DNA of 32,000 nucleotides, taken from positions 990,001 to 1,022,000 of the forward strand of contig NC_013967.1 in the NCBI RefSeq assembly GCF_000025685.1. The letters run 5' to 3'. Source of the stretch: Haloferax volcanii DS2. Its GTDB lineage: Archaea; Halobacteriota; Halobacteria; Halobacteriales; Haloferacaceae. The position numbers and the translations under genes were made by a program. How positions within the stretch are numbered: the first letter of the stretch is position 1; every line of letters starts with the position of its first letter. The notes under the pieces were generated by a model. It ran no database searches. It worked only from the letters and a program-made list of their open reading frames with translations, and was not told the origin of the DNA. Shown here one piece after another: positions 1 to 32,000 of the stretch.

Positions 1-365
1 TGAATCCACGGGTGGACCGACTCGTCGGTCTCGGTGCGGATGAAGTACTCGACGGCCTTCACGTCGTGGTTCGTCGCCGAGAAGCCCGCCGCGCCCTCGA
101 CTTCGAGTCGTTTCACGAGATCGGCGTCGTCGGCGTCGAACTCCTCGTAGAGCGCCCGGAGGCCGGCGCGCTCGCTCTCGGAGAACGAAAGCGGCGTCGC
201 GTCGAGGTCGGCGAGCGCGAGGAGGTACTCCGCTTCGACTTCAACGCGGGCGCGCATGAGGGCGGCCTCGCTCACGTGCGGTGCGAGGGGTGCGGTTCGG
301 GAGGCGTATCGCCCGTCGAGCGGGGACACCGCGTACAGCGGGTCGTGCCGGTCGGCGTCGGTCAT
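1..365 (-). CDS. purB: adenylosuccinate lyase, N-terminal ~121 codons (gene continues past the left edge)
   Basis: Absent from the ORF track because there is no stop in the window. The reverse complement from the ATG (complement of 363-365) reads MTDADRHDPLYAVSPLDGRYASRTAPLAPHVSEAALMRARVEVEAEYLLALADL... and stays open to position 1. The N-terminal 'SPLDGRY' motif is typical of PurB. Confidence 0.8.
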   Translation of the reverse strand, partial: MTDADRHDPLYAVSPLDGRYASRTAPLAPHVSEAALMRARVEVEAEYLLALADLDATPLSFSESERAGLRALYEEFDADDADLVKRLEVEGAAGFSATNHDVKAVEYFIRTETDESVHPWI

Positions 366-390
366 GTCTGGGTCGTCACGATGGGGGAGG

Positions 391-396
391 TTAAAC
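391..396 (-). promoter_or_regulatory. TATA-like box (GTTTAA on the minus strand) for purB
   Basis: This is the only AT-rich hexamer in a GC-rich context. Its centre lies ~28 nt upstream of the purB ATG, the spacing expected for leaderless haloarchaeal mRNAs. Confidence 0.4.
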
Positions 397-554
397 GCCG
401 GGGGTTCGTCGCCGCCGCGGAGGCGATACTTGCGCACATGTATGCCTACTCAGACGCACTCTACGGCTGCGTGTCGTCGCATATATACATAATCGAGCAT
501 ATATTACCGTCGAGGACCGCAACCACTTTGAGGGCCGCGAGTCCCCTTTCTCAC

Positions 555-2132
555 ATGGTCACCATCGCCGGTCTCGCGAGCAACCGCGGACGAAACCTTC
601 GCAACATCGCCGACCGCGCCCCCGGCGGGGCGGAACTCGGCGTCGTCGTCTCGAACAGCGCCGACGCGCCCGTCCTCGACTGGGCGGACGAACACGGTAT
701 CCCCAGCGAAGTCGTCGAACGCGGCGACGACGAGGCCCGCGAGTCCCACGAGGAGCGCATCCTCGACGCCCTCGCGGACTACGACTTCGACCTCGTCTGT
801 CTCGACGGCTACATGCGCGTGCTCACCTCGACGTTCCTCGACGCCGCGCCGACGACGCTCAACGTCCACCCATCGCTGCTCCCCGCGTTCCCCGGCATGG
901 ACGCCCACGAACAGGTCCTCGACGCCGGCGTCAAGACGACCGGCTGTACGGTTCACGTCGTCAACGAGGAGGTCGACGCCGGTCCCATCGTCACGCAGGA
1001 GGCCGTCCCGGTGTACACCGACGACGACGCCGACGACCTCAAATCGCGCGTCCTCTACGACGCCGAGTTCAAGGCCTACCCGCGCGCAGTCCGCTGGTTC
1101 GCCGAGGGCCGCGTGACGGTCGAAGACGACTCCGTCACCGTCGAGGGCGACGTCGACGCCGGGTTGCCCGAGCGCCGCGTCACCTCCGAGGACCGCTACG
1201 ACGAACTCCGATACGGCGAGAACCCCCATCAGGACGCCGCGGTCTACGTGGACGAGACGTGCGACGAGGCGTCGGTCGTCGGCGCGCCCCAACTCAACGA
1301 GGGCGCGAAGGGACTCTCGTACAACAACTACAACGACGCCGACGGCGCGCTGAACATCATCAAGGAGTTCGACGAGCCCGCCGCGGCGGTCATCAAGCAC
1401 ACGAACCCCGCCGGCTGTGCCACCGCCGACACGCTCGCTGAAGCCTACGCCGACGCCCTCGCCACCGACCCGATGAGCGCCTTCGGCGGCATCGTCGCGC
1501 TCAACCGCGAGTGCGACGCCGAGACGGCGGAACTCATCATCGACTCGTTCAAAGAAGTCGTCGTCGCGCCCGGCTACACCGACGACGCGCTCGACGTGCT
1601 GACCGAGAAGAAGAACCTTCGCGTCCTCAATGTGGGCGACCTCGGCGAGCGCACCGAGACCTACACCGAGAAGGCGCTCGTCGGCGGGCGGCTCGTTCAG
1701 GAGCGCGACCTCTGGACGCCGACGCTCGAGGACCTCGAAGTCGTCACCGAGACCGAACCCACGGACGAGCAGTTGGAGACGATGCTGTTCGCGTGGACGG
1801 TGCTGAAGCACGTGAAGTCCAACGGCATCCTCTTCGCCAAGGGAACCGAGACGGTCGGCGTCGGCATGGGGCAGGTCTCCCGCGTCGACGCGGTCGAACT
1901 CGCCGCGATGAAGGCCGAGGAACACGCCGAGGGCAAGGACGCGCAGGGTGCCGTCATGGCCTCCGACGCGTTCTTCCCGTTCCCGGACGGCGTGGAGAAG
2001 GCGGCCGACGCGGGTATCGAGGCGGTCATCCAGCCCGGCGGCTCGGTGAACGACGAGGACGTCATTGCGGCCTGCAACGAGCGCGGGATTGCGATGGTCT
2101 TCACCGGGCAGCGGTGCTTTAGACACGACTGA
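555..2132 (+). CDS. purNH: bifunctional GAR formyltransferase (PurN domain) / AICAR formyltransferase (PurH C-terminal domain)
   Basis: In-frame ATG at 555 inside track ORF 12..2132; the upstream part of that ORF is antisense to purB. The N-terminal ~195 aa carry PurN motifs (LNVHPSLLPAFPG, CTVHVVNEEVDAGPI). The rest is an AICARFT domain (YGENPHQ, IKHTNPAG, QPGGSVND). There is no MGS-like IMP cyclohydrolase domain. Confidence 0.9.
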   Translation: MVTIAGLASNRGRNLRNIADRAPGGAELGVVVSNSADAPVLDWADEHGIPSEVVERGDDEARESHEERILDALADYDFDLVCLDGYMRVLTSTFLDAAPTTLNVHPSLLPAFPGMDAHEQVLDAGVKTTGCTVHVVNEEVDAGPIVTQEAVPVYTDDDADDLKSRVLYDAEFKAYPRAVRWFAEGRVTVEDDSVTVEGDVDAGLPERRVTSEDRYDELRYGENPHQDAAVYVDETCDEASVVGAPQLNEGAKGLSYNNYNDADGALNIIKEFDEPAAAVIKHTNPAGCATADTLAEAYADALATDPMSAFGGIVALNRECDAETAELIIDSFKEVVVAPGYTDDALDVLTEKKNLRVLNVGDLGERTETYTEKALVGGRLVQERDLWTPTLEDLEVVTETEPTDEQLETMLFAWTVLKHVKSNGILFAKGTETVGVGMGQVSRVDAVELAAMKAEEHAEGKDAQGAVMASDAFFPFPDGVEKAADAGIEAVIQPGGSVNDEDVIAACNERGIAMVFTGQRCFRHD

Positions 2133-2245
2133 GCGAAGCGAGGGAGGGTCTAAAGCTCGGTGCGCGAGCAACGCGAGCCTCGCATAATTTCTGACACGAC
2201 AATCCACCGAGAGATTGATAACCGACTTTCCTGACGTTGGATGTA

Positions 2246-3001
2246 ATGTCATTTGATTGGAGTGAATTCGAGCACGTCACGAAAGTCGACCCGGCAAAAC
2301 GGCACCCCGAGTCCATCGATGTCCTCCGCCACACGGACGCCGTTATCGTCGGCGGTTCCGACGGCGTCACGGAGGAGAACTCGCTTGCGGTGTTTGAGCG
2401 ACTCCGCGCCGAGTTTCCCGACCTTCCGTTAGTCCAGGAACCGTACCGCTCGGCCCACGTTTCGAAGCGAACCGTCGAAGTTGCCGACGCCGTCTTCGTC
2501 CCGGCGGTCTACAACGGCGACAAGACGAATTTCGTCGAGAAACACGTCGGTTTCTTCACCGAACTCGCGCGGAAATCAGAGGACGTGACTGGGTCGGGGC
2601 TCCCGTTCGTCGGGAGCGTGCTCGCCTCGAAGGGTCGCGAACTCGTCGACGGTGTTGTCGGTGAGGGCTACGTCGTCCAGAACCCCGACTCGAAGGTCGC
2701 CGGACTGACGAACGTCGAGGAACACTACACCCCCGAACAGGTTGCAGGTGCCGCGCTGGCGACGGAGTCGTTCTACGGCTTCCCGATATTCTACATCGAG
2801 TACTCCGGACGCTACGTCGGCCCGGAAGACGTGTCGGCCGCGGCTCCATTTCTCGACGAGACGGCGTTACTCTACGGCGGCGGCATCCGGAGCAGGGCAC
2901 AGACCGATGAGATACTCGACGCCGGTGCCGACGCCGTCGTGGTGGGAGACTGCTTCCACGAGGATACGGAGCGCTTCTTGGAGACCGTTCCCACGACCTA
3001 A
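2246..3001 (+). CDS. geranylgeranylglyceryl phosphate synthase family (PcrB/GGGPS-like) prenyltransferase
   Basis: Track ORF 2237..3001. I prefer the ATG at 2246 (MSFDWSEFEHVTKVDP) to the TTG at 2237. The C-terminal motif LLYGGGIRS...AGADAVVVGD is typical of the TIM-barrel GGGPS/PcrB family. Confidence 0.75.
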   Translation: MSFDWSEFEHVTKVDPAKRHPESIDVLRHTDAVIVGGSDGVTEENSLAVFERLRAEFPDLPLVQEPYRSAHVSKRTVEVADAVFVPAVYNGDKTNFVEKHVGFFTELARKSEDVTGSGLPFVGSVLASKGRELVDGVVGEGYVVQNPDSKVAGLTNVEEHYTPEQVAGAALATESFYGFPIFYIEYSGRYVGPEDVSAAAPFLDETALLYGGGIRSRAQTDEILDAGADAVVVGDCFHEDTERFLETVPTT

Positions 3002-3046
3002 CACCGACGGTGTCCCTTCAAGTGTCGGCGAGGCGAACACAGAGGT

Positions 3047-3472
3047 ATGTACGAACACATCCTCGTGCCGACCGACGGGAGCGAAGGGACGATGCAGGCA
3101 ATCGAGCACGCGCTTGAACTCGCGGGGGACGAGTCGACGGTCCACGTGCTGTCGGTCGTCGACCAGCGGGTGTACCTCGCCGCGGGCGGCGACCAGCAGG
3201 ACGCCGTCATCCAGTCGCTCCGCGACGACGCGGTCGATGCGGTCGAGCGGTGCGCCGAGAAGTGCGAGGGGAAGGCGTCGACGACGACGGCGATTCGAGA
3301 CGGCGTTCCCCATCGAGTCATCCTCGACTACGCCGACGAACACGGCGCCGACGTGGTCGTGATGGGGACCCACGGGCGGACCGGTCGCGACAAGCTCACG
3401 TCGCTCGGGAGCGTCACCGAGCGCGTTATCGAGAACGCGAAGCGCCCGGTGCTCGTCGTCCACATCGACTGA
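3047..3472 (+). CDS. universal stress protein (UspA family)
   Basis: 141 aa. It begins MYEHILVPTDGSE and ends with VVMGTHGRTGRDKLTSLGSVTERVIENAKRPVLVV, the canonical Usp ATP-binding C-terminus. Confidence 0.9.
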   Translation: MYEHILVPTDGSEGTMQAIEHALELAGDESTVHVLSVVDQRVYLAAGGDQQDAVIQSLRDDAVDAVERCAEKCEGKASTTTAIRDGVPHRVILDYADEHGADVVVMGTHGRTGRDKLTSLGSVTERVIENAKRPVLVVHID

Positions 3473-3597
3473 GCGCGGCGCTATCGAGCGGTTGTCGGTG
3501 CGTTGGCGGCGGCCCCGTGGGCGACCCCGTCCGGCGTCGTGTCGCAGGAGTGACGTGGAGCGTTAGGCCTAAGCCCACCGTCCGGTTTCTCACGCGT

Positions 3598-6114
3598 ATG
3601 GAGTACCACGAGGCGGTGAACTTCCTTTTCGACCTCCGGCGGTTTCAGGTCAAGCCGGGGACCGAGTCGATTCGGCGGTTGCTCTCTCACCTCGGCGACC
3701 CCCACGAAGGCGTGTCGTTCGTGCAGGTCGCGGGGTCGAACGGAAAGGGAAGCACCGCCCGGATGGTCGACGCGATGCTGCGCGAGTCGGGCGCGCACGT
3801 CGGCCTCTACACCTCGCCGCACTTCGACGACGTGCGGGAGCGCGTCCGCGTCGACGGCCGGAAGATTCCGAAGTCCGCGCTGTCGGCGTTCGTGGCCGAA
3901 GCCAAGCCGTACCTCGTCGAGCGGGCCGCCGACGGCGAGCCGCTGACCTTCTTCGAGACCGTGACCGCGCTCGCGCTGTGGTACTTCGACCGCGCGGGCG
4001 TCGACGTGGCGGTGCTCGAAGTCGGGATGGGCGGCGAACTCGACGCGACGAGCGCCGTCGACCCCGTCGCCAGCGCCGTCACCAACGTCTCGCTCGAACA
4101 CACCGCGGTCCTCGGCGACACGGTCGCGGAAATCGCGAAGACGAAAGCCGCCGTCGCGCCCGCCGACGCGCCGCTCGTGACCGGGACGACCGGCGAGGCG
4201 CTGTCGGTCATCCGCGAGGAGGCCGGCGACGTGTTGACCGTCGGGGACGCCGACGCCGACTCGGACGCGGACGTTCGCGTCTCCTACGGCGGCCGCGTCA
4301 ACCACCAGGAGGCCGCCGTCACCGTCGAGACCGACGCCGAGACGCTCGACGTTCGCATCCCGCTTTTGGGCGCGTATCAGGCACGGAACGCCGGCATCGC
4401 CGTCTCGCTCGCCCGGCAGGTTCGCCCGGATATCGACGCGGAGGCGATTCACCGCGGCCTCCGAAACGCCCACTGGCCGGGTCGGTTCGAGGTCATGGGT
4501 ACGGAGCCGACGGTCGTCCTCGACGGCGCGCACAACCCCGACGCCTGCGCGCAGGTCGCCACCGTCCTCGATGAGTTCGACTACGACGACCTCCATCTCG
4601 TCTACGGCGCGATGCACGACAAGGACCACGGCGAGATGGTCGGGGCGCTCCCGGAGGTGGCGTCCGTCGTCACCTGCAAGGCGGACATCTCGCGGGGCGA
4701 GGACCCCGAGATACTGTCGTCCGTCTTCGAGCGACTCAACGGCCCCGCAGTCGAGACCGGCGGCGCGGTCGCCGCGGCGCTCGACCGGGCGCGCGCCCGC
4801 GCCGACCCCGACGACTGCGTGCTCGTCGTCGGCTCGCTGTACGTCGTCGCCGAGGCGCGGACCACGTGGACGCGGGCGGTCGTCCCGAAGACTCACCGCA
4901 CACTCGACGACGCCCGACGGACCCTCGACCGCGCGAACGTCGCTGACGCCGCCGAACGGAGCGAACGCGCGAGGCGGGCGGTCAACAGAACGGTCCACAC
5001 GCGCGTCCAGCGCCGGCAGGCGCGGGTGCTCCGCGAGGAACTGCTGTCCGTCGGCGGCGACTGCGCCGTCTCGGGCCACGAGTTCGGCGGCGAACTCGTC
5101 GACGTGGTCCTGACCGGGACGCTCGACCAGTTCGAGCGCCTGACGGCGGCCCTCGAAGACCCACCGTACGCGCTCGCGGGGGTCGCAGCCGAGATTCGCG
5201 AGACGCTCGACATCGAGGCGGCTGACGCCGGCGAAGACGACGAGCGCGGCGCGGGCGACGCGAGCGACGCCGGCCATGACGACTACCCGTGGAACGACGG
5301 CACGGCCGTCATGGGCATCCTGAACGTGACGCCGAACAGTTTCCACGACGGCGGGGAGTTCTACGATATCGACGACGCCGTCGAGCAGGCGCGGGCGATG
5401 GTCGACGCCGGCGTCGACATCATCGACGTGGGCGGCGAGAGCACCCGCCCCGGCGCGGACGAGGTCCCGGTCGACGAGGAGATTCGCCGCGTCGCGCCCG
5501 TCATCGAGGCCATCGCCGACCTCGACGTGCTCGTGTCCGTGGACACCCGCAAGGCCGCGGTCGGCGCGGCCGCCCTCGACGCCGGCGCGGACATCCTCAA
5601 CGACGTGACCGGCCTCGAAGACCCCGAGATGCGCTTCCTCGCGGCCGAGCGAGGCGCGCCGGTCATCGTGATGCACAGCATCGACGCCCCGGTCGACCCG
5701 TCTCGCGAAGTCGACTACGACGACGTGGTCGAGGACGTCATCGACGAACTGACCGAGCTGGTGTTGCTCGCCGAGAAGGCGGGCATCCCGCGGCGGAACC
5801 TCATCGTCGACCCCGGTCTCGGCTTCGGGAAGTCGAAGGCCGAGAACTTCGAACTTCTCGGGCGCACCGACGAGTTCGCCGCGCTCGGCTGTCCGATTCT
5901 CGTCGGCCACTCCCACAAGTCGATGTTCTCGCTCGTCGGCGAGGAGCCCGGCGACAACCTCGCGGCGACCGTCGCGGGCACGGCAATCGCCGCCGACCGC
6001 GGGGCCGACATCGTCCGCGTCCACGACGTGCCGGAGAACGTCGCGGCCGTGAACGTCGCGCTCGCCTCCCGGGACCCGAACCGGTTCGAAGCCGACGCCG
6101 AGCGCGAAGACTGA
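3598..6114 (+). CDS. folCP: folylpolyglutamate/dihydrofolate synthase (FolC) fused to dihydropteroate synthase (FolP)
   Basis: In-frame ATG at 3598 (MEYHEAVNFLFDL...) inside track ORF 3250..6114. The N-terminal half has the Mur-ligase P-loop VAGSNGKGST. The C-terminal part has DHPS motifs (GILNVTPNSFHDGG, DVGGESTRPG, DPGLGFGK). About 140 aa of unassigned sequence lie between the two domains. Confidence 0.9.
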   Translation: MEYHEAVNFLFDLRRFQVKPGTESIRRLLSHLGDPHEGVSFVQVAGSNGKGSTARMVDAMLRESGAHVGLYTSPHFDDVRERVRVDGRKIPKSALSAFVAEAKPYLVERAADGEPLTFFETVTALALWYFDRAGVDVAVLEVGMGGELDATSAVDPVASAVTNVSLEHTAVLGDTVAEIAKTKAAVAPADAPLVTGTTGEALSVIREEAGDVLTVGDADADSDADVRVSYGGRVNHQEAAVTVETDAETLDVRIPLLGAYQARNAGIAVSLARQVRPDIDAEAIHRGLRNAHWPGRFEVMGTEPTVVLDGAHNPDACAQVATVLDEFDYDDLHLVYGAMHDKDHGEMVGALPEVASVVTCKADISRGEDPEILSSVFERLNGPAVETGGAVAAALDRARARADPDDCVLVVGSLYVVAEARTTWTRAVVPKTHRTLDDARRTLDRANVADAAERSERARRAVNRTVHTRVQRRQARVLREELLSVGGDCAVSGHEFGGELVDVVLTGTLDQFERLTAALEDPPYALAGVAAEIRETLDIEAADAGEDDERGAGDASDAGHDDYPWNDGTAVMGILNVTPNSFHDGGEFYDIDDAVEQARAMVDAGVDIIDVGGESTRPGADEVPVDEEIRRVAPVIEAIADLDVLVSVDTRKAAVGAAALDAGADILNDVTGLEDPEMRFLAAERGAPVIVMHSIDAPVDPSREVDYDDVVEDVIDELTELVLLAEKAGIPRRNLIVDPGLGFGKSKAENFELLGRTDEFAALGCPILVGHSHKSMFSLVGEEPGDNLAATVAGTAIAADRGADIVRVHDVPENVAAVNVALASRDPNRFEADAERED

Positions 6115-6130
6115 GGGGCGAGCGCCGGCG

Positions 6131-6154
6131 CGTCGGGTCGAAACCGACGTTTTT
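6131..6154 (+). terminator. hairpin plus T5 tract downstream of folCP
   Basis: CGTCGG (6131-6136) pairs with CCGACG (6144-6149) across a 7-nt loop and is followed directly by TTTTT (6150-6154). It starts 17 nt after the folCP stop. Confidence 0.5.
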
Positions 6155-6180
6155 CTGCGCCGAGTGCCTACGCTTTCCTC

Positions 6181-6933
6181 GTGTGCACACTCATCCTCGC
6201 GTGGCAGGTGTTCGAGGACGCGCCGGTCGTCGTCGCCGCCAACCGCGACGAGCAACTCGGCAGGCCCGCCGAGCCGCCCCGGCGGTGGGAAAACGGCGAC
6301 GGTCCCGCAATCGTCGCCCCGCGGGACGCCGAGGCCGGCGGAACGTGGGTCGGCTACAACGACGCGGGCGTCTTCGTCGGCATCACCAACCGCTGGGTCG
6401 AGGTCGAGGGCGGCGGCGAACGCTCCCGGGGCCATCTCGTCCGCGACGCGCTCCGCCGCGAGACCGCCGAGGACGCGGCCCGGTTCGTCGAGCATGCGGT
6501 CGAGGACGACAGCTACGACGGCTTCAACCTCGTCGTCGCCGACGAGAACGCCGCGCTGTTCTTCGAGTGGGACGGCAGTCTGTCGGTTCGGAACGTCGAC
6601 CCCGGCGTCCGCGTCGTCGTCAACGTCGGCACGCCCGAGTCGTGGTTCGTCCCCGAGCGACACCCCGAGGTGGGGAAGCGGCAGGCCGACAACGCCCGGC
6701 GGCTGGAGGAGGCCCTTCAGCCCGAGCCGAGCGAGTCGGTGGAAGCGTGGTGCGAGCGAGCGAAGGCGGCGCTGGGCGACCACGACTTCGGCGTCTGCGT
6801 CCACGACCCGGAGGGTCGGTTCGGCACGCGCTCGTCGTCGGTCATCGCGCTCGGCGAGGCGGAGTTCGCGTACGAATTCGCCGACGGCCCGCCGTGTCAG
6901 ACCGCCTTCGAACCGGTCGAACGTCAGGATTAA
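6181..6933 (+). CDS. NRDE-family (TANGO2-like, DUF833) protein
   Basis: GTG start giving MCTLILAW..., followed by VVAANRDE. The N-terminal Met-Cys and the NRDE motif define this family. Confidence 0.8.
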   Translation: MCTLILAWQVFEDAPVVVAANRDEQLGRPAEPPRRWENGDGPAIVAPRDAEAGGTWVGYNDAGVFVGITNRWVEVEGGGERSRGHLVRDALRRETAEDAARFVEHAVEDDSYDGFNLVVADENAALFFEWDGSLSVRNVDPGVRVVVNVGTPESWFVPERHPEVGKRQADNARRLEEALQPEPSESVEAWCERAKAALGDHDFGVCVHDPEGRFGTRSSSVIALGEAEFAYEFADGPPCQTAFEPVERQD

Positions 6934-6958
6934 ACCGCTCGCACGACGTGTAGATGGT

Positions 6959-7312
6959 ATGAGCGCGAGCGAAGCCGAGCAAGACCTTTCTTCCGACGAG
7001 CGCGCGGGACTGGAACTCATCCGCGAGTCGGGCGGCATCCACCAGAGCGACTTCTGGAAAGAACTCGACATCTCCTCCCGGAAGGGGAGCCGCATCGCCG
7101 AGGTGCTGGAGTCGCTCGGTCTCATCAAGCGGACCGAGACCGTCTACAACGGCCACACCACCTACTACCTCGAACCCGCCGCGCGCGACCTCGACTTCTC
7201 GATGCTGATGGCCGGCGACATGCTCTCGCCGCTCATCGGCGAAGAGGAGATTAACGCCAACAGCAACGCCTTCTCGCAGTGGCTCATGAACCTCGCCTAC
7301 GAGGAGTACTGA
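6959..7312 (+). CDS. small winged-helix DNA-binding protein (MarR/Lrp-like HTH)
   Basis: In-frame ATG at 6959 inside track ORF 6164..7312: MSASEAEQDLSSDERAGLELIRESGGIHQSDFWKELDISSRKGSRIAEVLESLGLIKRTE... This is an HTH pattern of ~117 aa. The upstream part of the track ORF is out of frame with the NRDE gene. Confidence 0.65.
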   Translation: MSASEAEQDLSSDERAGLELIRESGGIHQSDFWKELDISSRKGSRIAEVLESLGLIKRTETVYNGHTTYYLEPAARDLDFSMLMAGDMLSPLIGEEEINANSNAFSQWLMNLAYEEY

Positions 7313-7352
7313 GCCGCCCGGGGTCGCTCTCCGTGGCCCGCTAGACGACCGC

Positions 7353-7405
7353 GTTTCCGGTTCTGTTTCCGGTCCGTTTTCCTTCCGTCCGGGTCTGTTT
7401 TCATC
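7353..7405 (+). terminator. array of oligo-T tracts with ~11-nt periodicity downstream of the wHTH gene
   Basis: GTTTCCGGTTCT GTTTCCGGTCC GTTTTCCTTCC GTCCGGGTCT GTTTTCATCC. These are repeated T3-T4 runs, the signal type used for archaeal termination. Confidence 0.4.
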
Positions 7406-7530
7406 CCATCCAGCGTCTCGCTTGCACCCATGAGCGACCGTGAGCGACGCGACCGCTCCGCCCGCCGCGTCCGAGCAGACGGCGCAGTCGCTCGGGGGAT
7501 GGGAGTCGAAGAAGAACGCGCGAGAACGGG

Positions 7531-7547
7531 AACCGCGGGACGCGGTT
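7531..7547 (-). terminator. hairpin abutting the psmA stop codon
   Basis: AACCGCG-GGA-CGCGGTT forms a 7-bp perfect stem. On the minus strand it starts at the psmA stop and is followed by a pyrimidine/U-rich stretch (CCCGUUCUCGCGCGUUCUUCUUC). Confidence 0.35.
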
Positions 7548-8305
7548 TACTCTTCGGTCTGTTCGTCGTCCTCGGTCGCCAACAGGTCGTTGGCTTCGAG
7601 GTAGCTCTCGATTTCGTCGTTAGACAGCTCGACGAAGCGCTCCGTCTCCGCGGAGACGGTCGCCACGTCGACGCCGTCGGGCGCGGTGCCCTCGTCGCTG
7701 GTCGAGGCGATGGCCTCCAGCGCGAGTTCGATACCCTCGTCGAGGGTCAGGTCGTCGCGGAAGTTCTCTTCGAGGTGCTCTTGGTGGTCGCCGCGGTCGG
7801 CCCCGATGGAGACGGCCTTCCACTCGTAGGGGGTCCCCGAGGGGTCGGTCTCGTAGAGGCGGGGGGTACCGTTTTCGACGCCGCCGATGAGGAGCGCGAC
7901 GCCGAACGGGCGCGCGCCGCCGACCTGCGTGTACTGCTGGATGTGGTCGGTGACTTCCTTGGTCAGCGTCTCGATGCCGATGGGTTCGCCGTAGCGGAGG
8001 CGGTTGACCTGTGACTGGCGGCGGGCGAAGTCGATGAGCTGACGGGCGTCGGCGACGTGGCCGGCGCTCGCGATGCCGATGTGGTCGTCCGCCTTGTGAA
8101 TCTTCTCGACGCTCGTCGGTTCCATCAGCGGCGAGCGAGAGCGCTTGTCCGCCGCGAGGACGACGCCCTCGGGCGTTCGCACGCCGATGCTCGCGGTGCC
8201 GCGCTTGACGGCCTCACGAGCGTATTCGACCTGATAGAGTCGACCATCCGGCGAGAAGATCGTAATCCCGCGGTCGTACGCCTGTTGTTGCGCTTGTCCC
8301 TGCAT
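7547..8305 (-). CDS. psmA: proteasome alpha subunit
   Basis: 252 aa, starting MQGQAQQQAYDRGITIFSPDGRLYQVEYAREAVKRG. This is the canonical 20S alpha N-terminus, and the protein has an acidic C-terminal tail. Confidence 0.97.
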   Translation of the reverse strand: MQGQAQQQAYDRGITIFSPDGRLYQVEYAREAVKRGTASIGVRTPEGVVLAADKRSRSPLMEPTSVEKIHKADDHIGIASAGHVADARQLIDFARRQSQVNRLRYGEPIGIETLTKEVTDHIQQYTQVGGARPFGVALLIGGVENGTPRLYETDPSGTPYEWKAVSIGADRGDHQEHLEENFRDDLTLDEGIELALEAIASTSDEGTAPDGVDVATVSAETERFVELSNDEIESYLEANDLLATEDDEQTEE

Positions 8306-8311
8306 GGAATA

Positions 8312-8791
8312 TCACTCGAAATCGAGTTGCGTCGCGCCCGTGAACCCGTCCGAACCGCGAACGTCGAAGAGGGAGTCGCGGACGACGGCGGTTCGGGAGT
8401 CGTTCTCGAACACGACGGTTCTCTCCTCGGAAATTCCGGCCCGGCCGTGTAAATACCTTTCCGAACAGGCACGCACTGTCCCCGAGACGCCTCGCACTCT
8501 CACCCCGACCGGGTCGCCGCCGACGGCGTCGATGCAGGCGAGTGCGGCCCGGGCGTCTTCGACGTGGCCGCGCCGGGCGCGGACGATGGTCTCGGCGACG
8601 CCGTCGGCGTAGTCGAACCCGAGAACGGTCAGGTCGGCGTCGGCGCTCCCGGCGTCGCCGTAGAGGTTCTGGGCGGCGTACCAGAGTTCGCGCTGGAACG
8701 GCCCGCGGGCGAGGTCGACGCCGGGCCACGTCTCGACCTCGACGGCGAGATATCGTCGTCGCGGCCGGAGGTGTTTGGGCAGGTGTTTCAT
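8312..8791 (-). CDS. rnp2: RNase P protein component 2 (Pop5 homologue)
   Basis: 159 aa, starting MKHLPKHLRPRRRYLAVEVE... This is the Pop5-type N-terminus. It lies 6 nt upstream of psmA. Confidence 0.85.
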   Translation of the reverse strand: MKHLPKHLRPRRRYLAVEVETWPGVDLARGPFQRELWYAAQNLYGDAGSADADLTVLGFDYADGVAETIVRARRGHVEDARAALACIDAVGGDPVGVRVRGVSGTVRACSERYLHGRAGISEERTVVFENDSRTAVVRDSLFDVRGSDGFTGATQLDFE

Positions 8792-8800
8792 CGGGTCAGT

Positions 8801-9427
8801 TCACTCGTCGGCGGTCGGCGCTCGCTCGGCGACGAGGACGCCCACCTGCTCGTGGACCGACTCGACGGCCGTGAGGACGAACCCGGCGTCCGTGAGCGCG
8901 TCGGCGAGGAAGCCGACGGTCGCGGGGTCGTCCACTTCGGGCGAGTAGAACGGCTCGTCGGGGTCGGGCGTGCCGAAGAACATCACGTCGCCGAGGACGA
9001 ACCGCCGCGGTTCGAGGTCGGCGATGACGCCGATGGCCTCGCGTTTCTCCTCGTCGGAGAGGTGGTGCATGGCGAAGTTCGTCACCACGATGTCGATCTG
9101 CTCGTCGTCGCCCACGTTCGGGTCTCGGAACCGGCCCTCGTCGAACTCGACGTTCTCGATGCCGACTTCGGCGGCCTTGGTTCGGGCCTGTTCGAGCATC
9201 CCCTCGCTGATGTCGCGGCCGACGACGCGCTTCGCGTCGGGGGCGAGCGCGAGGGCGATAGCGCCCGTGCCGGTACCGAGGTCGAGCACCACGTCCTCGG
9301 GGGAGGGGTCGGCGTAGTGGACGACGAGCGAGACGCACGCGCGGTACTCGTCGCTGTCTTGGGAGTCGTCGTACTCCGCGGCGATGTGGGAAAAGCGGGC
9401 GGCGTGTTCCTCAATCGTCTTCTTCAT
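8801..9427 (-). CDS. class I SAM-dependent methyltransferase
   Basis: 208 aa with SAM-binding motif I VLDLGTGTGAIALALA and a post-I acidic residue (GRDIS). It is embedded between two RNase P subunit genes. Confidence 0.9.
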   Translation of the reverse strand: MKKTIEEHAARFSHIAAEYDDSQDSDEYRACVSLVVHYADPSPEDVVLDLGTGTGAIALALAPDAKRVVGRDISEGMLEQARTKAAEVGIENVEFDEGRFRDPNVGDDEQIDIVVTNFAMHHLSDEEKREAIGVIADLEPRRFVLGDVMFFGTPDPDEPFYSPEVDDPATVGFLADALTDAGFVLTAVESVHEQVGVLVAERAPTADE

Positions 9428-10106
9428 ACCGTCCCCGTTTGACGCCGGGGGCTATGAACGACTCGGACGTGTGCTCGCGGTTGCGCGCCGCGAGGTGACC
9501 CCACTCGCGGAGGCCGTCGAGCACCTGCTCGCGGTCGAAGCCGACGACCTCGCCCAGTCCCGCCAACTCGCGGGGGCTCCGCAGTTGGAGATGCGACGAC
9601 GGGGTCGCGGAGACGACGTAGGGGGCGTCGTAGTACTCGACGAGTTCGCGGAGTTTCCGGAGCGCCGAGATGGCCTGCACGCGGGTCCCCCCGTCGCTTC
9701 GGAGCACCGGCCCGAAGTCGAACTCGACGCGGACGCCGTTGTCGCGGGCGGCCTTGGCGAGGACGTGGTTGAAGTTGCCTTCGCCCTCCATGGGGCGCGA
9801 GAGCACGTCCACTCGCGGCTGTTCGACGGCGAATCGGTTGAGCGCGTTCGTCCCCCCGCGGACGATGAGCAGTTCGCGCTGCGGGCGGTAGTTGCCGACC
9901 GCGCCGCTGGCTCGTTCCGGGTTGGACGCGTCGATTTCGACGGCGTCGACGACGTCCACGTCGAGCGCCTCGCGGAGGCGGTCGTAGTCGGGGCGGGCGT
10001 CGAGCGCGCGGACGACGACGCCGTCGTAGTCGTACCGCCCGGCGGCGACGGCGACGCGACTGACCGTACTCTCGCCGTCGGGGTGTGCGTAGACCGCCTC
10101 GTACAT
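9411..10106 (-). CDS. rnp3: RNase P protein component 3 (Rpp30 homologue)
   Basis: 231 aa with a TIM-barrel Rpp30-like sequence (DVLSRPMEGEGNFNHVLAKAARDNGVRVEFDF). Its 3' end overlaps the methyltransferase start by 17 nt. Confidence 0.85.
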   Translation of the reverse strand: MYEAVYAHPDGESTVSRVAVAAGRYDYDGVVVRALDARPDYDRLREALDVDVVDAVEIDASNPERASGAVGNYRPQRELLIVRGGTNALNRFAVEQPRVDVLSRPMEGEGNFNHVLAKAARDNGVRVEFDFGPVLRSDGGTRVQAISALRKLRELVEYYDAPYVVSATPSSHLQLRSPRELAGLGEVVGFDREQVLDGLREWGHLAARNREHTSESFIAPGVKRGRYEEDD

Positions 10107-10244
10107 ACGCCGACTCAGGTGCGGGTGGGAAAAGGGCGTTGCGTTCCGGAGCGACGGGGCGGCAGGACGGTGGGGTGGTCGGCGCGGCGGGGCGGTCGGC
10201 GCGGGCGAGCGAGCGGGTGAACTGGCGAACGCGGGACCGTGCGC

Positions 10245-10799
10245 TTAGAGGCCGCGAGCGGCGACGAACGACGCGACGAGGAGCGCGGCGACGCCAACTC
10301 CGGCACCGAAGCCGGGGACGTCGATTCCGGACGACGAATCGGCCGTCGTCGCGGTCGACGCGGACGTCGTTTCGGCCGTCGCGGCGTCGCGGATGTCGGG
10401 CGTGAGCGTCGAGTTCTCGGGCATATAGTACGTCACGAGCGTGGCGTTCTCCTCGTAGATCGGCTGTTGGTCCCGGCGAACCGAGACCTGCACCGGCCCG
10501 CCGCGGAGTTGGGCCATCTCCGAGAGGTCGAACGTTACGTCGAAGCTACCGTTTTCTCCGACGCGGACGGCCTTCGAGACGAGAAACGGATGGGTATCAC
10601 CGACGGATTTCACGCGGACGCCGATGAGCGTCCCGGGCGCGAACGGGGTCGTCCCGTGGACGTGCTCGCCGTCGACCGCGTCGAGCGTGAGTCCGTCGCC
10701 CGCGTGGTCGATAGCGGTGCTGCTGTCGGCCGCGACGACGCCCGACAGCGAGAGCGCGACCACGACGAGGAGGACGACGACGAGGTGGGGAGGGCGCAT
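10245..10799 (-). CDS. secreted surface protein with a PGF-CTERM archaeosortase sorting signal
   Basis: N-terminal signal peptide MRPPHLVVVLLVVVALSLSGVVAA. There are two N-X-S/T sequons (ENATL, ENSTL) and a Thr/Ser-rich linker. The C-terminus is PGFGAGVGVAALLVASFVAARGL. Confidence 0.85.
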   Translation of the reverse strand: MRPPHLVVVLLVVVALSLSGVVAADSSTAIDHAGDGLTLDAVDGEHVHGTTPFAPGTLIGVRVKSVGDTHPFLVSKAVRVGENGSFDVTFDLSEMAQLRGGPVQVSVRRDQQPIYEENATLVTYYMPENSTLTPDIRDAATAETTSASTATTADSSSGIDVPGFGAGVGVAALLVASFVAARGL

Positions 10800-10849
10800 C
10801 GTCCGAAACGTATCGTTCGGACAACAAGTACGTTTTGATTAATTAACAG

Positions 10850-11947
10850 TTAGGCGGTGAGCGCGGCGACGGCGGCGCGGAGCGCGGCGGCCGCGGTTCG
10901 CACGTCGTCGGTGCGCACGTACTCTCTGTCGGCGTGCGCGACCGCGCCCTCGTCGTCGGCGAGGTCGCCGGGACCGAAGACGGCGACGGGCGCGGGCGAG
11001 AAGTAGGAGGCCTCGGTCGCGGCCGTGAAGGGCCGGACGTCCGCCCGCCCGCCGGCGTCTCGGGAGGCCGCGGCGAGCGACGTCACGAGTTCGTGGTCGG
11101 GGTCGGTCGCGAACGCTTCGAGAAACGGGGTCGGGCGCTCCGTGAGCGCGAAGTCGACGCCAACGTCGTCGGGCACGGCGGCCCGGAGCGTCGATTCGAG
11201 TTCCTCGCGGAAGCCCTCGGCCGTCTCCGGCGGGACGCTCCGACGGTCGACCACGAGTCGGCAGTCCGCGGGCACCTGATTCGAGTTCGCCCCGCCGTCG
11301 ACCATCGTCGGCGTCAGCGTCGCCGGACCGAGGTCGGGGTGCGCCTCGCGGTCGTCGTCGAACGACCGGAGCGCGTCGAGGACCGGTGCGAGCGCGTCCA
11401 CGGCGTTGACGCCCGACTGCGGTTCGGCCGCGTGCGCGGCGACACCCGACAGCGACACCGTTCCCTCGAACCGGCCCTTCGCGGCCGTACAGACGTCGAG
11501 GCCGGTCGGCTCGCCGACGATGTACCTGTCGCCGTCGAGGTCGAGTTGGGCCGCGCCCGTCGAGAGGAGCTCCTCGTCGGGCGTGATGGCGAGCGTCACT
11601 CGGGCGTCGGGGCCGGGGTCGGCGGCGAAGAACGCTGAAAGCAGGGCCGCGAGTGGGCCCTTGGCATCGCAGGAGCCGCGGCCGTGGATGACGCCCTCGT
11701 CGCGGTCGTACGGGACGTGCGGCGAGACGGTGTCGATGTGCGTGTTGAGGACGAGGTGCGTCGCCGGCTCCGCCGCTCCCTTCGAGGCGACGGTGTTGCC
11801 GGCGTCGTCCACGGTCGGGTCGACGCCCTCGGCTTCGAGCGTCTCGACCAGCAGGTCGCGCATCTCGCCCACGTCGTCGTTCGACGCGACGGGGACGGCC
11901 CGTTCGAGGAACGCCACGGGGTCGAACCCGTCGGCGTCGCCGCTCAT
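10850..11947 (-). CDS. dapE: M20-family peptidase, probable succinyl-diaminopimelate desuccinylase
   Basis: 365 aa with M20 metal-binding motifs (LNTHIDTV, GRGSCDAKG). It is the last gene of the dap operon, and its start overlaps the dapF stop (ATGA). Confidence 0.75.
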   Translation of the reverse strand: MSGDADGFDPVAFLERAVPVASNDDVGEMRDLLVETLEAEGVDPTVDDAGNTVASKGAAEPATHLVLNTHIDTVSPHVPYDRDEGVIHGRGSCDAKGPLAALLSAFFAADPGPDARVTLAITPDEELLSTGAAQLDLDGDRYIVGEPTGLDVCTAAKGRFEGTVSLSGVAAHAAEPQSGVNAVDALAPVLDALRSFDDDREAHPDLGPATLTPTMVDGGANSNQVPADCRLVVDRRSVPPETAEGFREELESTLRAAVPDDVGVDFALTERPTPFLEAFATDPDHELVTSLAAASRDAGGRADVRPFTAATEASYFSPAPVAVFGPGDLADDEGAVAHADREYVRTDDVRTAAAALRAAVAALTA

Positions 11948-12810
11948 CGCTCGCGGAAGACGATGTCGGCTTCGCCGTCGCCCTCGTAGACGGCCGGGCC
12001 GCCGAGGAGCGCCGCGCCCTCGTCGGGGACGGTCACGGAGAGCGCGCCGCCCGGCGGGGTGACGGTCACGGGGTCGTCGCCGGAGACGCGCCCGAGGCGC
12101 TTCGCGGCCGCGACGACCGCGACCGCGCCGGTGCCGCAGGACTGCGTCTCGCCCTCGACGCCGCGCTCGAAGGTGCGCTGGCGGAAGCCGCCCTCGCCGT
12201 CGGGAGAGGCGAGCGTGACGTTCGCGCCCTCCGGGAACACCGACGCGTGGCGGACCGGCGGCGCGACCGATTCGAGGTCCACGTCGTCCACGTCGTCGAC
12301 GAAGGCGACCGCGTGGGGGACGCCCGTGTTGACGGCCGTGACCGTCAGGCCCTCGACCTCGGTGTCGACGAGTTCGTCGTCGGACGCGAGCGGCACGTCG
12401 CGGGGCGCAAACGAGGGCGCGCCCATCTCGACGGTCACGTCGGTGCCGTCGAGGCTCGCGCGGCGGGTGCCGGCGGGCGTGTCAATCATGACTTCGTTCG
12501 TGCCGGTCCGCTCGGCGGCCCACGCGGCCGCGACGCGAGCGCCGTTGCCGCACATGGCGGCGACGGAGCCGTCGGGCTGGACGAGCGTCATGACGACCCG
12601 CGGCGGGTCGTAGCGCGATTCGAGCGCGAGAAACAGGACGCCGTCTGCGCCGCGTCGCTCGCTCTCGCTCAGGGTGATTCCGGCCTCGCGGTCGCAGTGG
12701 GTGCGCGCGAAGGCGGGGCGGTCCGGGACGGGGTCGTCTGCGTCGACGACGAAGAAGTCGTTTCCAGTGCCGTGGAACTTTTCGAAGGGAACGGTGTTGA
12801 GTACGCTCAT
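11944..12810 (-). CDS. dapF: diaminopimelate epimerase
   Basis: This is the C-terminal 288 aa of track ORF 11944..14484, from the ATG at 12810: MSVLNTVPFEKFHGTGNDFFVVD..., with catalytic Cys motifs MCGNGARV and SCGTGAVA. Confidence 0.9.
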   Translation of the reverse strand: MSVLNTVPFEKFHGTGNDFFVVDADDPVPDRPAFARTHCDREAGITLSESERRGADGVLFLALESRYDPPRVVMTLVQPDGSVAAMCGNGARVAAAWAAERTGTNEVMIDTPAGTRRASLDGTDVTVEMGAPSFAPRDVPLASDDELVDTEVEGLTVTAVNTGVPHAVAFVDDVDDVDLESVAPPVRHASVFPEGANVTLASPDGEGGFRQRTFERGVEGETQSCGTGAVAVVAAAKRLGRVSGDDPVTVTPPGGALSVTVPDEGAALLGGPAVYEGDGEADIVFRER

Positions 12811-12830
12811 GATTCTGTGTGGGTGCTTGG

Positions 12831-14078
12831 TCAGTTGGGGATGTGCTCGGATGCGGTTCGTTCGAGTGCGGTGACGTCGTGGAGGGTCTCGCGCCGGCGG
12901 GCCAGTCGGGGGCCGTCGGCGTCGAGGACGACTTCCGGGGGGCGCGGACGAGAGTTGTAGGTGCTCGCCATCTCGTAGCCGTACGCCCCCGCGTTGCCGA
13001 GCGCGAGACAGTCGCCGCGCTCGGGGTCGGGGAGGTCGCGGCCGTCCGCGAACACGTCGCTCGTCTCGCAGACGGGGCCCGCGACGATGGTCGAAACCGG
13101 GTCGGCGTCGGGCCGAGAGAGGTTCGAAATCGCGTGGTACGCGTCGTACATCGCCGGTCGGAGCAGCGTCGTCATACCGGCGTCGATGCCGACGACGGTC
13201 GTCTCGGGGACCTCCTTCACGGTGTTGACCCGCGAGAGGAGCACGCCCGCGTCGGCGACGACGTAACGGCCGGGTTCGACTGCGAGTTGTGCGTCCACCT
13301 CGCCGAGCGCCTCGCGGGTGGCGTCGGCGACGGCGGCGAGGTCGAGCGGCGGTTCGTCCTCGCGGTAGGGGACGCCGAAGCCGCCGCCCACGTCCACGAA
13401 TTCGAGGCCGCCGACCTCGCGGGCGAGGTCGCCCATCCGGCGGACCAACTCGCGGTGCGCCGAGAGGTCGTCGCCGGAGATACCGCTTCCCGCGTGGGCG
13501 TGGACGCCGACGAGGTCGAACTCCTCGCGCACGTCGGCGGCGAGGTCGGGAACGCGGTCGATGGGGATGCCGAACTTCGCGTGCCCGCCGGTCGTGACCT
13601 TCTCGTGGTGGCCCGCGCCGACGCCGGGGTTCGCCCGGAGGCAGAGCCGACCGTCGAAGCCGCGCTCGCGCAGGCGGTCGATGGTGTCGGCCGCGCCGAC
13701 CGTGACGGTCATCTCGGGGTTCGACTCCCAGCGCGAGACGACGTGGTCGAGGTCGGCGTCCGGCGGGTTGACCGCCGTGTACCGGACGCGCTCGCCGGGG
13801 AAGCCGGCGTCGAGGGCGCGCTCGACCTCGCCCGCGGAGGCGCACTCGGCGTCGACGCCGGCCTCGCGGACGGTTTCGAGCACCGCCCGCCCGGCGTGGG
13901 CCTTGACGGCGTAGCTGACGTGCGCTTCGGGGAACGCCTCGCGGAGTCGCAGACAGTTCTCGCGGACGCGACGGAGGTCGGTCACGTACAGCGGCGACCC
14001 GAACTCGCCGGCGAGCGACAGCAGGTGCTCGCGGTCCCAGTCCGAGAGCCGCCGGACGGCCGGCCCGCCGCCGCTCAT
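12831..14078 (-). CDS. lysA: diaminopimelate decarboxylase
   Basis: 415 aa, a PLP-dependent group IV decarboxylase (SYAVKAH, GGGFGVPY, PVCETSD). Confidence 0.92.
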   Translation of the reverse strand: MSGGGPAVRRLSDWDREHLLSLAGEFGSPLYVTDLRRVRENCLRLREAFPEAHVSYAVKAHAGRAVLETVREAGVDAECASAGEVERALDAGFPGERVRYTAVNPPDADLDHVVSRWESNPEMTVTVGAADTIDRLRERGFDGRLCLRANPGVGAGHHEKVTTGGHAKFGIPIDRVPDLAADVREEFDLVGVHAHAGSGISGDDLSAHRELVRRMGDLAREVGGLEFVDVGGGFGVPYREDEPPLDLAAVADATREALGEVDAQLAVEPGRYVVADAGVLLSRVNTVKEVPETTVVGIDAGMTTLLRPAMYDAYHAISNLSRPDADPVSTIVAGPVCETSDVFADGRDLPDPERGDCLALGNAGAYGYEMASTYNSRPRPPEVVLDADGPRLARRRETLHDVTALERTASEHIPN

Positions 14079-14917
14079 TCGCGCAGCGCCTCCTCCCGAC
14101 GGGTCGCGTCGAGGGTGTCGTCCTCGATGTCGAGGGCGACGACCGCGGGCTTGTACGCGCCGCCGGCAAAGAGGTCGTGGTCACCGAGCGACGACTCCAC
14201 GAAGCGCGTGAAGGCGCGGCGGTTCGCGGGCAGGTGGCCGTAGTAAATCTCCTCGTCAACGAGGTCGTAGACGGGGATGCGAGGCGTGAGAAGCGTGTTC
14301 TCGCCGACGATGGAGTTCTCGCCGACGACGAAGCCGGAGGTGACCCGACAGCCCGCGCCGAGCGCCGCGCCGTCTTCGACGACGACCGGCGCATCTTCGA
14401 CGGGTTCGAGCACACCGCCGATGAGCGTGTTCGCGCCGAGCTTGACGTTCGCGCCGATTTGCGCGCAGGAGCCGACGGTGTCACAGGAGTCCACGAGCGT
14501 GCCGTCGCCGACGTGCGCGCCGACGTTCACGAACGAGGGGCTCATCATGATGCAGTCGGAGCCGAGGTACGCGCCGCGGCGGATGGCGGTCCCGTCCGGG
14601 GTGTTGCGCGTGCCGCGGTCGCCGAGGTCCTCGGTGTCGCGCAGGGGGAGCACGTCGTGATAGCGGACGTCGCCGTACTCGCGGGCGAGCGTCTCGCGCA
14701 GGCCGAAGTTGAGCAGGATGCCCCGCTTGACCCACTCGTTTGCCTCCCACGAGGTCACGTCGGAGCCGGTCTTCTCGGCGGCGCGCACCTCGCCCGCCTC
14801 GAGGGCGTCGAGGAACGCGTCCAGCGTGTCGAGTTCGTCGCCGGTAGCTGATTCGGCGTCGACGTCGCCGTCGTCGTATCGCTGCCACAGGTCTCGTACG
14901 TCGGATTCCAGATTCAT
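14075..14917 (-). CDS. dapD: 2,3,4,5-tetrahydropyridine-2,6-dicarboxylate N-succinyltransferase
   Basis: Start at the internal ATG 14917 (MNLESDVRDLWQRY), which forms an ATGA overlap with the dapB stop. It has left-handed beta-helix hexapeptide repeats (GAHVGDGTLVDS..., IGANVKLGANTLIGG). Confidence 0.88.
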   Translation of the reverse strand: MNLESDVRDLWQRYDDGDVDAESATGDELDTLDAFLDALEAGEVRAAEKTGSDVTSWEANEWVKRGILLNFGLRETLAREYGDVRYHDVLPLRDTEDLGDRGTRNTPDGTAIRRGAYLGSDCIMMSPSFVNVGAHVGDGTLVDSCDTVGSCAQIGANVKLGANTLIGGVLEPVEDAPVVVEDGAALGAGCRVTSGFVVGENSIVGENTLLTPRIPVYDLVDEEIYYGHLPANRRAFTRFVESSLGDHDLFAGGAYKPAVVALDIEDDTLDATRREEALRE

Positions 14918-15675
14918 TCGAGTACCTCGGTGAAGTCGTACCACCCGGCGTCGCGGTCGGCGAGCCACGCCGCGGCGTCGAGTGCGCCAGCGGCGAAGAC
15001 CCCCCGCGACCCCGCGCGGTGCGTGAGTGAAAGAGACTCGTGATTTCCAGCCAGTAATACTTCGTGCTCACCGGCAATATCCCCCGCCCGGCGAGCGTGG
15101 ACGCCGACTTCGCCTTCGGACCGGGGCGCGTCGCCCTCGCGGCCGTGGACGCGCTCGGAGTCGCCACGCACGTCGTCGATGTCGTCCAAGAGGGTCAGCG
15201 CCGTCCCGCTCGGGGCGTCGCGCTTGGCGTTGTGGTGCGTCTCGGTGAGTTCGATGTCGTAGCCGTCGAGGGCCGGAACCGCCTCGCGGACGGCTCGCCG
15301 GAGCGCCGCGATGCCGCGCGAGAAGTTCGAGGCGTACAGCACCGGGGCCTCGGACGCGGCCTCGCGGAGCGCGTCGAAGCCGCCCTCGCTCAGGCCGGTC
15401 GTGCCGGTGACGAAGGCGACGCCCGCCGCCGCGCAGGCCGACGCGTACTCGATGCAGGACGCCGGGCCGGTGAAGTCGACGACGACATCTGGCTCGTGCG
15501 AGGCGAGCAGGTCCGCGAAGTCGGCCGCGTCTTCGACGGCGACGCCTTCGACCACGTCGCCGGGCGAGCGACTGACCGCGAAAGCGACCGAGAGGTCGTC
15601 GCGGTCGGCGGCCGCGGCGAGGACTTCGCCACCCATGCGACCGGTCGCGCCGGTGACGCCGACGGAGACCGTCAC
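14914..15675 (-). CDS. dapB: 4-hydroxy-tetrahydrodipicolinate reductase
   Basis: 253 aa with a GTG start in a GTGA overlap with the dapA stop. Motifs: VGVTGATGRMG Rossmann motif and ELTETHHNAKRDAPSGTA. Confidence 0.92.
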   Translation of the reverse strand: MTVSVGVTGATGRMGGEVLAAAADRDDLSVAFAVSRSPGDVVEGVAVEDAADFADLLASHEPDVVVDFTGPASCIEYASACAAAGVAFVTGTTGLSEGGFDALREAASEAPVLYASNFSRGIAALRRAVREAVPALDGYDIELTETHHNAKRDAPSGTALTLLDDIDDVRGDSERVHGREGDAPRSEGEVGVHARRAGDIAGEHEVLLAGNHESLSLTHRAGSRGVFAAGALDAAAWLADRDAGWYDFTEVLE

Positions 15676-16589
15676 TCGCCCGCACCTCCGTCCGGAATCG
15701 CCTGTTCCGCTTCGAGGTCCGACAGCAGGCGACGCAGTTCCTCGGTGTTCTCCTCGGTGAGGCGGGTGAGCGGCGGGCGCAGGCGCGCCGGGCCGTAGCC
15801 CCGAATCTCCATGGCCTCCTTGACCGGGATGGGGTTCGTCTCGGAGAACAGGTGGCGGTTCAGCGGGGCGAGGTCGTGGTGGATGTCGCGGGCGCGCTCG
15901 TAGTCGCCTTGTAGCGCCGAGTGGACTATCGCGCCGACGCGAGCGGGTTCGACGTTCGCCGTGACCGAGATGGCCCCGACGCCGCCGACAGAGAGCGTCG
16001 GGAGCGTGAGCGCGTCGTCGCCCGACAGCACCGCGAACTGCTCGTCGCGGGTCCGCTCGACGACCTCCGAAATCTGGCCGAGGTCGCCGCTTGCGGCCTT
16101 GTAGCCGGTGATATTCGGGTGCTCTGCGAGCGTCGCGGCCGTCTCGGGCAGGATGTTGCTCCCGGTGCGGCCGGGGACGTTGTAGACGATTTGCGGCAGG
16201 TCGATTTCGTCGGCGATGGTCCGGTAGTGGTCGACGAGTCCGGCCTGCTCGGGCTTGTTGTAGTACGGCGAGATGAGGAGCAGCGCGTCGGCCCCGGCGT
16301 CGGCGGAGCGCCGGGAGAGTTCCAGCGCCTCGCGGGTCGAGTTCGACCCGGAGCCGGCGATGACGGGCACCTCCTCGACGGCCTCGACGGCGGCTTCGAC
16401 GACCTCGACGTGTTCGTCGTGAGTGAGCGTCGCGGACTCGCCGGTCGAGCCGACGGGCACGACGCCGTCGACGCCGGCTTCTTCGAGGCGTCGCACGTCG
16501 GCCTGGAACTGTTCGAAGTCGATACTGCCGTCCTCGTGGAACGGCGTGGTCATCGCGGGATAGACGCCGCAGAAGTCGAATGATGTCAT
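15672..16589 (-). CDS. dapA: 4-hydroxy-tetrahydrodipicolinate synthase
   Basis: 305 aa with motifs VPVGSTGES and YNVPGRTG, plus the Schiff-base Lys context ITGYKAASGD. Confidence 0.92.
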   Translation of the reverse strand: MTSFDFCGVYPAMTTPFHEDGSIDFEQFQADVRRLEEAGVDGVVPVGSTGESATLTHDEHVEVVEAAVEAVEEVPVIAGSGSNSTREALELSRRSADAGADALLLISPYYNKPEQAGLVDHYRTIADEIDLPQIVYNVPGRTGSNILPETAATLAEHPNITGYKAASGDLGQISEVVERTRDEQFAVLSGDDALTLPTLSVGGVGAISVTANVEPARVGAIVHSALQGDYERARDIHHDLAPLNRHLFSETNPIPVKEAMEIRGYGPARLRPPLTRLTEENTEELRRLLSDLEAEQAIPDGGAGE

Positions 16590-16947
16590 GTGTCGTTGGT
16601 GGTTGTGGTGACGGTCGCGGAAGCGTTGATACGGTCGTGTGACCGGAACGTGCGTCAGCCGAAGGCCGCCCGAGACGGGGTCGCTACTCCCGCAACGAGC
16701 GATTCAGTACGCACGTTTTTTCGAAAAGAAAGCGGCACGCGACGCTGTCGAAGGTGTGGTGACCTGCGAGGGCCGCGTCGCGTCGTTCACACCGGATGCA
16801 GGTGCTGGAAACGTAATATAACTTGCGTCGTCTGCAGGACCTGCCGGACCCGACGGGCGGGCTGAGGCACGAATCGCGGCGCTCTCCGTCCGGTTTCCGA
16901 CCGCGACGGTGGACGCCCGTCCGCCGCGCCCCCGTCTCCCCGGACGG

Positions 16948-16953
16948 TTATTA
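16948..16953 (+). promoter_or_regulatory. TATA-like box (TTATTA) for the NYN-domain gene
   Basis: An isolated AT hexamer centred ~29.5 nt upstream of the ATG at 16980. Confidence 0.4.
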
Positions 16954-16979
16954 GCCCGCGCCGCCCAAGCGTCGTACGA

Positions 16980-17477
16980 ATGACTGAGATTCACCCCGAC
17001 CAACGCGTCGCCATCCTCGCAGACGCGCAGAACCTCTACCACACGGCACAGAGCCTCTACTCGCGGAACATCGACTACTCGTCGCTCCTCCAGAAGGGGA
17101 CGGCGGGCCGCGCGCTCACCCGCGCCATCGCCTACGTCATCCGGGCGGATTCGCCCGACGAGGTGAGCTTTTTCGATGCACTCGTCGACATCGGTTTCGA
17201 GACGAAAATCAAGGATATCAAGACGTTCGGTGACGGCTCGAAGAAGGCCGACTGGGACCTCGGCATCGCGCTCGACGCGGTCAGCCTCGCCGACCACGTG
17301 GACACGGTCGTCCTCTGTTCGGGCGACGGCGACTTCGAACGACTCTGTACGCACCTCCGCCACGAGGGCGTCCGCGTCGAGGTGATGGCGTTCAAGGAGT
17401 CCACCGCCGAGGAACTCGTCGCGGCGGCGGACACGTTCATCGACCTGTCGGAGCGAAAAGAGACGTTCCTGCTGTAA
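16980..17477 (+). CDS. NYN-domain (LabA/DUF88-like) putative ribonuclease
   Basis: 165 aa. The sequence RVAILADAQNLYHTA...DWDLGIALDAV...VVLCSGDGDFERL shows the conserved acidic residues of the PIN-like NYN fold. Confidence 0.85.
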   Translation: MTEIHPDQRVAILADAQNLYHTAQSLYSRNIDYSSLLQKGTAGRALTRAIAYVIRADSPDEVSFFDALVDIGFETKIKDIKTFGDGSKKADWDLGIALDAVSLADHVDTVVLCSGDGDFERLCTHLRHEGVRVEVMAFKESTAEELVAAADTFIDLSERKETFLL

Positions 17478-17486
17478 TTCCGCCGA

Positions 17487-18407
17487 CTACTCGAACTGCG
17501 GAATCGCCGCGTCGCCGTCGATGTCGGGGCCGGCCGTCCCGGTCGGTCCGTCGGTCCCCGCGTCGTGAGCCTCGAAGAAGGCGACCGCGTAGGTGTACTG
17601 GAACGCCGCGAGAATCGTCTGCGTCGCTATCGAGAGGACGGCGATAGCGGCGATTTCCATCGGCGCGAAGCCGACCCCGGCCTGCGCCACCGCCGGGTTC
17701 GCCGCGTCCTGGACCTGCTGGACGCTCTGGAACGACACAAAGAGGATGACGCCCGTGGCGGGGATGCTGACGACGAGACCGACCACGAACCGGATGACGG
17801 AGTAGCCGAGCGTGGGGACGACGTTGTGTCGGACGAGCCGATAGCTCTCGCCGAACGACTCGACGGGGCCCTTGTCGCCGACGACGACCGCGACCGGGTA
17901 GAACTGAATGAGGAAGCTGACGACGAGGTACACCAGTCCGAGGAGGCCCAGGACGGCGATGCCGACCAGGAAGCCGCCGCCGAGGGCGAGATTGGAGACG
18001 TCGCCACCGCTGGCTGCGAGACCGCCGAGACCGAGCGAGACGGCCACGGCGACCACGATGATGACGAACACGATGCCGAAGGCGAGGACGATGCCGAGTT
18101 GGACGAAGTTCGCCAGGAGCACCGAGACGTACTTCTCGCGGCCGACGGCCGTGAGCGTCGACAGCGAGGTCGAGCCACTGCCCCCGCGGCCGACCGCCTC
18201 GTCGGCCATGCCGTAGAGACCGGCGGCGACGAACGGCGTGACGAAGAACGTCACCGCCATGAGGATGGTCGGAACGAACGGTATCTGCGCCAACTGCGTG
18301 GCGAGTTGCGGGAGCGTGATGAGACCCAAGGCGAGACTGCCGAGGAACAACACCGGGTTCGACCGGATGCCTCGGAGGGCGGTCTGGAGGGAGCTAATCG
18401 CAGCCAT
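17487..18407 (-). CDS. polytopic integral membrane protein, function unknown
   Basis: 306 aa with at least six long hydrophobic segments, haloarchaeal codon bias and an acidic soluble C-terminal tail. The antisense ORF 17565..18437 is Arg/Asp/Glu/His-rich and implausible. Confidence 0.75.
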   Translation of the reverse strand: MAAISSLQTALRGIRSNPVLFLGSLALGLITLPQLATQLAQIPFVPTILMAVTFFVTPFVAAGLYGMADEAVGRGGSGSTSLSTLTAVGREKYVSVLLANFVQLGIVLAFGIVFVIIVVAVAVSLGLGGLAASGGDVSNLALGGGFLVGIAVLGLLGLVYLVVSFLIQFYPVAVVVGDKGPVESFGESYRLVRHNVVPTLGYSVIRFVVGLVVSIPATGVILFVSFQSVQQVQDAANPAVAQAGVGFAPMEIAAIAVLSIATQTILAAFQYTYAVAFFEAHDAGTDGPTGTAGPDIDGDAAIPQFE

Positions 18408-18494
18408 AGTTCGACCTGTCGATGCGACAATACGTAAAACGGGAGGGTCGAGACGCCGGCGTAGTCGGGGCGCGGCCGGCCCGCGAGTGGGATA

Positions 18495-18662
18495 TCAGGC
18501 CGTCGGCGTCGCCAGTCGAGCGACGGTCGCAACCGCGCCGAGCGCTGCGATGGCGGCGAGCACCGTCGGGAGCCGCCAGTCGAGCGCCGTCTGCGTGAGA
18601 AGCACGCTGCTCGCGAGCAGCAGCACGGTTCCCACGGCGGCGAGTCGAACGTCCACAGACAT
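18495..18662 (-). CDS. 55-aa two-helix membrane micro-protein (below the ORF-track cutoff)
   Basis: My translation is MSVDVRLAAVGTVLLLASSVLLTQTALDWRLPTVLAAIAALGAVATVARLATPTA*. It has a strong G/C third-position bias. A TAAGTA box is centred ~26 nt upstream of the ATG. It is co-directional with the membrane protein 87 nt downstream. Confidence 0.45.
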   Translation of the reverse strand: MSVDVRLAAVGTVLLLASSVLLTQTALDWRLPTVLAAIAALGAVATVARLATPTA

Positions 18663-18780
18663 ACTCTGAGGGCGGTCAGTCCCGTACTTAGGGCTTTTCG
18701 TCTCGAACGGGTGTGGTAGCTCGGCGCACGCGGTCGGCCGGGACCGCGACCCACTTTAGCCGGCGGGGCAAAGGGCGGGT

Positions 18781-19260
18781 ATGACCGAAGGCCACGCGAC
18801 CGATTTGGACGACCTCCGGGTCGTCGCCGACTACCAGTTCGGGGCCGGTGCGGGCGACGCGCTGTTCCCGGCCGACGCAGACATCGAACTCTCCCGCTCG
18901 CGGAGCGGCCGCCCGCGACAGGTGTACGTCGAGGGCGACCGCGTCACCTCCTACGGCACCGACGGCCGGTTCACCCTCGGCGTCGCCGGCGGCCGCCGCC
19001 TCTACGACGACCTCGACGGCGACGCCTACGTCGTCCGCGTCGGCGACGAGTCGGTTCCGTTCGTCCGCGACGGCAAGAACGCCTTCGCCAAGTTCGTCAC
19101 CGACGCCGACCCGGCGGTTCGCTCGGGCGACGAGGTGTGCGTCGTCGGCCCCGACGGCGACCTGCTGGGCGTCGGTCGCGCGGAACTCTCCGCAGACGCG
19201 ATGCTCGACTTTCAGACGGGGATGGCGGTTCGCGTCCGCGAGGGCGCGGACGAAGAGTGA
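18781..19260 (+). CDS. PUA-domain RNA-binding protein (TgtA C2/PUA-like)
   Basis: 159 aa. The pre-PUA signature is VADYQFGAGAGDALF. The PUA segment is GDEVCVVGPDGDLLGVGRAELSADAM. Confidence 0.8.
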   Translation: MTEGHATDLDDLRVVADYQFGAGAGDALFPADADIELSRSRSGRPRQVYVEGDRVTSYGTDGRFTLGVAGGRRLYDDLDGDAYVVRVGDESVPFVRDGKNAFAKFVTDADPAVRSGDEVCVVGPDGDLLGVGRAELSADAMLDFQTGMAVRVREGADEE

Positions 19261-19490
19261 GGTGAAACCGGGGAACTCGGGCGGTACGTTTCTGTTGGGG
19301 TTCTAGAGAGGTGGGAGAGATGGCGTGCGAGACGTAGAGGGTGAGTTCAGCACGACAAAGAGGCTCTACCCACAGACAACGTTCTAAACCTCTCGTTCAG
19401 TTGGGGTCCGTATCAACTACCGTCTTAGCGTACTGATTTTCGCCCAAATCGGTTCAATAATGTTACCTGATTGGGGAGTCATGATTCTCT

Positions 19491-19643
19491 ATGGCTTCTG
19501 GGCGCTACCCTCGTATCACGGTTACAGAAGGCCCCCAACCCATCAAGAAACCCTTCCAGCTCAGTATGGAGAAGCTACGCGATTTCTCATCCGATGCACC
19601 TGCTCAGATTCGGGGTTCGTTTGAGAATCTTTCCTCTGAAGAG
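19491..19643 (+). pseudogene. 5' fragment (51 codons) of an orphan ORF interrupted by the IS
   Basis: ATG at 19491 preceded by an in-frame TGA. The sequence MASGRYPRITVTEGPQPIKK...SFENLSSEE then runs into the IS terminal repeat. It joins in frame to the 21049..21480 fragment once the IS is removed. Confidence 0.5.
19634..19643. repeat. left target-site duplication CTCTGAAGAG
   Basis: Identical to 21039-21048. Identity actually extends 12 bp (CTCTGAAGAGCA), so the last two bases (CA) are ambiguous between the duplication and the IS end. Confidence 0.7.
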
Positions 19644-21038
19644 CATTGGTGTTCGGTTAAGCACTGGATCGCCTCCTGAAGGCCTCAGCTACTCGTTCGT
19701 TGAGTAAGAGCCGCGATTTCTCTGGTTGGCGGGCGTCACGAAACAGCAGTTCCGACAGGTTCGGCGGTGGATGGCCGAACGACTGGGCCAGATCTTCGAG
19801 CATGAGCTGGGCGAGAGACCGGAAGGTCTTCGCCCAGCGTTCTCGCGGAAACACTGTCTCTGGGAACAGCTCCTGAAACACCCCGAGCAAGGCTCTGCTG
19901 ACCGTCAGCGTCAGCAGAGCCGCCACCACTAACAGCTCCACGATCGCTGGATCACTCGTCTGGAATTTCTCCAGCCCATACAGCGACTTCAGTTCCCGGA
20001 ACACCAACTCCACTTCCCACCGCAACCCGTACAGCGCCCCGACCTGCCTTGGAGTGAACTCATCGGGCAGATTCGTCACGTACAGGTGGTAGTCGTCGGT
20101 GTCCTCGTTGCGGACACCGACGACGCGAAACTCCATCGAATCCGTTGATTCCTTCCCAGCGTATGCCCGCCGTTTGAACTCGATCTCTACCGTTACGTCG
20201 ATGATCTCCCGACTGAGATCTTCCAGAACGTCCCGAAGACGACGCTCTGGCAAGGAAATGGCGCGCCCGCGCCATTTCCGTCGCTCTCCAACGATCAACG
20301 GATTCGCGTTCGACTTCAGCCGACTCAGGAAGAACCCGCCGTTCTCCTCGATCAACGCGAAGCGGCGGAAACTGTAGAAGCCCAGATCGAACAGTAACAG
20401 CCGGCCTCGTAGCCAACTCCCGGTGCGGAGTTGGCTGCTCTCGTGGGTGCGTTCATCGGTGAGCTGGAACTGCTCGATCGTCTGCTTGGTCGCGTTCTGC
20501 ACGAGGTGGAGTTTCGCGCCGGATTGACCCGAGTGAGTGGCTGGAAACGAATCGAGGAGCCGATGCAACCTGAACACGGTTGCATCGGCGATCAGTACGT
20601 CTCGAAACAGCTCGAACTGTGGCGCGATCGTGTGAGGAACCGCGACCTCCTCGAGAGCGTGCTCGAGGAGGTCGTTCAACAGTGCTGCGAGGGCCGGCGT
20701 GAACCGATCGTAGAAGCTTGAGCGGGCAACGGTCTGGTTGGTTGCTGCGGAGTACGCCCGTTGAAAGCCGGCGATAGTTCGGGCTTCGCCGTCGACGGCG
20801 AAGCCCATGATGAGCGTCCAGACGAGCATCGTGATGTCGATTTTCCGGTCACGCTGGACGACATCGCGCTCGCGCGCGATGTCTTCGATTAGCTCGGTGG
20901 GAAACAGGGAAGTCAACCGTCGTCGTATGAGATCCGGGGAGAGTTGGTTTAGCACATTCTCTCCCCACGCGGTCTACAACGATAGCTTCGTCACTAGAGC
21001 GCCGTCTGTCGGTTTCTCCGCTTAACCGAACACGGATG
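19644..21038 (-). mobile_element. IS4-family insertion sequence (~1395 bp), apparently intact
   Basis: The terminal inverted repeats are CATTGGTGTTCGGTTAAGC (19644-19662) and the reverse complement of 21020-21038, CATCCGTGTTCGGTTAAGC (17/19 identical). It has CA...TG termini, a single transposase ORF, flanking direct repeats, and visibly lower GC than the surrounding chromosome. Confidence 0.85.
19657..20955 (-). CDS. IS4-family DDE transposase
   Basis: 432 aa with a GTG start. DDE candidates are LIADATVF, LLLFDLGFYS and YGLRWEVELVFRELK. The last fits the IS4 Y-(2)-R-(3)-E-(6)-K signature exactly. The stop codon lies inside the left terminal repeat. Confidence 0.93.
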   Translation of the reverse strand: MLNQLSPDLIRRRLTSLFPTELIEDIARERDVVQRDRKIDITMLVWTLIMGFAVDGEARTIAGFQRAYSAATNQTVARSSFYDRFTPALAALLNDLLEHALEEVAVPHTIAPQFELFRDVLIADATVFRLHRLLDSFPATHSGQSGAKLHLVQNATKQTIEQFQLTDERTHESSQLRTGSWLRGRLLLFDLGFYSFRRFALIEENGGFFLSRLKSNANPLIVGERRKWRGRAISLPERRLRDVLEDLSREIIDVTVEIEFKRRAYAGKESTDSMEFRVVGVRNEDTDDYHLYVTNLPDEFTPRQVGALYGLRWEVELVFRELKSLYGLEKFQTSDPAIVELLVVAALLTLTVSRALLGVFQELFPETVFPRERWAKTFRSLAQLMLEDLAQSFGHPPPNLSELLFRDARQPEKSRLLLNERVAEAFRRRSSA

Positions 21039-21048
21039 CTCTGAAGAG
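21039..21048. repeat. right target-site duplication CTCTGAAGAG
   Basis: Identical to 19634-19643 and immediately abuts the right IS terminus. Confidence 0.7.
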
Positions 21049-21480
21049 CAAACAGTTGGCTTCGGCTCAATCCAGCCGTACTCCAGTATTTGGAGTGAAG
21101 GCCAAGGATGGCTCGTTCTCATTCCGAGTGACCGTCAGGTACAGAAACTCGCCTTCGGAACAGACGAACAGATTATTCCGGACCGCCCGGTCGATAGTTG
21201 CTGGCAGACGAATCTCGTTCACTTCGTTCTTCCTGACGTGCTTAGATGGCAGTCACTCGATGCGGGGGAGTGCATTCAGACCGATTATACTGTACTGCAT
21301 TATCCGGAGCAGGAGATATTGGAGGCCACGATGGACAAGTGGGTGAGCAATCGGCCCGAAGATATGAGCTGTCTTCCCGCAGGTAAACACCGCTTTACCG
21401 AATCATTTGCGCCGAAAGTTAGAGCGGAGACGACATGGGAAGAGTTTGAGTGGAGGTATACACTCACGATTGAAGAATAG
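21049..21480 (+). pseudogene. 3' fragment (143 codons) of the IS-interrupted orphan ORF
   Basis: The frame of track ORF 21238..21480 is open upstream all the way into the IS end (the last in-frame stop is at 20995-20997), but has no start codon before the GTG at 21238. It reads QTVGFGSIQPYSSIWSEGQGWLVLIPSDRQ...EEFEWRYTLTIEE*. Confidence 0.5.
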
Positions 21481-21598
21481 CTCTCTGTCTACTGATTCGA
21501 ACGGCCGAAGCCCGGCAAGTTCCCATGACCGACTCGCGCTCTATCCAGCACAGCCGCAACAAACAATCACCGGCAGAGAACTTCGACGGAGTCGGTTT

Positions 21599-22627
21599 TC
21601 AGAGGTACGGCGCGAGTCCGAGCGCGGAGACGAGCGGGACGCCGGCGACGACCGAGCCGACGAGGTAGCCGCCGATTGCGCCGCCGTTGAGAAGCGGCAG
21701 GCCGGCGTGCGCCCGCCCCTTCATCACGGCCCACATCAGCCCGCTGAACCCGGCGAAGGTCCCGACCATTGCGAGGAGCGCCGGGAGGTTGAGCGCCGGA
21801 AGCGCACCAAATCCGAGCGACGGCGCTTCCGAGAAGAACGCGCCCGAGGCGACCATCACGGTCGGCATGACCGCGTCGCCGAGGCCGATGAAGAAGGCGT
21901 CGCGGTCGGCGGGGTCGGACTCGTCGGCGTCGTCATTGGCGTCATTGGTCGTCTCAGTTTCCGTATCGGCATCGACCGTCCCAGCCGGTTCGCCCCCGTC
22001 TGTCGCGTTCTCGCCGTCGCCGACCTCGTTGGCGTCGCGGGCGAAGTCGTCGTCGAGAAGCGAGTACGACAGGGTCGTCGGGATGACGAGCACGACCGGG
22101 ATGCGGAGGTCCATCACGCCCTCCGCGAGGTCGAGCATGTGCTTGGTCTTGTAGACGCTGATGGCGTCGTAGACGGCGAGGACCGAAAGGAGCACGATGG
22201 CGGGCAACAGGCCGAAGCTGATGCCGAACAGGGCGGCCGCGCCCGCACCCATGAGCACCCCGGCAGCGTCGATGACGTACCACTCGGGGTAGACGAGGAG
22301 GGCGAGCGCGACGGCCGCCGAGAGGCCGACGGCGACGAGCGCGCTGGGAACGAGCGCGGCGAAGACGTACCACGCGAGCAGGCCGCTCGTGAAGACGATG
22401 ACGAGGCGGATGAGCTGGTCGAGGTCGTACTTGAACGCCGCGAGCATGAACGCGGTCATGGCGATAATCGCGCCGATGTAGAGGAGGCTGTTCGTCGGGT
22501 CGGAGGGGTCTTCGACCGTCTGGTATCCCTGTTCGAAGAACGTCGGCACGAGGGCGAGCGCACCCACCTGCACGACGAGGAAGATGAGGGCGGCGAGGGC
22601 GACCCCCCGATAGGCGCGGCGTGACAT
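21599..22627 (-). CDS. presenilin / signal-peptide-peptidase family (A22) intramembrane aspartyl protease
   Basis: 342 aa, polytopic. It has the catalytic YD (LAVYDAISVY) and GLGD (FFIGLGDAVMP) motifs, a PAL motif (LPALLAMVG), and a long acidic loop between the two catalytic helices. Confidence 0.88.
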   Translation of the reverse strand: MSRRAYRGVALAALIFLVVQVGALALVPTFFEQGYQTVEDPSDPTNSLLYIGAIIAMTAFMLAAFKYDLDQLIRLVIVFTSGLLAWYVFAALVPSALVAVGLSAAVALALLVYPEWYVIDAAGVLMGAGAAALFGISFGLLPAIVLLSVLAVYDAISVYKTKHMLDLAEGVMDLRIPVVLVIPTTLSYSLLDDDFARDANEVGDGENATDGGEPAGTVDADTETETTNDANDDADESDPADRDAFFIGLGDAVMPTVMVASGAFFSEAPSLGFGALPALNLPALLAMVGTFAGFSGLMWAVMKGRAHAGLPLLNGGAIGGYLVGSVVAGVPLVSALGLAPYL

Positions 22628-22675
22628 AGAGGGCCGTTCCCACCCGAGGAGTATGGGGGTTGCGCTCTGGCGTCG

Positions 22676-22900
22676 TCAGCGAGCGTAGAGCTTGCTGCCG
22701 ACGAGGCGGGCGGGCGAGCCGCTGTCGGCCGTGACCGCGACGTAGGGGCGGTCGACCGGGCCGAACACGTCGACGATGCGACCTACCGTCGACAGCGACT
22801 CGTCGAGGACCATGGTTCCGATGTCGGGCGTGTCGTCGTCGTCGAGGCGGACGATAGCGAGCCCCTGCGCCGTTCGGGAGACCGTGCCGATTCGCCGCAT
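22676..22900 (-). CDS. gar1: H/ACA ribonucleoprotein complex subunit Gar1
   Basis: 74 aa: [18 protein letters not shown]...VGRIVDVFGPVDRPYVAV. This is the Gar1 barrel signature. Its start overlaps the srp19 stop (TGATG). Confidence 0.85.
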   Translation of the reverse strand: MRRIGTVSRTAQGLAIVRLDDDDTPDIGTMVLDESLSTVGRIVDVFGPVDRPYVAVTADSGSPARLVGSKLYAR

Positions 22901-23178
22901 CAGTCGCGGAGGATTCCGACGTAGGCGGCGACCGCCTGCACGATGTCGTTTTTCGTGGCGTCGTCGGCGTTGTTCACGAGGACGCGCCCGCGGGTTTCGA
23001 ACTCGCGGGAGTATCGCTTGTCCCGTTCGATGACGGCGTCGTAGCCGACCTGCTGGACGGCCTTCGCAATCTCGTCGACGGTCGGCGCTTCGACCGCCGC
23101 GGACTGGGCGACCCGCCGACCCTCGCTGCGCGAGAGAGAGGCGTCGAGGTAGGCGGGGTAGATGACGTTCTCGACCAT
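22900..23178 (-). CDS. srp19: signal recognition particle 19 kDa protein
   Basis: 92 aa: [23 protein letters not shown]... This is the canonical archaeal SRP19 N-terminus. Confidence 0.85.
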
Positions 23179-23274
23179 ACCCGTGTGTCCGCCACCCGAC
23201 GGTAATACGGTTGTGGTCTCACGGAGCCGAGCGCGTGCGGCGGAGAAACGGAGCCGGCGTGGGTGTCTGTATGG

Positions 23275-24423
23275 TTATCGGCGGCGCGCGAGCAGGAACG
23301 CCGCGCCGATGGCGGCGAGGCTGGCGACGACGCCGAACCCGGGCGCGTCGCTCTCGGTGGTCGAGTCCGACGACTCGGTCGTCGTCGCTTCGGTCGATTC
23401 GGTTTCAGTCGCGTCAGTTGCAGTCGCGTCCGCGGCCGTGGTCGTCTCGGTCGCGCTTTCGGTCGACGCCGTCACCGACTCGGTTTCGAGCTGCTGGTAG
23501 CGCTCGTAGGCGTCGGGGTGGACCGCTTCGAGAATCGCCTCGCTCGCCTCGATGGCTCGCGGGGCGGGCTGTTGGAGCTTGTGCGCCTCGATGACGATGA
23601 CGTTGCCCTCCTGCATCGCCGTCGTGCTGTTGTACGCCGGACTGCTCGGCACGGGCGCGTGGTCGGGGACGACGATGTACTCGGGGTTCATCTCGACGAC
23701 GAGCTCCTCGTTAATCTGGGCGAAGCCGGTGAGGTTCGCCTCCGCCGCGCCGTTTCGCAGCCCCGCAGTCGTCATGATGTCGGAGATGAACGTGCCCGAC
23801 CCGGAGGAGTAGCCGAAAAAGGAGTTGAGGCCGACCGGGCGCTCCGCGCCGTCGAGGGCCTGCTCCATGTTAGCCATCGAGTCGCGCATCTCCGCGGCGC
23901 GCTCGACGCCGGCCTCGCAGTTGCCCGTCATGCGGCCGACGCGCTCGGTCTTGTCGGCGACGGCGGCGAGCGACTCGCCGGACTCGAAGACGACGACCGG
24001 GATGTCCGCCGACCGAAGCTGTGCGATGCGGTCGGGCTCGGCGTTGTACGAGGAGTTCGGCACGAGCACGAGGTCGGGTTCGAGGCCGATGACCGCCTCG
24101 ACGTTGAGGCCGCCGGAGCCGGAGACGTTCCCCTTGTCGGCCGCGCCGTCGAGGTACATGGCGTACTGCGAGACGCCGACGACCTCGTCGCGCGCGCCGA
24201 GTTCCCACATGGTCTGGGCGGCGCTCGGGTTGGTCGTGACGACCCGCTCCGGGTCGTCGGTGATCGTGACCTCGGTCCCCGTCGCATCGGTGACGGTCAC
24301 CGGGAACGTACAGGCCGCGGTCTGCTGCGGTGCCGCCTGACCTACCGCGGCCGCGGCCGGTGCCGGAACCCCGGCGAGAACGGTCGCGAACGCGAGCAGG
24401 GCGACGACGAGTTGTCGGTTCAC
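23275..24423 (-). CDS. ABC importer substrate-binding protein (BtuF/FhuD cluster, corrinoid/iron-chelate type) with a PGF-CTERM anchor
   Basis: 382 aa with a signal peptide MNRQLVVALLAFATVLAG. The periplasmic-binding-protein type 2 core includes PERVVTTNPSAAQTMWELGARDEVVGV and LEPDLVLV. A Thr/Glu/Ser-rich linker is followed by APGFGVVASLAAIGAAFLLARRR. Confidence 0.85.
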   Translation of the reverse strand: MNRQLVVALLAFATVLAGVPAPAAAAVGQAAPQQTAACTFPVTVTDATGTEVTITDDPERVVTTNPSAAQTMWELGARDEVVGVSQYAMYLDGAADKGNVSGSGGLNVEAVIGLEPDLVLVPNSSYNAEPDRIAQLRSADIPVVVFESGESLAAVADKTERVGRMTGNCEAGVERAAEMRDSMANMEQALDGAERPVGLNSFFGYSSGSGTFISDIMTTAGLRNGAAEANLTGFAQINEELVVEMNPEYIVVPDHAPVPSSPAYNSTTAMQEGNVIVIEAHKLQQPAPRAIEASEAILEAVHPDAYERYQQLETESVTASTESATETTTAADATATDATETESTEATTTESSDSTTESDAPGFGVVASLAAIGAAFLLARRR

Positions 24424-24448
24424 GGTAGTGGCCTCAGCGGCTGTTCAA

Positions 24449-24458
24449 TAAATATTTA
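24449..24458. promoter_or_regulatory. perfectly palindromic TATA element TAAATATTTA shared by the divergent btuF-like and btuC-like genes
   Basis: A 10-bp perfect palindrome in a 60-bp divergent spacer. Its centre (24453.5) is exactly 30.5 nt from both start codons (24423 on the minus strand, 24484 on the plus strand). Confidence 0.5.
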
Positions 24459-24483
24459 CCTACTGAAAGCGCGGTTGTGCCCA

Positions 24484-25578
24484 ATGAGCGTTCGAACGCG
24501 GGCGACCACGTGGTCGCTCGGCCTCGCCGGGCTCCTGTTTTTCGTCGTCGTCGTGAGCGCCGGTATCGGGGCCGTGACCATCCCGCCGCGGACCGTCGCC
24601 GCCATCCTCGCGGACGCGATGTCCGTCCCCGTCGGCGTCTCGCTCGGCGGCGCGACGGTCCTCCCCGTCGTCGGGTCGGTTCCGACGCCGACGCTGGAGT
24701 TCGTCTCGCCGTTCGAGTTCGCCGTCCCCAGACCCGCCCGCATCATCGTGCTCTCGGTCCGCCTGCCTCGCATCCTCCTCGCGGCGCTCGTCGGCTTCGC
24801 GCTCGCGGCGGCGGGAACCGTGATGCAGGGCTTTTTCCGCAATCCGATGGCCGACCCCTCTATCGTCGGCGTCTCCTCCGGGGCCGCCGTCGGCGCGGTG
24901 GCGACTATCGTGCTGTCGCTTTCGATTCCGTTCGGGCTGGAGGGCGCGGCCTTCGTCAGCGCCGTCGTCACCGCGTTCGTCGTCTACCTGCTCGCCAGCG
25001 AGGACGGCCGAACCCCGGTCGCGACCCTGCTTCTCGCGGGCGTCGCCATCCAGACGTTTCTCGGCGCGATTATCTCGTTTCTCCTCCTCCAGAGCGGCGA
25101 AAGCCTCCGGCAGGTCGTCTTCTGGCTCATGGGCCACCTCGCGGGCGCGACGTGGAGCGAGGTCGGGATGCTCTCCCTCGTCCTGCCGCTCCCGTTTCTC
25201 CTCCTCGTCGTCCACGCCCGCGACCTGAACGTCCTGCTGCTCGGCGAGGAGGACGCCCACGCCCTCGGCATCGAAGTCGAGCGGACGAAACAGCTGCTTC
25301 TCGCCACCGCGAGCGTCGTCACCGCCGCGGCCGTCTCGGTCTCCGGCGTCATCGGCTTCGTCGGCCTCGTCGTCCCCCACATGCTTCGGCTCCTCGTCGG
25401 TCCCGACCACCGGGTGTTGCTCCCGGCGTCGGCGCTGGCCGGCGCGTCGTTCCTCGTCGCCACCGACACCGTCGCCCGCTCCGGCGGCGCGGAGATTCCG
25501 GTCGGCGTCGTCACCGCCGCCGTGGGCGCGCCCTTCTTCCTCTACCTGCTCCGCACGCGGGAGGTGCGCTCGCCGTGA
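24484..25578 (+). CDS. ABC importer permease (FecCD/BtuC family)
   Basis: In-frame ATG at 24484 inside track ORF 23263..25578 (MSVRTRATTWSLGLAGLLFFVVVV...). It has about 9-10 hydrophobic helices and the FecCD-type C-terminus IPVGVVTAAVGAPFFLYLL. Confidence 0.88.
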   Translation: MSVRTRATTWSLGLAGLLFFVVVVSAGIGAVTIPPRTVAAILADAMSVPVGVSLGGATVLPVVGSVPTPTLEFVSPFEFAVPRPARIIVLSVRLPRILLAALVGFALAAAGTVMQGFFRNPMADPSIVGVSSGAAVGAVATIVLSLSIPFGLEGAAFVSAVVTAFVVYLLASEDGRTPVATLLLAGVAIQTFLGAIISFLLLQSGESLRQVVFWLMGHLAGATWSEVGMLSLVLPLPFLLLVVHARDLNVLLLGEEDAHALGIEVERTKQLLLATASVVTAAAVSVSGVIGFVGLVVPHMLRLLVGPDHRVLLPASALAGASFLVATDTVARSGGAEIPVGVVTAAVGAPFFLYLLRTREVRSP

Positions 25579-27005
25579 GCGATTCCGACTCTAACTCCGA
25601 CTCCGGGTCCGGCCCCTTCAGCGACGCCGACCCGGCGATTCGGCTCGACGGCGTCTCGCTCTCGCTCGGAAACACCCGGATTCTCGACTCCGTCTCGGTC
25701 GACGTGGGCGAAGGAACCTTCGTCGGACTCATCGGCCCCAACGGCGCGGGGAAGACGACGTTGCTTCGGACGCTCAACGGCGCGCTCGCGCCCGACGAGG
25801 GCGCGGTCCGCGTCGTCGGGGAGGATGTCCACGCCCTGTCGTCGAAGGCGACGAGCAGGCTCGTGGCGACGGTCCCGCAGACCACGAGCGTCACCTTCGA
25901 CTTCCCCGTCCGCGAGGTCGTCAGGATGGGCCGCACGCCCCACCGCGGGCGCTTCGAGGGCTGGCGCGAGCGCGACGACGAGGCCGTCGAGTCAGCCATG
26001 CGCCGGACCGCGGTCGAGTCGCTCGCCGACCGACCCGTCACGGAAGTCAGCGGCGGCGAGCGCCAGCGCGTCCTCATCGCTCGCGCGCTTGCACAGGAGA
26101 CGCCCGTCCTGCTCCTCGACGAACCGACCGCCAGCCTCGACATCAACCACCAAGTGCGCACGCTCGAACTCGTCTCCGACCTCGTCGCCGACGGGACGAC
26201 CGCGGTCGCGGCCATCCACGACCTCAACCTCGCGGCCCACTACTGCGACGCGCTCGTGCTCCTGTCGGGCGGGCGCGTCCTCTCGGCGGGCGACCCCGAG
26301 ACGGTGCTCACCGAGGGGAACTTACGCGAGGCGTTCGACGCCGAGGCGGTCGTCTCGCGGCATCCCGTCACCGGTTCGGTGTACGTGACCGCCCTCCCGC
26401 CGTCGTCGGACGACGCCAACGGCCGGGTCCACGTCGTCGGCGGGGGCGGCACCGGCGCGCGGGCGCTCCACCTGCTGTCGGCGGCCGGCTACGCGCTGTC
26501 CGCCGGCGCGCTCAACGAGGGCGACACCGACGCCGAGGCGGCCCGCCGGGTCGCCGCGGACCTCGTGACCGTGCCGCCGTACTCGCCGGTCGACGACGCG
26601 GCGCGGGCCGCGGTCGAATCCCGAGTCGACGCCGCCGACGTGACCGTCGTCGCCGACGTGGAGGTCGGAGACGGGAACCTCGCCAACCTCGACGCGGCGG
26701 CCGAGGCCGACCGGCTCGTCCTCGTCGAACAGCGACCGTTCTCGGAGCGGAACTACGCCGGCGACGACGGCTTCGCAGTCTACGAGCGCCTGCGGGAGCG
26801 CGGCCGCGTCGTCGAACCGGGCGACCTCCTGTCGGCCGTTGGTGAACTCGCCTGCGACGCGTTCGCAGCGCGCGACGACGGCGCGACCGGCGACGCCGAC
26901 CGCGAGACGGGAGCGACCGCCGACGAGTCCGGCGCGACCGACACCGAATCAACCGACGCCGACGCTGTCAGCGACGACAGAGTGTCGGACTTATTTTCCA
27001 GTTAA
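25575..27005 (+). CDS. ABC importer ATPase (BtuD/FepC-like) with a ~205-aa C-terminal extension
   Basis: GTG start in a GTGA overlap with the permease stop. Motifs: Walker A GPNGAGKTT, signature SGGERQR, Walker B VLLLDEPT, H-loop AIHD. The extension after ~residue 270 is unassigned (VHVVGGGGTGARALHLL...) and ends in an acidic tail. Confidence 0.88.
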   Translation: MSDSDSNSDSGSGPFSDADPAIRLDGVSLSLGNTRILDSVSVDVGEGTFVGLIGPNGAGKTTLLRTLNGALAPDEGAVRVVGEDVHALSSKATSRLVATVPQTTSVTFDFPVREVVRMGRTPHRGRFEGWRERDDEAVESAMRRTAVESLADRPVTEVSGGERQRVLIARALAQETPVLLLDEPTASLDINHQVRTLELVSDLVADGTTAVAAIHDLNLAAHYCDALVLLSGGRVLSAGDPETVLTEGNLREAFDAEAVVSRHPVTGSVYVTALPPSSDDANGRVHVVGGGGTGARALHLLSAAGYALSAGALNEGDTDAEAARRVAADLVTVPPYSPVDDAARAAVESRVDAADVTVVADVEVGDGNLANLDAAAEADRLVLVEQRPFSERNYAGDDGFAVYERLRERGRVVEPGDLLSAVGELACDAFAARDDGATGDADRETGATADESGATDTESTDADAVSDDRVSDLFSS

Positions 27006-27089
27006 ACTGTCGTTGCACAGCCCTACCCACAGCATATTCAATATCTGAGCGCGCGTCTAGTCGGTCGGATTTCTGAGAGGAAGACGGAC

Positions 27090-28259
27090 ATGAAACTCGC
27101 ACTCATCGGTATCGGACAGGCAGGCGGCAAAGTCGTCGACGCCCTCGTCGACTACGAGCGACGGACGAAGACGGGGTTCGTCGTCGACGCAATCGCGGTC
27201 AACTCGGCCCGCGCGGACCTTCGGGGACTCCGAACCGCCCCCGAGTCGCGGCAGGTGCTCGTCGGCCTGACGCGCGTGAAGGGCCACGGCGTCGGCGCGG
27301 ACAACGAACTCGGCGCGGAAGTCATCGCGGAGGACGTCGGCGAGGTGCTCTCGATGATTGACGACCTCCCGGTCCACGAGATAGACGCCTTTCTCGTCGT
27401 CGCCGGTCTCGGCGGCGGCACCGGCTCGGGCGGCGCGCCCGTCATCGCGCGGGAACTGAAGCACATCTACACCGAACCCGTCTACGGGCTCGGCATCCTC
27501 CCCGCGCGGGACGAAGGCGGCATCTACACGCTCAACGCCGCGCGCTCCTTCCAGACGTTCGTCCGCGAGGTCGACAACCTCATCGTGTTCGACAACGACG
27601 CCTGGCGGAAGACCGGCGAGTCGCTCGAAGCCGGCTACGGCAGTCTCAACGCCGAACTCGCCCGCCGGCTCGGCGTGCTGTTCAGCGCCGGCGAGGGCGA
27701 CGGCTCCGGCGCGGTGGCGGAGTCCGTCGTGGACGCCTCCGAGATAATCAACACGCTCGGGAGCGGCGGCGTCTCGACTATCGGCTACGCCGCCGTCGAA
27801 CTCGACCGCCCGAAGCGCGGCCTCCTGTCTCGGCTCTCCGGCGGGAAGGCCGAGGCCGACGACGGCGGCGATTCGACGAACCGAATCACCAGCCTCGTGC
27901 GCCGCGCCGCGCTCGGGCGGCTCACGCTGCCCTGCGAGATTTCCGGCGCGGAACGCGGCCTCGTCGTCGTCGCCGGCCCGTCGGACGTGCTGTCGCGCCG
28001 CGGCATCGAGCGCGCGCGGACGTGGCTCGAAGACGAGACCGGGACGATGGAGATTCGCGGCGGCGACTACCCCATCGACTCGAACTTCGTCGCCGCGGTC
28101 GTGCTCCTGTCGGGCGTCTACGACGTGCCGCGGGTCAAGGAGTTACAGGCGGTCGCCATCGAGACCCAACGCGATATGCTCGCCAAGCGCGAGTCGAGCG
28201 CGGCGTCGCTCGACGACCTCGTCTCGACCGGCGACGACCGCATCGAACCGCTGTTCTGA
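27090..28259 (+). CDS. cetZ: CetZ-family tubulin/FtsZ-superfamily GTPase
   Basis: 389 aa. Motifs: MKLALIGIGQAGGKVVDAL, the tubulin signature GLGGGTGSGGAPV, and YGLGILPARDEGGIYTLNAARSF. It closely resembles the CetZ1 sequence as I recall it. Confidence 0.85.
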   Translation: MKLALIGIGQAGGKVVDALVDYERRTKTGFVVDAIAVNSARADLRGLRTAPESRQVLVGLTRVKGHGVGADNELGAEVIAEDVGEVLSMIDDLPVHEIDAFLVVAGLGGGTGSGGAPVIARELKHIYTEPVYGLGILPARDEGGIYTLNAARSFQTFVREVDNLIVFDNDAWRKTGESLEAGYGSLNAELARRLGVLFSAGEGDGSGAVAESVVDASEIINTLGSGGVSTIGYAAVELDRPKRGLLSRLSGGKAEADDGGDSTNRITSLVRRAALGRLTLPCEISGAERGLVVVAGPSDVLSRRGIERARTWLEDETGTMEIRGGDYPIDSNFVAAVVLLSGVYDVPRVKELQAVAIETQRDMLAKRESSAASLDDLVSTGDDRIEPLF

Positions 28260-28345
28260 CCGTCTTCGTCCGGGTTCTCTCACCGGCACCGCTCACCCTC
28301 GACCGCGGGGAAGGGTCATAGTGCCGCGGTACCAACTGACGAACG

Positions 28346-29044
28346 ATGGCCGAGTACCCGCTGAAACAACGCTTCGTGCTCGACACCTCGCTGTTTCTCT
28401 CCGAGGAGATTCGAGACGACGACGAGACGTTCGAGGAGGGCATCGAACGGCTCCTCGACACCATCGCCGCCGCGCGACTGGACCTGAACATCTCGTGTTA
28501 CATGCCGCCGTCTATCGCCGCGGAGTTGGAACACATCCTCCGCGAGCGCGGCGTCTCGGAGGACGTGCTCGGCAAACTCGACACGTGGGTCATCAAGAAA
28601 CACCCCGACCGCTACGAGGTGTACATCCCCGCCGAAGTCGTCTACCGCTTCATCGACGAGATGTCCGACCGGGTCAACCGCGGCCTCCGCGTCTCCGAGA
28701 AGGCCGTCCGTAAGGCCGAGGAGTCGAAACAGCTCTCCAACGGCGGGTCGAAGCTCTCCGACGTTGACAAGGTCATCTCCGACCTCCGCGAGGACTACCG
28801 CGGCGCGCTCAGACAGGGGGTTCTCGACTCTCGGGAGGACTTCGACCTCCTCATCCTCGCGCGCGAACTGAACGCCGGCGTCGTCACCGAAGACACCGGC
28901 ATCATCAGTTGGGCCGCCGACTTCGGCCTGCGGAACCTCCGCGGGCGGGCGTTTCCGACCCTCTTAGAAGAGTACCTCGTGGCGCTCGACAGCCCGCGCC
29001 CGTGGACCAGGGGCGACGACGGCGTCGACCCCGACCGATTGTAA
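28346..29044 (+). CDS. RNA-ligase-partner (Rlp, MJ_0950 family) PIN-domain protein
   Basis: 232 aa. The N-terminus [11 protein letters not shown] and the later [22 protein letters not shown] supply the PIN acidic residues. Length and layout match Rlp. Confidence 0.7.
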
Positions 29045-29070
29045 CCCTCCGGTCGCTCTTACCCCGACGC

Positions 29071-29271
29071 CTACTCCATCGCATCGAGGTCGACGAAGCT
29101 CCCATCGAACGCCGAAATCCACCGCGTCAGTTGGGTCTCGGGCGTCGCATCGGCCGGGTAAATCGTGCACTCCTCGCGCCCGTCGGGATGGGTGGTCAGC
29201 CGAGACGCGAGCCGCGGGCGAGTGTGGTTTTCGTTCCCCGAATCCGGCGGGTGTACCGGCTTCGAGCCCAT
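29071..29271 (-). CDS. 66-aa conserved-looking haloarchaeal small protein, function unknown
   Basis: Internal ATG of track ORF 29071..29529: MGSKPVHPPDSGNENHTRPRLASRLTTHPDGREECTIYPADATPETQLTRWISAFDGSFVDLDAME*. The start overlaps the upstream wHTH stop (TGATG). Confidence 0.6.
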   Translation of the reverse strand: MGSKPVHPPDSGNENHTRPRLASRLTTHPDGREECTIYPADATPETQLTRWISAFDGSFVDLDAME

Positions 29272-29624
29272 CAGCGGTCCCCGCCGAGGGCGACTTCGAG
29301 TCCCCGGTCGTCGTTCAGCGAGACCGTGACCGACTCGACGTTCGACCGGTACTGGTGGGTGTGCGTCCCGTTCGCCCGCAGTTGGAGCTTCTCGTCGAGC
29401 AACGCCGCCTCCGAGAGCTGTTCGACCTTCCGGTAGGTCGTCGACAGCGGCACGTCGCACGCCTCCGAGAGGTCCTGTGCGGTCATCGGCTCGGTCGCGC
29501 CTTGCAGGGTCGTGAGAATCTGCCGACACGCGCGGTCCGAGAGCGCTTCCAGCACCTGTTCCGCCTCCAACTCGGCGGGCTTCGGTCCGGTCGGCGTGCG
29601 TCTGAGGCCGGTCTGCATGCTCAC
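29271..29624 (-). CDS. ArsR-like winged helix-turn-helix transcription regulator
   Basis: 117 aa. EALSDRACRQILTTLQGATEPMTAQDLSEACDVPLSTTYRKVEQLSEAALL is a typical ArsR/SmtB-type HTH plus wing. Confidence 0.8.
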   Translation of the reverse strand: MSMQTGLRRTPTGPKPAELEAEQVLEALSDRACRQILTTLQGATEPMTAQDLSEACDVPLSTTYRKVEQLSEAALLDEKLQLRANGTHTHQYRSNVESVTVSLNDDRGLEVALGGDR

Positions 29625-29768
29625 TCGTACGTTCGGCCGCGTCGTCCGTCGAAGAGCACCCCGAATATGCGGGGCGCTTTATACACCCCGTGACCCGCCG
29701 TGGTCCGCGCGACGGCAGTCGGCGGGTGGAAACGAACCACGATATAAAGGCCCGGTGTATCGGGGGTG

Positions 29769-29776
29769 TTTATATC
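29769..29776 (+). promoter_or_regulatory. TATA box TTTATATC for the HTH_10 regulator gene
   Basis: Centred 30.5 nt upstream of the ATG at 29803 and preceded by a purine-rich BRE-like CGGGGGTG. Confidence 0.5.
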
Positions 29777-29802
29777 AGGGGCTGGAGAGACTGCATACTC
29801 TT

Positions 29803-30444
29803 ATGACGAGCGCAGCGGGCATCAGAGCGGAGTTGAAAGTGACGGGGCCGGACGGCTGTCCGGTCGCGACCGTCTCCGAGGGCGACACCTCGGGCTACGC
29901 GCTCTCGCGGAGCATGGCTCCCAACGAGCGCGGGTCGGTCGTCGAGGAGTTCGTCTTCGACGACGACGCCGAGGTCCCGGAGGAGATGGAGGAGTTGTTC
30001 GAGTACGGCGACGGGAGCGTCTACCGGTTCGACCGCGAGGGCGGCATCGGCTGTCCCTGCGAGCGCGTCGAGGCGTTCGACTGCCCGGTCGTGGACGTGC
30101 AGACGCGCGACGGCGCGCTGTTTCTGACGTTCCACGCGCCGGACGTGGAGACGCTCCGCGACGTGGTCGCCGCCCTCCGAGAGTCGTCGGGGTCGGTGGA
30201 CGTGCGCCGGCTGCTCCAGTCGTCGACCGACGAGTCGCGGGACCTCGTGTTGGTCGAGCGCGGCCAGCTCACCGACCGCCAGCGCGAGGTGCTGGAGACG
30301 GCCCACGAGATGGGCTACTTCGACCACCCGCGGCGCGCGAACAAAGGCGAGGTCGCGGCCGAACTCGGCATCACGACCTCGACGTTCTCCGAGCACCTCG
30401 CCATGGCGCAGAAGAAGCTCATGGGTGCCATTCTCCAGGAGTGA
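29803..30444 (+). CDS. HTH_10 (bacterio-opsin activator-type) transcription regulator with a Cys-rich N-terminal domain
   Basis: In-frame ATG at 29803 inside track ORF 29512..30444. The C-terminus LTDRQREVLETAHEMGYFDHPRRANKGEVAAELGITTSTFSEHLAMAQKKL is the HTH_10 signature. The N-terminal domain carries four Cys (GCPVATV, GCPCERVEAFDCP). Confidence 0.85.
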   Translation: MTSAAGIRAELKVTGPDGCPVATVSEGDTSGYALSRSMAPNERGSVVEEFVFDDDAEVPEEMEELFEYGDGSVYRFDREGGIGCPCERVEAFDCPVVDVQTRDGALFLTFHAPDVETLRDVVAALRESSGSVDVRRLLQSSTDESRDLVLVERGQLTDRQREVLETAHEMGYFDHPRRANKGEVAAELGITTSTFSEHLAMAQKKLMGAILQE

Positions 30445-30538
30445 CGAGATGAGACGTGTCGCCGGGGTATCAGTCCCCCGTGAATGCAGGGTGCGCCACC
30501 TCGGGGCCCCGCGGCGTACCACTAGCCGGTGAGCAACG

Positions 30539-30673
30539 ATGCGCGAGTTCGACGTGACCTGTCCCGAGTGCGGCGAGCGCTACCGGGTCAACGAGCCGAT
30601 GATGCGGACGCTCCGGGAGACCGGCTGCGTCCTCTGTACCGCGCCGCTGAACGACGCCGCGAAGTCAGCGTGA
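30539..30673 (+). CDS. 44-aa zinc-ribbon micro-protein (CPxCG type; below the ORF-track cutoff)
   Basis: My translation is MREFDVTCPECGERYRVNEPMMRTLRETGCVLCTAPLNDAAKSA*. It has two Cys pairs (CPEC, CVLC), an in-frame TGA just upstream of the ATG, and a G/C third-position bias. Confidence 0.55.
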   Translation: MREFDVTCPECGERYRVNEPMMRTLRETGCVLCTAPLNDAAKSA

Positions 30674-30706
30674 CGCCGACGCCGCGCTCGCCGCGGCCGC
30701 TTACGC

Positions 30707-31228
30707 TTACTCGACGACGACGACGCCGACCATGCCGAGCGTCTCGTGGGGGACGCAGACGTACTTGTACTCGCCGGACTCCTCGAACGTGTACTCGAAG
30801 GTGTGGCCCTCGGAGACGGTGAGTTCCGACTCGAACAGGCCGTCTTCGCGGTTGACGACGTTGTGCGTCCCGCCGTTTCCGGTCCACTCCCAGACGACCG
30901 TCGTTCCCGGCGAGACCTGCACCGCGGCGGGGGCGAACGCGTAGCCGCCGCCGTTGCCTGCCGCGCCGACCGCGACCGTCACGCTGTCCTGTCCCGTCAG
31001 GTCGTGGACGCCGTCGTAGTTTTGCGTCCGGTCGAACCAGCCGCCGAAGTCCCGCATCTCGTGGTCGGCCGTGTCGTCCCCGCCGGACGTGTCGCCGCCG
31101 GCTCCGTCGCCGTCGCCCGCGCCGCCGGAGCCGTCGCCGGACGAACTCGAACAGCCCGCAAGCAGCGCGATACCAGTCGAAGCCGCCGTTGCGTGGAGAA
31201 ACGACCGCCGGGAAACCCGTTGCGTCAT
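30707..31228 (-). CDS. halocyanin (type-1 blue copper protein), Tat-lipoprotein
   Basis: 173 aa. It has a twin-arginine signal (SRRSFL) with the lipobox LLAGC, a Gly/Asp/Ser linker, and cupredoxin ligands (THNVV ... YVCVPHETLGM). Confidence 0.9.
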   Translation of the reverse strand: MTQRVSRRSFLHATAASTGIALLAGCSSSSGDGSGGAGDGDGAGGDTSGGDDTADHEMRDFGGWFDRTQNYDGVHDLTGQDSVTVAVGAAGNGGGYAFAPAAVQVSPGTTVVWEWTGNGGTHNVVNREDGLFESELTVSEGHTFEYTFEESGEYKYVCVPHETLGMVGVVVVE

Positions 31229-31328
31229 TAGCTGGCTCTAGTGAGCGGCCGAACAAGTCGAAAGCTTCGATTCCCACGCGCTGAAAACGGGCGAAACGAG
31301 CGTGACCGTCCCGCCCGAAGGCGACGGC

Positions 31329-31658
31329 ATGGACGACGACGACCCGAGGCGACGACCGCGAATCGACGGCAGCCGCCAGTGGGAAGTGTTCTACCGCGAC
31401 GTGCCGACCGAGCCGATGCGCCACGTCGGCAGCGTGAGCGCGCCCTCCGAGGACCTCGCGACCGAGCAGGCGCGGACGCTGTTCGGCGGCGGCGACGCGG
31501 ACCTCTGGCTCGCGCCGGCCGACGAGTTCCTCCGACTCGGCGGGAACGACCTCGCCGCGAAGGGCGAGGAGTCGACCGACGGGACGGAACACGGCGGGAT
31601 GGAGCACGACGGTGCGGGGGACGCCCGCGGTGCCGAAAACGGGGTGTCCGCCGAGTGA
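31329..31658 (+). CDS. small acidic PaaB-fold protein, radical-SAM-partnered (haloarchaeal family, function unknown)
   Basis: Track ORF 31302..31658 with a GTG start; I prefer the ATG at 31329 (MDDDDPRRRP...). The core QWEVFYRDVPTEPMRHVGSVSAPSEDLATEQARTLF...DLWLAPADEF resembles the PaaB consensus. The C-terminal tail is rich in Gly/Glu/Asp/His. The stop overlaps the next gene's GTG (GTGA). Confidence 0.75.
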   Translation: MDDDDPRRRPRIDGSRQWEVFYRDVPTEPMRHVGSVSAPSEDLATEQARTLFGGGDADLWLAPADEFLRLGGNDLAAKGEESTDGTEHGGMEHDGAGDARGAENGVSAE

Positions 31659-32000
31659 TTTCCATCAGCAAGCTCCTCTGCGGGCAGGGAGCCGAGGGCG
31701 ACGGTCTCCGCTACGACGACCCCGACGCCGACATCGAGCAGATACGCGAGGAGAAACAGAAACGTCCGGTCGTCGTCTGGAACACGACGCGGCGCTGTAA
31801 CCTCTACTGCGAACACTGCTACGCCGGGGCCGACCTCGACCCCGCGCAGGGCGAACTCTCGACCGCCGAGGCGAAGGGCCTCATCGACGACCTCGCGGCC
31901 TACGACGTGCCGGTGCTCCTGTTTTCGGGGGGCGAACCGCTCGTCCGCGAGGACCTCGTCGAACTCGTCGATTACGCGACCGACGCCGGCATCCGGGCGG
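31655..32000 (+). CDS. radical SAM enzyme, NirJ/AhbC/AhbD-like, N-terminal 115 codons (continues past the right edge)
   Basis: Absent from the track because there is no stop in the window. My translation is (V/M)ISISKLLCGQGAEGDGLRYDDPDADIEQIREEKQKRPVVVWNTTRRCNLYCEHCYAGADL...LLFSGGEPLVRED. It has the CX3CX2C cluster motif and the GGEP SAM-binding motif. Confidence 0.85.
   Translation, partial: MISISKLLCGQGAEGDGLRYDDPDADIEQIREEKQKRPVVVWNTTRRCNLYCEHCYAGADLDPAQGELSTAEAKGLIDDLAAYDVPVLLFSGGEPLVREDLVELVDYATDAGIRA

What the first reader, a model, noticed from the sequence alone, without database searches (positions are those of the whole stretch)
31302..32000. PaaB-fold small acidic protein translationally coupled to a NirJ/AhbD-like radical SAM enzyme
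Seen in sequence: a ~110-118-aa ORF whose core (QWEVFYRD....MRHVGSVSAPSEDLATEQARTLF....DLWLAPADEF) resembles the conserved core of PaaB, the small subunit of phenylacetyl-CoA epoxidase. No other paa gene is in the window. The ORF ends in a ~40-aa Gly/Glu/Asp/His-rich tail (GEESTDGTEHGGMEHDGAGDARGAENGVSAE). Its stop overlaps (GTGA) the start of a radical SAM gene with CNLYCEHCY and an 'ISISKLLCG...LRY' N-terminus, which I associate with the NirJ/AhbC/AhbD SPASM subgroup. From memory, this haloarchaeal pair is catalogued only as an 'rSAM-partnered protein / candidate RiPP' family, with no experimental work. There are two competing readings. In the first, the small protein or its tail is a substrate modified by the rSAM. 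In the second, it is a PaaB-like accessory or scaffold subunit of an alternative-heme-pathway-type rSAM. Either would be new biology.
Basis: partly seen in the sequence, partly recalled or inferred. Interest (0 to 1): 0.72.

Follow-up and report, generated by a model that had tools for sequence, protein, structure and literature searches.

The report
PaaB-like partner of haloarchaeal heme enzyme AhbC
A small protein with the fold of PaaB is co-translated in nearly all salt-loving archaea examined with the radical SAM enzyme assigned to the second-to-last step of their heme pathway, so it is probably an unrecognised helper subunit of that enzyme and not the "candidate peptide natural product" that databases call it.

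Summary
Window 31302-31658 (+) encodes a 118-aa protein; the likely true start is ATG 31329, giving 109 aa. Its TGA stop overlaps, as GTGA, the start of a radical SAM gene that the window end cuts off.

- **Small protein.** It passes Pfam PaaB and NCBIfam TIGR04031 ("Htur_1727 rSAM-partnered candidate RiPP"). Its AlphaFold core matches only PaaB crystal structures.
- **rSAM.** It is 402 aa in full and is Haloferax volcanii HVO_1121, which the literature calls AhbC (didecarboxysiroheme to coproheme). Both Fe-S motifs are intact despite the NCBIfam label "pseudo-SAM".
- **Conservation.** 55 of 57 haloarchaeal loci found from the small protein, and 4 of 4 found from the rSAM, keep the pair. 51 of the 55 have the same 4-nt overlap.
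- **Heme link.** In 30 of 47 non-Haloferax loci the validated heme synthase gene ahbD lies within 4 kb.
- **Acidic tail.** It varies from 1 to 105 aa, has no conserved residue, and carries the Shine-Dalgarno-like site of the rSAM gene.
- **Fusions and papers.** I found no fusion protein and no paper on the small protein.

Best reading (about 0.6): a non-catalytic PaaB-fold accessory or bridging subunit of haloarchaeal AhbC. The RiPP-precursor reading is disfavoured. I class it as a new variant of a known kind, of moderate interest.

The parts
31302..31658 (+). Small ORF, the HVO_1120-type Htur_1727 family protein. The longest reading is 118 aa from GTG 31302. The probable true start is ATG 31329 (109 aa).
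   Evidence: ORF list and sequence. TIGR04031 scores 69 bits against a cut-off of 57.2, and Pfam PaaB 32.9 against 27. An identical protein is called on 298 contigs. Most homologues start at the Met10 position.
31374..31553 (+). Conserved PaaB-like core, residues 25-84, with strand-strand-helix-strand topology.
   Evidence: AlphaFold pLDDT is 89-95 over residues 21-70. The top three Foldseek PDB hits are PaaB 4iit_B, 3egr_B and 3egr_A, with TM 0.74-0.80 and rmsd 1.9-2.4 A. G43, A53, L60 and W69 are invariant, and W27, E28, F30, R32, H41 and R78 are at least 90% conserved in 83 sequences. Five correctly registered species pairs give dN/dS of 0.09-0.38 and a sixth gives 0.72, each over only 35 codons.
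31554..31655 (+). Acidic Gly/Glu/Asp/His-rich C-terminal tail, residues 85-118. It is predicted disordered and is not conserved.
   Evidence: pLDDT is 54-65. Across 83 family members the tail is 1-105 aa long (median 28) with no conserved column.
31641..31646 (+). Shine-Dalgarno-like GGGGTG inside the 3' end of the small ORF, 9-14 nt before the rSAM start codon.
   Evidence: Aligned upstream regions of 59 distinct loci show a G-rich GGAGGTGA-like consensus at about -15 to -7.
31655..31658 (+). GTGA overlap of the rSAM start codon and the small-ORF stop codon (translational coupling).
   Evidence: The sequence shows it. The same 4-nt ATGA or GTGA overlap occurs in 51 of 55 paired loci from the genome scan, and in L068-L070 and L076.
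31655..32000 (+). 5' part (115 codons) of the radical SAM/SPASM gene, HVO_1121-type. It belongs to NCBIfam TIGR04347 and is annotated AhbC in the literature. The window end truncates it; the full length is 402 aa.
   Evidence: The fragment scores 191.7 bits to TIGR04347. The full protein scores 749.5 bits against a cut-off of 525, with AhbC TIGR04546 at 452 and NirJ1 at 450 next best. HVO_1121 = ahbC in PMC8305020 and PMC5746218.
31796..31819 (+). CX3CX2C radical SAM cluster motif (CNLYCEHC, residues 48-55 of the rSAM).
   Evidence: The sequence shows it. The motif is present in all 59 distinct locus copies and in 120 of 120 family representatives.
31229..31328 (+). Spacer between the divergent halocyanin-like gene (30707-31228, minus strand) and the small ORF; presumed promoter region. 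It contains CGAAAGCTTCG at 31259-31269.
   Evidence: Sequence. The CGAA-N3-TTCG match is not above chance: 3 found against 1.6 expected. It is kept only in the H. volcanii group. This is a weak lead and no more.

Best explanation
The small protein is a non-catalytic accessory subunit with the PaaB fold. It serves the haloarchaeal form of AhbC, the radical SAM/SPASM enzyme that removes the two acetate side chains of 12,18-didecarboxysiroheme to give Fe-coproporphyrin III (coproheme) in siroheme-dependent heme synthesis.

The two genes form one translational unit. The ribosome that finishes the small ORF restarts at the overlapping GTG/ATG, helped by a Shine-Dalgarno-like site inside the small ORF's last codons, so the two proteins are made together.

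By analogy with PaaB, whose dimer bridges two PaaA-PaaC heterodimers and carries no cofactor, the roughly 60-residue core most likely binds the rSAM and dimerises. That would organise or stabilise an AhbC2-(partner)2 assembly. The acidic tail is a dispensable, haloarchaeal-style disordered appendage.

Shown here: the fold, the family membership, the conserved pairing and coupling, and the linkage to ahbD. Inferred: the physical interaction, the stoichiometry, the bridging role, and that HVO_1121 really carries out the AhbC reaction (that assignment rests on homology).
For: 1. **PaaB homology and fold.** Pfam scores above its cut-off. A family profile hits PaaB structures at E = 1e-5. The AlphaFold core has pLDDT of about 90-95, and only PaaB structures match it.
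2. **PaaB's known role.** It is a cofactor-less bridging subunit whose dimer holds two PaaAC units together, and its loss cuts product more than 100-fold (PMC9493321).
3. **The rSAM is the AhbC-type enzyme.** TIGR04347 scores 749 bits, with AhbC and NirJ1 next best. HVO_1121 is listed as ahbC, 47% identical to the characterised M. barkeri Mbar_A1793. CX3CX2C and the C-terminal CX2CX5CX21C are intact.
4. **The pairing is conserved across Halobacteria.** 55 of 57 loci found from the small protein keep it, as do 4 of 4 found from the rSAM in Haloarcula, Halorubrum, Halogeometricum and Natranaeroarchaeum, while the other neighbouring genes differ. The 4-nt overlap is kept in 51 of 55, with an SD-like motif upstream.
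5. **Heme context.** A second rSAM lies within 4 kb in 30 of 47 non-Haloferax loci and is divergent in 24. It is 55-81% identical to the H. volcanii protein P0404. P0404 sits between nirK/HVO_2142 and norB, so it is HVO_2144, the AhbD validated by deletion. PMC3403918 gives Htur_1726 and Htur_1728 as the AhbC and AhbD orthologues, which flank the family namesake Htur_1727.
6. **Selection is on the folded core, not the tail.** Invariant core residues and dN/dS of 0.09-0.38 in five of six registered pairs (0.72 in the sixth, 35 codons each) contrast with a tail of 1-105 aa that has no conserved column.
7. **Haloferax has a separate genuine paaABCD cluster**, and this protein fails both PaaB equivalog models. 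It is therefore a recruited paralogue.
Against: - No physical interaction, co-purification or complex model was obtained. The tools give no multimer prediction.
- I found no natural fusion of the two proteins among the best 150 of 246 hits in 1.84 billion representatives, so there is no Rosetta-stone support.
- M. barkeri AhbC is active in E. coli extracts without such a partner. The family looks confined to Halobacteria as far as names are available. The partner is therefore not intrinsic to AhbC chemistry.
- Three orphan small genes lack an adjacent rSAM (L046, L063, L075).
- HVO_1121 scores below the NCBIfam AhbC equivalog cut-off (452 against 650), and its activity has never been measured.
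- One paper says some haloarchaea lack ahbC altogether.
Confidence: 0.6

Rival explanations
1. RiPP or protein-substrate reading, the current database label. The small protein, or its C-terminal tail, is a ribosomally made precursor that the adjacent rSAM/SPASM enzyme modifies, as with PqqA/PqqE or MftA/MftC.
For: - NCBIfam names the family 'rSAM-partnered candidate RiPP'.
- The partner is a SPASM-type rSAM whose closest solved relative by sequence is the peptide-modifying PqqE.
- Gene order and coupling resemble precursor-maturase pairs.
- A minority of tails carry a short motif, EPR[VIT][YHT]E, at or near the C-terminus. It is conserved at the amino-acid level, and Cys71 is present in 70 of 83 members.
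Against: - The only universally conserved part is a 59-aa folded domain homologous to PaaB.
- The tail can be as short as 1 residue. The EPR motif is found in 11 of 83 members and is absent from Haloferax. Cys71 is Ala in the H. volcanii group.
- The rSAM shows no RRE or PqqD domain; only Fer4_12, Radical_SAM and SPASM are recorded.
- No protease or exporter is conserved nearby, and neighbours differ between genera.
- The rSAM is the only AhbC candidate named in Haloferax heme pathway reconstructions, and it is linked to ahbD.
Confidence: 0.08
2. Tetrapyrrole carrier or hand-off factor. The small protein binds the substrate or the product (coproheme). It either passes coproheme from the oxygen-sensitive AhbC to the aerobic decarboxylase ChdC or to AhbD, or it protects the enzyme in these mostly aerobic organisms. 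On this reading it is not purely structural.
For: - As far as names are available, the family is confined to Halobacteria. These organisms run an unusual hybrid route in which AhbC feeds either ChdC (aerobic) or AhbD (anaerobic).
- The family has its own conserved charged residues, R20 and R78, beside the PaaB-wide His41.
- Heme-related genes recur nearby: ahbD, and UbiA or COX1 in L069 and L075. These two were not followed up and might not be heme enzymes.
- The partner stays with ahbC even where ahbD lies elsewhere, as in Haloferax.
Against: - No ligand-binding evidence exists, and PaaB itself binds no cofactor.
- His41 and most other invariant residues are shared with ordinary PaaB, so they more likely reflect the fold or a protein-protein interface.
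- The core is very small, about 60 residues.
Confidence: 0.2
3. It is an ordinary PaaB of phenylacetate catabolism that merely happens to sit next to an rSAM gene.
For: Pfam PaaB scores above its gathering threshold, and the fold matches PaaB crystal structures.
Against: - It fails both PaaB equivalog models: TIGR02157 scores 24.5 against 85.45, and haloarchaeal PaaB NF041867 scores 22 against 150.
- No paaA, paaC, paaD or paaE was found in the window or in the 20-kb Haloferax locus.
- Haloferax has a separate paaABCD cluster.
- The pairing with the rSAM is conserved in 55 of 57 loci.
Confidence: 0.01
4. The ORF matters mainly as a coupling device, an upstream ORF that delivers ribosomes to the rSAM start. 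Its protein product has little function of its own.
For: The 4-nt overlap and the SD-like site inside the ORF's 3' end are conserved. The tail sequence appears to be shaped partly by that nucleotide motif.
Against: Amino-acid-level conservation of a folded domain holds across the class, with invariant residues and dN/dS well below 1 in most comparisons. A mere coupling ORF would not keep a PaaB fold.
Confidence: 0.03

Closest known systems
PaaB, bridging subunit of phenylacetyl-CoA 1,2-epoxidase PaaABC(D)E (Pfam PF06243; PDB 4IIT chain B, 3EGR)
   Same: Both have the same small strand-strand-helix-strand core (TM 0.74-0.80, rmsd about 2 A). They share the signature residues WEVF.R...HVGS..A....A...A....W. 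Both are small, cofactor-less proteins encoded next to the enzyme they would serve.
   Different: The partner here is a radical SAM/SPASM enzyme, not a di-iron four-helix-bundle oxygenase. The protein fails both PaaB equivalog models. No paa genes lie nearby. The family has its own conserved positions: R20, the L-C-P-A-D segment, R78 and L84. The usual PaaB C-terminal segment is replaced by a variable acidic tail.
AhbC (12,18-didecarboxysiroheme deacetylase; M. barkeri Mbar_A1793) and its relatives NirJ1 and NirJ
   Same: The rSAM aligns end to end with the AhbC and NirJ1 models (positions 1-389 of 390). It shares the MISISKLLCG...LRY N-terminus, the CX3CX2C motif and the auxiliary-cluster motif. 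The literature annotates it as ahbC at 47% identity, and it is genomically linked to ahbD.
   Different: It forms a separate haloarchaeal family, TIGR04347, which scores below the AhbC equivalog cut-off. It has a translationally coupled PaaB-like partner that is not reported for AhbC in methanogens or sulfate reducers. Its activity has not been tested.
rSAM/SPASM peptide maturase systems with small partner genes (PqqA-PqqE with PqqD, MftA-MftC with MftB)
   Same: A small ORF lies immediately upstream of a SPASM-type rSAM gene. PqqE is the nearest solved structure by sequence. Database curators filed the pair by this analogy.
   Different: No RRE or PqqD-like domain or gene is present, no conserved modifiable core peptide exists, and no protease or exporter accompanies the pair. 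The small protein is a folded domain homologous to an enzyme subunit.

Membership tests
NCBIfam TIGR04031 (Htur_1727 family rSAM-partnered protein) | HMM score above the curated cut-off | tested here: met
   69 bits against a cut-off of 57.2, E = 2.6e-19. NCBI names the identical protein this way.
NCBIfam TIGR04031 (Htur_1727 family rSAM-partnered protein) | Encoded next to a radical SAM gene in Halobacteria | tested here: met
   Stop and start overlap in the window. 55 of 57 haloarchaeal loci are paired, and 4 of 4 reverse look-ups are paired.
PaaB (Pfam PF06243) homology superfamily | Sequence match above the Pfam gathering score, and the PaaB fold | tested here: met
   32.9 bits against 27. 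The PDB profile search finds 4iit_B and 3egr_A. The top three Foldseek PDB hits are 4iit_B, 3egr_B and 3egr_A, with probability 1.00.
[quoted passage not shown] | Equivalog HMM score above the cut-off | tested here: not met
   TIGR02157 scores 24.5 against 85.45. NF041867 (haloarchaeal PaaB) scores 22 against 150.
[quoted passage not shown] | Genomic context with paaA, paaC, paaD and paaE | tested here: not met
   None is present in the 20-kb Haloferax locus or among the scanned window ORFs. A genuine paaABCD cluster exists elsewhere in Haloferax.
RiPP precursor peptide | A conserved core peptide with modifiable residues, distinct from a leader | tested here: not met
   The tail is 1-105 aa long with no conserved column. 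The conserved part is a folded 59-aa domain. The H. volcanii-group protein has no Cys.
RiPP precursor peptide | A maturase with a recognition element (RRE/PqqD), plus a protease or exporter in the cluster | tested here: not met
   The rSAM shows only the Fer4_12, Radical_SAM and SPASM domains. Flanking genes are unrelated and differ between genera.
RiPP precursor peptide | A covalent post-translational modification that depends on the rSAM | not testable with these tools
   This needs mass spectrometry of HVO_1120 with and without HVO_1121.
Radical SAM/SPASM enzyme (partner gene) | CX3CX2C cluster motif, the GGE SAM-binding motif and C-terminal auxiliary-cluster cysteines | tested here: met
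   CNLYCEHC, FSGGEP and CATCQYQDVC-X21-C are in the 402-aa protein. Both Cys motifs are present in 120 of 120 family representatives, which contradicts the 'pseudo-SAM' label.
AhbC (12,18-didecarboxysiroheme deacetylase, TIGR04546) | Equivalog HMM score above the cut-off | tested here: not met
   452 bits against 650. The protein belongs instead to the haloarchaeal sister model TIGR04347, with 749.5 bits against 525.
AhbC (12,18-didecarboxysiroheme deacetylase, TIGR04546) | Orthology and pathway context: it is the AhbC candidate of the genome and is linked to other ahb genes | tested here: met
   HVO_1121 is listed as ahbC at 47% identity to Mbar_A1793. AhbD orthologues lie adjacent in 30 loci. 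Htur_1726 and Htur_1728 are named as the AhbC and AhbD orthologues. I did not search a whole Haloferax genome for paralogues myself.
AhbC (12,18-didecarboxysiroheme deacetylase, TIGR04546) | Catalytic conversion of didecarboxysiroheme to Fe-coproporphyrin III | not testable with these tools
   Activity is known only for M. barkeri AhbC in cell-free extracts, and no purified AhbC has been studied.

The most novel reading that the evidence does not exclude
Haloarchaeal AhbC is an obligate two-subunit radical SAM enzyme. Its recruited PaaB-fold subunit does more than hold it together: it binds or channels coproheme to the aerobic decarboxylase ChdC, or it shields the oxygen-labile enzyme. On this reading it is the adaptation that lets an anaerobic-type, siroheme-dependent heme pathway run in aerobic Halobacteria. 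The evidence fits this (a family seen only in Halobacteria, a partner that stays with ahbC and not ahbD, recurring heme-related neighbours) but does not demonstrate it.
Probability: 0.15. Interest if true: 0.8.

Novelty: new variant of a known kind. Interest (0 to 1): 0.55.

Why it matters
AhbC is the least understood enzyme of siroheme-dependent heme synthesis. Its activity has been shown only in crude extracts, no purified enzyme has been studied, and no structure exists. Reviews up to 2026 list only AhbA/B, AhbC and AhbD as the pathway's enzymes.

A strictly coupled fifth gene in a genetically tractable organism, H. volcanii, would add a component to the haloarchaeal pathway. It might explain how to obtain a stable AhbC preparation, and it would be the first case I know of in which a PaaB-fold bridging subunit is recruited to a radical SAM enzyme.

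The result also corrects two database labels that propagate widely. "Candidate RiPP" for TIGR04031 could mislead genome mining for natural products. "Pseudo-SAM" for TIGR04347 is contradicted by intact cluster motifs in every sequence I examined.

Tried and rejected
1. **The tail as RiPP core.** Rejected: it is 1-105 aa long and has no conserved column.
2. **An apparent C-terminal '(E/G)V(S/T)xE' motif.** In most loci it is explained by the nucleotide-level SD-like GGAGGTGA for the downstream gene. A distinct EPR[VIT][YHT]E motif, conserved at the amino-acid level, exists only in a minority and not in Haloferax.
3. **Natural small-protein/rSAM fusions.** None occurs among the best 150 of 246 profile hits. 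The long hit P0162 is a spurious repeat-protein match, and P0058 and P0079 look like over-extended gene calls.
4. **The roughly 185-aa two-domain PaaB-like hits.** These are ordinary tandem PaaB proteins in paaB-paaC-paaD clusters and are unrelated to the rSAM.
5. **The 'pseudo-SAM' idea that the partner has lost its cluster.** Rejected: 120 of 120 representatives are intact.
6. **A NarO-type CGAA-N4-TTCG box upstream.** It is absent from the window. Only an N3 variant is present, at chance frequency. Exact boxes occur in the ahbD-side spacer of some other genera.
7. **The bacterial-type promoter and terminator scan.** It found nothing, and it does not cover archaeal promoters.
8. **The 61-aa membrane ORF downstream of the rSAM.** It is restricted to Haloferax and is not part of the module.
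9. **A fused-chain AlphaFold model of the pair.** I prepared the sequences but did not submit them.
10. **dN/dS comparisons.** Three of nine pairs were out of register and were discarded.
Full report
**1. What is in the window**

- An ORF runs from GTG 31302 to TGA 31658 and encodes 118 aa.
- Homologues in other Haloferax species mostly begin at the Met encoded by ATG 31329, so 109 aa is the more likely product.
- The stop overlaps, as GTGA, the start of a second ORF. That ORF begins VISISKLLCG...LRY, carries CNLYCEHC at 31796-31819, and is cut by the window end after 115 codons.
- The identical small protein is called on 298 public contigs, all Haloferax.
- Those contigs supply the rest of the second gene, which is 402 aa.
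- Gene order in the window matches the H. volcanii-group chromosome: cetZ, a PIN-domain gene, a DmsR/HTH_10 regulator, a halocyanin-like gene, then the pair.

**2. The small protein**

- *Family scores.* It scores above the curated thresholds of Pfam PaaB (32.9 against 27 bits) and of NCBIfam TIGR04031, "Htur_1727 family rSAM-partnered candidate RiPP" (69 against 57.2). It fails both PaaB equivalog models, including the haloarchaeal one (24.5 against 85.45 and 22 against 150).
- *Sequence and fold.* A 12-sequence profile hits only two PDB sequences, PaaB 4iit_B and 3egr_A. An AlphaFold2 model built on 83 family members has a confident strand-strand-helix-strand core, with pLDDT 89-95 for residues 21-70, and low confidence after residue 80. 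Foldseek against the PDB returns PaaB chains as the top three hits (TM 0.74-0.80 on the target, rmsd 1.9-2.4 A, probability 1.00). Everything after them is noise.
- *Size of the family.* A profile search of 1.84 billion representative proteins finds only 246 hits at E <= 1e-3 and 82 at E <= 1e-10. The members that carry names are all haloarchaeal. Weaker hits are ordinary PaaB proteins, including tandem forms that sit in paaB-paaC-paaD clusters.
- *What is conserved.* Across 83 members the conserved unit is a 59-aa core. G43, A53, L60 and W69 are invariant, and W27, E28, F30, R32, H41 and R78 are at least 90% conserved. The C-terminal tail varies from 1 to 105 aa with no conserved column.
- *Cysteines.* The Cys found at position 71 in 70 of 83 members is Ala in the H. 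volcanii group, whose protein has no Cys at all.
- *Selection.* Six correctly registered species pairs gave dN/dS for the core: 0.09-0.38 in five and 0.72 in one, over only 35 codons each.

**3. The radical SAM partner**

- *Family scores.* The full protein scores 749.5 bits to TIGR04347, against a cut-off of 525. The next best models are AhbC (452, cut-off 650), NirJ1 (450) and NirJ (371), all aligned end to end.
- *Motifs.* It has the radical SAM CX3CX2C, an FSGGEP motif, and the C-terminal CX2CX5CX21C that is described for the auxiliary cluster of NirJ, AhbC and AhbD. Both Cys motifs are present in all 59 distinct locus copies and in 120 of 120 family representatives. The NCBIfam label "pseudo-SAM" is therefore not borne out by the sequences.
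- *Literature.* Two papers name H. volcanii HVO_1121 as ahbC. One gives 47% identity to M. barkeri Mbar_A1793, the only AhbC with demonstrated activity.
- *State of knowledge.* AhbC activity has been shown only in cell-free extracts, no purified AhbC has been studied, and no structure of this clade exists. PqqE is the nearest solved relative by sequence.

**4. Conservation of the pair**

- *From the small protein.* A scan of one genome per species returned 57 haloarchaeal loci from about 17 genera in all three classical orders, plus 4 bacterial PaaB loci. In 55 of the 57, an rSAM 68-99% identical to HVO_1121 starts immediately after the small ORF. In 51 of those 55 the stop and start overlap by the same 4 nt, ATGA or GTGA.
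- *From the rSAM.* Haloarcula, Halorubrum, Halogeometricum and Natranaeroarchaeum all have a PaaB-like ORF directly upstream, with a 4-nt overlap in three of the four. The other neighbours are unrelated.
- *Edges of the family.* One divergent metagenomic member is also paired. Three orphans lack an adjacent rSAM: L046, L063 and L075.
- *Coupling signal.* Aligned upstream regions show a Shine-Dalgarno-like G-rich motif, consensus near GGAGGTGA, about 7-15 nt before the rSAM start. In the window it is GGGGTG at 31641-31646, inside the last codons of the small ORF. This accounts for much of the apparent similarity of the extreme C-termini.
- *No fusion.* No small-protein/rSAM fusion appears among the best 150 profile hits.

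**5. The link to heme synthesis**

- In 30 of 47 non-Haloferax haloarchaeal loci a second rSAM lies within 4 kb of the pair. In 24 of them it is divergently transcribed, and in most of those it lies 70-215 nt from the small gene.
- This second rSAM belongs to TIGR04053, with AhbD as the next best model.
- It is 55-81% identical to H. volcanii protein P0404.
- P0404 sits between nirK, HVO_2142 and DUF2249 on one side and a copper protein and norB on the other. That is exactly the neighbourhood Kosugi et al. describe for HVO_2144, the AhbD they validated by deletion.
- Independently, the Natrialba magadii genome paper states that Htur_1726 and Htur_1728 are the AhbC and AhbD orthologues of Haloterrigena turkmenica. 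By locus-tag order they flank Htur_1727, the protein the small family is named after. The same paper gives NP1542A and NP1546A for Natronomonas.
- The conserved module is therefore ahbD, then (divergently) the PaaB-like gene, then ahbC.
- In Haloferax, ahbD has moved to the denitrification cluster, but the small gene stayed with ahbC.

**6. How it most likely works**

PaaB is a cofactor-less subunit. Its dimer forms a central barrel that bridges two PaaA-PaaC heterodimers, and its omission lowers product more than 100-fold.

The residues conserved in the Htur_1727 family are largely the PaaB-wide ones. The family adds a few of its own: R20, L-C-P-A-D, R78 and L84.

I therefore propose that a PaaB paralogue was recruited in an ancestor of Halobacteria as a non-catalytic accessory or bridging subunit of AhbC. 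Haloferax still has a genuine paaABCD cluster. The partner would be made together with AhbC through translational coupling, and its acidic tail would be a dispensable disordered appendage.
- *Shown:* the homology and fold, the conserved coupling, and the ahbD linkage.
- *Inferred:* the physical contact, the stoichiometry, the bridging role, and the AhbC activity of HVO_1121.
- *Main caveat:* M. barkeri AhbC works in E. coli extracts without this partner, so the role must be a lineage-specific addition and not part of the core chemistry.

**7. Rival explanations**

- *RiPP or protein substrate (about 0.08).* Adjacency, the SPASM partner, and a minority EPR[VIT][YHT]E tail motif support it. Against it: there is no universal core peptide, RRE, protease or exporter, and the rSAM is the named heme-pathway enzyme.
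- *Tetrapyrrole carrier or hand-off factor (about 0.2).* This overlaps with the best explanation and is not excluded. It would fit the restriction to Halobacteria, which feed AhbC product to ChdC aerobically or to AhbD anaerobically. There is no binding evidence.
- *Ordinary PaaB.* Contradicted.
- *A mere coupling ORF.* Contradicted by the amino-acid-level conservation of the folded core.

**8. Novelty**

The gene pair is already catalogued as TIGR04031 and TIGR04347. However, no paper in the searchable library mentions HVO_1120, Htur_1727, either model accession, or PaaB together with AhbC. Reviews up to 2026 list only AhbA/B, AhbC and AhbD for this route.

Three things appear to be new: identifying the partner rSAM as the AhbC-type heme enzyme, showing that the pair is linked to ahbD, and reading the small protein as a PaaB-derived subunit and not a RiPP. 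All three remain computational.

I class the finding as a new variant of a known kind, namely AhbC with a dedicated PaaB-fold partner. I give it moderate interest (0.55), because it is directly testable in H. volcanii and touches the least characterised step of the pathway.

Noticed in passing
L001:10354-11559 and proteins P0169-P0288: NCBIfam calls TIGR04347 a 'pseudo-SAM/SPASM protein'. Yet every sequence examined (120 of 120 representatives and 59 distinct locus copies) keeps the CX3CX2C motif and the C-terminal CX2CX5CX~21C motif. The label looks wrong or outdated.
   Followed up: yes
L022, L037, L039, L044, L050, L061, L062, L063 (spacer upstream of the small gene); window 31259-31269: Exact CGAA-N4-TTCG boxes occur 110-150 nt upstream of the small protein's W27 codon in eight non-Haloferax loci; in most of these that stretch is the spacer shared with divergent ahbD, while L044 and L063 have no ahbD upstream. 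This is the palindrome reported for anaerobically induced denitrification genes and for ahbD. The H. volcanii group has only a CGAA-N3-TTCG, at chance frequency.
   Followed up: partly
Tails of P0018, P0021, P0032, P0037, P0043, P0060, P0070, P0085, P0088, P0095, P0098; L025, L044, L048, L059, L070: A minority of family members carry a short motif, EPR[VIT][YHT]E(L), at or near the C-terminus. In some it is extended to EPRVYEETEGTP. It is conserved at the amino-acid level with synonymous codon variation. It is absent from Haloferax and its function is unknown. It may be a remnant of the PaaB C-terminal segment or a docking peptide.
   Followed up: partly
L046 (Halegenticoccus soli), L063 (Haloferacaceae MAG), L075 (Halobacteriaceae MAG): These are orphan Htur_1727-family genes with no rSAM immediately downstream. 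L046 has ahbD 0.9 kb upstream on the same strand. L075 lies next to UbiA-family and COX1 genes. I could not check whether the AhbC-type gene is elsewhere in these genomes.
   Followed up: partly
L069:5272-6135 (Halorubrum sp. BV1): A UbiA-family prenyltransferase gene directly follows the AhbC-type gene. It could be a heme O synthase (CtaB), which would be another heme link, but I did not test this.
   Followed up: no
L059:4237-5438 (Halomarina halobia plasmid): The AhbC-type gene matches in two pieces in different frames (residues 1-259 and 249-401). This suggests a frameshifted pseudogene or a sequencing error in this plasmid copy.
   Followed up: no
L001:14989-19562 (beyond the window end): Within 5-9 kb downstream of the pair in Haloferax lie a protoglobin-MCP sensor gene, cbiX2 (a candidate sirohydrochlorin chelatase discussed in PMC8305020) and a DR2241/Fer4_23 gene. 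These form a loose tetrapyrrole-related neighbourhood.
   Followed up: no
L001:11642-11827: A 61-aa ORF predicted to encode a hydrophobic, two-segment membrane protein lies 80 nt downstream of the rSAM gene. It is conserved only within Haloferax (46-100% identity) and is not part of the class-wide module.
   Followed up: yes
L073:385-936, L074:218-769 (metagenome contigs): Proteins of 183 aa with two PaaB domains in tandem are encoded in paaB-paaC-paaD clusters. They seem to be a duplicated form of the bridging subunit in an otherwise ordinary phenylacetate cluster.
   Followed up: partly
window 19657-20955 (-): This ORF encodes a DDE-type transposase (PF01609), so an insertion sequence appears to lie between the DUF7847 gene and the signal-peptide-peptidase gene.
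   Followed up: no
window 29803-30444 (+) and 30707-31228 (-): A DmsR_N/HTH_10 regulator with a Cys-rich N-terminal domain and a lipobox-type halocyanin-like copper protein lie just upstream of the pair. The regulator family includes oxygen-responsive regulators, but I tested no link to the pair.
   Followed up: no
PMC3403918: The Natrialba magadii genome paper states that this species lacks both ahbC and ahbD. If that is true, its route to coproheme is unexplained. It would also be a natural test of whether the small protein is lost together with ahbC.
   Followed up: no
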